The notes beneath the pieces were generated by a model that searched no databases, was not told the origin of the DNA, and saw only the letters and a list, made by a program, of their open reading frames with translations. Shown here piece after piece: positions 1-64,000 of a stretch of DNA of 64,000 nucleotides; positions within the stretch are counted from its first letter, which is position 1, and each line of letters starts with the position of its first letter. The DNA is from Escherichia coli O127:H6 str. E2348/69. Its GTDB lineage: Bacteria; Pseudomonadota; Gammaproteobacteria; Enterobacterales; Enterobacteriaceae. A program made the position numbers and the translations under genes. The stretch lies in the NCBI RefSeq assembly GCF_000026545.1, contig NC_011601.1; one strand, 5' to 3'.

Positions 1-124
1 TATTGACGAGTTCCTGATAAATAATGTCCAGGCGGCTGACGGCCTCTTTTTGAACGTCGTCGGGTTGATGGCTGCCTTCATTGAGCGCCTTCAGGTATTG
101 CGATGTTGGGGTAACGCTTTGCAT
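1..124 (-). CDS. zapE: Cell-division ATPase ZapE (YhcM), N-terminal fragment; gene continues beyond the window start
   Basis: Reverse-strand translation from the ATG at complement 122-124 reads MQSVTPTSQYLKALNEGSHQPDDVQKEAVSRLDIIYQELVN, recognised as the ZapE N-terminus; divergent from yhcB as in E. coli. Confidence 0.8.
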   Translation of the reverse strand, partial: MQSVTPTSQYLKALNEGSHQPDDVQKEAVSRLDIIYQELVN

Positions 125-317
125 GATCTTATTGTTATTCCTTGAATAATCGGTGCGCCGTTGTTCACGGTTGACGAAAAAAAGGCCGTTCCACACTACG
201 CGATATGCTGTCGGGATTCCACTTCTGTGGAATTAACGGTTATAGTGGCATAATCAGCCGCAGGCATGGAGCCTGAAGCCAACACCCTACGGAAACAAAA
301 GACAACGGGAGATGTTC

Positions 318-716
318 ATGACCTGGGAATATGCGCTAATTGGGTTAGTCGTCGGCATCATTATTGGTGCTGTGGCCATGCGTTTTGGTAATCGTAAACT
401 ACGCCAGCAACAGGCGTTGCAGTACGAACTGGAAAAGAATAAAGCTGAACTGGACGAGTATCGCGAAGAGCTGGTTAGCCACTTTGCCCGCAGCGCGGAA
501 TTACTGGATACCATGGCGCACGACTATCGCCAGCTGTATCAGCACATGGCGAAAAGCTCCAGTAGCCTGCTGCCGGAACTGTCTGCGGAAGCAAACCCGT
601 TCCGTAATCGTCTGGCAGAGTCTGAAGCCAGCAACGATCAGGCACCGGTGCAGATGCCTCGCGACTATTCTGAAGGCGCATCCGGCCTGCTGCGTACTGG
701 CGCGAAGCGCGACTAA
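318..716 (+). CDS. yhcB: Inner-membrane protein YhcB (ZapG), 132 aa
   Basis: ORF track 312..716; product MTWEYALIGLVVGIIIGAVAMRFG... matches YhcB from the second in-frame ATG (318). Confidence 0.9.
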   Translation: MTWEYALIGLVVGIIIGAVAMRFGNRKLRQQQALQYELEKNKAELDEYREELVSHFARSAELLDTMAHDYRQLYQHMAKSSSSLLPELSAEANPFRNRLAESEASNDQAPVQMPRDYSEGASGLLRTGAKRD

Positions 717-869
717 TTTATTTTTCGGGCGCAGCCATTGCGCCCTCCTCTTCTCTCCCTCCCCGACTATCATTTAATCTGGTGTCTCATTGTTAGCCGT
801 CTGAAAATTCAATAACATCAAACTGTTTTGAATCTCTTTTCTTATCATTCAGGTACGAGAGCAGGAATA

Positions 870-2237
870 ATGAAAAAACAAACCCAGCTGTTGAGTGCAT
901 TAGCGTTAAGTGTCGGGTTAACTCTCTCGGCGTCATTTCAGGCCGTCGCGTCGATTCCAGGCCAGGTTGCCGCTCAGGCCCCCCTCCCCAGTCTGGCTCC
1001 AATGCTGGAAAAAGTGCTTCCGGCAGTGGTGAGCGTACGGGTGGAAGGAACGGCCAGTCAGGGACAGAAAATCCCGGAAGAATTCAAAAAGTTTTTTGGT
1101 GATGATTTACCGGATCAACCTGCACAACCCTTCGAAGGTTTAGGCTCCGGTGTCATCATCAACGCCAATAAAGGCTATGTGCTGACCAACAACCATGTGA
1201 TTAATCAGGCACAGAAAATCAGTATTCAGCTCAATGATGGGCGCGAGTTTGATGCAAAACTGATTGGTAGCGATGACCAGAGCGATATCGCCCTGTTGCA
1301 AATTCAAAACCCGAGCAAATTAACGCAAATCGCTATTGCCGACTCCGATAAATTGCGCGTCGGTGATTTTGCCGTGGCGGTCGGTAACCCATTTGGCCTT
1401 GGGCAAACCGCCACCTCTGGCATTATATCCGCATTAGGCCGCAGCGGGTTGAATCTTGAAGGTCTGGAAAACTTTATCCAGACAGATGCTTCCATTAACC
1501 GCGGTAACTCCGGCGGTGCACTGTTAAACCTTAACGGTGAGTTAATTGGCATCAACACTGCAATCCTTGCGCCTGGCGGCGGTAGCGTCGGGATTGGATT
1601 TGCCATTCCCAGTAATATGGCGCGAACACTGGCGCAGCAGCTTATCGACTTTGGAGAAATCAAACGCGGCCTGTTAGGCATCAAAGGCACCGAGATGAGT
1701 GCCGATATCGCCAAGGCCTTCAACCTTGACGTGCAGCGTGGCGCGTTTGTCAGCGAAGTGTTGCCAGGTTCTGGCTCGGCGAAAGCGGGCGTCAAAGCGG
1801 GCGATATTATTACCAGCCTCAACGGCAAACCGCTGAATAGCTTTGCTGAGTTGCGCTCTCGTATCGCGACCACCGAGCCGGGCACGAAAGTGAAGCTTGG
1901 CCTGCTGCGTAACGGCAAACCACTGGAAGTAGAAGTGACGCTCGATACCAGCACCTCTTCGTCGGCCAGCGCTGAAATGATCACGCCAGCGCTGGAAGGT
2001 GCAACGTTGAGCGATGGTCAGCTAAAAGATGGTGGCAAAGGTATTAAGATCGATGAGGTTGTCAAAGGAAGCCCAGCTGCTCAGGCTGGCTTGCAAAAAG
2101 ACGATGTGATCATTGGCGTCAACCGCGATCGGGTGAACTCGATTGCTGAAATGCGTAAAGTGCTGGCGGCAAAACCGGCCATAATCGCCTTGCAAATCAT
2201 ACGCGGCAATGAAAGCCTCTACCTACTAATGCGTTAA
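870..2237 (+). CDS. degQ: Periplasmic serine endoprotease DegQ (HtrA family, two PDZ domains), 455 aa
   Basis: ORF track 828..2237; recognised DegQ sequence starts MKKQTQLLSALALSVGL at ATG 870; trypsin-like GNSGGAL motif present. Confidence 0.93.
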   Translation: MKKQTQLLSALALSVGLTLSASFQAVASIPGQVAAQAPLPSLAPMLEKVLPAVVSVRVEGTASQGQKIPEEFKKFFGDDLPDQPAQPFEGLGSGVIINANKGYVLTNNHVINQAQKISIQLNDGREFDAKLIGSDDQSDIALLQIQNPSKLTQIAIADSDKLRVGDFAVAVGNPFGLGQTATSGIISALGRSGLNLEGLENFIQTDASINRGNSGGALLNLNGELIGINTAILAPGGGSVGIGFAIPSNMARTLAQQLIDFGEIKRGLLGIKGTEMSADIAKAFNLDVQRGAFVSEVLPGSGSAKAGVKAGDIITSLNGKPLNSFAELRSRIATTEPGTKVKLGLLRNGKPLEVEVTLDTSTSSSASAEMITPALEGATLSDGQLKDGGKGIKIDEVVKGSPAAQAGLQKDDVIIGVNRDRVNSIAEMRKVLAAKPAIIALQIIRGNESLYLLMR

Positions 2238-2326
2238 TGTCGTAAACCGGGCATCAGGCTGACGTGTGATGTCCGGTTAACTCGTGGTATGCTGCTGCCG
2301 TTCCCTTTTTTAACGATGCCTCCATC

Positions 2327-3394
2327 ATGTTTGTGAAGCTCTTACGTTCCGTTGCGATTGGATTAATTGTCGGCGCTATTCTGCTGGTTGCCATGCCTTC
2401 GCTGCGCAGCCTTAACCCGCTTTCCACTCCGCAATTTGACAGTACCGATGAGACGCCTGCCAGCTATAATCTGGCGGTTCGCCGCGCCGCGCCAGCGGTG
2501 GTTAACGTTTATAACCGCGGTTTGAACACCAACTCTCACAACCAGCTTGAGATCCGCACCCTGGGATCTGGTGTAATCATGGATCAACGCGGGTATATCA
2601 TCACCAATAAACACGTGATCAACGACGCCGATCAGATCATCGTCGCCTTACAGGATGGACGTGTTTTTGAAGCGTTACTGGTTGGCTCTGACTCTCTAAC
2701 CGATCTGGCGGTGCTGAAAATTAACGCCACAGGCGGTTTACCAACGATTCCGATCAATCCACGCCGCGTACCGCACATTGGCGATGTGGTTCTGGCGATC
2801 GGTAACCCGTACAACCTCGGGCAGACCATTACCCAGGGGATTATCAGTGCCACGGGTCGAATCGGTCTGAACCCGACCGGGCGGCAAAACTTCCTGCAAA
2901 CCGATGCTTCCATTAACCACGGTAACTCTGGCGGCGCGCTGGTGAACTCGCTGGGCGAACTGATGGGCATTAACACGCTGTCGTTTGATAAGAGTAACGA
3001 TGGCGAAACGCCGGAAGGTATCGGCTTTGCGATTCCTTTCCAGTTAGCGACCAAAATTATGGATAAACTGATCCGTGATGGCCGTGTGATCCGTGGCTAC
3101 ATTGGCATTGGTGGACGAGAGATCGCCCCATTACATGCGCAGAGTGGCGGCATGGATCAACTGCAAGGGATCGTGGTTAACGAAGTGTCGCCTGATGGCC
3201 CAGCGGCAAATGCAGGCATCCAGGTCAACGATCTGATTATCTCTGTGAATAACAAACCCGCTATTTCCGCCCTGGAGACAATGGATCAGGTCGCGGAAAT
3301 TCGCCCTGGTTCGGTGATCCCGGTTGTCGTGATGCGTGACGATAAACAGTTAACATTGCAGGTCACCATTCAGGAATATCCGGCGACCAACTAA
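2327..3394 (+). CDS. degS: Envelope-stress sensor serine protease DegS, 355 aa
   Basis: ORF track; MFVKLLRSVAIGLIVGAILLVAMPSLRS... with GNSGGAL catalytic motif; follows degQ as in E. coli. Confidence 0.95.
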   Translation: MFVKLLRSVAIGLIVGAILLVAMPSLRSLNPLSTPQFDSTDETPASYNLAVRRAAPAVVNVYNRGLNTNSHNQLEIRTLGSGVIMDQRGYIITNKHVINDADQIIVALQDGRVFEALLVGSDSLTDLAVLKINATGGLPTIPINPRRVPHIGDVVLAIGNPYNLGQTITQGIISATGRIGLNPTGRQNFLQTDASINHGNSGGALVNSLGELMGINTLSFDKSNDGETPEGIGFAIPFQLATKIMDKLIRDGRVIRGYIGIGGREIAPLHAQSGGMDQLQGIVVNEVSPDGPAANAGIQVNDLIISVNNKPAISALETMDQVAEIRPGSVIPVVVMRDDKQLTLQVTIQEYPATN

Positions 3395-3412
3395 GGTCAG
3401 CGTAAAAAAACA

Positions 3413-3441
3413 AAAACCGGAGTCTGTGCTCCGGTTTTTTA
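3413..3441. terminator. Bidirectional rho-independent terminator between convergent degS and mdh
   Basis: aaaaaccggag-tctgtg-ctccggttttttt: GC stem flanked by A-run and T-run. Confidence 0.7.
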
Positions 3442-3456
3442 TTATCCGCTAATCAA

Positions 3457-4470
<1,014 letters not shown>

Positions 4471-4767
4471 TTACAATGACCACATCTCAAGAATGTGTAG
4501 TCACGCAAGTTTAGCGTTTATGCATTTAATTGCCGTAATCAGGAACCTAACTTACGTAATTAACAGTCACTTATGCATTAGCGCAACATTCCAACAGGTG
4601 GTGACAATATACCCTACCGCTCAGCCAAAACAATATCAATTTGATAACAATTAATTTACTTTTAAGCAGAATTTGCAGGCCGTGACGCAGGCATGTTTCT
4701 CAATAACGAAATTTGATAAAATCCCGCTCTTTCATAACATTATTTCAGCCTTCTTCAGGGCTGACTG

Positions 4768-4806
4768 TTTGCATAAAAATTCATCTGTATGCACAATAAT
4801 GTTGTA
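4768..4806 (+). promoter_or_regulatory. argR promoter region with tandem ARG-box-like operators (autoregulation)
   Basis: tttgcataaaaattcatc and the adjacent tgtatgcacaataatgttgt resemble the ARG box consensus TNTGAATWWWWATTCANW, about 25-60 bp upstream of the argR ATG. Confidence 0.5.
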
Positions 4807-4826
4807 TCAACCACCATATCGGGTGA

Positions 4827-5300
<474 letters not shown>

Positions 5301-5663
5301 TCTCTGCCCCGTCGCTTCTGGCGGCGGGGAAAATGTTGCTTTTGCCTATCAACCCCCTGCTTTCCCCTGCGATTCATTTAACGAATAGTGCGTTTTACTG
5401 CGACATATCATTCACACAATGAATACATATAGTAAAAAAGCACATTATGCAAAATTCATTATCTAATTGAAAATACTATAATTAACAATAAATGATCGTG
5501 TTTTTAATTCTTTTTTGTTATTAAAATTCACATTTTTAACACTTGGTATCAACTGAAACAGTTAGCGTGGTATTAATTAGTTCAATAATTAGTGTATACT
5601 TGATTTTGTGATATGGGTCACGAAACAAAGGCCCAGCTAAAAGATTATGTCGAGGTAAAAATC

Positions 5664-5927
5664 ATGAAAATCAAAACCACTGTTGCTGCATTAAGTGTGC
5701 TTTCTGTTCTCTCTTTCGGTGCATTCGCTGCCGACTCCATTGATGCTGCACAAGCACAAAATCGTGAAGCAATCGGGACCGTATCCGTAAGTGGTGTGGC
5801 GTCTTCGCCAATGGATATGCGTGAAATGCTGAACAAAAAAGCGGAAGAGAAAGGCGCAACGGCCTACCAGATTACTGAAGCTCGTAGTGGTGACACCTGG
5901 CACGCTACGGCTGAACTGTACAAATAA
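5664..5927 (+). CDS. yhcN: Periplasmic stress-induced protein YhcN (YdgH/BhsA/McbA-like), 87 aa
   Basis: ORF track 5613..5927; MKIKTTVAALSVLSVLSFGAFA signal peptide from ATG 5664, preceded by GAGGT ribosome-binding site. Confidence 0.9.
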   Translation: MKIKTTVAALSVLSVLSFGAFAADSIDAAQAQNREAIGTVSVSGVASSPMDMREMLNKKAEEKGATAYQITEARSGDTWHATAELYK

Positions 5928-5954
5928 ACCCTCATCGTCTTGTCCGACGATATT

Positions 5955-5978
5955 GCCCCCGGTTCGGGGGCTTTTTTT
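5955..5978. terminator. Rho-independent terminator between yhcN and yhcO
   Basis: gccccc-ggttc-gggggc followed by ttttttt. Confidence 0.7.
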
Positions 5979-5981
5979 GCG

Positions 5982-6254
5982 CTAATGACGAACATTAAAA
6001 CGCAAATGCCCTTCCAGCTCTTCCTCTGCCTCATCAAACAGCAATATTAACGCGCCAAAACGGCGACGCGTTTTCTCTCCCAGATGAACAAATTCAATCT
6101 CAAGTGGTAGCGGCAGGACATCGTTCATTAACACATCCCATAGTGAGTCGAGATCGCGTACCTTATCTTTCGCCAGACCAAAGGTTTGGCTAAAGTCACG
6201 ATAAAAATCCTCCTGACTCTCAATCTCATCAAAATCAAAGGTATAAATATTCAT
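5982..6254 (-). CDS. yhcO: Barstar-like protein YhcO, 90 aa
   Basis: ORF track; [44 protein letters not shown]... recognised. Confidence 0.9.
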
Positions 6255-6313
6255 CTGTTGCCACCGTCACGTTTCGCGGCGAGTTCTGCCGTTCATCGCT
6301 AAGTATAGCCATG

Positions 6314-6342
6314 AAAAAACCGACGCTTCGGGCGTCGGTTTT
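6314..6342 (-). terminator. Rho-independent terminator downstream of aaeXAB
   Basis: aaaaaaccgacgc-ttcg-ggcgtcggtttt hairpin immediately 3' of aaeB on the minus strand. Confidence 0.65.
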
Positions 6343-6345
6343 GAC

Positions 6346-8313
6346 TTAACTATCGGTCAACGCATGTTGATACTTATGGAGCATACCCGTAAGCCGATGT
6401 ACTGGTTCCGTCACCTGCGGTGGCGCTTGCCAGATGCGTAGCTTTTCCTGGTAGATTTCCAGTTCTTCCAGCAACTGGCCAAAGTACCGACGACGTTTAT
6501 CATCGCTACGGGCAGATATCACATGGTCTGCTGTGCGGCGCATTTGTCGGTGAAACGCCGATAAATCCTCGTTAACCGGGATCGGCGCATCACGCAGGCG
6601 CTGGTGCGCGATAATCATCGTCAGCGCCAGGCGAAATTTCGGCAAATCCCCTGGGAACTTATTCATCAGCAAAAACAGCTGCTGATAAAGTGCCGGGAGG
6701 TGGTTCTCTTTACGACGTGCCACATTGGTAGTCATCGCGGAAACAGCAGCAGAAACAAACTGATTAAGCAGTACACGTCCAGTCCTGTCGCGCGATTTAT
6801 CCCGCACCAGCAAAATAACGGTGAACGCGAGCACACAGCCGACGATTTGCCCTAATGCGCTGTCGAGAAACTGACTGAAATGGAAAGTCATCGGATTATC
6901 CAGCACGATAATGTTTATGGTGCTGGCCAACGCCCCCATCGAGCCCAATCTCCGTTTCTGTACTTCTATACCGAGGAAGAATCCCAGCACTGCCAGGCTA
7001 ATACACAGCAGCAACATGCTCTGTTGGGTATTAGGGATAATCACCAAAAAGTAGAGCAGCCCTAACGGTAGCGCTGCCAGCGTCCCGTAGATAAAGTCGA
7101 TCGCCACCATGCGTGGATTCGGCAAACGCATTGCCAGTGACGTCACGACCGCAATCATCACCATTGCACCACTGCCGGAAGTCCAGCCCGTCCACAGCCA
7201 AAAAAGCGTGCCCAGAATGCAAGAAAGTGTGGTTCGCCAGAAGTTAACCATTGCATGATGACGTTCGGCTGACTCTACTTTTACTTCCGGTTCGCCTTGC
7301 AGGATCTCTTCTTCAGTGGCGTTGATTTTTGTGTTACTGATAACGCCGCGCTTGAGAAGCTGATAACGCGTTGCCGCCGCGACCCAGCTATAAATGGTGA
7401 CAGGCGTTTCCCGTTCCCCGGTCCAGGCGATCACTCTCCGCAGGCGTTTGAGCTGCTTGTGGACGTCCTGCGCAGTTTCTACCGGCGTGTCAAAAAATTC
7501 GCGGAAAGTATCAGTGATCAATTCCGGGCGCGTATTCTGAATAAGATAAGTTTCGCAGGATTGGGTAATCAGCGTCAGCGATAGCGTATTGATCGCTTTT
7601 AAACGTCGATTGGCCCGCGCCCAGCGGGAAGATTCCATATTCAGGTTGCTGCGCATACCTTGTAACGCCGTAGTACGTCGCACCAGATCGCCCCAGGCTT
7701 TATCGACAACTTCACCATCGCCATGCTTGATACAGAGTTGCATTAATTGATATTGCGCGACCAGCAAACTTTCCAGCTCTCGATCCACTTCTTGTTTGAT
7801 CGATCGCGGAGAAAAGAGCAAATCCGCCATAATTGCACACACAATACCGATAACGATCTCGCTACAACGTTCGACGGCAAACTGCGGCGTAAGCAATGGT
7901 TCCGGCTGAATGGTGATCACAATGATCAGCGCGGTATAACCGGCCAGCCCCCACGCATACGAGTTTTCTATTCGTACCAGCGAGGATATCCAGGTACAAA
8001 AACCGGCCCAGATACAGCACACCAGAATCATCAATAATGGTGCTCGGATCATCGCAATGATGATTACCAGTCCGGCAATACAGCCAATAAATGTGCCGAT
8101 GATGCGCAAAAAGCCACGATAGCGAATAGCGCCAGAATACGGTTCACCTCCCGCAGCAAAGGCCGGACCGGCGGCAACAATCGCCGCTGTCAGTACCGCC
8201 CAGCGTGGCGTTTCCAGCTGGAAGTGAAAGCCAACAAACAGCGCCAGTACAATGGCGGTCGCCAGTTTTACCGCAAAGCGAATATGTTGATTAGCAATGG
8301 AGAAAATACCCAT
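6346..8313 (-). CDS. aaeB: p-Hydroxybenzoic acid efflux pump subunit AaeB, 655 aa
   Basis: ORF track; length and sequence [32 protein letters not shown]... match AaeB. Confidence 0.95.
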
Positions 8314-8318
8314 CGTGA

Positions 8319-9251
8319 TTAACCAAACTCACGCAGGCGATGAGCCATTTTACGGAAGAACGAATCCTGACTTTCGTCGCGATCTTGTTTGCCAGTGACT
8401 ACCACCGTAGCAGTGGTGCCCGCAGGCCAGATGTTCTCTTGCTGGTTGTCGAGACGAATACGTACCGGAACACGTTGCGCCAAACGTACCCATTCAAGGT
8501 TAGAGTCGATGGTCGCCATCCCTTTGTCGTCACGCGTGCTGCTGGCATTGGTGACCCCTGCGGCAACACTATCAACAGTCCCTTTCAGCACTTTGTTACT
8601 GCCAAGCGGCGTGATCTCCGCACGATACCCAGGGCGCACCCCTTCCAGCTTAGTTTCTTCCATATAGGCCAGTACATAGAAGGAGTTCTGTTTCACCAGC
8701 GCAACCGCCGTTGATCCTCGAGTAATAAACTCACCGGTATAGACGTTGAGGTTGGTCACCCAGCCATCTGCTGGCGCGCGGATGACTGTACGTTCAAGAT
8801 CCAGTTTTGCCAGATCGCGGGTCGCCTGCGCTTTCGCTAACTGATGCAGAACTGTTTGTAGTACGTTGTTGGCCTGGTCGATCTCTTCGCGAGACATCGC
8901 CTGCACACCGAGACGGTTACGACGTCCGGCCTCCTGGCGTTTCTCCTGTGCCAGTACCTGATAATAAGCAACATCGGCTTGCGCTTCCTCAAGCGCCTTT
9001 TGATAACGCGGCTGGTCGATGGTGAACAGTACCTGTCCTTTTTTCACCAGCTGGTTATCATGAACATTCACCTGGGTAATGAGTCCAGAAACGTCCGGCG
9101 CGATCGCAACGACGTCAGCGCTAAAGCGCGCGTCACGCGTCCACGGGGATTCGGTGTAATAGACCCAGGCATTAAAAATTGCGATGAAGGCCAGAATGAC
9201 TAATACGACCGTGATGGCCGTACGGGAGAATTTTCTTATTAGTGTTTTCAC
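8319..9251 (-). CDS. aaeA: Efflux pump membrane-fusion subunit AaeA, 310 aa (GTG start)
   Basis: ORF track; [37 protein letters not shown]...; start codon is GTG (complement of cac 9249-9251). Confidence 0.95.
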
Positions 9252-9258
9252 TTCAACC

Positions 9259-9462
9259 TCAAACGAACAGTCGCGATATCAAATAAAACAAGCAGCAATA
9301 GAGCGCGGTGTTGAACAACGCCGGATGCCAGACAAAGTCGTAGATACCTGTTGGCACAAGTACCCGGCGCACCAGCCAGAAAATCGCCAGTGATAAAAGC
9401 AATTCGAAAAATATCGGTGGGAAGGACAGCCCAAACACCACGATAACGGGAAACAGACTCAT
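9259..9462 (-). CDS. aaeX: Small membrane protein AaeX, 67 aa
   Basis: ORF track 9259..9531; recognised AaeX starts [31 protein letters not shown] at the internal ATG (complement 9460-9462). Confidence 0.9.
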
Positions 9463-9644
9463 GTTGACCTTGGTTGTATAGAGAGAGCAGGCGTTATTAT
9501 TTTCAGCATCTGTCGCCGCAGAGAAGGGCATGGAAAGCCGGGCGAGAGCAACATTGCTGTAGATTGATATTTAATATATTAACGTAACTGTTATGCTGTT
9601 ATCTATATTATGTGATCTAAATCACTTTTAAGTCAGAGTGAATA

Positions 9645-10574
9645 ATGGAACGACTAAAACGCATGTCGGTGTTTGCCAAAGTAGTTGAATTTGGCTCTTT
9701 TACCGCCGCCGCCAGACAGCTACAGATGAGCGTTTCGTCCATCAGTCAGACGGTGTCAAAACTGGAAGATGAGTTACAGGTAAAGCTGTTAAACCGTAGT
9801 ACACGCAGCATTGGCCTGACTGAAGCCGGCAGAATTTACTACCAGGGCTGCCGTCGGATGCTCCATGAAGTGCAGGATGTTCATGAGCAACTGTATGCCT
9901 TCAATAACACCCCCATCGGGACGCTGCGCATTGGCTGTTCTTCAACTATGGCACAAAATGTTCTCGCCGGGCTGACGGCAAAAATGCTGAAAGAATACCC
10001 AGGTTTGAGCGTCAATCTGGTTACCGGAATTCCTGCCCCCGACCTGATTGCCGACGGTCTGGATGTGGTGATCCGCGTCGGCGCGTTGCAAGATTCCAGC
10101 CTGTTTTCCCGCCGTCTGGGCGCGATGCCAATGGTGGTGTGCGCCGCAAAAAGCTATCTCACACAATACGGCATACCAGAAAAACCCGCCGATTTAAGTA
10201 GTCATTCATGGCTTGAATACAGCGTGCGACCCGACAATGAATTTGAACTGATCGCACCGGAAGGGATCTCGACTCGCCTGATCCCGCAAGGGAGATTTGT
10301 GACTAATGATCCGATGACGCTGGTGCGCTGGCTGACGGCGGGTGCCGGGATCGCCTACGTGCCGCTGATGTGGGTGATCAACGAGATCAATCGCGGGGAA
10401 CTGGAGATCCTGCTGCCACGTTACCAGTCAGACCCACGCCCGGTTTATGCGTTATATACCGAAAAAGATAAGCTGCCGCTGAAGGTACAAGTCGTGATCA
10501 ACTCGCTAACGGATTATTTTGTTGAGGTCGGTAAATTGTTTCAGGAGATGCACGGGCGCGGGAAAGAGAAGTAA
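9645..10574 (+). CDS. aaeR: LysR-family transcriptional activator AaeR, 309 aa
   Basis: ORF track; MERLKRMSVFAKVVEFGSFTAAARQLQMSVSSISQTVSKLE... helix-turn-helix N-terminus; divergent from aaeXAB. Confidence 0.95.
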   Translation: MERLKRMSVFAKVVEFGSFTAAARQLQMSVSSISQTVSKLEDELQVKLLNRSTRSIGLTEAGRIYYQGCRRMLHEVQDVHEQLYAFNNTPIGTLRIGCSSTMAQNVLAGLTAKMLKEYPGLSVNLVTGIPAPDLIADGLDVVIRVGALQDSSLFSRRLGAMPMVVCAAKSYLTQYGIPEKPADLSSHSWLEYSVRPDNEFELIAPEGISTRLIPQGRFVTNDPMTLVRWLTAGAGIAYVPLMWVINEINRGELEILLPRYQSDPRPVYALYTEKDKLPLKVQVVINSLTDYFVEVGKLFQEMHGRGKEK

Positions 10575-10637
10575 TTAATATTGTACTGTTACGTTGTACA
10601 AACCTGTGCCAACGGGTTTCCCTCACCCTAACCCCAG

Positions 10638-10656
10638 CTGTCTCTTATACACAAAT
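10638..10656 (+). repeat. Left terminal inverted repeat of the IS (outside-end-like)
   Basis: CTGTCTCTTATACACAAAT; first 9 bp identical to the inverted right end. Confidence 0.8.
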
Positions 10657-10802
10657 CCCCACCCGGGGATTTGTGATGTCTGTCAGTCTGCTTTAGGGGG
10701 ACTCTTTCCATCCGGTAGTTTCCTTCCTCCCCGGCAGCGATTTTTTGAACTTTTTCCTCACCCGTTGATCTTCTCTTATATTTCATTTTCTTCGGGTCTG
10801 TT

Positions 10803-12176
10803 ATGGTACTTTCTGATTGTTATTCATGGGCTAACGAGCAGTTTGGACATGCCCGTCTCGGTGATCCGCGTCGTACACGACGCCTTGTGTCACTGGCCTC
10901 TTCTCTCGCTCAGCATGCAGGTCTTTCTATTGTGAAATCATCCCAGTCCACTGCTCAGGTTGAAGGTGCGTACCGCCTGATACGTAACCCGTCTGTGTCC
11001 CCGCAAGCCATTGCCGAAGCCGGATTTACCGCCACTGTAAGGGCATGTGAGGCTCATCCGCTGCTCCTCGCGCTGGAAGACACCACCACCATTAACTTCA
11101 GTCACAGTACGGCATCTGATGACCTGGGGAATACCACCACTAACCCGAAGACGCGCGGGCTGCTGGCTCACTCTGTCCTGATGTACGCCCCCGACAGCGC
11201 CCTGCCAGTCGGTCTTATCGAACAGCAGCGCTGGAGTCGTGCCACGGACACCTACGGTGTTAAGCACCAGCGAAAAGAACGTCCCTATGAAGAAAAAGAA
11301 AGTTACCGCTGGCAGCAGGCTTCGGAGCGCATGGCCGAACGGCTGGGGGAGATACAGAAACGGGTAATCACTGTCTGTGACCGGGAAGCGGATATCTGGC
11401 ATTACCTGCATTATAAAGTCAGCCACGGGCAGCGCTTCGTGGTGCGTGCAGCACAGAATCGCCGGCTGGAAGAAGCACCCGGCAAGCTCTTCGAACTGCC
11501 GGAAGTCCTGGCAACCGCGGGAAGCCACACGCTGAATGTGATGCAAAAAGGCGGGCGGGCAGCCCGCCAGGCCCGGATGTTCATCAGTTACAGCGAAGTC
11601 AGCATAAAAAATCCCGACAACAGCGGCCAGGCGCTCCCGCTCACGTATGTCTGTTGCCGGGAGCAGGCAGAGGACGGCGCCTGCTGGCATCTGCTGACGT
11701 CAGAAAAAGTGGCGAGTGCCGCCGATGCGCGACGTATCGTCAGCCATTACGAGCGACGCTGGCTGATAGAGGAATACCACAAGGCGTGGAAAAGTGGTGG
11801 TACATGTGTGGAATCGCTGCGAATGCAGACCCGGGATAACCTCGAGCGCATGGTGGTTATCAAGGCGTTTATCGCGGTGCGGGTGCTGGGCCTGCGGCAG
11901 GGCGGTATCAGTGAAGAAACACAAAATGACAGCTGTGAGAAAATACTGACGCCGACAGAGTGGAAACTGCTGTGGGTTAAGCTGGAAGGAAAACCGCTTC
12001 CGTCACAGATGCCGACACTGAAATGGGCCTGTCTGAAACTGGCGAAACTGGGGCGATGGCATGACAGCAAACGCACCGGTCGCCCCGGTTGGGTAGTCAT
12101 GTGGGATGGCTGGTTCAGACTTCAGGATATGGTTGAGGGTTACCTGGTGATGAAGTCTCTTGATCAGGAGATCTGA
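10803..12176 (+). CDS. IS4-family (Tn5/IS50-type) DDE transposase, 457 aa
   Basis: ORF track; conserved Tn5 Tnp blocks GDPRRTRRLV, EGAYRLIRNP, ALEDTTT, VCDREADI, RFVVR, HYERRWLIEEYHKAWK (YREK), DNLERMV, KWACLKLAKLGRWHDSKRTG; stop codon TGA (12174-12176) lies inside the right inverted repeat as in IS50. Confidence 0.9.
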   Translation: MVLSDCYSWANEQFGHARLGDPRRTRRLVSLASSLAQHAGLSIVKSSQSTAQVEGAYRLIRNPSVSPQAIAEAGFTATVRACEAHPLLLALEDTTTINFSHSTASDDLGNTTTNPKTRGLLAHSVLMYAPDSALPVGLIEQQRWSRATDTYGVKHQRKERPYEEKESYRWQQASERMAERLGEIQKRVITVCDREADIWHYLHYKVSHGQRFVVRAAQNRRLEEAPGKLFELPEVLATAGSHTLNVMQKGGRAARQARMFISYSEVSIKNPDNSGQALPLTYVCCREQAEDGACWHLLTSEKVASAADARRIVSHYERRWLIEEYHKAWKSGGTCVESLRMQTRDNLERMVVIKAFIAVRVLGLRQGGISEETQNDSCEKILTPTEWKLLWVKLEGKPLPSQMPTLKWACLKLAKLGRWHDSKRTGRPGWVVMWDGWFRLQDMVEGYLVMKSLDQEI

Positions 12177-12187
12177 TCAAGAGACAG
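12169..12187 (-). repeat. Right terminal inverted repeat of the IS (inside-end type, contains two GATC Dam sites)
   Basis: Plus strand AGATCTGATCAAGAGACAG is the reverse complement of CTGTCTCTTGATCAGATCT. Confidence 0.85.
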
Positions 12188-12259
12188 AACCCCAGAGGGG
12201 CGAGGGGACCGTTCGTACACGGAGAAGGATTAATTATCCTTCTGAAAATACTGAAATTA

Positions 12260-13720
<1,461 letters not shown>

Positions 13721-13751
13721 TTAGTTACTGCAGTAGAGGATTTTTTACGGC

Positions 13752-13786
13752 TGCCGGATGCGGCGTGAACGCCCTGTCCGGCCTAC
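13752..13786. repeat. REP (repetitive extragenic palindromic) element
   Basis: ctgccggatgcggcgtgaacgccctgtccggcctac matches the E. coli REP consensus GCCGGATGCGGCGTGAACGCCTTATCCGGCCTAC; lies between tldD and yhdP. Confidence 0.8.
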
Positions 13787-13860
13787 GGTTATGTTCTGGC
13801 TCGTTGGCCTTTGGCAACGATTATCATATGAGATTGGGGCAATTACGCGCCCTCGTCAAA

Positions 13861-16800
13861 TCATTGCGCTTTTTCTTTGCGCGGTTGTCGCAACACTTCG
13901 TTGATTTGCGGATCGTCCAGCGGACCCGAAATGTGATAGCGCAAAATGGAGACTTTGCTCCACAGCGGTCCCAGCACTTTACTGGCGGCAAACACTGCCG
14001 CGCCAACAATGGGGTTAACCGCAAAGGCCGCAGCCACGCCGACCGTCGCAGAAATCTCTGGTGCGACAACCGCTTCCATATTCAGGTCGCGACGTACCAG
14101 ATTTACCGACCCTTTCATAGCGATGTCCGCTTCCAGGCCATCCACCAGCGTGTCGTCGGTGTGCATAACGCCGTCTTTAATCCACGCGGTGCTGCGAATG
14201 GAGTCAAAATAGAACCCTTCGCCAAAAGTGTCTCTGAAATCAAAACGCAGCTTACGCATCAGGGCATCTACGCTCAATAAGCGCAGCAATTGCCCGGCAT
14301 GTCCGGTATTGATTTCGGTAATTTCGCCTTTACCCAGTTGAGTATGAATGATGCCATTCAACGTCGCCTCATCTGGCTGCCAGGGTGCTTTGCGCCAGTG
14401 TAAATCGTAATCCACATTAAATGACGACTGGCGTATGGGCGTCGTGACACCAAAAAATTCTGCGGCGGCATCAATTTTCTGCCCGCGCAGTTTTCCTTTC
14501 AGCGAGGTACGTTCATTCCCCGGATTGTTAACCCATTCACCATCGGCAGTGAGCCGCGAAAAACCAGTATCAATCAGTCCATTAGTCAGCGTTAACGTAT
14601 CGCCAGAAATGGTGATATCACTGTCAATACGACCGAATTTTTGCCCCCAGAACCAGCACTCTGCGCATCGTATTTGTGCGTCTGGCCAGCCACGGAAGTT
14701 AATGCGTTCCGTTGTCGGGAAAGGTGATGACTGTGTTGAATCACCACGAGTTTTCGCCACGCTTGGGTTGTAATAAAGATATTTGATATTCGCCAGCCAC
14801 GGTGCGTTATTACGCATCGCCAGCGTGGCGTTGATTTCACGCCCTTGCGCCTCAACCAGGGTGCCATTTGCCGTCGGTTGCGAAACAATACTCAGGTTAT
14901 TCCATTGCTGATTTCCCAGCGACAACATAGGCGTACGTAACGTTATGTGTTGTGGGAAACTCGCTGCACCACCGACACTCTCCGCCGCGCCTTTCTGGAA
15001 CAGGGCCAGCCACTCGGCACCATTCATCGGCGGCATATTGAGTTCAACGCCACTTTGTTCCGGCAACGGCGGGAGCGTTTTACTGTCTGCCGCCCAAATA
15101 GCACGATCGAGCGTCAGCTTTTGACCGAGCAACCAGCGGCTATTGAAATGGTTATCCGCACCAGCCTGTCCGGTTAATTCAAAGCTGTTGAGATTGCCAT
15201 CAACCTTAACGTTTACCGGTAGTGGTTCACCCGCAGGTTTGGCTAACGGTGAAGGTAAGTGACTGCTCACATTCTTCAAATCGCCGTTCAGCTCTACGTT
15301 ATACGTCGCGCCAGCATGATAAGGCAGCTCAATGCCCACTTTACCATCCCACGCCACGCTGCCACTTAATGCTTCGTTCACCGCTGCAGGCAGAACGCCG
15401 GTTTTCGCTGGTTGCCAGTTACCGTTGAGATTCACCGCGACCTGGTAGGCTTTTGCCCCTTCTTTGGTGGAAAAATCCACGTTCAACGGCTGATTAAACC
15501 AGCTTGCTGTCAGTGGTTCACTTTGCAGATCGCCATTAATAAAGCTGAATTTCCCGCTCAAATTTTTCAGGGTGCTGTCGAGTGGTTTGATAAACAGACT
15601 GTTATTACGCAGCGTCACTTCACCTTTCGCGGTTACCAGTTCGCCGTTCAGCGGAATATCGAGATGTAAGCGAGCATTCACATCGCCGTCGAGCTGGAGT
15701 TCTTGCAGGGTCGCCCCCAGAGAATCTTTCAGCGGTGTCTCATCAAAGTAAGGGCCAACGGCTTTACCCGGACCTTTAATGTCAGCGTCAATCAGCAGTT
15801 TTTCTTTTGAGTAGTCAGGGATCACTGCGGTGAGATTACTCGCGCGCACGCCGCCCAGATTAACGCCATCGGTTTTCATCCATAAACCGTCGTTAATAAA
15901 GTCCAGTTCAATATCAAGGTTAGTTAATGCAGGCCAGTCCGGCTGGAAGGCAAACTTCGCGTTGCGCAGCGGCACCAGCACTTCAAACTGACCTTCGTTG
16001 TGTTTATAGGGGAAGAGTTGCGGATTGCCACCATAAACCAGCGTCGCGTTATCCGCTTCACCGCCCTGAATCGCGCCACTTAAGTAATCAACCAGGTCTT
16101 TACCCATCAAGTTTTCCGGGAAATAGCGCCAGGCTTGTGAACCATCATCGGTACTGATGCCAGCCAGAATACCCAGCCAGGGTTCATCGTTAGCAGGTTG
16201 CAGGTAACGAAAACCGCCGCGCGCATGGACGGCTTTGGCTTTAACGTCAATATTACGCCCATCCAGCTGGAAACCTTTGTCATTGTTCAGCCAGCTTATC
16301 GTTGCCTGGCCGTCGGCGATTTCCAGTGGCGCACGGAATACCGTTTCGTAAGGCATCTTTGCCTGCTTCATCGACGCAGTAAGCAAACCATTTTCTACGC
16401 TGCCGGAAAGCGTCCCGGAGAAGTGTTCCGCACCCGGTAATAATTTCCATTGCTTCCAGGCCAGATCGCTCCACGATGCCTGAAAACGGGTCTTGTCTGC
16501 CGCCTGAAGCGGGATATCCAGCGCCAGAGTGTTAATCTTGCCGCTCGGTTGTGTGGAGCGCCAAACATCACCCAGTGCAGGTGAAAGTTTCGCGACCAGC
16601 GGGCGTACGCCCTCCAGGCCTGCCAGCTCCAGATTACTGGCGCGAATCCGGAGTTCGTCACTGCGTTTATTGTCTTTGCCGCCAACGTCCTGTTCCGGTA
16701 TCCAGGCCAGCGTCAATGCTCCGCTCGGCCAGGGTTTGCCGTCCATCGTGATCCGTGTATCGGGAATAGAGAACTGCCATCCCGGATTTTCACGCGTAAT

Positions 16801-17661
16801 ATGCGCAGTCAGATTATCCACCGACAGCGTATGTGTTTCCTTCTCGCCCAACCAGCTGGCACCGCCCTGTTTCAGCCAGACGTCACCGCCGGTTACATCG
16901 CCTTTGTCGATCGTCATCCAGCCTTCAAGGGAGAACTGTGCCGTTTCCAGCGCAATATTGTCCTGCATCCATTTACCGAGCCACGGCTTCAGGTCGATGT
17001 CATCCGCCTGGAGCCAGACGCGACCATTGCTTAACAACCCCTCATCATCGCGCAAATCCATACGCACCTGCATCACGCCGTGCTGTCCGGTAAGGCTGGA
17101 GAGGCTTACCAGGCCTTCCGCACGGTGTCGACGTGGATCGTTCAGCCAGGTGAGCTGTGGGATCGCCAGCTCGGCGCGCTGACCGGATGGCGTCAGGAAA
17201 CTGACTTCACTGTCGCGGAGATCGAAATGGTCAAATTGACGAAGAAACAGATCGCTGATGTGACTGGCTTCCAGGCTATCATTACCACCGCCGCTGGTGA
17301 TAGGAGTGTTGGTGCGAAAGCGCAGCTGCCAGAAAGTGAGGTCGCGAAACTGCCAGCGCATATGTAACAGGCTCTGCCAGACATCCAGCGCAAGAGTAAC
17401 GCGTTTAACCGAAAATTCGCCGCCATCTTTTAGTTCTGCACGGATGTCGTGCGCTTCAAGCGTCGGACCAAAATTCTGCCAGCTGGCTGAGAGCTGACTG
17501 GCTTCTACCGGCATGCCAGTCGCGGATTCTATTTTGTTGAGGATTTCCGGACGCCAGGCGTCAAGATGCGGTAAAGCAATACGCAGGCCGCTAACCAGCA
17601 GAGCAGCGATCACAACGAGCGCGGCTCCAGTAAGCAGTAAAATCCCCGGCAATCGCCTCAC
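13861..17661 (-). CDS. yhdP: AsmA-family envelope phospholipid-transport protein YhdP, 1,266 aa
   Basis: ORF track; length and N-terminal membrane anchor MRRLPGILLLTGAALVVIAALLVSGLRIALPHLDAWRPE... match YhdP. Confidence 0.93.
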   Translation of the reverse strand: MRRLPGILLLTGAALVVIAALLVSGLRIALPHLDAWRPEILNKIESATGMPVEASQLSASWQNFGPTLEAHDIRAELKDGGEFSVKRVTLALDVWQSLLHMRWQFRDLTFWQLRFRTNTPITSGGGNDSLEASHISDLFLRQFDHFDLRDSEVSFLTPSGQRAELAIPQLTWLNDPRRHRAEGLVSLSSLTGQHGVMQVRMDLRDDEGLLSNGRVWLQADDIDLKPWLGKWMQDNIALETAQFSLEGWMTIDKGDVTGGDVWLKQGGASWLGEKETHTLSVDNLTAHITRENPGWQFSIPDTRITMDGKPWPSGALTLAWIPEQDVGGKDNKRSDELRIRASNLELAGLEGVRPLVAKLSPALGDVWRSTQPSGKINTLALDIPLQAADKTRFQASWSDLAWKQWKLLPGAEHFSGTLSGSVENGLLTASMKQAKMPYETVFRAPLEIADGQATISWLNNDKGFQLDGRNIDVKAKAVHARGGFRYLQPANDEPWLGILAGISTDDGSQAWRYFPENLMGKDLVDYLSGAIQGGEADNATLVYGGNPQLFPYKHNEGQFEVLVPLRNAKFAFQPDWPALTNLDIELDFINDGLWMKTDGVNLGGVRASNLTAVIPDYSKEKLLIDADIKGPGKAVGPYFDETPLKDSLGATLQELQLDGDVNARLHLDIPLNGELVTAKGEVTLRNNSLFIKPLDSTLKNLSGKFSFINGDLQSEPLTASWFNQPLNVDFSTKEGAKAYQVAVNLNGNWQPAKTGVLPAAVNEALSGSVAWDGKVGIELPYHAGATYNVELNGDLKNVSSHLPSPLAKPAGEPLPVNVKVDGNLNSFELTGQAGADNHFNSRWLLGQKLTLDRAIWAADSKTLPPLPEQSGVELNMPPMNGAEWLALFQKGAAESVGGAASFPQHITLRTPMLSLGNQQWNNLSIVSQPTANGTLVEAQGREINATLAMRNNAPWLANIKYLYYNPSVAKTRGDSTQSSPFPTTERINFRGWPDAQIRCAECWFWGQKFGRIDSDITISGDTLTLTNGLIDTGFSRLTADGEWVNNPGNERTSLKGKLRGQKIDAAAEFFGVTTPIRQSSFNVDYDLHWRKAPWQPDEATLNGIIHTQLGKGEITEINTGHAGQLLRLLSVDALMRKLRFDFRDTFGEGFYFDSIRSTAWIKDGVMHTDDTLVDGLEADIAMKGSVNLVRRDLNMEAVVAPEISATVGVAAAFAVNPIVGAAVFAASKVLGPLWSKVSILRYHISGPLDDPQINEVLRQPRKEKAQ

Positions 17662-17728
17662 CCGTCACTCCTTGTCTGCTAAAAATGTGACTCAAAAACC
17701 CTTTGCCGGATGGCGGCCCAGCATCTGT

Positions 17729-19198
17729 TTACATCATTACGACGTCAAACTGCTCCTGGTTATAGAGCGGTTCAATTTGTACTTTAACCTGTTTGCCAAC
17801 GAAAATTTCCACTTCCGCCAGCGAGTGTGACTCTTCGCCTTTCAAGGCTTCGGCTACTGCCGGAGAAGCATAGACCAGGAAACGGTCGGAGTCGTAAGCA
17901 TGGTGGACACGAACAATCTCGCGCATGATTTCATAGCATACCGTTTCCACGGTTTTCACCGTTCCGCGACCGTGGCAGGTTGGGCATTCGTTACACAGTA
18001 CGTGCTCAATGCTTTCGCGGGTGCGTTTACGCGTCATCTCCACCAGCCCCAGCGCCGAAAAACCATTAACGCTGGTTTTCACCCGATCTTTGCTCAACGC
18101 CTGCTCCAGCGAGTGCAGCACGCGGCGACGGTGATCTTCATTATTCATATCGATGAAATCAATAATGATAATCCCGCCCAGATTGCGCAACCGTAACTGG
18201 CGAGCGATAGCCTGCGTCGCTTCAATATTGGTATTGAAAATGGTGTCGTCCAGATTGCGATGACCGACAAACGCCCCGGTATTGATGTCCACGGTGGTCA
18301 TCGCTTCGGTCTGGTCGATAATCAGATAACCACCGGATTTCAGTTCTACTTTGCGTTCCAGCGCTCGCTGGATTTCGTTTTCGACATCAAAGAGATCGAA
18401 AATCGGCTGACGTCCGGTGTAATGCTCCAGCTTGCTGGTCATCTCGGGAATGTACTCTGAGGTAAACTCCAGCAATGCTTCGTAAGTCAGGCGTGAGTCA
18501 ACGCGAATGCGGTCGAGTTCGGCGTCGGCGAAATCACGCAGAACACGCTGCGCCAGCGCCAGTTCGCCGTACAGCTGATAACGGGTCTGCGGGCGTTTTT
18601 TACGCTCCATAACTTTGGTCCAGACGCGTTTCAGATAAGCGGCATCGGAGGCCAGTTCAGCCTCGCCAACCCCTTCCGCTGCAGTACGGATGATAAACCC
18701 GCCCTGCTCGTCGCAATACTCTGCGACCACTTTTTTCAGGCGTTCACGTTCTGATTCGCTTTCAATACGTTGGGATACCCCAACGTGAGAAGCCCCTGGC
18801 ATAAACACCAGATAGCGAGAAGGCAGCGTGATATCGGTGGTCAGGCGCGCACCTTTAGTGCCAAGCGGATCTTTCACCACCTGCACCATCAGATCTTGCC
18901 CCTGACGGACCAGTTCCGAGATGTCGCGCACCGTGAATTGCTTTTGTTCTTCACCCGCCACACATTCGGTGTGCGGCATGATGTCAGATGCATGAAGAAA
19001 CGCGGCTTTATCCAGCCCAATATCTACAAAAGCCGCCTGCATACCCGGAAGTACACGACTTACACGACCCTTGTAGATATTGCCTACTATTCCGCGTCGC
19101 GCCTCACGTTCAATATGAATTTCCTGCAGAATACCGCCATCAATATACGCCACTCGCGTTTCCGAAGGCGTTACGTTTACCAACAATTCAGCCGTCAT
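17729..19198 (-). CDS. rng: Ribonuclease G, 489 aa
   Basis: ORF track 17729..19216; recognised RNase G starts [22 protein letters not shown] at the internal ATG (complement 19196-19198). Confidence 0.93.
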
Positions 19199-19781
19199 GT
19201 TTATCCCTTTTCTCACGCAGTGCGTTAAAATTACTTAATAATTCATACGTTTCAACCAGCGGTAAGCCGACTACGGCGTGAAAGCTGCCATTTATCTTCC
19301 TGACAAAACAGCCACCCAGCCCCTGAATACCGTATGCACCTGCTTTATCTAACGGTTCGCCGCTGGCGACATAGCCCGCGATGTCTTCGTCTGTTAACGT
19401 TCTGAAAGTCACATCGGTGACCACCAGGCAATCGAGAATGTGCTGGCTGTCGGCCAACGCCACTGCCGTCATCACCTGATGGGTCTGACCCGATAATTTG
19501 CGCAACATCTGCGCCGCATGCTCTGCGTCGCGCGGTTTCTCGAGCACTTCTCCGTTCAGGATAACGATAGTATCCGCACCCAGCACCGGGAGATCCTGCG
19601 CCGTTTGCGCGACACCCGCCTGTGCTTTCTCGCGCGCCAGACGCACAACATACTGCTGCGCGCTCTCCTGCGGCTGACGCTGCTCCTCAATGCCCGTAAC
19701 AATACGTTCAAAGGTCACGCCAAGTTGCGCAAGTAACTCCTGACGACGCGGAGAACCGGAAGCTAAATACAGAGAAGTCAT
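19188..19781 (-). CDS. yhdE: Maf-like nucleoside triphosphate pyrophosphatase YhdE, 197 aa
   Basis: ORF track; [28 protein letters not shown]...; overlaps the rng start by 11 bp. Confidence 0.93.
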
Positions 19782-19789
19782 AGAAACCT

Positions 19790-21381
<1,592 letters not shown>

Positions 21382-21446
21382 AAGTTATGCGTATTCTCGT
21401 ATCAGACCAGGCAGGGTAAACAGACACTTCCCCTGCCTGCATCCGA

Positions 21447-22616
<1,170 letters not shown>

Positions 22617-22794
22617 TTACAAATCTCTGCCTGAGTCCAGAAAGGCTTAATGCATCAGCAGCATTCCTCGCCTGTTTGCAACCGCGTAAGGTCATTCATC
22701 TGCATATGTGCTGCAACAATCTGGCGAGCAGACAAGCACACTCCCATGAGACGCAGCGCGCGTTATTCTACGTGAAAACGGATTAAACGGCAGG

Positions 22795-24735
22795 TTAAAC
22801 CGAGTATCTTTGTGAATATTTTTTCACGTTAGTATCAAGTGGCTGTGAGGACGCGAAAAAATCCCCTTGCCCACCTGTAACACCGCGCTGAATCAGGGTC
22901 TGCCACTCGCTTCGCGAACGCACGCCGGTGGCGTAAACCTGGGTGCTGGTCCCGGAGCAGGCTTCCACCAGGCTTTGAACCAGCAGCTGGTTCTCCGTTC
23001 GCTTCTCAATGTTTCTGACCAGCCCCGGATGGAGCTTGAGTAACTCAACATTAAGTTCTTTGATCCAGCTGGTGCTTACCAGCGTCAAACCAGCCTGGTT
23101 GACGGCTACCCGTACCCCTAAAGCATTCACTAAACGAATAACAGGTTGTAAGCGACTGATATGTTGACCAACATCGGCCTCTGCAAGTTCAATAATTATG
23201 CGTCTTCGTTGCGATTTTTCACATTGCATTAACGTATCGCGCAGCCAACGCTGAAAACGCGGGCGAATCAGCGACTCAACGGTAACCTGAATCGCCAGAT
23301 TTTCCTCTGGCCAGTAACGCAATAGTGGAATAAGACGGCTGATTTGCAGGCGGTCATACTCTTCCGATAAACCAAACTGCAAGACCATCGGCATATACTC
23401 CGCCGAACTAACCTCTTCATTACCATCGAAGATGCGGCACATGAGTTCACGATGATGAACCTGGCCTTCGCGAGTAACCGCCGGTTTTTGATAAAGGCGC
23501 GGGCCGCCGCGACTGAGCATTTGCTCGATAAGCGTACGCCAGCGAACATTACCGCGTCCTTTTTCAGGCAACGAGTCATCGTAAATAGCCCAGCTATTGC
23601 CGCCCTGCAATCCCGCATTACGCGTGGCAGACTCTGCATGTTCCATTACCTGCTCGGTATCCTGACCACTACGCCAGGCACAGATACCAATGTGGATCAT
23701 ATCGTCGCGATCGAGCATTTTATTGTTCGGCAAGGTATCGACGGCTTTGATTAACTGACTGGCGATGCTCTCTGCCTCTTTTAACGTCCGGTGCGGTAAC
23801 AACGCAGCAAAATCACTGCGGTGGTAACGCGCCAGCAGTGCGCCAGGGTAGCGCATCATAAATGTCGATAGCAGATTCGTCAGAGAGAAGAACTGTTCTT
23901 CAACCTGGCTGTGCCCCCAGGTATCACTCAACATATTGAAATCCGGCAGACGAATCATCATCACGATTCCGTGGGTACCTACTTTCTCTTGATCTTCCAG
24001 TAACGTTGCTAACTGATTATCGAAAAAGAGTCGGTTATTGAGGCCGGTTTTCATGTCCTGGGCGGCATAAGAGCGGATCAGAGTATCAAGACGGCTGTGT
24101 TGTTCGCGTGCGTTCTGAATTTCACAAAGCAGCGTATCCAGCGCACTGCTGGTTCTGGGCGGCCATTCATAGATGGTTCCCAACACATTAGAGCCACGCT
24201 CACCGTTTAAGATACGAGTAGCCCGGGTTTCCAGCAATTCTTGCCCGGCAAGTTGCCGTTGTAACCAGCGTACCGCCAGGAAGAGCATAAGAATGATAAA
24301 GCCAATCGCCCCCGTGAGCGGCGCGGTAGTCATTAAAGAATGGAAATAGTTGCCCATCGGATCCTGATAAACCAGACGCAGCGACATCCCCGGATGCTTT
24401 ATCAATGGAACGCTCAGTTCACGAAACAGATCGTTGGTGCCAACCGGACGATAACTACCATTTCTGGTCAGGGTATAAACCTGCTTATCACCATGGAGCA
24501 GGTCTACACGAACGATATCTGCCGACATCATTAATTCGGTAATTTGTGGCCTTAATGTGCTGAAGTCATTCGACAGTAGGTGGGTATCAATCGCCGCCGC
24601 CACCGCCTGAACACGATGACTAAACTTATACTGAATGGCGTTGTAGAAACTTAGCGAACAGCCCAGCAAAGTCACAAAAATTGTTAACCCGGTGAGCAGC
24701 GTGACAAAGGCCGAAAATTTCGTCGTTAATCTCAT
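22795..24735 (-). CDS. csrD: CsrB/CsrC decay factor CsrD (degenerate GGDEF-EAL protein), 646 aa
   Basis: ORF track; MRLTTKFSAFVTLLTGLTIFVTLLGCSLSFYNAIQYKF...; position upstream of mreB. Confidence 0.93.
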   Translation of the reverse strand: MRLTTKFSAFVTLLTGLTIFVTLLGCSLSFYNAIQYKFSHRVQAVAAAIDTHLLSNDFSTLRPQITELMMSADIVRVDLLHGDKQVYTLTRNGSYRPVGTNDLFRELSVPLIKHPGMSLRLVYQDPMGNYFHSLMTTAPLTGAIGFIILMLFLAVRWLQRQLAGQELLETRATRILNGERGSNVLGTIYEWPPRTSSALDTLLCEIQNAREQHSRLDTLIRSYAAQDMKTGLNNRLFFDNQLATLLEDQEKVGTHGIVMMIRLPDFNMLSDTWGHSQVEEQFFSLTNLLSTFMMRYPGALLARYHRSDFAALLPHRTLKEAESIASQLIKAVDTLPNNKMLDRDDMIHIGICAWRSGQDTEQVMEHAESATRNAGLQGGNSWAIYDDSLPEKGRGNVRWRTLIEQMLSRGGPRLYQKPAVTREGQVHHRELMCRIFDGNEEVSSAEYMPMVLQFGLSEEYDRLQISRLIPLLRYWPEENLAIQVTVESLIRPRFQRWLRDTLMQCEKSQRRRIIIELAEADVGQHISRLQPVIRLVNALGVRVAVNQAGLTLVSTSWIKELNVELLKLHPGLVRNIEKRTENQLLVQSLVEACSGTSTQVYATGVRSRSEWQTLIQRGVTGGQGDFFASSQPLDTNVKKYSQRYSV

Positions 24736-24886
24736 CCTTGTGTTAACTCCGATAGTGAGGAAGCGGGCATACTAGCAAATCAGATTTATCTCGCAATTTA
24801 TTGCGCTTCATCGGCTTTGCTTTTCCATTAGCGAGTATAGTCTTCAGAAATTATTTTCCAATCCATCATGCACATGAGGACCACTT

Positions 24887-25861
24887 ATGCAGGCGTTACT
24901 TTTAGAACAGCAGGACGGCAAAACTCTCGCATCAGTACAGACTCTGGACGAAAGTCGCCTGCCGGAAGGCGATGTCACGGTTGATGTTCACTGGTCGAGC
25001 CTGAACTACAAAGATGCGCTGGCGATTACCGGTAAGGGAAAAATCATCCGTAATTTTCCGATGATTCCTGGGATCGATTTTGCCGGAACTGTACGCACCA
25101 GCGAAGATCCGCGTTTTCATGCCGGTCAGGAGGTGTTACTCACTGGCTGGGGCGTTGGTGAAAACCACTGGGGTGGGCTGGCGGAACAGGCGCGAGTGAA
25201 AGGTGACTGGCTGGTTGCCATGCCGCAAGGGCTGGACGCGCGTAAAGCAATGATTATCGGTACTGCCGGTTTTACCGCCATGCTGTGTGTGATGGCGCTG
25301 GAAGATGCCGGTGTTCGCCCGCAGGATGGGGAGATTGTCGTGACGGGTGCCAGTGGTGGCGTCGGCAGTACCGCCGTGGCGCTGCTGCATAAGTTGGGTT
25401 ATCAGGTCGTTGCTGTTTCCGGTCGCGAAAGTACCCATGAATATCTGAAAAGTTTAGGTGCCAGCCGTATTCTTCCTCGCGATGAGTTTGCCGAATCCCG
25501 TCCTCTGGAAAAACAAGTCTGGGCTGGGGCAATTGACACCGTTGGCGACAAAGTGCTGGCAAAAGTGCTGGCGCAAATGAATTACGGCGGCTGCGTGGCG
25601 GCCTGTGGTCTGGCGGGTGGTTTTACTCTGCCAACCACGGTCATGCCATTTATTCTGCGTAATGTCCGTTTGCAAGGGGTGGATTCAGTAATGACGCCAC
25701 CAGCACGCCGCGCACAAGCCTGGCAGCGACTGATCACCGATTTACCGGAATCATTCTATACCCAGGCGGCAAAAGAGATATCTCTGGCAGAGGCACCGAA
25801 GTTTGCCGAGGCCATCATTAATAACCAGATCCAGGGTCGCACGCTGGTGAAGGTTAACTAA
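24887..25861 (+). CDS. acuI: Acrylyl-CoA reductase AcuI (YhdH), 324 aa
   Basis: ORF track; MQALLLEQQDGKTLASVQTLDESRLPEGDVTVDVHWSSLNYKDALAITGKG... zinc-independent MDR-family oxidoreductase. Confidence 0.93.
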   Translation: MQALLLEQQDGKTLASVQTLDESRLPEGDVTVDVHWSSLNYKDALAITGKGKIIRNFPMIPGIDFAGTVRTSEDPRFHAGQEVLLTGWGVGENHWGGLAEQARVKGDWLVAMPQGLDARKAMIIGTAGFTAMLCVMALEDAGVRPQDGEIVVTGASGGVGSTAVALLHKLGYQVVAVSGRESTHEYLKSLGASRILPRDEFAESRPLEKQVWAGAIDTVGDKVLAKVLAQMNYGGCVAACGLAGGFTLPTTVMPFILRNVRLQGVDSVMTPPARRAQAWQRLITDLPESFYTQAAKEISLAEAPKFAEAIINNQIQGRTLVKVN

Positions 25862-26535
25862 CCATTTAGCAGGGAATAATAAGAGAGGGAACTCATTTTG
25901 AAATCATTATTCAATCGGTTAACGGGAAAAGCGGTTAGCCGGACAGCTTTCGTCGAACATCTTGGTTATGAAGTTGTACAACATCATCCAAACTGGAAAG
26001 TCATGATTTCGACTGACCATAAATTGATGCGCATTGATGCTCCACCAAACAGCCATTATTGATACGCCTCCGTCGCCTGTTAGGTTTATGGTGCTTTGCC
26101 TTGGCGACGCTACGCTTAATCTGTTACTGATTTCTGGTACCATGGGGGGAATAATCTGATTTTATTTGATTACAAATTAACCACTTAAACCTATTGAATG
26201 CGGAGCATTGTCAGTCGGTTAATTTTGCGCGCTTTAGCATTCACATCTTTCCAGACGATGCAGTGAAAATTGGGTAATCCCCAGCAACCGCTGCGTAATG
26301 TCGTCTATCTTGTCGCGATCCTGGCATCCCTACATTATTTGTGGTCTGTGAAGATTATCTCATTGCAGCCCCCCATCTTCGCAGGGCTGGCTTTACAGCT
26401 TTTCACCTTACGTTATAAGAAGTTCCGTCGATGATGGCGCTAATTTCGTGAATTGTGCGGCTTGTTGCAAATTACACGGTGTTGAAGGTTATTTACATGT
26501 TAGCTGTTGATTATCTTCCCTGATAAGACCAGTAT

Positions 26536-26570
26536 TTAGCTGCCAATTGCTACGAAATCGTTATAATGTG
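26536..26570 (+). promoter_or_regulatory. Candidate accBC promoter (-10 TATAAT at 26562-26567)
   Basis: Consensus TATAAT hexamer about 270 bp upstream of the accB ATG, consistent with the known long accBC leader; -35 assignment is uncertain. Confidence 0.35.
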
Positions 26571-26838
26571 CGACCTCGTCCTCCCTGACGCAGTTTTTGC
26601 ACTGCGGAAAAGGTGACATTGGCGCAACGAAGGTATATTTTGTTTTTTGCCGGAGGATAGCAGCAGATCGCTGCACAATGTCCGTCAAGTCTAACATTGA
26701 CACTCTGGGGCAAAATAGACCGGCGTCCCGGCCTGCTGGAATTTATCGCTATGCATACAGCTGTCGGGGCATACGCTTTACAGACGGCGGTGAAACGCCT
26801 GTCACAATCACACTAAACAAAGAGTACGGAACCCACTC

Positions 26839-27309
26839 ATGGATATTCGTAAGATTAAAAAACTGATCGAGCTGGTTGAAGAATCAGGCATCTCCGAACT
26901 GGAAATTTCTGAAGGCGAAGAGTCAGTACGCATTAGCCGTGCAGCTCCTGCCGCAAGTTTCCCTGTGATGCAACAAGCTTACGCTGCACCTATGATGCAG
27001 CAGCCAGCTCAATCTAACGCAGCCGCTCCGGCGACCGTTCCTTCCATGGAAGCGCCAGCAGCAGCGGAAATCAGTGGTCACATCGTACGTTCCCCGATGG
27101 TTGGTACTTTCTACCGCACCCCAAGCCCGGACGCAAAAGCGTTCATCGAAGTGGGCCAGAAAGTAAACGTGGGCGATACCCTGTGCATCGTTGAAGCCAT
27201 GAAAATGATGAACCAGATCGAAGCGGACAAATCCGGTACCGTGAAAGCAATTCTGGTCGAAAGTGGACAACCGGTAGAATTTGACGAGCCGCTGGTCGTC
27301 ATCGAGTAA
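26839..27309 (+). CDS. accB: Biotin carboxyl carrier protein AccB, 156 aa
   Basis: ORF track; [37 protein letters not shown]... with biotinylation motif [10 protein letters not shown]. Confidence 0.96.
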
Positions 27310-27319
27310 CGAGGCGAAC

Positions 27320-28669
27320 ATGCTGGATAAAATTGTTATTGCCAACCGCGGCGAGATTGCATTGCGTATTCTTCGTGCCTGTAAAGAACTGGGCATCAAG
27401 ACTGTCGCTGTGCACTCCAGTGCGGATCGCGATCTAAAACACGTATTACTGGCAGATGAAACGGTCTGTATCGGCCCTGCTCCGTCAGTAAAAAGTTATC
27501 TGAACATCCCGGCAATCATCAGCGCCGCTGAAATCACCGGCGCAGTAGCAATCCATCCGGGTTACGGCTTCCTCTCCGAGAACGCCAATTTTGCCGAGCA
27601 GGTTGAACGCTCCGGCTTTATCTTCATCGGCCCGAAAGCAGAAACCATTCGCCTGATGGGCGACAAAGTATCCGCAATCGCGGCGATGAAAAAAGCAGGC
27701 GTTCCTTGCGTACCGGGTTCTGACGGCCCGCTGGGCGACGATATGGATAAAAACCGCGCCATTGCTAAACGCATTGGTTATCCGGTAATTATCAAAGCCT
27801 CCGGCGGCGGCGGTGGTCGCGGTATGCGCGTAGTGCGCGGCGACGCTGAACTGGCACAATCCATCTGCATGACCCGTGCGGAAGCGAAAGCAGCTTTCAG
27901 CAACGATATGGTTTACATGGAGAAATACCTGGAAAATCCTCGCCACGTCGAGATTCAGGTACTGGCTGACGGTCAGGGCAACGCTATCTATCTGGCGGAA
28001 CGTGACTGCTCCATGCAGCGCCGCCACCAGAAAGTGGTCGAAGAAGCACCGGCTCCGGGCATTACCCCGGAACTGCGTCGCTACATCGGCGAACGTTGCG
28101 CTAAAGCGTGTGTTGATATCGGCTATCGCGGTGCAGGTACTTTCGAGTTCCTGTTCGAAAACGGCGAGTTCTATTTCATCGAAATGAACACCCGTATTCA
28201 GGTAGAACACCCGGTTACTGAAATGATCACCGGCGTTGACCTGATCAAAGAACAGCTGCGTATCGCTGCCGGTCAACCGCTGTCGATCAAGCAAGAAGAA
28301 GTTCACGTTCGCGGCCATGCGGTGGAATGCCGTATCAACGCCGAAGATCCGAACACCTTCCTGCCAAGTCCGGGCAAAATCACCCGTTTCCACGCACCTG
28401 GTGGTTTTGGCGTACGTTGGGAGTCTCATATCTACGCGGGCTACACCGTACCGCCGTACTATGACTCAATGATCGGTAAGCTGATTTGCTACGGTGAAAA
28501 CCGTGACGTGGCGATTGCTCGCATGAAGAATGCGCTGCAGGAGCTGATCATCGACGGTATCAAAACCAACGTTGATCTGCAGATCCGCATCATGAATGAC
28601 GAGAACTTCCAGCATGGTGGCACTAACATCCACTATCTGGAGAAAAAACTCGGTCTTCAGGAAAAATAA
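27320..28669 (+). CDS. accC: Biotin carboxylase AccC, 449 aa
   Basis: ORF track 27281..28669; recognised AccC starts [33 protein letters not shown] at ATG 27320. Confidence 0.96.
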
Positions 28670-28685
28670 GACTGCAAAAGCGTCA

Positions 28686-28711
28686 AAAGGCCGGATTTTC
28701 CGGCCTTTTTT
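28686..28711 (+). terminator. Rho-independent terminator after accC
   Basis: aaaaggccgg-attttc-ccggcctttttt. Confidence 0.7.
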
Positions 28712-28777
28712 ATTACTGGGGTTCGACAACCCCTATAAGGTACAATCCCCGCTTTCTTCACCCATCAGGGACAAAAA

Positions 28778-29020
28778 ATGGACACTCATTTTGTTCAGGC
28801 CCATAAAGAGGCGCGCTGGGCGCTGGGGCTGACCCTTTTGTATCTGGCGGTATGGTTAGTAGCCGCTTACTTACCTGGCGTTGCTCCCGGTTTTACCGGC
28901 TTTCCGCGCTGGTTTGAGATGGCCTGCATCCTGACGCCGCTGCTGTTTATTGGACTGTGCTGGGCGATGGTGAAATTTATCTATCGCGATATCCCACTGG
29001 AGGATGACGATGCAGCTTGA
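28778..29020 (+). CDS. yhdT: Small inner-membrane protein YhdT (DUF997), 80 aa
   Basis: ORF track; MDTHFVQAHKEARWALGLTLLYLAVWLVAAYLPG...; overlaps the panF start. Confidence 0.9.
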   Translation: MDTHFVQAHKEARWALGLTLLYLAVWLVAAYLPGVAPGFTGFPRWFEMACILTPLLFIGLCWAMVKFIYRDIPLEDDDAA

Positions 29021-30461
29021 AGTAATTCTACCGCTGGTCGCCTATCTGGTGGTGGTGTTCGGTATCTCTGTTTATGCGATGCGTAAACGGAGCACTGGCA
29101 CCTTCCTTAATGAGTATTTCCTCGGCAGCCGCTCTATGGGCGGTATTGTGCTGGCGATGACGCTCACCGCGACCTATATCAGTGCCAGTTCGTTTATCGG
29201 CGGGCCTGGAGCTGCTTATAAATACGGCCTGGGCTGGGTATTGCTGGCGATGATTCAGCTTCCTGCAGTCTGGCTTTCGCTCGGTATTCTCGGCAAGAAG
29301 TTCGCAATTCTTGCGCGCCGCTACAATGCGGTGACGCTGAACGATATGCTGTTTGCCCGCTACCAGAGTCGTCTTCTGGTGTGGCTGGCGAGTTTGAGTT
29401 TGCTGGTTGCGTTCGTTGGTGCGATGACCGTGCAGTTTATCGGCGGTGCGCGCCTGCTGGAAACCGCGGCGGGTATTCCTTATGAAACCGGGCTGCTGAT
29501 TTTCGGTATCAGCATTGCGTTGTATACCGCCTTTGGCGGCTTTCGCGCCAGCGTGCTGAACGACACCATGCAAGGGCTGGTGATGCTGATTGGCACCGTT
29601 GTGCTGCTTATTGGCGTGGTACATGCCGCAGGTGGTTTAAGTAATGCGGTAGACACGCTGCAAACCATCGATCCGCAACTGGTTACGCCACAAGGCGCTG
29701 ACGATATTCTGTCGCCTGCCTTTATGACGTCGTTCTGGGTACTGGTGTGCTTTGGCGTTATAGGCCTGCCACATACTGCGGTGCGCTGTATCTCTTATAA
29801 AGACAGCAAAGCCGTACATCGGGGGATCATTATCGGTACGATTGTAGTCGCAATCCTGATGTTCGGTATGCATCTGGCCGGAGCGTTAGGTCGGGCGGTG
29901 ATCCCCGATCTCACCGTACCGGATCTGGTGATCCCGACGTTAATGGTAAAAGTGCTGCCACCGTTTGCCGCCGGGATCTTTCTGGCTGCACCGATGGCTG
30001 CGATCATGTCGACAATTAACGCCCAACTGCTGCAAAGTTCCGCTACGATCATTAAAGATCTCTATCTGAATATCCGTCCGGATCAAATGCAAAACGAGAC
30101 GCGTCTGAAGCGGATGTCGGCGGTGATCACGTTGGTTCTCGGTGCGTTGCTGCTGCTTGCCGCCTGGAAGCCGCCAGAAATGATCATCTGGCTGAATTTG
30201 CTGGCCTTCGGTGGGCTGGAAGCCGTTTTCCTGTGGCCGCTGGTGCTGGGTCTTTACTGGGAACGTGCCAACGCCAAAGGCGCGCTAAGTGCGATGATCG
30301 TTGGCGGCGTGCTGTATGCCGTACTCGCGACGCTGAATATTCAGTACCTGGGCTTCCACCCTATCGTGCCCTCGTTACTACTAAGTTTGCTGGCTTTCCT
30401 GGTCGGAAACCGTTTCGGTACATCCGTCCCGCAAGCTACCGTTTTGACTACTGATAAATAA
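29010..30461 (+). CDS. panF: Sodium/pantothenate symporter PanF, 483 aa
   Basis: ORF track 29004..30461; [32 protein letters not shown]... from the second ATG. Confidence 0.93.
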
Positions 30462-30472
30462 AGAGTTTTGCC

Positions 30473-31354
30473 ATGCCTTGGATCCAACTGAAACTGAACA
30501 CTACCGGCGCGAACGCGGAAGATCTTAGCGATGCGCTGATGGAAGCGGGTGCCGTTTCTATCACTTTTCAGGATACCCACGATACGCCAGTATTTGAGCC
30601 GCTGCCGGGCGAAACGCGCCTGTGGGGCGACACCGATGTGATTGGTCTGTTCGACGCTGAAACCGATATGAACGACGTGGTGGCGATTCTGGAAAACCAT
30701 CCGCTGCTCGGCGCGGGCTTCGCGCATAAAATCGAACAACTGGAAGATAAAGACTGGGAGCGCGAATGGATGGATAATTTCCACCCGATGCGCTTTGGTG
30801 AACGACTGTGGATCTGCCCAAGCTGGCGTGATGTGCCGGACGAAAACGCCGTCAACGTGATGTTAGACCCAGGGCTGGCGTTTGGTACGGGTACCCATCC
30901 AACTACCTCTCTGTGCCTGCAATGGCTCGACAGCCTCGATTTAACCGGTAAAACAGTCATCGACTTTGGCTGCGGTTCCGGCATTCTGGCTATCGCGGCG
31001 CTGAAACTGGGTGCAGCAAAAGCCATTGGTATTGATATCGATCCGCAGGCGATCCAGGCCAGCCGCGATAACGCCGAACGTAATGGCGTTTCTGATCGTC
31101 TGGAACTCTACTTACCGAAAGATCAGCCAGAAGAAATGAAAGCCGACGTGGTGGTCGCTAACATCCTTGCAGGCCCATTACGTGAACTGGCACCGTTAAT
31201 CAGCGTCCTGCCAGTTTCAGGCGGTTTGCTGGGCCTTTCCGGTATTCTGGCAAGCCAGGCAGAGAGCGTTTGCGAAGCTTATGCCGACAGCTTCGCTCTG
31301 GACCCGGTCGTGGAAAAAGAAGAGTGGTGCCGCATTACCGGTCGTAAGAATTAA
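30473..31354 (+). CDS. prmA: Ribosomal protein L11 methyltransferase PrmA, 293 aa
   Basis: ORF track; [34 protein letters not shown]... with SAM-binding motif [10 protein letters not shown]. Confidence 0.95.
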
Positions 31355-31609
31355 CCTTCGCATCGCCGTATGGCGACTCAGAGCGAAGTGCGAGCGATGT
31401 CACAAAAGGCACGTTAATTTGCCGATTATTTACGCAAATTTGCGTGCCAAAATTTTCATTCATAAAGAAAAATTGAGAACTTACTCAAATTTCTTTGAGT
31501 GTAAATTTTAGTCACTATTTTCTAATATGATGATTTTTATGAGTAATTATCGCGCTACGCTCATTTTAAATGCAATTCTTTGATCCATCTCAGAGGATTG
31601 GTCAAAGTT

Positions 31610-31650
31610 TGGCCTTTCATCTCGTGCAAAAAATGCGTAATATACGCCGC
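31610..31650 (+). promoter_or_regulatory. dusB-fis operon promoter (fis P): -35 TTCATC, -10 TAATAT, GC-rich discriminator
   Basis: TTCATC (31616-31621), 16-bp spacer, TAATAT (31638-31643), then ACGCCGCC discriminator typical of stringently controlled, growth-rate-regulated promoters; the AT-rich upstream region carries Fis/IHF sites in E. coli. Confidence 0.55.
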
Positions 31651-31682
31651 CTTGCAGTCACAGTATGGTCATTTCTTAACTC

Positions 31683-32648
31683 ATGCGCATCGGACAATAT
31701 CAGCTCAGAAATCGCCTGATCGCAGCGCCCATGGCTGGCATTACAGACAGACCTTTTCGGACGTTGTGCTACGAGATGGGAGCCGGATTGACAGTATCCG
31801 AGATGATGTCTTCTAACCCACAGGTTTGGGAAAGCGACAAATCTCGTTTACGGATGGTGCACATTGATGAACCCGGTATTCGCACCGTGCAAATTGCTGG
31901 TAGCGATCCGAAAGAAATGGCAGATGCAGCACGTATTAACGTGGAAAGCGGTGCCCAGATTATTGATATCAATATGGGTTGCCCGGCTAAAAAAGTGAAT
32001 CGCAAGCTCGCAGGTTCAGCCCTTTTGCAGTACCCGGATGTCGTTAAATCGATCCTAACCGAGGTCGTCAATGCAGTGGACGTTCCTGTTACCCTGAAGA
32101 TTCGCACCGGCTGGGCGCCGGAACACCGTAACTGCGAAGAGATTGCCCAACTGGCTGAAGACTGTGGCATTCAGGCTCTGACCATTCATGGCCGTACACG
32201 CGCCTGTTTGTTCAATGGAGAAGCTGAGTACGACAGTATTCGGGCAGTTAAGCAGAAAGTTTCCATTCCGGTTATCGCGAATGGCGACATTACTGACCCG
32301 CTTAAAGCCAGAGCTGTGCTCGACTATACAGGGGCGGATGCCCTGATGATAGGCCGCGCAGCTCAGGGAAGACCCTGGATCTTTCGGGAAATCCAGCATT
32401 ATCTGGACACTGGGGAGTTGCTGCCCCCGCTGCCTTTGGCAGAGGTTAAGCGCTTGCTTTGCGCGCACGTTCGGGAACTGCATGACTTTTATGGTCCGGC
32501 AAAAGGGTACCGAATTGCACGTAAACACGTTTCCTGGTATCTCCAGGAACACGCTCCAAATGACCAGTTTCGGCGCACATTCAACGCCATTGAGGATGCC
32601 AGCGAACAGCTGGAGGCGTTGGAGGCATACTTCGAAAATTTTGCGTAA
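31683..32648 (+). CDS. dusB: tRNA-dihydrouridine synthase B, 321 aa
   Basis: ORF track; [41 protein letters not shown]... Confidence 0.95.
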
Positions 32649-32673
32649 ACAGAAATAAAGAGCTGACAGAACT

Positions 32674-32970
32674 ATGTTCGAACAACGCGTAAATTCTGAC
32701 GTACTGACCGTTTCTACCGTTAACTCTCAGGATCAGGTAACCCAAAAACCCCTGCGTGACTCGGTTAAACAGGCACTGAAGAACTATTTTGCTCAACTGA
32801 ATGGTCAGGATGTGAATGACCTCTATGAGCTGGTACTGGCTGAAGTAGAACAGCCCCTGTTGGACATGGTGATGCAATACACCCGTGGTAACCAGACCCG
32901 TGCTGCGCTGATGATGGGCATCAACCGTGGTACGCTGCGTAAAAAATTGAAAAAATACGGCATGAACTAA
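32674..32970 (+). CDS. fis: Nucleoid-associated protein Fis, 98 aa
   Basis: ORF track; [98 protein letters not shown]. Confidence 0.97.
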
Positions 32971-32995
32971 TTCAGGTTAGCTAAATGCTTGATTA

Positions 32996-33031
32996 AAAAG
33001 GCGCTACTCGGCATGGGGAAGCGCCTTTTTT
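32996..33031 (+). terminator. Rho-independent terminator after fis
   Basis: aaaaggcgc-tactcggcatggggaa-gcgcctttttt. Confidence 0.7.
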
Positions 33032-33055
33032 ATAGGTGTCACAAAGGGAGTGACC

Positions 33056-33940
33056 ATGAGAACAGGATGTGAACCGACCCGATTTGGTAATGAAGCAAAG
33101 ACCATCATCCAGGGTGATGCATTAACCGAACTTAAAAAGATCCCCGCCGAAAGTGTAGATCTGATCTTTGCCGACCCACCGTATAACATCGGTAAAAATT
33201 TTGATGGTCTGATCGAAGCCTGGAAAGAAGATCTGTTTATCGACTGGCTGTTTGAAGTGATTGCAGAGTGCCACCGCGTTCTGAAAAAGCAGGGCAGCAT
33301 GTACATCATGAACAGCACGGAAAACATGCCCTTTATCGATCTCCAGTGCCGCAAGCTTTTTACCATCAAAAGTCGCATCGTCTGGTCATATGACAGTTCT
33401 GGAGTGCAGGCGAAAAAACACTACGGCTCCATGTACGAACCCATCCTGATGATGGTGAAAGACGCAAAGAACTACACATTCAACGGTGATGCTATTCTGG
33501 TAGAAGCCAAAACCGGATCGCAGCGCGCGTTGATCGATTATCGCAAAAATCCTCCACAGCCTTACAATCATCAAAAAGTACCGGGTAACGTCTGGGATTT
33601 TCCTCGCGTGCGTTATTTGATGGATGAATATGAAAACCACCCGACGCAAAAACCGGAAGCCTTACTGAAACGCATTATTCTCGCCTCTTCCAACCCAGGC
33701 GATATCGTTCTCGACCCGTTTGCCGGTAGCTTTACTACCGGTGCCGTAGCCGTCGCCAGCGGGCGAAAATTCATTGGTATTGAGATCAACAGCGAGTACA
33801 TCAAAATGGGGCTTCGACGGCTGGATGTCGCGTCGCATTACTCTGCGGAAGAACTGGCGAAAGTGAAAAAAAGAAAGACCGGCAACCTGTCAAAACGAAG
33901 CCGGTTAAGCGAAGTTGACCCCGATCTCATTACAAAGTAA
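33056..33940 (+). CDS. yhdJ: DNA adenine (N6) methyltransferase YhdJ, 294 aa
   Basis: ORF track 33050..33940; MRTGCEPTRFGNEAKTIIQGDALTELKKIPAESVDLIFADPPYNIG (DPPY catalytic motif); ATG 33056 preceded by AAGGGAG ribosome-binding site. Confidence 0.92.
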   Translation: MRTGCEPTRFGNEAKTIIQGDALTELKKIPAESVDLIFADPPYNIGKNFDGLIEAWKEDLFIDWLFEVIAECHRVLKKQGSMYIMNSTENMPFIDLQCRKLFTIKSRIVWSYDSSGVQAKKHYGSMYEPILMMVKDAKNYTFNGDAILVEAKTGSQRALIDYRKNPPQPYNHQKVPGNVWDFPRVRYLMDEYENHPTQKPEALLKRIILASSNPGDIVLDPFAGSFTTGAVAVASGRKFIGIEINSEYIKMGLRRLDVASHYSAEELAKVKKRKTGNLSKRSRLSEVDPDLITK

Positions 33941-34023
33941 AGGAAGTGTAAGCCTGGTTTTCAGATTATTCATTTCGTGTATATTTCCTGCCAGACTTGG
34001 TTAAACATGCACAGGCTCAGGTA

Positions 34024-34203
34024 ATGATTCGCAAGTATTGGTGGCTCGTCGTTTTCGCTGTCTTCGTTTTTCTGTTTGATACTTTACTGATGCAGTGGAT
34101 TGAACTGCTGGCAACAGAAACAGACAAATGCCGCAATATGAACTCAGTTAATCCACTAAAACTGGTTAACTGTGACGAACTGAATTTTCAGGACAGAATG
34201 TGA
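34024..34203 (+). CDS. yhdU: Small membrane protein YhdU, 59 aa
   Basis: ORF track 33997..34203; MIRKYWWLVVFAVFVFLFDTLLMQWIELLATE... from the internal ATG 34024. Confidence 0.8.
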   Translation: MIRKYWWLVVFAVFVFLFDTLLMQWIELLATETDKCRNMNSVNPLKLVNCDELNFQDRM

Positions 34204-34205
34204 AT

Positions 34206-34868
34206 TTATATGACACTTAATTCATTCGTTTTATGAATTAATTTCGTTATGTTTTCATCTGGCATGAACATTCTTAATACGTTATCGACCAGAGCGGGGG
34301 CTTGTTTATAAAGATCATAACCCGCCATATTCATTAACCAGTTTTGAACAATTCCGCTGAAGGCACCATCAATAATAATCATCACAACATCTAAATCGAG
34401 ATTATTTGCTACACAACCTTGTTGCTGACACGCCTGCAATACTTCGCGGAGAGTCTGCGGATTAAAGCCCATCTTTTCGCGTATCACTCCCTCGGCCAGC
34501 ATCTCATCATTAAATTCACATTTGTGATATAAGATTTTCAGCAACGCCTGCTGGCGGGGAATTTTGGCAATATATTGCAAACCGACAATCAATTTTTCAC
34601 GCAATTGCTGAAACGGGTCATGCTCTAACCCAGCGGTCAAGTGATCCTGGATTAACTCCCGCAATGAAGGCTGTTGCAACCACATCTCATTAAACAGTTG
34701 AGTCTTGTTTTCGAAGTGCCAGTAGATAGCGCCACGCGTAACGTTAGCAGCGTCGGCAATGTCGTTGAGCGTCGTCTTGCTTACGCCATGCTGCGCAAAC
34801 TGGGCGATGGCAGTTTCAATCAGTTCTTGCCGGGTCTTCAGGGCTTCAGCTTTGGTTCTTTTTGCCAT
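34206..34868 (-). CDS. acrS: TetR-family repressor AcrS (EnvR), 220 aa
   Basis: ORF track; MAKRTKAEALKTRQELIETAIAQFAQHGVSKTTLNDIADAANVTRGAIYWHF...; divergent from acrEF. Confidence 0.95.
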   Translation of the reverse strand: MAKRTKAEALKTRQELIETAIAQFAQHGVSKTTLNDIADAANVTRGAIYWHFENKTQLFNEMWLQQPSLRELIQDHLTAGLEHDPFQQLREKLIVGLQYIAKIPRQQALLKILYHKCEFNDEMLAEGVIREKMGFNPQTLREVLQACQQQGCVANNLDLDVVMIIIDGAFSGIVQNWLMNMAGYDLYKQAPALVDNVLRMFMPDENITKLIHKTNELSVI

Positions 34869-35266
34869 GATTAATTATTCAGGAAATAAATATATTCGAC
34901 ACAGGATGAGAAAATAGCGAAGGTTAATCTATCACCTAATGTGTATTTATACGAGAGGCTAATATTGCGTTGCTATAAATCGTCAAATAAATGATATGTA
35001 TTATTTACATAAAATACATTCACTTGACCTATACATATTTCAATTTACGAGATTTTAATTCTACCTCTTTCATTCCGCGTCAAAACAAAACAGTAGAATA
35101 TTAATCTTTTTTTGTGTTTATGTGCCTTGAGTTGCCAGTATTCATAACTATTCCTTACATCGACGAATGATAATTTGTAGGATAGCGAACTGTATTTTTC
35201 TTTCTGCGAGTTAACGCGTTGCCTTTTTGGGTAAATAACGCGCTTTTGGTTTTTTGAGGAATAGTA

Positions 35267-36424
35267 ATGACGAAACATGCCAGGTTTTTCCTCCTGCCCT
35301 CCTTTATTCTGATCTCCGCGGCTTTAATCGCCGGTTGTAACGATAAGGGAGAAGAGAAAGCTCACGTCGGTGAACCGCAGGTTACCGTTCATATTGTAAA
35401 AACGGCCCCGTTAGAAGTTAAGACTGAATTACCAGGCCGCACCAATGCTTACCGTATAGCCGAAGTTCGCCCACAGGTTAGCGGGATCGTACTGAGTCGC
35501 AATTTCACTGAAGGCAGCGATGTGCAAGCAGGCCAGTCTCTGTACCAGATCGATCCCGCGACCTATCAGGCAAGTTATGACAGCGCGAAAGGCGAACTGA
35601 CGAAAAGTGAAGCCGCCGCCGCCATCGCGCATTTGACGGTAAAACGTTACGTTCCGCTCGTGGGTACGAAATACATCAGTCAGCAGGAGTACGACCAGGC
35701 CATTGCTGATGCTCGCCAGGCCGATGCCACCGTGATTGCCGCAAAAGCCACAGTTGAAAGCGCTCGCATCAATCTCGCTTATACCAAAGTGACTGCGCCT
35801 ATTAGCGGACGTATCGGCAAATCGACTGTGACCGAAGGCGCTCTTGTCACTAATGGGCAAACGACTGAACTGGCGACTGTCCAGCAGCTCGATCCTATCT
35901 ACGTTGATGTGACCCAATCCAGCAACGATTTTATGAGGCTGAAGCAATCCGTAGAGCAAGGAAATTTGCATAAGGAAAACGCCACCAGCAACGTAGAGTT
36001 GGTCATGGAGAACGGTCAAACCTATCCCCTGAAAGGTACGCTGCAATTCTCCGATGTGACCGTTGATGAAAGCACCGGCTCCATAACCCTACGTGCTGTC
36101 TTCCCTAACCCGCAACATACGCTTTTACCGGGTATGTTTGTGCGCGCACGGATTGATGAAGGCGTCCAACCTGACGCCATTCTTATCCCGCAACAAGGCG
36201 TTAGCCGCACACCACGTGGTGATGCAACCGTGCTGATTGTTAACAATAAAAGTCAGGTTGAAGCGCGCCCTGTCGTTGCCAGTCAGGCGATTGGCGATAA
36301 ATGGTTGATTAGCGAAGGTCTGAAATCTGGCGATCAAGTCATTGTCAGCGGCCTGCAAAAAGCGCGTCCGGGAGAGCAGGTTAAAGCCACTACCGATACC
36401 CCCGCAGATACTGCATCGAAGTAA
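35267..36424 (+). CDS. acrE: Multidrug efflux membrane-fusion lipoprotein AcrE, 385 aa
   Basis: ORF track; [34 protein letters not shown]... lipoprotein signal peptide. Confidence 0.95.
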
Positions 36425-36435
36425 GGCAATCTGAC

Positions 36436-39400
36436 ATGGCAAACTTTTTTATTCGACGACCGATATTTGCATGGGTGCTGGCCATTATTCTGATGATGGC
36501 GGGCGCACTGGCGATCCTACAATTGCCCGTCGCCCAGTATCCAACCATTGCGCCGCCTGCGGTTTCTGTTTCGGCAAACTATCCGGGTGCTGATGCGCAG
36601 ACCGTGCAGGATACAGTGACGCAGGTTATCGAACAGAATATGAACGGTATCGATAACCTGATGTATATGTCCTCCACCAGCGATTCCGCCGGTAGCGTGA
36701 CAATTACCCTTACCTTCCAGTCCGGGACCGATCCTGATATCGCGCAAGTACAGGTGCAGAACAAACTCCAGCTCGCCACGCCGTTGCTGCCGCAGGAGGT
36801 TCAGCAGCAGGGGATCAGTGTTGAAAAGTCCAGTAGCAGCTATTTGATGGTGGCGGGCTTTGTCTCTGATAACCCTGGCACCACACAGGACGATATCTCG
36901 GACTATGTGGCCTCTAACGTTAAAGATACGCTTAGCCGTCTGAATGGCGTCGGTGACGTACAGCTTTTCGGCGCACAGTATGCGATGCGTATCTGGCTGG
37001 ACGCCGATCTGCTAAACAAATATAAACTGACACCGGTTGATGTGATTAACCAGTTGAAGGTACAGAACGATCAGATCGCTGCCGGACAGTTGGGCGGAAC
37101 GCCAGCGTTACCAGGGCAACAGTTGAACGCCTCGATTATTGCTCAGACGCGGTTAAAAAATCCGGAAGAATTCGGCAAAGTGACCCTGCGCGTAAACAGT
37201 GACGGCTCGGTGGTGCGTCTGAAAGATGTCGCACGGGTTGAACTTGGCGGTGAAAACTATAACGTTATCGCTCGCATCAACGGAAAACCGGCGGCGGGCC
37301 TGGGGATTAAGCTGGCAACCGGCGCGAATGCTCTCGATACCGCGAAAGCCATTAAGGCAAAACTGGCGGAATTACAGCCATTCTTCCCGCAGGGAATGAA
37401 GGTTCTTTACCCTTATGACACCACGCCTTTCGTCCAGCTTTCTATCCAGGAAGTGGTGAAAACGCTGTTCGAAGCTATTATCCTGGTATTCCTGGTGATG
37501 TATCTGTTCTTGCAGAACATGCGGGCAACATTGATACCCACCATTGCTGTACCTGTCGTGTTGTTAGGGACATTTGCCATACTCGCCGCTTTTGGTTACT
37601 CCATCAATACGCTAACGATGTTTGGGATGGTGCTTGCCATCGGGCTGCTCGTCGATGATGCGATAGTGGTGGTGGAGAACGTCGAGCGCGTGATGATAGA
37701 GGATAAGCTCCCGCCAAAAGAAGCGACGGAAAAATCAATGTCGCAAATCCAGGGCGCGCTGGTAGGTATCGCGATGGTACTGTCGGCGGTATTTATTCCG
37801 ATGGCATTCTTCGGTGGCTCAACAGGGGCAATTTATCGACAGTTCTCTATCACTATTGTTTCAGCAATGGCGCTTTCAGTACTGGTTGCGCTGATTCTCA
37901 CCCCCGCGTTATGTGCAACATTGCTGAAACCAGTCTCTGCCGAGCATCACGAAAATAAGGGGGCGTTCTTCGGCTGGTTTAACACCACTTTCGATCATAG
38001 CGTTAACCACTACACCAACAGCGTCGGCAAAATCCTCGGTTCCACAGGACGATATTTACTGATCTATGCGCTGATTGTTGCAGGAATGGTGGTGTTGTTT
38101 TTACGTCTTCCGTCTTCCTTCTTACCTGAAGAGGATCAGGGTGTCTTTCTGACCATGATTCAGTTACCCGCTGGCGCGACGCAAGAGCGGACGCAAAAAG
38201 TGTTGGATCAAGTGACGGATTACTATCTGAAGAACGAGAAAGCGAACGTTGAAAGTGTCTTTACAGTTAACGGATTTAGCTTCAGCGGCCAGGCACAAAA
38301 CGCCGGTATGGCCTTCGTCAGTCTGAAACCGTGGGAAGAGCGTAGTGGTGACGAAAACAGTGCGGAAGCAGTAATCCATCGTGCCAAAATGGAATTGGGC
38401 AAGATCCGCGACGGTTTTGTCATTCCATTCAATATGCCAGCCATTGTTGAACTGGGTACGGCAACGGGTTTCGACTTTGAGTTAATTGATCAGGCTGGGC
38501 TGGGTCACGATGCCCTGACCCAGGCCCGTAACCAGTTGCTTGGCATGGCGGCGCAACATCCTGCCAGCTTAGTCAGCGTGCGTCCTAATGGCCTGGAAGA
38601 CACCGCGCAGTTTAAACTGGAAGTTGACCAGGAAAAGGCGCAGGCATTAGGTGTTTCACTTTCTGACATCAATCAGACCATTTCAACGGCGTTGGGTGGG
38701 ACTTACGTTAACGACTTCATCGACCGTGGTCGCGTGAAAAAGGTGTATGTTCAGGCGGATGCAAAATTCCGTATGCTGCCAGAAGATGTCGATAAACTTT
38801 ATGTCCGCAGCGCCAACGGCGAAATGGTGCCATTCTCTGCCTTTACCACTTCACATTGGGTGTATGGCTCTCCGCGACTGGAACGCTACAACGGTCTGCC
38901 GTCAATGGAGATTCAGGGGGAAGCCGCGCCAGGAACCAGTTCCGGCGATGCTATGGCGTTGATGGAAAACCTTGCGTCAAAATTACCGGCGGGCATTGGT
39001 TATGACTGGACGGGTATGTCATATCAGGAACGTTTATCGGGAAACCAGGCTCCCGCTCTGGTAGCAATTTCCTTTGTGGTTGTTTTCCTGTGCCTTGCTG
39101 CACTCTATGAAAGCTGGTCAATTCCTGTCTCGGTTATGTTGGTCGTGCCGTTAGGGATTGTCGGCGTGCTACTGGCGGCGACACTCTTTAATCAAAAAAA
39201 TGACGTCTACTTTATGGTGGGCTTGCTAACGACAATTGGCTTGTCGGCTAAAAACGCTATTTTGATTGTTGAGTTCGCTAAAGATCTCATGGAGAAAGAG
39301 GGTAAAGGTGTTGTTGAAGCGACACTAATGGCAGTACGTATGCGTCTGCGTCCTATCCTGATGACCTCTCTCGCCTTTATTCTCGGCGTATTACCGCTGG

Positions 39401-39540
39401 CTATCAGTAACGGGGCCGGCAGTGGCGCGCAAAACGCAGTCGGTATCGGGGTAATGGGCGGAATGGTCTCTGCAACGTTGCTGGCAATCTTCTTCGTGCC
39501 AGTGTTCTTTGTGGTGATCCGTCGATGCTTTAAAGGATAA
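36436..39540 (+). CDS. acrF: RND multidrug efflux transporter AcrF, 1,034 aa
   Basis: ORF track; [80 protein letters not shown]... Confidence 0.96.
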
Positions 39541-39551
39541 ATCAGAAACAT

Positions 39552-39577
39552 AAAGGCGCTTTCAGGCGCCTTTTTTA
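39552..39577 (+). terminator. Rho-independent terminator after acrF
   Basis: aaaggcgc-tttcag-gcgcctttttt. Confidence 0.7.
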
Positions 39578-39792
39578 TTTTCAGTGAACCCCATAAAAAT
39601 TAATAAGATATTCTTCTTCTCACTCTTTAAAAACTTTCTATAGTTCCCGCTCCCTTCACTATTTTTACAATTCACATAAATTGTCATTATTCATTCCGCA
39701 AGATTTATAACCTCCAGTGATAAAATGGCATTCAGCTCGTTAATAAGAGAGTTAACTTATTAAGCGTTAGCGTTTATTACTGAGGTAACACC

Positions 39793-40014
39793 ATGAAAAG
39801 ATTAATTCCTGTGACATTGCTCACCGCATTGCTGGCGGGCTGTGCTCACGATTCGCCCTGCGTTCCGGTTTATGACGATCAGGGTCGTCTGGTTCACACC
39901 AATACCTGTATGAAAGGCACGACTCAGGATAACTGGGAAACGGCTGGGGCTATTGCCGGCGGGGCAGCAGCTGTTGCTGGCCTGACGATGGGGATCATCG
40001 CTCTGTCGAAATAA
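39793..40014 (+). CDS. yhdV: Lipoprotein YhdV, 73 aa
   Basis: ORF track; MKRLIPVTLLTALLAGCAHDSPCVPVYDDQG... lipobox LAGC. Confidence 0.9.
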   Translation: MKRLIPVTLLTALLAGCAHDSPCVPVYDDQGRLVHTNTCMKGTTQDNWETAGAIAGGAAAVAGLTMGIIALSK

Positions 40015-40021
40015 CTAAACA

Positions 40022-40046
40022 GGGCGCGGAGCTCCGCGCTCTTTTT
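40022..40046 (+). terminator. Rho-independent terminator after yhdV
   Basis: agggcgcggagctccgcgct followed by ctttttaa. Confidence 0.6.
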
Positions 40047-40348
40047 AACGATACAGTATCTTTCCATAAGATAAAATATTGCTATATTCTGCTGGGTAAT
40101 TCCCTGCTGATTTAGCATGTTATATCACGTTATTTCGCTGCTTTCGAAATAACGCATCAATTTAACTTTCACACATCTCACCAGAAATATACTCACGCTA
40201 ACAATCATTATTCTGCTTAGTAAAAAACGCGTAAATATTTTGCGCCAAAATGTGGCGCATGTTTCATTTTCGCACCATTGCGGGGCGCTGTTTTTATTAT
40301 TTCCTGTCTACACTCAGCTTATTGCGACGCGAAATCGTGCGCAAAAGC

Positions 40349-40364
40349 TGGCACTACTTTTGCT
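40349..40364 (+). promoter_or_regulatory. Sigma-54 (RpoN) -24/-12 promoter for yhdWXYZ
   Basis: TGGCAC-tactt-TTGC is a perfect match to the sigma-54 consensus TGGCAC-N5-TTGC, about 80 bp upstream of yhdW; a GCACCA half-site resembling an NtrC site lies about 70 bp further upstream. Confidence 0.65.
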
Positions 40365-40444
40365 TATAAGAGGATGGCCACAGACAGGTAAAAGACGTTT
40401 CCCAAACGTCCTATAACGATAATTTTCGCCTCACAGGAAGCATT

Positions 40445-41470
40445 ATGAAAAAGATGATGATAGCCACACTGGCTGCCGCCAGCGTGCTGCTTGCCGTTGC
40501 AAATCAGGCGCATGCTGGCGCGACGCTTGATGCCGTTCAGAAAAAAGGTTTTGTGCAATGCGGGATCAGTGATGGATTACCTGGGTTCTCTTATGCCGAT
40601 GCTGACGGTAAGTTTTCAGGTATTGATGTAGATGTTTGTCGTGGTGTTGCCGCTGCTGTATTCGGTGACGATACGAAAGTGAAATATACCCCGCTCACTG
40701 CAAAAGAACGCTTCACCGCTTTACAGTCAGGGGAGGTGGATTTGCTCTCCCGTAATACGACCTGGACTTCATCTCGCGATGCCGGGATGGGAATGGCATT
40801 TACTGGCGTCACTTATTACGACGGCATTGGCTTCCTGACGCACGATAAAGCGGGGCTAAAAAGCGCGAAAGAACTGGATGGCGCTACCGTCTGTATTCAG
40901 GCGGGGACTGATACCGAACTCAACGTCGCCGATTACTTCAAGGCAAATAATATGAAGTACACGCCAGTAACCTTCGATCGCTCAGACGAATCAGCGAAGG
41001 CTCTGGAATCTGGCCGCTGCGATACTCTGGCCTCGGATCAATCACAACTGTATGCCCTGCGCATCAAATTAAGCAACCCAGCTGAATGGATTGTCTTACC
41101 GGAAGTTATCTCTAAAGAACCACTTGGGCCGGTAGTTCGTCGTGGCGATGATGAATGGTTCTCGATTGTACGCTGGACGCTTTTCGCCATGCTGAATGCT
41201 GAAGAGATGGGCATCAATTCCCAGAACGTCGATGAAAAAGCGGCTAATCCAGCAACACCTGATATGGCACATCTGCTGGGTAAAGAAGGCGATTACGGCA
41301 AGGATCTGAAGCTGGATAATAAATGGGCCTTTAACATCATCAAACAGGTGGGTAACTACTCGGAAATTTTCGAGCGTAACGTAGGTTCAGAAAGCCCGCT
41401 GAAAATTAAACGTGGGCAAAATAATCTCTGGAATAACGGCGGTATTCAGTACGCGCCGCCCGTGCGTTAA
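40445..41470 (+). CDS. yhdW: Amino-acid ABC transporter periplasmic binding protein YhdW, 341 aa (intact)
   Basis: ORF track; MKKMMIATLAAASVLLAVANQAHA signal peptide; first gene of yhdWXYZ. Confidence 0.9.
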   Translation: MKKMMIATLAAASVLLAVANQAHAGATLDAVQKKGFVQCGISDGLPGFSYADADGKFSGIDVDVCRGVAAAVFGDDTKVKYTPLTAKERFTALQSGEVDLLSRNTTWTSSRDAGMGMAFTGVTYYDGIGFLTHDKAGLKSAKELDGATVCIQAGTDTELNVADYFKANNMKYTPVTFDRSDESAKALESGRCDTLASDQSQLYALRIKLSNPAEWIVLPEVISKEPLGPVVRRGDDEWFSIVRWTLFAMLNAEEMGINSQNVDEKAANPATPDMAHLLGKEGDYGKDLKLDNKWAFNIIKQVGNYSEIFERNVGSESPLKIKRGQNNLWNNGGIQYAPPVR

Positions 41471-41537
41471 GTCGGTGTGAGGTAACGAGCGTCGCTACGG
41501 CGGCGCTCTCTTCAGCGTTATGCTTTCCGAGGTTTCT

Positions 41538-42719
41538 ATGTCTCATCGCCGCTCAACCGTTAAAGGCTCACTCTCTTTTGCCAACCCTACGGTTCGCGCC
41601 TGGTTATTCCAGATCCTTGCCGTTGTTGCTGTTGTCGGCATTATTGGTTGGTTATTTCACAACACTGTAACGAATCTCAGTAATCGTGGCATAACATCAG
41701 GATTTGCTTTTCTTGACCGCGGGGCCGGTTTTGGCATCGTTCAGCATTTGATTGATTATCAGCAAGGCGACACTTACGGACGCGTTTTTATTGTCGGCCT
41801 ACTCAATACGCTACTGGTTTCTGCATTGTGTATTGTGTTCGCTTCTGTTTTGGGCTTCTTTATCGGTCTGGCGAGACTTTCGGATAACTGGCTGCTACGA
41901 AAGCTTTCCACAATTTATATTGAGATCTTCCGTAATATTCCCCCGCTGCTGCAAATCTTCTTCTGGTACTTTGCCGTGTTGCGCAATTTGCCCGGACCAC
42001 GACAGGCAGTGAGCGCGTTTGATCTCGCCTTTTTGAGCAATCGTGGGCTTTATATTCCGTCGCCGCAGCTGGGAGACGGATTTATTGCGTTTATCCTCGC
42101 TGTTGTTATGGCTATAGTCCTTTCAGTTGGGCTATTCCGCTTTAATAAAACATACCAGATAAAGACCGGACAGCTGCGCCGCACCTGGCCATTCGCCGCT
42201 GTGTTGATCATTGGTTTGCCTTTACTGGCGCAATGGCTTTTTGGCGCAGCACTACACTGGGATGTCCCAGCCCTTCGAGGCTTTAATTTCCGCGGCGGGA
42301 TGGTTTTAATTCCTGAACTGGCAGCCTTAACGCTGGCACTTTCGGTTTATACCTCTGCATTTATCGCCGAGATTATCCGCGCGGGGATCCAGGCAGTGCC
42401 TTATGGTCAACATGAAGCTGCTCGGTCACTGGGATTACCCAACCCGGTTACGCTACGCCAGGTCATTATTCCCCAGGCACTGCGGGTGATTATTCCACCG
42501 TTAACCAGCCAGTATCTCAACATCGTCAAAAACTCCTCTCTTGCCGCCGCGATTGGCTATCCCGATATGGTTTCGCTGTTTGCTGGCACCGTGCTGAACC
42601 AGACGGGGCAAGCCATCGAGACGATAGCCATGACCATGTCGGTCTATCTGATTATCAGCCTGACTATCTCGCTGCTGATGAATATCTATAACCGCCGCAT
42701 CGCGATCGTTGAACGCTAA
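41538..42719 (+). CDS. yhdX: Amino-acid ABC transporter permease YhdX, 393 aa
   Basis: ORF track 41520..42719; MSHRRSTVKGSLSFANPTVRAWLFQILAVVAVVG from ATG 41538. Confidence 0.9.
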   Translation: MSHRRSTVKGSLSFANPTVRAWLFQILAVVAVVGIIGWLFHNTVTNLSNRGITSGFAFLDRGAGFGIVQHLIDYQQGDTYGRVFIVGLLNTLLVSALCIVFASVLGFFIGLARLSDNWLLRKLSTIYIEIFRNIPPLLQIFFWYFAVLRNLPGPRQAVSAFDLAFLSNRGLYIPSPQLGDGFIAFILAVVMAIVLSVGLFRFNKTYQIKTGQLRRTWPFAAVLIIGLPLLAQWLFGAALHWDVPALRGFNFRGGMVLIPELAALTLALSVYTSAFIAEIIRAGIQAVPYGQHEAARSLGLPNPVTLRQVIIPQALRVIIPPLTSQYLNIVKNSSLAAAIGYPDMVSLFAGTVLNQTGQAIETIAMTMSVYLIISLTISLLMNIYNRRIAIVER

Positions 42720-42725
42720 GGAGTC

Positions 42726-43832
42726 ATGATGACAAAAGTATTGCTGTCTCATCCCCCGCGCCCGGCGAGCCATAACTCAAGCCGCGCGATGGTGTGGGTG
42801 CGAAAAAATCTGTTCTCCAGCTTGAGCAATAGCCTACTGACTATTGGCTGCATATGGTTGATGTGGGAACTGCTCCCACCGTTGCTGAACTGGGCATTTT
42901 TGCAGGCTAACTGGGTTGGCTCAACGCGTGCCGACTGCACAAAAGCCGGTGCCTGTTGGGTCTTCATCCACGAACGATTTGGTCAGTTTATGTATGGGCT
43001 TTACCCACACGACCAACGCTGGCGAATTAACCTCGCATTACTGATTGGGCTTGTGTCGATCGCACCAATGTTCTGGAAAATACTCCCGTATCGCGGTCGC
43101 TATATTGCGGTATGGGCGGTGATTTACCCACTGATTGTCTGGTGGCTGATGTATGGCGGGTTTCTTGGTCTTGAGCGGGTTGAAACCCGGCAATGGGGCG
43201 GGCTGACGCTAACTTTAATTATTGCATCAGTTGGGATTGCGGGGGCGCTGCCGTGGGGGATCTTACTGGCGTTAGGTCGCCGCTCCCATATGCCGATTGT
43301 GCGTATCTTATCGGTCATTTTTATCGAGTTCTGGCGCGGCGTACCGCTGATTACCGTTCTGTTTATGTCTTCGGTCATGCTGCCGTTGTTTATGGCAGAA
43401 GGCACCAGTATCGACAAATTGATCCGCGCGCTGGTTGGCGTGATCCTGTTTCAGTCAGCATATGTTGCGGAAGTCGTGCGAGGCGGATTACAGGCGCTGC
43501 CTAAAGGGCAATATGAAGCGGCAGAGTCGCTGGCGTTGGGTTACTGGAAAACCCAGGGGCTGGTTATTCTGCCACAGGCGTTGAAGCTGGTGATTCCTGG
43601 GCTGGTAAATACCATCATCGCACTTTTCAAAGATACCAGCCTGGTGATCATCATCGGGTTGTTCGATCTTTTCAGTAGCGTTCAGCAGGCAACCGTTGAT
43701 CCCGCCTGGTTGGGTATGTCGACGGAAGGGTATGTTTTCGCCGCACTGATCTACTGGATCTTCTGTTTCAGCATGTCACGTTATAGCCAACATCTGGAAA
43801 AACGTTTTAACACTGGGCGTACACCGCATTGA
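42726..43832 (+). CDS. yhdY: Amino-acid ABC transporter permease YhdY, about 367 aa
   Basis: ORF track; [32 protein letters not shown]...; start could be either of the two adjacent ATGs. Confidence 0.88.
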
Positions 43833-43839
43833 GGACACT

Positions 43840-44598
43840 ATGAGCCAAATTTTACTGCAACCTGCTAACGCGATGATTACGCTGGAAAACGTCAATAAAT
43901 GGTATGGGCAATTCCATGTTTTGAAAAATATAAATTTAACCGTACAACCGGGAGAACGGATCGTTCTGTGTGGCCCTTCTGGTTCCGGTAAATCGACAAC
44001 CATTCGTTGTATTAATCATCTGGAAGAACATCAACAGGGACGGATCGTAGTAGATGGCATCGAACTTAATGAAGATATCCGCAATATTGAGCGCGTCAGG
44101 CAGGAAGTGGGAATGGTCTTTCAGCATTTCAATCTCTTCCCTCATCTGACCGTTCTACAGAACTGTACCCTGGCACCGATTTGGGTACGCAAGATGCCTA
44201 AGAAAGAGGCTGAAGCTCTGGCGATGCATTACCTTGAGCGGGTGAGAATTGCCGAACATGCCCAGAAGTTTCCCGGACAGATTTCAGGTGGTCAGCAGCA
44301 ACGCGTTGCCATAGCACGTTCACTTTGTATGAAACCAAAGATCATGCTATTTGATGAACCTACGTCGGCGCTCGATCCGGAGATGGTGAAAGAAGTGCTG
44401 GATACGATGATTGGGCTGGCGCAGTCGGGTATGACAATGTTGTGTGTAACACATGAGATGGGGTTTGCACGAACCGTCGCTGACCGGGTGATTTTTATGG
44501 ATCGTGGGGAAATAGTGGAGCAAGCTGCACCTAATGAATTTTTTGCGCATCCTAAATCAGAGCGTACGAGGGCATTTTTATCGCAGGTAATCCATTAA
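43840..44598 (+). CDS. yhdZ: Amino-acid ABC transporter ATP-binding protein YhdZ, 252 aa
   Basis: ORF track; Walker [13 protein letters not shown] signature [13 protein letters not shown], Walker [12 protein letters not shown]. Confidence 0.95.
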
Positions 44599-44620
44599 TT
44601 GAATGTTAGTTCGAAAAGCA

Positions 44621-44647
44621 AAAAGGCCATCCTTTCGGATGGCCTTT
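44621..44647 (-). terminator. rrn operon terminator (also 3' of yhdZ on the opposite strand)
   Basis: aaaaggccatcc-tttc-ggatggccttt hairpin with T-run on the minus strand immediately downstream of the distal 5S gene. Confidence 0.7.
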
Positions 44648-44658
44648 CGCTTGATTTG

Positions 44659-44778
44659 ATGTCTGGCAGTTCCCTACTCTCGCATGGGGAGACCCCACAC
44701 TACCATCGGCGCTACGGCGTTTCACTTCTGAGTTCGGCATGGGGTCAGGTGGGACCACCGCGCTACTGCCGCCAGACA
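44659..44778 (-). rRNA. rrfF: 5S ribosomal RNA (distal copy, rrfF position)
   Basis: 120-nt reverse-complement match to E. coli 5S rRNA with a few substitutions. Confidence 0.93.
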
Positions 44779-44815
44779 AATTCTTTTCTAATCTGCCGAA
44801 CTTTAACCTAAAAAG

Positions 44816-44891
44816 TGGTGCTGATACCCAGAGTCGAACTGGGGACCTCACCCTTACCAAGGGTGCGCTCTACCAACTGAGCCATATCAGC
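44816..44891 (-). tRNA. thrV: tRNA-Thr (anticodon GGU)
   Basis: Reverse complement reads GCTGATATGGCTCAGTTGGTAGAGCGCACCCTTGGTAAGGGTGAGGTCCCCAGTTCGACTCTGGGTATCAGCACCA, recognised as E. coli tRNA-Thr; located between the two 5S genes as in rrnD. Confidence 0.93.
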
Positions 44892-44903
44892 ACGCTAAAT
44901 TTG

Positions 44904-45023
44904 ATGCCTGGCAGTTCCCTACTCTCGCATGGGGAGACCCCACACTACCATCGGCGCTACGGCGTTTCACTTCTGAGTTCGGCATGGGGTCAGGTGGGAC
45001 CACCGCGCTAAGGCCGCCAGGCA
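44904..45023 (-). rRNA. rrfD: 5S ribosomal RNA (proximal copy, rrfD position)
   Basis: 120-nt reverse-complement match to E. coli 5S rRNA. Confidence 0.93.
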
Positions 45024-45116
45024 AATTCTGTTTCATTAACCCGCTTGTCGCCGGTTAATCTAATCTGTATCAGGCTGAAAATCTTCTCTCATCCGCCAAA
45101 ACATCTTCGGCGTTGT

Positions 45117-48020
<2,904 letters not shown>

Positions 48021-48213
48021 TCACAACCCGAAGATGTTTCTTGCGATTCATCATCGTGCTGCGAAAATTTGAGAGACTCACGAACAACTCTCGTTGTTCA
48101 GTGTTTCAATTTTCAGCTTGATCCAGATTTTTAAAGAGCAAATATCTCAAACATCACCCGAAGATGAGTTTTGAGATATTAAGGCAGGTGACTTTCACTC
48201 ACAAACCAGCAAG

Positions 48214-48289
48214 TGGCGTCCCCTAGGGGATTCGAACCCCTGTTACCGCCGTGAAAGGGCGGTGTCCTGGGCCTCTAGACGAAGGGGAC
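48214..48289 (-). tRNA. tRNA-Glu (anticodon UUC) in the 16S-23S spacer
   Basis: Reverse complement reads GTCCCCTTCGTCTAGAGGCCCAGGACACCGCCCTTTCACGGCGGTAACAGGGGTTCGAATCCCCTAGGGGACGCCA, recognised as E. coli tRNA-Glu; it is the only tRNA in the 354-bp spacer. Confidence 0.93.
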
Positions 48290-48374
48290 GTATCAGTCTG
48301 CTTCGCAAGACGCCTTGCTTTTCACTTTCTATCAGACAATCTGTGTGAGCACTGCAAAGTACGCTTCTTTAAGG

Positions 48375-49916
<1,542 letters not shown>

Positions 49917-50040
49917 AAAAGTTTGATGCTCAAAGAATTAAACTTCGTAATGAATTACGTGTTCACTCCTGAGACTTGGTATTCATTTTTCGTCTTGCGA
50001 CGTTAAGAATCCGTATCTTCGAGCGCCCACACAGATTGTC

Positions 50041-50060
50041 TGATAAATTGTTAAAGAGCA
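50041..50060 (-). promoter_or_regulatory. rrn leader boxA antitermination element
   Basis: Minus strand reads TGCTCTTTAACAATTTATCA, matching the boxA consensus TGCTCTTTAACAA. Confidence 0.75.
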
Positions 50061-50100
50061 GTTGCGACGCGGCTTTCAGCTCACTGTCGCGAGGTGGCGT

Positions 50101-50128
50101 ATATTACGCTTTCCTCTTTCAGAGTCAA
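50101..50128 (-). promoter_or_regulatory. rrn P2 promoter
   Basis: Minus strand: -35 TTGACT, 16-bp spacer, -10 TAATAT, then discriminator ACGCCACC. Confidence 0.7.
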
Positions 50129-50208
50129 CCCTGAATTTCAGGATTTTTTCTCTTCGTTGTTACGACCATCTTGTGAAGTGTTTCACGTTGTCGTCTCAAC
50201 GGAGGCGC

Positions 50209-50236
50209 ATTATAGGGATCCCAATTTTTTGCACAA
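50209..50236 (-). promoter_or_regulatory. rrn P1 promoter (AT-rich UP/Fis region extends to about 50340)
   Basis: Minus strand: -35 TTGTGC, 16-bp spacer, -10 TATAAT, then GC-rich discriminator GCGCCTCC; upstream A/T tracts typical of UP element and Fis sites. Confidence 0.7.
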
Positions 50237-50388
50237 GTACTTTTTTGATCTTTTTTTCTGCTTGTTGTTTTTTCACCCTTTTTGCTGCATTCGCACACAA
50301 AACGGTGCTTTTTTGCATACTAAAAGACTTGCACAAGGCCAATAATGCACCCAAAGTCATTAGGAAATCATTTATTGTTGAGGTGAGT

Positions 50389-50943
50389 ATGTCTGATGTT
50401 TTACGCCCATACCGCGATCTTTTTCCACAAATCGGTCAGCGCGTAATGATCGACGATAGCAGCGTCGTGATTGGTGACGTTCGTCTGGCTGATGATGTGG
50501 GGATCTGGCCGCTCGTTGTGATTCGTGGAGATGTACATTATGTACAGATCGGAGCACGCACCAATATCCAGGATGGCAGTATGTTGCATGTCACTCATAA
50601 ATCCTCGTACAACCCAGATGGCAACCCATTAACCATTGGCGAAGATGTCACTGTTGGTCACAAGGTGATGCTCCACGGCTGCACCATTGGCAATCGAGTT
50701 TTGGTTGGGATGGGCTCAATTTTACTTGATGGCGCAATAGTAGAAGATGATGTGATGATTGGTGCGGGTAGTCTGGTCCCACAAAATAAACGGCTGGAGA
50801 GCGGATATCTGTATCTCGGTAGCCCCGTCAAACAGATCCGCCCGTTAAGTGATGAAGAGAAGGCTGGGTTACGCTATTCCGCAAATAACTACGTGAAATG
50901 GAAGGACGAATATCTGGATCAAGGTAACCAGACCCACCCTTGA
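50389..50943 (+). CDS. yrdA: Gamma-class carbonic-anhydrase-like hexapeptide-repeat protein YrdA, 184 aa
   Basis: ORF track 50062..50943; recognised protein starts MSDVLRPYRDLFPQIGQRVMIDDSSVVIGDV at ATG 50389 with GAGGTGA ribosome-binding site; the longer upstream extension overlaps the rrn promoters. Confidence 0.9.
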   Translation: MSDVLRPYRDLFPQIGQRVMIDDSSVVIGDVRLADDVGIWPLVVIRGDVHYVQIGARTNIQDGSMLHVTHKSSYNPDGNPLTIGEDVTVGHKVMLHGCTIGNRVLVGMGSILLDGAIVEDDVMIGAGSLVPQNKRLESGYLYLGSPVKQIRPLSDEEKAGLRYSANNYVKWKDEYLDQGNQTHP

Positions 50944-51176
50944 TCATCTTCACTTTGTTCCTGAATTAAGTTTTCCGCTTCTTCTTCCAGGTCCCAGCGA
51001 TGCTGACGAAAACTCGCTAACCACTGTTCTGGCGTATCTCCAGTAAAGCGATACGCCAGACTCTCGCCAGAGATCGCACATGTCAGTTTCATACCATTCA
51101 CGAGAGCGGGAAAACATACACATTTTTTATTCTCGTCCCACTCTTCCCTATCCGGAAACTGGATGGCCTGATTCAC
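50919..51176 (-). CDS. yrdB: Small protein YrdB (DUF1488), 85 aa
   Basis: ORF track; [38 protein letters not shown]... Confidence 0.88.
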
Positions 51177-51991
51177 GCTGACAACTCCTGTTGCAATAGT
51201 TTGATGACCGGTTCTACATCAGGCAGAACGCCATGCCAAAGAAGGAAGGCATGAGCCGCCTGTGCCACCAGCATTCCTAAACCATCAGCATTACGCTTTG
51301 AGCCTCGCTGCTCACACCATGCCAGAAAAGGAGTTTTTCCTTTCTGATAGAACATGTCATAGCAATAAATGCCTGGATGAATGAGCGATGACGGGATCGC
51401 CGGAATATCACCACTGATGCCACTGGATGTTGCATTAATAATGAGATCAAACTCATGACCTTCCAGTTTGTCCATACCCAACGCCTGAATACTGCCAGTG
51501 TGCGCAAACAATTTAGCCAACTCTTCCGCGCGGAATACCGTCCGATTAGTGATTGTCACCGCACAGTCCAGGGAAAGAAGTGGCAGTAGTACGCCGCGAG
51601 ATGCTCCACCAGCGCCGATGAGCAGAATACGTAAACCAGGACGGATAAAAGACAGACGTTCCAGATCGCTTAACAAGCCTACACCATCGGTATTGTCACC
51701 CAGCAGGCGTCCATCTTCTAACCGCTTGAGGGTATTAACAGCACCAGCCAACGCTGCCCGTTCAGTAAGCTCATCCGCTCTGGCAAAAGCCTCTTCTTTA
51801 AAAGGTACCGTCACATTCGCACCTTTACCACCAGCACTAAAGAAAGCGTTCAGTGTGTTGATGAAATCATTGATGGGTGCCAACACGCGCCCATAGGGAT
51901 GTTCAATATTCAGTTGCTGAGCAAATTGCTGATGAATGAATGGCGATTTGCTGTGGGCTATCGGATTACCAAAAACAGCATAGGTTTCCAT
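51173..51991 (-). CDS. aroE: Shikimate dehydrogenase AroE, 272 aa
   Basis: ORF track 51173..52018; recognised AroE starts [27 protein letters not shown] at the internal ATG (complement 51989-51991). Confidence 0.93.
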
Positions 51992-51995
51992 TATG

Positions 51996-52568
51996 TTACC
52001 CCTGTCGAAACAGTTCACCCGTCAGGGCATCGCGGATTTCTGAAGGATTTAAACGCCCCCCCGTTTCACCAGGCACAACCGGGAACGCCGCGCCAAATTG
52101 TGCGCGAACTTCGTCTACTGTTCGACAAGGTGGCAATCCACTCAAGTTGGCACTGGTAGAAACCAGCGGTTTACCATAAGCCTTGCACAAAGCAACCACC
52201 AACGGATGGTCGGTGACTCGTACAGCAAGCGAATCAAAGCGGCCCGTCAACCAGCGCGGTGTTGTCGCAGGCGCGGGAAAAACAAAGGTGACAGGACCTG
52301 GCCAGCGAGAAAATATAGTTTCACGCTGCGCGTCAGTCAGCATGGTGTCATCAATATAGGGTTTAAGCTGCTCGTAATTTGCGGCGATTAGAATCAGCCC
52401 CTTATCAACCGGACGCTGTTTTAACTCCAACAGTCGCATCACTGCTGTTTCGCTATCAGGATCGCACCCGACACCGAAAACGGCTTCCGTTGGATAGGCG
52501 ATGACACGTTCTTCATTGAGGACATCTATCGCAGCTGCGATAGCGTCTCCTTGCAGGTTATTATTCAC
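51996..52568 (-). CDS. tsaC: Threonylcarbamoyl-AMP synthase TsaC (YrdC), 190 aa, GTG start
   Basis: ORF track 51996..52613; recognised sequence (M)[35 protein letters not shown] begins at GTG (complement of cac 52566-52568). Confidence 0.88.
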
Positions 52569-52572
52569 GTTA

Positions 52573-53115
52573 TTATTCCGCCGAAACCGGCTTTCCACAT
52601 TGTTTACTGGCACAAAAGTGTTTTACACCCTGCGCGGTTTTCTTTTCGATGAGTAGCGGATAATGACACTCAGGGCATTCTCCAGCTATGGGTTTGAAGT
52701 TAATGGCAAATTGACACTCCGGGTAGCGATCACAGGAGTGAAACGTTTTGCCATAACGGGAGCGGCGCTGGACCAGATGGCTCGTCCGGCATTGGGGGCA
52801 TGTAATTGCTGTTTCGTCCGGTTTATCGATAAGTTCGGTATGTTCGCATTCAGGGTAGTTACTGCAACCAATAAACATACCAAAGCGTCCCTGGCGTAAT
52901 ACCAGATTTGCGCCACATGCAGGGCAAACCTGCCCCTCCAGAACTTTGACAATATGTCCATCCGCTGAAGATTTCAGAGGACGGACGTAGTCACACGCCG
53001 GATACTGTGAGCATCCAAGAAACGGACCGTGTTTCCCGGATCGAATAACCAGTTCAGCCCCGCACTTTGGGCAGGACTCATTATTACGCACCATGAACAG
53101 TGCTGATTTCGCCAT
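52573..53115 (-). CDS. yrdD: Zinc-ribbon (topoisomerase-type) DNA-binding protein YrdD, 180 aa
   Basis: ORF track; repeated CPxCG...CxxYPxC zinc-ribbon motifs; [23 protein letters not shown]... Confidence 0.9.
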
Positions 53116-53143
53116 AACAACTTATGCTGAATTAAAGAAATGA

Positions 53144-53617
53144 TTAATGCAGCATACCTTCATTCACTTCAAAGAGTAATTCTTCCATTTGCTGGTACGC
53201 ATTTTCGCAGCCCGGAATATTGAACAACACCATCAGGATTACCCATTTCAGGTCTTCCAGGTCGAACTCTGCGGTATCCAGCGCGAGCACTCGCTCTATC
53301 ACCATTTCACGGGTTTCAAGGTTAAGCACCTGAATTTGCTCAAGGAAAAGCAGAAAACCACGACAGCTGGCATCCAGCCTTTCACACTCTTCAGGGGTAT
53401 AAATACGCATGGAGAGTGGATCAGAGGCCAGTTGCATCGGTTCTGCCAGTCCTTCCTGATAATCCGCAAGCTTTTCCAGCCAAAGCAGGGCATTGTAGAT
53501 ATCTTCTCGATCAAATCCTGCGTCGGTAAGATCCTGTTCAAGTTTGTCTTGATCCACACGCAACTCAGCTTCTGTGTGAATATAGGTTTCAAACAAATAC
53601 ATTAGTACGTCGAACAT
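53144..53617 (-). CDS. smg: Protein Smg, 157 aa
   Basis: ORF track; [35 protein letters not shown]... Confidence 0.93.
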
Positions 53618-54713
53618 GGCATGCCCTCCTCAATCGGACATAGCCGCCGGGTACAGCTGCGATCCATCCTGCTAACTCCAGTTCGAGTAGTTGAGTTACT
53701 ACCTCTGGCACAGGTTGGCCGGCACGTTCAGCGACGACGTCAACAGGTGTTACCTCATCTCCTACGTTAGCCAGGAGCTCAGGAAATGGCAATGCCACGT
53801 CTTCCTGATCTGGTGAATAAAATGAATTTTCAGGGGCGTCTGGCAACCAGTGCAATCCAAATTGCAAGTTTTCCAGAATTTCTTCCGGTTCCGTCACAAG
53901 AATCGCACCTTGTTTTATTAACCAGTGAGGCCCTTCGCTTCCCGGATTCCCTAATGGACCCGGCAAGGCAAAAACTTCACGCCCCTGCTCAAGCGCACAA
54001 CGTGCTGTCACCAGCGAACCACTGCGCAAAGCCGCTTCCACCACCAGTACACCTTTACTTAGACCACTGATAATGCGATTTCTTCGTGGGAAATTGTAAG
54101 CAAGGGGTGGAACATCGAGGGGAAATTCCGAGACAAGAGCCCCACCATGTTCAAGCAAACTGGTAGCCAGTCGGGCATGGCGACGCGGATGAATGGTATT
54201 AAGTCCATTCCCTAATACAGCAATGCTGACGCCATTTACCTGTAAGGCCGCTTTATGCGCCACACCATCGATTCCACGCGCCAGTCCACTCGTAATTGTC
54301 ACTCCACGCGTCGCCAGAGTTTCGCAAAATAATCGTCCCCATCGCTCGCCATACCATGAATGCGCCCGACTCCCCACTACGGCAAGCTGAAATGAATGCA
54401 GCGCGTGCAGTTCTCCTTCAACAAACAGTGCGCCGGGGTAATCTGTCGTCGCCAGAAGTTGAGGAGGATAAAATTCGCTGTCCGCAGGAATTAAATGATG
54501 GTTGGGTTGCTCCAACCAAGAAAGTGAGCTTTCGATACTCTTTCGCGGAAATGAAAGAAAGCGTTGTGCCTGCCGCAATGTAAGCCCAGTTTGCTGCAAT
54601 ACAACCGCATCAATATGCGACTGTTTTGCCAGCCAGTGAGCTATACGGACCATATCATCGCCATACAAGCTGCTGATGCTCATTAAACGCAGCCAAATTT
54701 CTGTATCGACCAT
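53589..54713 (-). CDS. dprA: DNA-processing protein DprA (Smf), 374 aa
   Basis: ORF track; [35 protein letters not shown]...; 29-bp overlap with the smg start. Confidence 0.93.
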
Positions 54714-54842
54714 CCCTATCTCCCTGCCATAAGCAGCCTTAGCAATCTTTGCGATTGGTCAGTGATGCTGTCAATCAGAGGGGGATTTGTCTAGAATAGA
54801 AGAAATAATCTTTCTAACTCCTGAACACATCTCTGGAGATTT

Positions 54843-55352
54843 ATGTCAGTTTTGCAAGTGTTACATATTCCGGACGAGCGGCTTCGCAAAGTTGCTAAAC
54901 CGGTAGAAGAAGTGAATGCAGAAATTCAGCGTATCGTCGATGATATGTTCGAGACGATGTACGCAGAAGAAGGTATTGGCCTGGCGGCAACCCAGGTTGA
55001 TATCCATCAACGTATCATTGTAATTGATGTTTCGGAAAACCGTGACGAACGGCTGGTGTTAATCAATCCGGAGCTTTTAGAAAAAAGTGGCGAAACAGGC
55101 ATTGAAGAAGGTTGCCTGTCGATCCCTGAACAACGTGCTTTAGTGCCACGCGCAGAGAAAGTTAAAATTCGCGCCCTGGACCGCGACGGTAAACCATTTG
55201 AACTGGAAGCAGACGGTCTGTTAGCCATCTGTATTCAGCATGAGATGGATCACCTGGTCGGCAAACTGTTTATGGATTATCTGTCACCGCTGAAACAACA
55301 ACGTATTCGTCAGAAAGTTGAAAAACTGGATCGTCTGAAAGCCCGGGCTTAA
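54843..55352 (+). CDS. def: Peptide deformylase, 169 aa
   Basis: ORF track; [53 protein letters not shown]..., with EGCLS and HEMDH metal-binding motifs. Confidence 0.97.
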
Positions 55353-55366
55353 GGATAAGAACTAAC

Positions 55367-56314
55367 GTGTCAGAATCACTACGTATTATTTTTGCGGGTA
55401 CACCTGACTTTGCAGCGCGTCATCTCGACGCGCTGTTGTCTTCTGGTCATAACGTCGTTGGCGTGTTCACCCAGCCAGACCGACCGGCAGGACGCGGTAA
55501 AAAACTGATGCCCAGCCCGGTTAAAGTTCTGGCTGAGGAAAAAGGTCTGCCCGTTTTTCAACCGGTTTCCCTGCGTCCACAAGAAAACCAGCAACTGGTC
55601 GCCGATCTACAGGCTGATGTTATGGTTGTCGTCGCCTATGGCTTAATTCTGCCTAAAGCAGTGCTGGAGATGCCGCGTCTTGGCTGTATCAACGTTCATG
55701 GTTCACTGCTGCCACGCTGGCGCGGTGCTGCACCAATCCAACGCTCACTATGGGCGGGTGATGCAGAAACTGGTGTGACCATAATGCAAATGGATGTTGG
55801 TTTAGACACCGGTGACATGCTCTATAAGCTCTCCTGCCCGATTACTGCAGAAGATACCAGTGGTACGCTGTACGACAAGCTGGCAGAGCTTGGCCCACAA
55901 GGGCTTATCACCACGTTGAAACAATTGGCAGACGGCACGGCGAAACCAGAAGTTCAGGACGAAACTCTTGTCACTTACGCCGAGAAGTTGAGTAAAGAAG
56001 AAGCGCGTATTGACTGGTCACTTTCGGCAGCACAGCTTGAACGCTGCATTCGCGCTTTCAATCCATGGCCAATGAGCTGGCTGGAAATTGAAGGACAGCC
56101 GGTTAAAGTCTGGAAAGCATCGGTCATTGATACGGCAACCAACGCTGCACCAGGAACGATCCTTGAAGCCAACAAACAAGGCATTCAGGTTGCGACTGGT
56201 GATGGCATCCTGAACCTGCTCTCGTTACAACCTGCGGGTAAGAAAGCGATGAGCGCACAAGACCTCCTGAACTCTCGTCGGGAATGGTTTGTTCCGGGCA
56301 ACCGTCTGGTCTGA
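55367..56314 (+). CDS. fmt: Methionyl-tRNA formyltransferase, 315 aa (GTG start)
   Basis: ORF track; [46 protein letters not shown]...; follows def. Confidence 0.96.
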
Positions 56315-56359
56315 TAGTCCACTCTTCTAAGCCCGGTCTTGCCGGGCATTTTTATACTT

Positions 56360-57649
56360 ATGAAAAAACAACGTAATTTACGTAGCATGGCGGCCCAGGC
56401 CGTTGAACAAGTCGTCGAGCAAGGGCAATCATTAAGCAACATTCTGCCACCGCTCCAGCAAAAAGTTTCCGATAAAGACAAAGCACTTCTTCAAGAGTTA
56501 TGCTTTGGCGTACTGCGTACGCTTTCGCAGTTAGACTGGCTGATTAATAAGTTAATGGCCCGTCCGATGACCGGCAAACAGCGCACTGTGCATTACCTGA
56601 TTATGGTTGGTTTGTATCAACTGCTTTATACCCGCATTCCACCTCATGCTGCGCTGGCTGAAACGGTTGAAGGTGCTGTCGCAATTAAGCGTCCGCAACT
56701 TAAAGGGTTGATTAACGGCGTATTACGCCAGTTCCAACGTCAGCAAGAAGAGTTATTAGCTGAGTTTAATGCCAGTGATGCACGTTATCTGCATCCTTCC
56801 TGGTTGCTGAAACGTCTGCAAAAAGCGTATCCAGAGCAGTGGCAATCCATCGTAGAAGCCAATAACCAGCGTCCGCCAATGTGGCTGCGCGTTAATCGTA
56901 CGCATCATTCCCGCGACAGCTGGCTTGCATTGCTGGATGAAGCAGGAATGAAAGGTTTCCCGCATGCGGATTACCCTGATGCTGTACGTCTGGAAACACC
57001 TGCACCTGTTCATGCGCTACCTGGTTTTGAAGACGGATGGGTTACCGTTCAGGATGCATCAGCACAAGGTTGCATGACCTGGCTTGCGCCACAAAACGGT
57101 GAACACATTCTGGATCTTTGTGCTGCCCCCGGCGGTAAAACAACGCATATCCTTGAGGTGGCACCAGAAGCGCAGGTTGTTGCGGTTGATATTGACGAAC
57201 AGCGCCTCTCTCGCGTTTACGACAATTTAAAACGCCTTGGTATGAAGGCGACCGTGAAACAAGGTGATGGCCGCTACCCTTCCCAATGGTGTGGCAAGCA
57301 ACAGTTTGATCGCATTTTATTAGATGCGCCTTGTTCAGCAACGGGGGTGATTCGTCGCCATCCGGATATTAAATGGTTACGTCGCGATCGCGATATCCCA
57401 GAACTCGCGCAATTGCAGTCTGAAATTCTCGACGCCATTTGGCCGCATTTAAAATCCGGTGGAACCCTGGTCTATGCCACCTGTTCGGTGTTACCGGAAG
57501 AGAATAGCCTGCAGATTAAAGCCTTTTTGCAACGTACCGCTGATGCCGAACTTTGCGAAACAGGAACACCAGAGCAACCGGGTAAACAAAATCTGCCTGG
57601 TGCCGAAGAGGGCGACGGCTTCTTTTACGCTAAGCTAATCAAAAAGTGA
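56360..57649 (+). CDS. rsmB: 16S rRNA m5C967 methyltransferase RsmB (Sun), 429 aa
   Basis: ORF track 56339..57649; recognised sequence starts [25 protein letters not shown] at ATG 56360. Confidence 0.93.
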
Positions 57650-57670
57650 TGAGATAACGGGTCGCGACTG

Positions 57671-59047
57671 ATGAAAATTATCATTCTGGGTGCCGGCCAG
57701 GTTGGCGGCACACTGGCGGAAAACCTGGTTGGCGAGAACAACGATATTACTGTTGTCGATACCAACGGTGAGCGTCTGCGGACCTTACAGGATAAATTTG
57801 ACCTGCGGGTCGTGCAGGGGCATGGCTCTCATCCACGCGTATTGCGGGAGGCAGGTGCCGACGACGCCGATATGCTGGTTGCTGTAACCAGTTCAGATGA
57901 AACCAATATGGTTGCCTGCCAGGTAGCTTACTCACTTTTCAACACCCCTAATCGCATCGCTCGTATCCGCTCACCAGACTACGTGCGCGATGCCGATAAG
58001 CTATTTCATTCAGATGCTGTACCGATTGATCATCTGATCGCACCAGAGCAGTTGGTTATCGATAATATTTACCGACTGATTGAGTATCCCGGCGCATTGC
58101 AGGTGGTGAACTTCGCTGAGGGTAAAGTCAGCCTGGCTGTGGTTAAAGCCTATTATGGCGGCCCGCTGATTGGTAATGCACTTTCAACCATGCGCGAACA
58201 TATGCCACATATCGATACTCGTGTGGCAGCAATTTTCCGCCACGATCGCCCCATTCGTCCGCAAGGTTCGACCATTGTTGAAGCTGGTGATGAAGTGTTC
58301 TTTATTGCCGCTTCACAGCATATCCGTGCGGTGATGAGTGAATTACAGCGACTGGAAAAACCGTATAAGCGGATCATGCTGGTTGGTGGCGGTAATATCG
58401 GTGCAGGGCTGGCGCGTCGTCTGGAAAAAGATTACAGCGTTAAACTCATCGAACGTAATCAGCAGCGCGCTGCCGAACTGGCGGAAAAGTTGCAGAATAC
58501 GATCGTCTTTTTTGGTGATGCGTCGGATCAAGAACTGCTGGCCGAAGAACATATCGATCAAGTTGATCTGTTTATTGCCGTCACCAACGATGACGAGGCC
58601 AATATCATGTCCGCCATGCTTGCCAAACGTATGGGTGCGAAAAAGGTGATGGTATTGATCCAACGTCGCGCTTATGTGGATCTGGTTCAGGGGAGCGTGA
58701 TCGATATTGCGATTTCACCACAACAAGCAACTATTTCTGCGTTGCTTAGCCATGTGCGAAAAGCAGATATTGTTGGTGTTTCCTCATTACGCCGCGGCGT
58801 AGCAGAAGCTATTGAAGCCGTTGCTCACGGTGATGAAAGCACCTCACGCGTTGTCGGCAGAGTCATTGACGAAATCAAGCTACCGCCAGGAACGATTATT
58901 GGAGCGGTGGTACGTGGAAACGATGTGATGATTGCCAATGACAATCTGCGCATTGAGCAAGGCGATCACGTAATTATGTTCCTCACAGATAAAAAGTTTA
59001 TTACCGACGTCGAAAAACTCTTCCAGCCAAGTCCTTTCTTCTTGTAA
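57671..59047 (+). CDS. trkA: Potassium uptake protein TrkA (tandem NAD-binding domains), 458 aa
   Basis: ORF track; [36 protein letters not shown]... Confidence 0.96.
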
Positions 59048-59050
59048 TTA

Positions 59051-59080
59051 ATAAGGCGTCTAATGACGCCTTATTATTTC
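59051..59080 (+). terminator. Rho-independent terminator after trkA
   Basis: ataaggcgtc-taatg-acgccttat followed by tatttcc. Confidence 0.6.
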
Positions 59081-59176
59081 CCTTTGATTATTAAGGATTA
59101 ATTAAATCCATTCCTGGCAGGAAAATGGCTTAACATTTGTTAGACTTATGGTTGTCGGCTTCATAGGGAGAATAAC

Positions 59177-59587
59177 ATGAGCATTATTAAAGAATTTCGC
59201 GAATTTGCGATGCGCGGGAACGTGGTGGATTTGGCAGTGGGTGTCATTATCGGAGCGGCATTCGGGAAGATTGTATCTTCACTGGTTGCCGATATCATCA
59301 TGCCACCTCTGGGCTTATTAATTGGCGGGATCGACTTTAAACAGTTTGCTGTCACGCTACGCGAGGCCCAAGGGGATATCCCTGCTGTTGTGATGCATTA
59401 CGGTGTCTTCATTCAAAACGTCTTTGATTTTCTGATAGTGGCCTTTGCCATCTTTATGGCGATTAAGCTAATCAACAAACTGAATCGGAAAAAAGAAGAA
59501 CCAGCAGCCGCACCTGCACCAACTAAAGAAGAAGTATTACTGACAGAAATTCGTGATTTGCTGAAAGAGCAGAATAACCGCTCTTAA
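59177..59587 (+). CDS. mscL: Large-conductance mechanosensitive channel MscL, 136 aa
   Basis: ORF track; [62 protein letters not shown]... Confidence 0.97.
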
Positions 59588-59802
59588 CAAACGCCTGAAA
59601 GCAGAAGGACAGTGGTAAAAAAGTGATTTACTTTCTTGCCACTGGCCTCCCAGTTCCCCCGATTGCCATGTTTTCCTTTTCGCATGTAACTGCCTTTCCC
59701 TTTCTTATTTTTCTCTACTCGCTGTCGGAATAAGGGATCATGTAGTAATGCTTCTATCGCATTATCCTTTATCTGCCCTTTAGTATGCTGATATCGGCTC
59801 AT
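59584..59802 (-). CDS. arfA: Alternative ribosome-rescue factor ArfA (YhdL), full 72-codon reading frame
   Basis: ORF track; [72 protein letters not shown] recognised as ArfA; convergent 4-bp overlap with the mscL stop. Confidence 0.88.
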
Positions 59803-59857
59803 AAAAACTCCAGTTGGTTATTTAACGGCGCGAGTGTAATCCTGCCAGTGCAAAAAA

Positions 59858-60283
59858 TCAACAGCCACTCTTAACACCACTCGCCCCTTGTTCAAGAGCT
59901 TCAAGAATCGAGCAATAAACACTGCTATGGGCGGTCCCACAACAGGCATCGTTAAGGCGTTGCAAGGAACGCTGCATACTCTGCAACTCGGCTATACGAG
60001 CTTCGACTTCCTGCAATCTTTCCTGCACAATGCCTTTTGACTCCTGACAGGTATGGTGTTCCGGATCGATACGGATCGACAGCAACTCGCGGATCGACTC
60101 CAGAGTGAAACCTAGTTGTCTGGCATGGCGGATAAATTTCAATCGCTGGAGATCGCTTTCGGTATACAGGCGAAACCCACCTTCGGTGCGTACTTCATGC
60201 CCCATCATCTGCTGCTTTTCGTAATAACGAATCGTGTCGGGTGTTACTTCCGCCATTTTTGCCAGCTCACCAATGCGATACAT
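59858..60283 (-). CDS. zntR: MerR-family Zn(II)-responsive regulator ZntR, 141 aa
   Basis: ORF track; MYRIGELAKMAEVTPDTIRYYEKQQMM... with metal-binding cysteines near the C-terminus. Confidence 0.95.
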   Translation of the reverse strand: MYRIGELAKMAEVTPDTIRYYEKQQMMGHEVRTEGGFRLYTESDLQRLKFIRHARQLGFTLESIRELLSIRIDPEHHTCQESKGIVQERLQEVEARIAELQSMQRSLQRLNDACCGTAHSSVYCSILEALEQGASGVKSGC

Positions 60284-60293
60284 ACATACTCCA

Positions 60294-60662
60294 CTAGTTA
60301 TCGTTGATTTTGTTCAACAACTTGTCAGCATAATCGCCGCGTAAAAAATCGGTATTCAATCCAGCTTGTCGCAGCTTCAATTCCAGTAATGACAATCGAC
60401 GACTAACCTCTTGATATTGCGGATCATCATGACGGATACCTTTGAGAATATCCAGAAGCTGTATTGCTTCCCTCCTATGCTCAAGTTCTGGCGGTAAGCA
60501 ACCAGCATTCTTCAGCAAGCGATACCCCGCACGTAATTCCGGTGGCACATGAGAATCATCATCCAGTATCAATGGTTCGCCGCTACCTACCAGGTTATCA
60601 AACTCACCTTTCGCTTGCGCTTCTGCTATATGACGCTCTGCCCACTGGTCAAGTAACCACAT
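60294..60662 (-). CDS. yhdN: DnaJ-domain-like protein YhdN (DUF1992), 122 aa
   Basis: ORF track; MWLLDQWAERHIAEAQAKGEFDNL... Confidence 0.9.
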   Translation of the reverse strand: MWLLDQWAERHIAEAQAKGEFDNLVGSGEPLILDDDSHVPPELRAGYRLLKNAGCLPPELEHRREAIQLLDILKGIRHDDPQYQEVSRRLSLLELKLRQAGLNTDFLRGDYADKLLNKINDN

Positions 60663-60727
60663 AAATACTCCATGGGATGAACAAAAAGAGTACAGCTATT
60701 GTAGATAAGTGGGGATGCTACGGGTAT

Positions 60728-60756
60728 AAAAAAACCCGCCGGGGCGGGTTTTTTTA
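60728..60756 (-). terminator. Alpha-operon rho-independent terminator downstream of rplQ
   Basis: aaaaaaacccgcc-gg-ggcgggttttttt, a perfect GC stem with flanking A- and T-runs. Confidence 0.85.
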
Positions 60757-60768
60757 CGTTGCTTCAGA

Positions 60769-61176
<408 letters not shown>

Positions 61177-61192
61177 TTAACCTGTGATCCGG

Positions 61193-62182
61193 TTACTCGT
61201 CAGCGATGCTTGCCGGTGGCCAGTTTTCCAGGCGCATGCCCAGAGACAGTCCACGGGAAGCCAGCACGTCTTTAATCTCAGTAAGAGATTTTTTACCAAG
61301 GTTAGGCGTTTTAAGGAGCTCAACCTCGGTACGCTGTACCAGATCACCGATATAGTGGATAGCTTCTGCTTTAAGGCAGTTAGCAGAGCGGACAGTCAAT
61401 TCCAGATCGTCAACAGGGCGCAGCAGGATCGGATCGAACTCTGGTTTCTCTTCTTTCACTTCAGGCTGACGTACATCACGTAAGTCAACGAAAGCTTCCA
61501 GTTGTTCAGCCAGAATGGTTGCCGCACGACGAATCGCCTCTTCAGGATCGATTGTGCCGTTGGTTTCCATTTCGATGACCAGCTTGTCCAGGTCGGTACG
61601 CTGTTCTACACGCGCTGCTTCAACATTGTAGGCAATACGCTCCACAGGGCTGTAGCATGCGTCGACCAGCAGACGGCCGATTGGGCGCTCATCTTCTTCC
61701 GAATGAATTCGGGTAGAAGCCGGCACATAACCACGACCGCGCTGAACTTTGATACGCATGCTAATAGACGCGTTCTCATCGGTCAGGTGGCAGATCACGT
61801 GCTGCGGCTTGACGATTTCGACATCACCGTCGTGGGTGATATCGGCTGCAGTCACAGGGCCAATGCCAGATTTATTCAAGGTAAGAATAACTTCATCTTT
61901 GCCCTGAACTCTCACCGCCAGCCCTTTCAGGTTGAGCAGGATTTCCAGGATATCTTCCTGAACGCCTTCTTTGGTGCTGTACTCATGTAGTACACCATCA
62001 ATCTCAACCTCGGTCACCGCGCAACCCGGCATCGATGAGAGCAGAATACGGCGCAGTGCGTTACCCAGAGTATGGCCAAAGCCACGCTCTAAAGGCTCAA
62101 GGGTCACCTTGGCGTGCGTCGAACTCACTTGCTCGATATCAACCAGGCGCGGTTTTAGAAACTCTGTCACAGAACCCTGCAT
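61193..62182 (-). CDS. rpoA: DNA-directed RNA polymerase alpha subunit, 329 aa
   Basis: ORF track; [77 protein letters not shown]... Confidence 0.98.
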
Positions 62183-62207
62183 TGTGTCCTCTCTTTGGTA
62201 CTAAGCT

Positions 62208-63254
<1,047 letters not shown>

Positions 63255-63267
63255 TCAATCACCCCGA

Positions 63268-63720
<453 letters not shown>

Positions 63721-63770
63721 GCTAATCTAGCCAGCTCAACCCAACTTTGCAAGAAAAATATGCGAAAAAA

Positions 63771-64000
<230 letters not shown>

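What the first reader, a model, noticed from the sequence alone, without database searches (positions are those of the whole stretch)
48021..48374. The rrnD-position operon carries a tRNA-Glu spacer instead of the tRNA-Ile/tRNA-Ala spacer seen in K-12 rrnD
Chromosomal context (yhdZ on one side, yrdA on the other) and the distal 5S-tRNA-Thr-5S arrangement identify this as rrnD. In K-12, rrnD has the long spacer with ileU and alaU; here the 354-bp spacer contains a single tRNA-Glu (48214-48289), as in rrnB, rrnC, rrnE and rrnG. This implies spacer replacement by gene conversion between rrn operons in this lineage. It changes tRNA-Ile, tRNA-Ala and tRNA-Glu gene dosage and is a useful strain-typing marker.
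Basis: partly seen in the sequence, partly recalled or inferred. Interest (0 to 1): 0.45.

Follow-up and report, generated by a model that had tools for sequence, protein, structure and literature searches.

The report
rrnD and rrnE swapped their spacers
In the pathogenic E. coli strain E2348/69, the ribosomal RNA operon rrnD carries the tRNA-Glu spacer and rrnE carries the tRNA-Ile/tRNA-Ala spacer, the reverse of K-12, so tRNA gene numbers do not change; this is a rare natural example of a recombination process already known from laboratory work.

Summary
The window is E. coli E2348/69. Its intact rrnD (yhdZ–5S–tRNA-Thr–5S–23S–spacer–16S–yrdA) has a 354-nt spacer with one tRNA-Glu(UUC), where K-12 MG1655 rrnD has ileU+alaU (437 nt). 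Two independently produced assemblies and about 14 clade relatives agree, so it is not a chimera.

E2348/69's rrnE carries Ile/Ala where K-12 has Glu. The strain keeps 4 Glu and 3 Ile/Ala spacers, so D and E are swapped and dosage is unchanged.

Among 5,426 complete E. coli genomes, 79 records link a Glu spacer to yrdA. Forty-two of them have the normal four Glu spacers, and 32 of those are confirmed Ile/Ala at rrnE, with none shown to use another partner. Twenty-six have 6–7 Glu spacers and look like collapsed-repeat assemblies, which is shown directly for CFT073 NC_004431.1. CFT073 and Nissle carry a third arrangement (A↔E).

The mechanism is recombination between operons through 16S/23S homology. 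I slightly favour a reciprocal exchange, because W3110 is the single-crossover rrnD×rrnE product. Two successive gene conversions cannot be excluded, because the spacers within each genome are fully homogenised.

This is a known kind of event and of modest interest.

The parts
48021..48374 (-). 16S-23S internal transcribed spacer of rrnD, short tRNA-Glu type (354 nt)
   Evidence: It lies between the Rfam SSU and LSU matches. It aligns end to end with K-12 rrnC and rrnE spacers. It is identical to the rrnB, rrnC and rrnG spacers of E2348/69.
48214..48289 (-). tRNA-Glu(UUC) gene
   Evidence: ARAGORN; Rfam tRNA match, 60.1 bits; identical to K-12 gltT/U/V/W in alignment A1; annotated tRNA-Glu in three E2348/69 assemblies.
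48331..48374 (-). 16S-proximal spacer block shared by both spacer types (about 44 nt)
   Evidence: Nearly invariant columns 1-44 of alignment A1 across all eight spacers. A role as extra homology for recombination, or in rRNA processing, is inferred and not tested.
48139..48330 (-). Glu-type-specific core of the spacer (approximate limits); used as the probe in the chimeric surveys
   Evidence: It does not align with the Ile/Ala spacers in A1. The probe gives a median of 5 places per genome, which is the flank plus 4 Glu spacers.
48021..48138 (-). 23S-proximal spacer block shared by both spacer types, here the 'long' variant (CACGATGATGAATCGCAAG)
   Evidence: Conserved columns from about 340 to 461 of A1. 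The Rfam StyR-44 match at 48028-48136 lies in it. K-12 rrnD and rrnG have the 9-nt-shorter variant.
48375..49916 (-). 16S rRNA gene of rrnD; upstream homology arm
   Evidence: Rfam SSU match, 1578 bits. It carries a variant private to rrnD among the E2348/69 operons (183T), plus 264A, shared only with rrnH. From position 265 onward it is identical to rrnA, B, E and H.
45117..48020 (-). 23S rRNA gene of rrnD; downstream homology arm
   Evidence: Rfam LSU match, 2871 bits. It is identical to the other E2348/69 operons except for the hairpin cluster at 23S positions 2203-2215.
45806..45818 (-). Five-base cluster in the 23S gene (positions about 2203-2215) where the window keeps the common E. coli hairpin, unlike the other E2348/69 operons I extracted
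   Evidence: The window equals LT827011.1 and LT903847.1 here but differs from CP059840.2. K-12 and CFT073 operons share the window's variant. This marks the most distal possible end of any exchanged tract.
44661..45021 (-). Distal 5S - tRNA-Thr(GGU) - 5S module that identifies the operon as rrnD
   Evidence: Rfam 5S matches at 44906-45021 and 44661-44776; ARAGORN tRNA-Thr at 44816-44891. K-12 has the same order, rrfD-thrV-rrfF.
49917..50388 (-). rrnD leader and promoter region (not analysed in detail)
   Evidence: It lies between the 16S gene and yrdA. A query that includes it matches 7 places per genome, so part of it is shared by all rrn operons.
50389..50943 (+). yrdA, the unique flank on the promoter side of rrnD
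   Evidence: Annotated yrdA in E2348/69 and K-12. Its 184-aa product finds YrdA relatives across Enterobacterales.
43840..44598 (+). yhdZ, the unique flank on the distal side of rrnD
   Evidence: A 252-aa ORF, annotated yhdZ. Its presence shows there is no rrnD-rrnE inversion here (compare W3110).

Best explanation
The spacer is an ordinary, functional short tRNA-Glu spacer. I infer it is co-transcribed with 16S and 23S from the rrnD promoters and that the tRNA is released by the usual rRNA processing. What is unusual is its position. In the E2348/69 lineage, rrnD and rrnE have exchanged spacer types relative to K-12 and to more than 98% of E. coli, so the genome still has four tRNA-Glu spacers and three tRNA-Ile/tRNA-Ala spacers. 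The exchange arose by homologous recombination inside the chromosome, using the nearly identical 16S and 23S genes on either side of the spacer as homology arms. I favour a reciprocal exchange: two crossovers between the inversely oriented rrnD and rrnE, one in or near 16S and one in 23S. These could happen at once, or as an inversion of the oriC-containing segment followed by a re-inversion with a different crossover point. Shown: the swap, the unchanged dosage, the intact flanks, and the tract limits (16S position 265 to 23S position 2202). Inferred: that the exchange was reciprocal, and how many crossover steps it took.
For: E2348/69 has Glu at rrnB, C, D, G and Ile/Ala at rrnA, E, H. K-12 has Glu at B, C, E, G and Ile/Ala at A, D, H. 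rrnD keeps both native flanks and rrnE keeps purH and yjaA. The rrnD spacer is identical to the strain's three other Glu spacers, so the source was within the genome. Ile/Ala at rrnD is the majority state: 59 of 60 evenly sampled genomes. Of 42 records with Glu at rrnD and the normal four Glu spacers, 32 are confirmed Ile/Ala at rrnE and none is shown to have another partner. They span at least three flank backgrounds: E2348-like, A34 and the K-12-like strain 3908. If the two states were independent, about 2-3 co-occurrences would be expected, given that each is present in roughly 1.5-3% of records. W3110 carries yhdZ-5S-thrV-5S-23S-tRNA-Glu-16S-purH. This shows that a single rrnD x rrnE crossover in 23S is viable, and one further crossover in 16S would give exactly the E2348/69 arrangement without ever unbalancing dosage. 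The mean number of probe places per genome is 4.97, against 5 expected for the flank plus 4 Glu spacers, so four Glu spacers is nearly universal.
Against: CFT073 and Nissle have a different balanced arrangement: Glu at rrnA and Ile/Ala at rrnD, E, H. It involves directly repeated operons, for which the inversion route is not available, so other routes to a balanced swap exist. Seven records have Glu at rrnD with five Glu spacers, which would be one-way conversions if the assemblies are right. Each spacer class is completely homogenised within E2348/69, 2022H047 and apparently 3908, which shows that non-reciprocal conversion is frequent and has erased any donor signal. In strain 3908 the rrnD Glu spacer and the rrnE Ile/Ala spacer both have the short 23S-proximal block, which is not the simple reciprocal product expected from a K-12-like ancestor. 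The number of independent origins is unknown without a phylogeny.
Confidence: 0.5

Rival explanations
1. Two successive non-reciprocal gene conversions. One operon was converted first, giving a 5:2 or 3:4 genome. A second conversion at the other operon then restored 4 Glu : 3 Ile/Ala and was favoured by selection on spacer-tRNA gene dosage.
For: According to PMC8022953, Harvey and Hill (1990) found that strains depleted of a spacer tRNA gene recover by conversion of another operon's spacer, at about 1e-6 per recipient per donor per generation. A spacer-spanning rrnE-to-rrnB conversion is documented in the K-12 strain ER2796. Within-genome homogenisation of the spacers shows that conversion is active. 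Apparent 5-Glu intermediates exist. The A-E swap in CFT073 cannot go through a viable single-crossover intermediate.
Against: After rrnD becomes Glu, any of rrnB, C, E or G could compensate, yet all 32 determined cases use rrnE. Balanced genomes outnumber 5-Glu genomes 42 to 7 among Glu-at-rrnD records. That requires fairly strong selection against a one-gene imbalance, which has not been measured.
Confidence: 0.4
2. One reading: a single one-way gene conversion replaced the rrnD spacer and altered tRNA gene dosage to 5 Glu: 2 Ile/Ala.
For: The window alone shows only rrnD. A few database genomes do show Glu at rrnD with five Glu spacers.
Against: All seven E2348/69 operons were read: four Glu and three Ile/Ala, with rrnE switched to Ile/Ala. 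The chimeric probe also counts four Glu spacers in all three E2348/69 assemblies.
Confidence: 0.02
3. Assembly artefact: collapsed or mis-joined rrn copies put a Glu spacer at rrnD.
For: This does happen. CFT073 NC_004431.1 shows Glu at rrnD and six Glu spacers, whereas the modern assembly CP051263.1 has Ile/Ala there. Twenty-six of the 79 Glu-at-rrnD records have 6-7 Glu spacers, many from the single assembly series CP0101xx.
Against: CP059840.2 and LT827011.1 come from different laboratories, and both give Glu at rrnD, Ile/Ala at rrnE and four Glu spacers. About 14 close relatives assembled by others agree, each with one contiguous 8.4-kb match spanning both flanks.
Confidence: 0.02
4. Glu at rrnD is the ancestral state and K-12 is derived, or the locus was imported from another species.
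For: From memory, not verified here: Salmonella Typhimurium has a Glu spacer at rrnD and Ile/Ala at rrnB (Lehner, Harvey and Hill 1984). E2348/69 belongs to phylogroup B2, which is often placed near the base of the species (also my own knowledge).
Against: Ile/Ala at rrnD is found in 59 of 60 evenly sampled genomes, including genomes whose flanks are very close to E2348/69's and CFT073. The spacer is identical to the strain's own three other Glu spacers, and the flanks are ordinary E. coli sequence. The outgroup scan gave no usable loci.
Confidence: 0.05

Closest known systems
Experimental exchange of 16S-23S spacers between E. coli rrn operons (Harvey and Hill 1990, Genetics 125:683; not held in the library, known to me through PMC8022953, PMC3755535 and memory)
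   Same: The same two spacer types and the same operons. Replacement of a whole spacer through 16S/23S homology. Pressure to keep the Glu : Ile/Ala ratio near normal. Some events were associated with inversions between the operons.
   Different: Those were laboratory mutants selected from deliberately unbalanced strains. Here the state is a natural, inherited, balanced arrangement shared by a clade and seen in about 0.8% of complete genomes.
rrnD-rrnE inversion of E. coli K-12 W3110
   Same: Recombination between the same two operons. It produces an operon with the rrnD distal end (5S-tRNA-Thr-5S, next to yhdZ) and a tRNA-Glu spacer. Maeda et al. 2015 list rrnD as Glu and rrnE as Ile/Ala, perhaps for this reason; I did not check which strain their description refers to.
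   Different: W3110 is a single-crossover product. Its promoter-side flank is purH and the segment between the operons is inverted. In E2348/69 both native flanks are retained and there is no inversion.
Reciprocal translocation of tRNA-Ile and tRNA-Ala spacers between rrn1 and rrn2 of Treponema pallidum (PMC3755535)
   Same: Two spacer types exchange genomic positions among strains while the total complement is conserved. The authors argue for a reciprocal double crossover in 16S and 23S, because both tRNA genes must be kept.
   Different: There are two directly repeated operons instead of seven. Each tRNA there is close to unique, so loss would be lethal. In that species the swap appears scattered across the phylogeny.
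Gene conversion from rrnE into rrnB, including the spacer, in K-12 ER2796 (PMC4444293), and rrn conversion rates in mutation-accumulation lines (PMC8022953)
   Same: Documented, pedigree-controlled transfer of spacer sequence between rrn operons. The rates are high enough to explain the within-genome homogenisation seen in E2348/69.
   Different: Those conversions were between spacers of the same tRNA type (Glu to Glu), or involved the 23S-5S spacer, so they did not move a tRNA type to a new locus.
Salmonella Typhimurium versus E. coli K-12 spacer map (Lehner, Harvey and Hill 1984; recalled from memory, not verified here)
   Same: Between the two species, rrnD carries Glu in one and Ile/Ala in the other, with a compensating difference at another operon, so the total is conserved.
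   Different: It is a fixed difference between species, and the partner is rrnB as I recall. Here it is a polymorphism within a species and the partner is rrnE.

Membership tests
E. coli short tRNA-Glu-type 16S-23S spacer (as in K-12 rrnC and rrnE) | A single tRNA-Glu(UUC) gene and no tRNA-Ile or tRNA-Ala | tested here: met
   ARAGORN and Rfam find only tRNA-Glu at 48214-48289.
E. coli short tRNA-Glu-type 16S-23S spacer (as in K-12 rrnC and rrnE) | 354 nt long, with tRNA-Glu starting 85 nt after the 16S gene and no 86-nt insertion of the rrnB/rrnG type; collinear with K-12 rrnC and rrnE | tested here: met
   Alignment A1: gap-free against K-12 rrnC and rrnE with a few substitutions. K-12 rrnB (440 nt) and rrnG (431 nt) have the extra block.
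rrnD operon (identity by position) | Located between yhdZ and yrdA | tested here: met
   The same order is seen in K-12.
rrnD operon (identity by position) | Distal 5S - tRNA-Thr - 5S module | tested here: met
rrnD operon (K-12 composition) | Spacer carrying ileU and alaU | tested here: not met
   The window has tRNA-Glu. K-12 has alaU and ileU. This difference is the finding itself.
Intragenomic spacer replacement by recombination between rrn operons | The new spacer is identical to another operon's spacer in the same genome, and the unique flanks are unchanged | tested here: met
   The rrnD spacer equals the rrnB, rrnC and rrnG spacers of E2348/69. The flanks are intact.
Non-reciprocal gene conversion (strict sense) | The donor locus is unchanged and the copy number of the converted allele rises by one | tested here: not met
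   The number of Glu spacers is still four, and rrnE has changed in the opposite direction. Two successive conversions remain possible.
Reciprocal exchange (double crossover) between rrnD and rrnE | Each locus carries the spacer that was formerly at the other, with matching junctions | tested here: inconclusive
   The spacer types are exchanged. However, rrnD and rrnE are identical from 16S position 265 to 23S position 2202, and the spacers are homogenised within each genome, so origin and junctions cannot be read.
W3110-type rrnD-rrnE inversion | Hybrid operon flanked by yhdZ on the distal side and purH on the promoter side | tested here: not met
   The window has yrdA on the promoter side. 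W3110 has purH there. At least 56 Glu-at-rrnD records give one contiguous match spanning both flanks.
Collapsed-repeat assembly artefact | Abnormal spacer counts (6-7 of one type) or disagreement between assemblies of the same strain | tested here: not met
   E2348/69 has four Glu spacers in three assemblies, and those assemblies agree at both rrnD and rrnE. For contrast, the feature is met by CFT073 NC_004431.1.

The most novel reading that the evidence does not exclude
In E. coli, the two spacer types move among the seven rrn loci almost only in dosage-neutral ways. Four tRNA-Glu spacers is close to invariant across about 5,400 genomes, yet at least three positional arrangements exist (Ile/Ala at A,D,H; at A,E,H; at D,E,H), and rrnE takes part in both of the characterised variant arrangements. 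If so, spacer-tRNA gene dosage is under strong stabilising selection in nature. Alternatively or in addition, a reciprocal inversion/re-inversion pathway between rrnD and rrnE operates repeatedly, with W3110-like inversions as its intermediates.
Probability: 0.5. Interest if true: 0.45.

Novelty: new member of a known kind. Interest (0 to 1): 0.3.

Why it matters
The practical consequences are small but real.

1. The position of a spacer type is not a fixed property of an rrn operon in E. coli. Operon-specific ITS typing, ribotyping and long-read 16S-ITS-23S amplicon schemes that assume the K-12 map will mislabel about 1-3% of strains, including the reference strains E2348/69, CFT073 and Nissle 1917.

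2. The number of Glu spacers is a cheap quality check on an assembly. Records with 0, 6 or 7 Glu spacers are very probably collapsed rrn assemblies.

3. The near-invariance of the 4:3 ratio, despite positional change, is population-level support for the laboratory finding that the dosage of spacer tRNA genes is under selection.

No phenotype is expected for E2348/69 itself, because its tRNA gene complement is unchanged.

Tried and rejected
1. Outgroup polarity. A genome-contig scan with YrdA returned 80 loci, almost all draft contigs that end 200-500 bp upstream of yrdA, at the rrn repeat, so no outgroup spacer could be read. The Salmonella comparison therefore rests on memory.

2. Identifying the donor in E2348/69. 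The four Glu spacers are identical to each other and so are the three Ile/Ala spacers. The 16S genes vary only at positions 76-264, 456 and 1036, and the 23S genes at two or three sites, so no donor or junction can be assigned.

3. A reciprocity test using the rrnD-specific 437-nt Ile/Ala spacer. Strain 3908 and 2022H047 do carry a 437-nt spacer at rrnE, and in 3908 it matches K-12 rrnD at every variable column. But rrnA is also 437 nt in both strains, so the class is homogenised and the test is uninformative.

4. Counting Ile/Ala spacers from places_in_record. The count is inflated by other tRNA-Ala-like hits (E2348/69 gives 5 places for 3 spacers), so I used it only relatively.

5. Exact genome counts. 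The tool lists at most 60 rows, so I bracketed frequencies from 'spread' and 'best' listings and from two differently ranked chimeric queries, not by enumeration.

6. Reading Harvey and Hill 1990 (PMC1204094). The paper is not held.

7. Literature searches for a published description of natural positional swaps in E. coli found none in the held library.

8. I considered and rejected an rrnD-rrnE inversion as the explanation for the survey hits, because the both-flank query gives contiguous matches.

Full report
**What is in the window.** ARAGORN finds two tRNA genes on the minus strand: tRNA-Thr(GGU) at 44816-44891 and tRNA-Glu(UUC) at 48214-48289. Rfam places a complete 16S gene at 48375-49916, a complete 23S gene at 45117-48020, and two 5S genes at 44906-45021 and 44661-44776. 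The unique flanks are yhdZ (43840-44598) and yrdA (50389-50943). The flanks are 100% identical to three chromosome records of enteropathogenic E. coli E2348/69 (O127:H6), where the same features are annotated. Position and the distal 5S-tRNA-Thr-5S module identify the operon as rrnD.

**Is the comparison with K-12 right?** Yes. In MG1655, rrnD is rrsD-ileU-alaU-rrlD-rrfD-thrV-rrfF with a 437-nt spacer. rrnA and rrnH also carry Ile/Ala (446 nt each). rrnB (440 nt), rrnC (354), rrnE (354) and rrnG (431) carry tRNA-Glu. Aligned with all seven K-12 spacers, the window's spacer is collinear with the short Glu spacers of rrnC and rrnE, differs from them by a few substitutions, and has an identical tRNA-Glu gene. 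About 44 nt next to the 16S gene and about 120 nt next to the 23S gene are shared by both spacer types.

**Is it an assembly chimera?** No.
- The window is base-for-base identical across rrnD to LT827011.1 and its derivative LT903847.1.
- The independently produced CP059840.2 has the same structure and differs only in a five-base cluster inside the 23S gene.
- A query spanning both flanks and the whole operon gives one contiguous match of about 8.4 kb in at least 56 records, including about 14 close relatives of E2348/69 assembled by other groups.

**The twist: rrnE has made the opposite change.** I read all seven operons of E2348/69.

| Operon | E2348/69 | K-12 MG1655 |
|---|---|---|
| rrnA | Ile/Ala, 446 nt | Ile/Ala, 446 nt |
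| rrnB | Glu, 354 nt | Glu, 440 nt |
| rrnC | Glu, 354 nt | Glu, 354 nt |
| rrnD | Glu, 354 nt | Ile/Ala, 437 nt |
| rrnE | Ile/Ala, 446 nt | Glu, 354 nt |
| rrnG | Glu, 354 nt | Glu, 431 nt |
| rrnH | Ile/Ala, 446 nt | Ile/Ala, 446 nt |

rrnE sits between purH and yjaA as in K-12. The strain therefore has four Glu and three Ile/Ala spacers, the same as K-12. The difference is a positional swap between rrnD and rrnE.

**How common is it?**
- A query linking yrdA, the 16S gene, the spacer and the start of the 23S gene was ranked over 5,432 records. All of the top 60 have tRNA-Glu at rrnD. In an evenly spaced sample of 60, only the first row does, and the row at about rank 92 already has Ile/Ala.
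- I then used chimeric queries made of the Glu-specific 192 nt joined to 3.3-3.5 kb of yrdA-side flank. Full coverage means Glu at rrnD, and the number of places in the record then equals the number of Glu spacers.
- With an E2348/69 flank and with a K-12 flank, these queries together identify 79 such records.

| Glu spacers per genome | Records |
|---|---|
| 4 | 42 |
| 5 | 7 |
| 6 | 13 |
| 7 | 13 |
| 1, 3 or 12 | 4 |

- The 6-7 class is very probably an assembly artefact. The 2002 CFT073 record NC_004431.1 belongs to it, whereas a modern CFT073 assembly has Ile/Ala at rrnD. Many of the others come from one assembly series (CP0101xx), whose members show either all-Glu or all-Ile/Ala operons.
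- The credible frequency of Glu at rrnD is therefore about 0.8-0.9% of genomes.
- Across all genomes the probe gives 26,976 chromosomal places in 5,425 genomes, a mean of 4.97 and a median of 5. Five is what the flank plus four Glu spacers would give, so four Glu spacers is nearly universal.

**Association with rrnE.**
- The mirror-image query (purH flank plus the Ile/Ala-specific segment) puts Ile/Ala at rrnE in roughly 92-184 of 5,433 records.
- If the two rare states were independent, only 2-3 genomes would carry both.
- In fact 32 of the 42 balanced Glu-at-rrnD records are confirmed to have Ile/Ala at rrnE.
- One record, PMV-1, is ambiguous because it shows an rrnB/rrnE hybrid operon. Nine are undetermined because the listings stop at 60 rows. 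None is shown to have another partner.
- The pairing occurs in at least three flank backgrounds: E2348-like; A34; and strain 3908, whose yrdA and purH flanks are 99.9% and 99.1% identical to K-12. Shared ancestry inflates the raw count, and I could not build a phylogeny.

**A third arrangement.** Nissle 1917 and modern CFT073 assemblies have Ile/Ala at rrnE but not Glu at rrnD. In CFT073, rrnD, rrnE and rrnH are Ile/Ala and rrnA is Glu, so A and E are swapped relative to K-12. I did not read rrnB, C and G of CFT073; its places count equals that of E2348/69, which fits three Ile/Ala spacers. Other records with Ile/Ala at rrnE that are absent from the Glu-at-rrnD lists, and whose places count suggests three Ile/Ala spacers, include O145:H28 RM12761/RM13516 and O157:H7 493/89. 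Their partner operon was not determined.

**Mechanism.**
- The rrnD spacer is identical to the strain's other three Glu spacers, so the source was within the genome.
- Upstream, rrnD keeps a 16S variant found in no other E2348/69 operon (183T), plus 264A, shared only with rrnH.
- Downstream, the window's version keeps the common E. coli 23S hairpin at positions 2203-2215, which the other operons I extracted have replaced. Any exchanged tract therefore lies between 16S position 265 and 23S position 2202.
- Within that interval rrnD and rrnE are identical apart from the spacer, so the junctions cannot be seen.
- Two routes fit. The first is a reciprocal exchange by two crossovers flanking the spacer. 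rrnD and rrnE are inverted relative to each other on opposite replichores. W3110 carries the single-crossover product (yhdZ-5S-thrV-5S-23S-tRNA-Glu-16S-purH), which proves that such crossovers occur and are viable. A second crossover in the 16S gene would restore gene order and leave exactly the E2348/69 arrangement, without any dosage imbalance.
- The second route is two successive non-reciprocal conversions, with selection restoring 4:3. The laboratory work of Harvey and Hill, as summarised in PMC8022953 and PMC3755535, supports this route. So do the rrnE-to-rrnB conversion in ER2796, the complete homogenisation of each spacer class within genomes, the apparent five-Glu genomes, and the A-E swap between direct repeats.
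- The exclusive use of rrnE as rrnD's partner favours the first route. The other observations keep the second alive. I put them at about 0.5 and 0.4.
- A test based on the rrnD-specific 437-nt Ile/Ala spacer failed. Strain 3908 and 2022H047 have that form at rrnE, but they also have it at rrnA.

**Comparison with what is known.** Exchange of whole spacers between E. coli rrn operons, the pressure to keep the ratio of spacer types, and the occasional association with inversions were established experimentally in 1990. Maeda et al. 2015 list rrnD as Glu and rrnE as Ile/Ala; I suspect this reflects W3110's hybrid operons, but I did not confirm which strain they describe. A positional swap of tRNA-Ile and tRNA-Ala spacers between the two rrn operons of Treponema pallidum has been described and attributed to reciprocal translocation. 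I found no paper in the held library that describes the natural D-E or A-E swaps in E. coli. The finding is thus a natural, clade-level instance of a known process.

**Verdict.** Novelty: a new member of a known kind. Interest is about 0.3. The more interesting reading is that spacer types move among loci only in dosage-neutral ways, perhaps through a recurrent rrnD-rrnE inversion/re-inversion pathway. It is plausible and could be tested with a species-wide phylogenetic survey.

Noticed in passing
window 45806-45818 (23S rRNA positions about 2203-2215): The window (identical here to LT827011.1 and LT903847.1) has the common E. coli hairpin GTTGGCCCGTAATCCGGG in the rrnD 23S gene. CP059840.2 has GTGGGCCCCTTACCGGGG there, as do rrnA, B, C and E of CP059840.2 and rrnG and H of LT827011.1. 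Either the two laboratory stocks of E2348/69 differ by a recent conversion, or one assembly was over-polished.
   Followed up: partly
L010:10698-11051 (rrnB), L014:14391-14744 (rrnG), L008:25197-25550 (rrnC), all E2348/69: All four Glu spacers of E2348/69 are the identical 354-nt short form. The long forms at K-12 rrnB (440 nt) and rrnG (431 nt) are absent. The three Ile/Ala spacers are likewise identical, which indicates complete concerted evolution within each class.
   Followed up: partly
L017, L018, L019 (CFT073 NZ_CP051263.1: rrnD, rrnA, rrnH): Modern CFT073, and by the survey Nissle 1917 as well, has tRNA-Glu at rrnA and Ile/Ala at rrnD, rrnE and rrnH. This is a third spacer arrangement, apparently balanced (rrnB, C and G were not read).
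   Followed up: partly
NC_004431.1 (CFT073, 2002), NC_008253.1 (536), CP009072.1 (ATCC 25922), CP007799.1 (Nissle), the CP0101xx series: These records show 6, 7, 12 or 0 Glu-type spacers per genome. For CFT073 this contradicts a modern assembly, so the rrn copies were probably collapsed or copied during assembly. The Glu-spacer count is a simple quality flag.
   Followed up: partly
NZ_CP011343.2 (K-12 substr. GM4792), rrnD at about 3,402,636-3,409,612: This K-12 derivative has a Glu spacer at an rrnD with both native flanks but only three Glu-probe places, and an IS3 lies within the matched span on the yrdA side. It is either a laboratory-lineage conversion or an assembly problem.
   Followed up: no
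L108:1536-6877 and L107:1589-6687 (strain 3908, NZ_CM128561.1): In strain 3908 the 5S-tRNA-Thr-5S distal module is annotated at rrnA (hemG...mobB), while rrnD (yrdA...yhdZ) has a single 5S gene and no tRNA-Thr. Distal modules seem able to move between operons too.
   Followed up: no
L105:5357-10459 (PMV-1, NC_022370.1): PMV-1 has murI-16S-Ile-Ala-23S-5S-yjaA, an rrnB/rrnE hybrid. That would remove the roughly 36-kb rpoBC-containing segment from its normal place, so it is either a rearrangement or a misassembly.
   Followed up: no
window 48028-48136: The Rfam family StyR-44 (a Salmonella Typhi 'npcRNA') matches the 23S-proximal part of the spacer at 120.8 bits. That family therefore corresponds to conserved spacer sequence upstream of the 23S gene.
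   Followed up: no
L020-L087 (Enterobacterales draft genomes): In most of the Enterobacterales draft genomes returned, the contig ends 200-500 bp upstream of yrdA. This is consistent with a conserved rrn operon next to yrdA that breaks short-read assemblies.
   Followed up: no
PMC4696680 (Maeda et al. 2015), text on operon composition: The paper lists rrnD as Glu and rrnE as Ile/Ala for 'E. coli'. This matches W3110's hybrid operons but not MG1655, so it is a possible source of confusion in the literature.
   Followed up: partly
window 63592-63703: Rfam Alpha_RBS (the alpha operon ribosome-binding-site regulatory element) matches on the minus strand at 102.7 bits, as expected upstream of rpsM in the alpha ribosomal protein operon.
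   Followed up: no

Follow-up and report, generated by a model that had tools for sequence, protein, structure and literature searches.

The overlapping convergent genes arfA and mscL of Escherichia coli O127:H6 str. E2348/69 and the hairpin encoded at the 3' end of arfA

In the genome of E. coli O127:H6 str. E2348/69 the short gene arfA runs towards mscL and ends inside it on the opposite strand, with a long hairpin just before the arfA stop codon. This arrangement raises the question which of the two genes the hairpin primarily serves, and how the locus compares with its K-12 counterpart. We have analyzed a stretch of 64,000 nt from contig NC_011601.1 (assembly GCF_000026545.1), referred to below as the window; all coordinates are those of the window. 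We consider this to be the canonical arfA locus of E. coli, where the hairpin strips the message of its stop codon and the product acts as a backup rescue factor under tmRNA control, and assign to this reading a probability of about 0.93.

The identity of both genes is clear. The ORF list gives a 72-aa frame starting with ATG and a frame of 136 aa, and RefSeq has arfA and mscL at matching coordinates in the identical E2348/69 record (Table 1). The Pfam ArfA profile matches residues 4-45 of the minus-strand frame with 89.5 bits (gathering score 25.5; E = 9.1e-26), the Pfam MscL profile matches the plus-strand frame with E = 2.6e-47, and the NCBIfam MscL equivalog NF001841 scores 284 bits on the latter. 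No NCBIfam family matches the arfA frame at E <= 0.001; as RefSeq calls the identical protein ArfA despite that, the NCBIfam library probably contains no ArfA HMM. The predicted protein is identical in 70 of 72 residues to E. coli ArfA from the PDB (5h5u chain 3; ribosome-rescue structures with ArfA include 5h5u, 5mdv, and 5u4i), with complete identity over residues 1-64, so that Ala18 and the KGKGS motif (K33-S37) are present; the A18T substitution is known to be inactivating (PMC10070815; PMC8012679). The gene order obtained from RefSeq, ORFs, and Pfam, trkA-mscL> <arfA-zntR-yhdN-rplQ, agrees with the published enterobacterial arrangement, where arfA is placed between mscL and zntR and is convergent with the former (PMC3581467). 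The region 59100-59900 (801 bp) is present in 5,425 of the 5,426 E. coli genomes that are complete; nine of these (E2348/69 included; two O127:H6) have it with 100% identity. The minus-strand frame is an ordinary intact E. coli arfA, and these identities are not due to chance.

The initial annotation described a 72-codon arfA that is convergent with mscL and ends 4 bp inside it, and both the ORF coordinates and the shared TTAA bear this out. Read directly, the plus strand at 59582-59587 is TCT TAA, the Ser136 codon and the stop of mscL, and the minus strand at 59589..59584 is TGT TAA, the Cys72 codon and the stop of arfA; the stop codons have 2 bp in common, and there is no overlap of sense codons with sense codons. 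The mscL gene is 411 nt long in both E2348/69 and K-12, and 414 nt in some other strains (WP_000022450.1; loci L006 and L008). The 804-bp matches of Nissle-like strains to the 801-bp query fit this 3-nt length polymorphism.

Table 1. Features of the arfA-mscL locus of E2348/69 (nt numbers count from the first base of the arfA CDS)
Feature	Position	Strand	Basis
mscL CDS, 136 codons and TAA, convergent partner of arfA	59177..59587	plus	ORF list, Pfam, NCBIfam
arfA CDS, 72 codons and TAA	59584..59802	minus	ORF list, Pfam PF03889, RefSeq WP_000092700.1, PDB 5h5u
CDS overlap, 4-bp palindrome TTAA with both stop codons	59584..59587	both	sequence
Putative Shine-Dalgarno-like motif GGAG, located 5 nt before the arfA start codon	59808..59811	minus	inferred from sequence reading
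arfA nt 1-165, kept after the published cut, encoding 55-aa active ArfA	59638..59802	minus	translation, PMC10070815, K-12 yrdG annotation
Codons 56-72 (17 residues), hydrophobic tail absent from active ArfA	59587..59637	minus	comparison with K-12, reviews
Regulatory stem-loop, arfA nt 146-206	59597..59657	minus	folding, inverted repeat, covariation, published K-12 span
Predicted RNase III 5'-arm cut, nt 165/166, at the conserved C165xA187 1x1 mismatch	59637..59638	minus	transferred from K-12
Predicted RNase III 3'-arm cut, nt 189/190	59613..59614	minus	PMC10070815 coordinates transferred by alignment
Strain-specific U194 (G in K-12 and nearly all others), C158.U194 mismatch with 59645	59609	minus	alignment to K-12
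Equivalent of K-12 ncRNA yrdG (b4846), 54 nt, reported mscL antisense	59584..59637	minus	K-12 RefSeq, PMC10070815
Complementary stem-loop in the mscL 3' UTR, +10 to +70 past the mscL stop, -20.9 kcal/mol	59597..59657	plus	folding

A stable hairpin, expected from the initial annotation in the 3' part of arfA, is indeed encoded there. When the minus-strand RNA is folded, nt 146-206 out of 219 form a long imperfect stem with the minimum free energy of -25.4 kcal/mol; 25-26 pairs are predicted together with mismatches, two of which are 1x1 mismatches distinct from the strain-specific one. The region contains a 19-nt inverted repeat, and 10 nt separate the end of the hairpin from the stop codon. 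In a 131-nt context the z-score is -3.2, with one out of 200 shuffles folding equally well; within a 299-nt transcript the hairpin pairs have, on average, a probability of 0.84, equal to that in K-12. The published K-12 hairpin has the same span, and RNase III products from K-12 arfA are sRNAs covering nt 166-189 and 190-stop (PMC10070815). Comparison of the folded 3' third of the transcript with these data places both cuts in the stem, and E2348/69 does not differ from K-12 in sequence at either site, or in the 55-residue ArfA encoded upstream of the first one.

A permissive E-value scan of 58500-61000 with Rfam models assigned the arfA hairpin to no family; its sole overlapping match, to the plant miRNA model MIR408 on the opposite strand with 22.9 bits at a gathering score of 64, was dismissed as a generic long-hairpin match. 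On neither strand did a simple scan recognize the hairpin as an intrinsic terminator, and the U-tract following the arfA stem is weak in E. coli. At the other end of the gene, a consensus promoter scan of the 55-bp zntR-arfA spacer (59803-59857, minus strand) found no sigma-70-like promoter; the promoter of arfA may be located within the 3' end of zntR or be off-consensus. A terminator-like match at 59945..59922 inside zntR is within chance expectation. Directly after the arfA stop codon we observe a second small hairpin, AGAGCGGUUAUUCUGCUCUU (59565-59585, minus strand), with 8 bp and a 5-nt loop, which sits in the 3' coding end of mscL, folds on the mscL strand as well, and has no U-tract behind it. 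Read-through arfA transcripts may end here; alternatively, the hairpin may be a simple consequence of the mscL codons.

According to published data, the arfA stem-loop is an RNase III substrate, and when RNase III is lacking the transcription still stops just downstream of the repeat; non-stop arfA mRNA is produced either way, and its product is SsrA-tagged and degraded (PMC3989581; PMC8012679). Full-length ArfA is unstable owing to its hydrophobic tail, and ArfA shortened by 17-18 residues retains full activity with RF2 (PMC3989581; PMC8012679). If cleavage, termination, and tmRNA control operate in E2348/69 as described in the K-12 literature, transcription of arfA would proceed towards mscL and the hairpin would form in the transcript, which would be either cut in the stem by RNase III or terminated prematurely just past the hairpin, in both cases leaving a message that lacks the stop codon. 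Ribosomes would then stall at the new 3' end. With active tmRNA-SmpB, the nascent 55-residue ArfA would be tagged and degraded, and, with trans-translation missing or saturated, truncated ArfA without the tag would be released and would recruit RF2, freeing stalled ribosomes. In addition, the released 54-nt 3' fragment would pair with the mscL 3' UTR, leading to less mscL mRNA. The initial annotation attributed the non-stop message to RNase III; this is published for K-12, but cleavage is not the sole route, as premature termination leads to the same result (PMC3989581; PMC8012679). Its other statement, that active truncated ArfA accumulates only when tmRNA is compromised, would by analogy hold here, in agreement with the published account (PMC3989581; PMC8012679).

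Under this mechanism the functional ArfA would be the 55-residue form translated from a stop-less message, and not the product of the 72-codon CDS. The annotated arfA stop would rarely be reached by ribosomes, and the 4-bp overlap is therefore likely to be of little coding consequence and to have little translational meaning. In Shigella flexneri, arfA has been lost at this locus, and hence tmRNA is needed (PMC3581467); unlike it, E2348/69 should tolerate the loss of tmRNA, as its arfA locus is intact.

To assess the conservation of the hairpin, we collected at least 120 loci from species-representative genomes using a degenerate DNA pattern for DPLFRQR-x5-KGKG. They yielded 114 complete arfA ORFs from Enterobacterales and Pasteurellaceae, which are the matches listed and referred to as such below. 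A hairpin of -15 kcal/mol or below is present at the equivalent place in 108 of the 114 matches listed, with the median of -30.9 kcal/mol. This count is conservative, since in the remaining six the automatic picker took another small hairpin or a downstream terminator, and the alignment demonstrates that most of them retain the arfA stem sequences. At least five T in the 10 nt following the stem are observed in 44 of 108 orthologues among the matches listed. RNAalifold applied to the MAFFT alignment of the 114 matches listed predicts a consensus stem of 20 pairs, and compensatory double changes are seen at 16 of these. In the same alignment, 97.7% of the cells are paired, compared to 41-61% when the partners are slid by 1-3 columns, and none of 500 shuffles of the alignment reaches any of the observed pairing measures.

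The 5' arm of the stem encodes the conserved WEASGK, and the 3' arm, its near-complement, encodes the recurrent tail FFTTGLL; from this complementarity, the tail sequence seems to be set by RNA pairing and not by protein function. The position of the stop codon is variable. The lengths of arfA ORFs vary from 62 to 138 aa among the 114 matches listed, and the distance between the arfA and mscL stops, from -175 to +224 nt: among the matches listed, the genes overlap in 44 cases (17 of these with the -4 TTAA-type overlap), abut exactly in 22, and stand apart in the rest. Such drift of the stop position, together with unrelated tail lengths, is as expected if ribosomes seldom reach the stop. At the extremes, in some Pantoea and Erwinia the arfA frame continues without a stop into mscL, antisense to it, over as much as 175 nt, so that the ORFs reach 138 aa, and in Xenorhabdus the ORF stops at or within the hairpin (62-66 aa). 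From these long and short ORFs (loci L030, L076, and L121 among them), the annotated ArfA lengths are largely arbitrary.

We find arfA convergent with and adjacent to mscL in 102 of the 114 matches listed, which agrees with the frequent co-location of these genes in Gammaproteobacteria (Morra et al., 2023, PMC10070815). As the genes are arranged tail to tail, the 3' part of the arfA CDS is complementary to the mscL 3' UTR. The main function of the overlap could be an antisense, or excludon, circuit in which the 54-nt arfA RNA lowers mscL, with the control of ArfA being secondary. In K-12, deletion of arfA leads to approximately two-fold more mscL mRNA, and supplying just the hairpin fragment brings it back to normal; for the released 3' fragment, an antisense action on the mscL 3' UTR has been described (Morra et al., 2023, PMC10070815). 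The mscL-arfA pair is also given as an excludon based on RNA-seq (ExcludonFinder 2025, PMC12288877), and K-12 RefSeq annotates the last 54 nt of arfA as yrdG, "arfA-derived small regulatory RNA"; the literature searched contained nothing specific on yrdG and no Term-seq data for arfA. The widespread adjacency of the genes points in the same direction. On the other hand, the reported effect on mscL is modest, the hairpin and the truncation are kept at loci without an adjacent mscL, and the stop-to-stop distance varies widely, as described above. We thus regard the antisense circuit as the leading function of the overlap as possible but rather unlikely; it supplements the truncation of arfA as the main explanation and does not displace it. 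The arrangement in E2348/69 is the same as in the pair studied by Morra et al. (2023) and in ExcludonFinder, convergent with complementarity between the arfA 3' CDS and the mscL 3' UTR. Morra et al. class E. coli as "proximal", that is, with a gap above zero, whereas in RefSeq the CDSs of both K-12 and E2348/69 overlap by 4 bp (PMC10070815).

The other possibility is that the hairpin is mainly a terminator or 3'-UTR stabilizer of mscL, or a bidirectional terminator, with the truncation of arfA being a by-product of its position. Besides the conserved adjacency, it is consistent with the location of the hairpin, usually 1-60 nt past the mscL stop (median 17 nt) among the matches listed, with the folding of the plus-strand RNA (Table 1), and with the cleavage of the K-12 mscL 3' UTR by RNase III in vitro (PMC10070815). 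However, the 61-nt element is more stable on the arfA strand, both in E2348/69 and in 84 of 108 species among the matches listed, with the mean difference of 5.1 kcal/mol. This bias arises from conserved G.U pairs, whose complements on the mscL strand are A.C mismatches; the pairs at alignment columns 28-90 and 30-88 can form on the arfA strand only. Furthermore, a strong hairpin is retained at 12 loci among the matches listed that have no mscL in the available flank, at least 1.6 kb of downstream sequence being present for 11 of them. Finally, the mscL strand lacks a T-run past the hairpin, which the terminator scan does not report. The strand bias and the persistence without mscL suggest that the hairpin is foremost a feature of arfA, and that its use by mscL is an extra layer. 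We therefore reject termination of mscL alone as the main reading and consider a primarily mscL-directed role improbable; the two roles are compatible with each other. The initial annotation had the hairpin facing the mscL terminator region: it does lie inside the 3' part of the arfA ORF, but its counterpart on the other strand is the mscL 3' UTR itself, to which it is complementary from +10 to +70.

Returning to the arfA hairpin as a device for removing the stop codon, we observe one feature that sets this strain apart. The arfA CDS has six nucleotide differences from K-12: three are synonymous (nt 6, 84, and 102), GT>TC at nt 194-195 leads to G65V, and C>T at nt 212, to A71V. Both substitutions fall in the tail of codons 56-72, which is discarded from active ArfA. 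In the hairpin, U194 creates the C158.U194 mismatch, and C195 turns the G157.U195 pair into G-C; the resulting predicted stability is 4.5 kcal/mol weaker than that in K-12 (-29.9 kcal/mol) and 7.2 kcal/mol weaker than that of the commonest sampled E. coli allele, which has GGC at codon 65 (-32.6 kcal/mol). The mismatch lies below the RNase III cut in the 3' arm, at a distance of 5 bp. Hence the description of the locus as intact holds for the gene and for its 55-residue active part, but not fully for the stem, which is predicted to be weakened by a rare mismatch.

The U194 allele is found in just 10 out of 5,426 complete E. coli genomes (by a 37-nt probe centred on U194); the exact 76-nt hairpin region of the K-12 type is present in 2,225 genomes, and that of the E2348/69 type, in 10. 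Nine of the ten U194 genomes coincide with the nine showing 100% identity across the 801-bp region, and this distribution fits a single E2348/69-like lineage. The homologue of the C158-G194 pair among the 114 matches listed is C-G in 100, G-C in 11, and U-A in one, that is, with 12 compensatory changes; in these matches it is broken only twice, in E2348/69 (C.U) and in one Yersinia (C.A). A different stem variant occurs in E. coli SCU-115 (L008, NZ_CP054368.1), with C158A (A53D) and U192C; its hairpin, -20.7 kcal/mol, is weaker than that of E2348/69, and A53D alters mature ArfA.

Could G194U weaken the hairpin enough to yield substantial full-length, stop-containing arfA mRNA and thus change the regulation of ArfA? 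The 25 remaining pairs still fold at -25.4 kcal/mol with the same pair probabilities as in K-12, the arfA stem has two 1x1 mismatches anyway, mismatches occur in natural RNase III substrates, and the natural SCU-115 allele is weaker still. The almost invariant pairing of positions 158 and 194 (112 of the 114 matches listed) with its compensatory changes and the loss of 7.2 kcal/mol relative to the commonest sampled allele speak in favor of such an effect, as do published stem-destabilizing mutants, which have more arfA mRNA (PMC3989581). Still, full-length ArfA is reportedly unstable anyway because of the hydrophobic tail (PMC3989581; PMC8012679), and we consider a substantial change of ArfA regulation very improbable. 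The effect of G194U is probably small. There is only a slim chance that it has a measurable influence on the processing or termination of arfA and on how stable the mirror hairpin of the mscL 3' UTR is; if so, this enteropathogenic lineage would have a different basal ArfA level or mscL set-point. The arfA-mscL duplex itself should not be weakened, as the pairing is cis-encoded and G194U affects only the two intramolecular hairpins.

As an ordinary arfA, the gene has close parallels among the described systems. It shares with K-12 arfA (yhdL, b4550) the position between mscL and zntR, the 4-bp overlap, and the hairpin at nt 146-206, as well as identical residues 1-55 and both RNase III sites. 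Production of proteobacterial ArfA from non-stop mRNAs was reported by Schaub et al. (2012), as cited in PMC8012679; the N-terminal ArfA domain, intragenic hairpin, and variable tail of that set are reproduced in the 114 species among the matches listed, and the E2348/69 gene is one more member with nothing of substance different. The same logic, a backup release factor-dependent rescue factor that is made from non-stop mRNA and repressed by trans-translation, is reported for Bacillus subtilis brfA (PMC6881298), which belongs to an unrelated protein family in another organism. As the initial annotation put it, this is well-known biology: the non-stop mRNA, the tmRNA control, and the antisense fragment have all been published, and so all substantive arfA biology discussed here is already known, the allele mismatch being a small curiosity. 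The relevance of the locus is mainly in annotation and in the interpretation of expression data; reads over 59584-59657 have three possible sources, namely, the arfA mRNA, the small RNA derived from arfA, and the mscL 3' UTR of the opposite strand.

Two other terminator-like elements are located in the vicinity. Immediately after the trkA stop, at 59049-59076 on the plus strand, there is a clean terminator-like hairpin TAATAAGGCGTC-TAAT-GACGCCTTATTA TTTCCCTTTG with a T-rich tail; the Rfam matches gltS, RsaE, and Histone3 at the same position are weak, sub-threshold, and mere terminator look-alikes. In the yhdN-rplQ gap, where weak Rfam matches to sRNA and leader families (STnc370, rsmX, isrK, and istR) are far below the gathering scores, positions 60694-60790 contain on both strands a GC-rich hairpin AAAAAAACCCGCCGGGGCGGGUUUUUUU between A- and U-runs, which looks like a bidirectional terminator.
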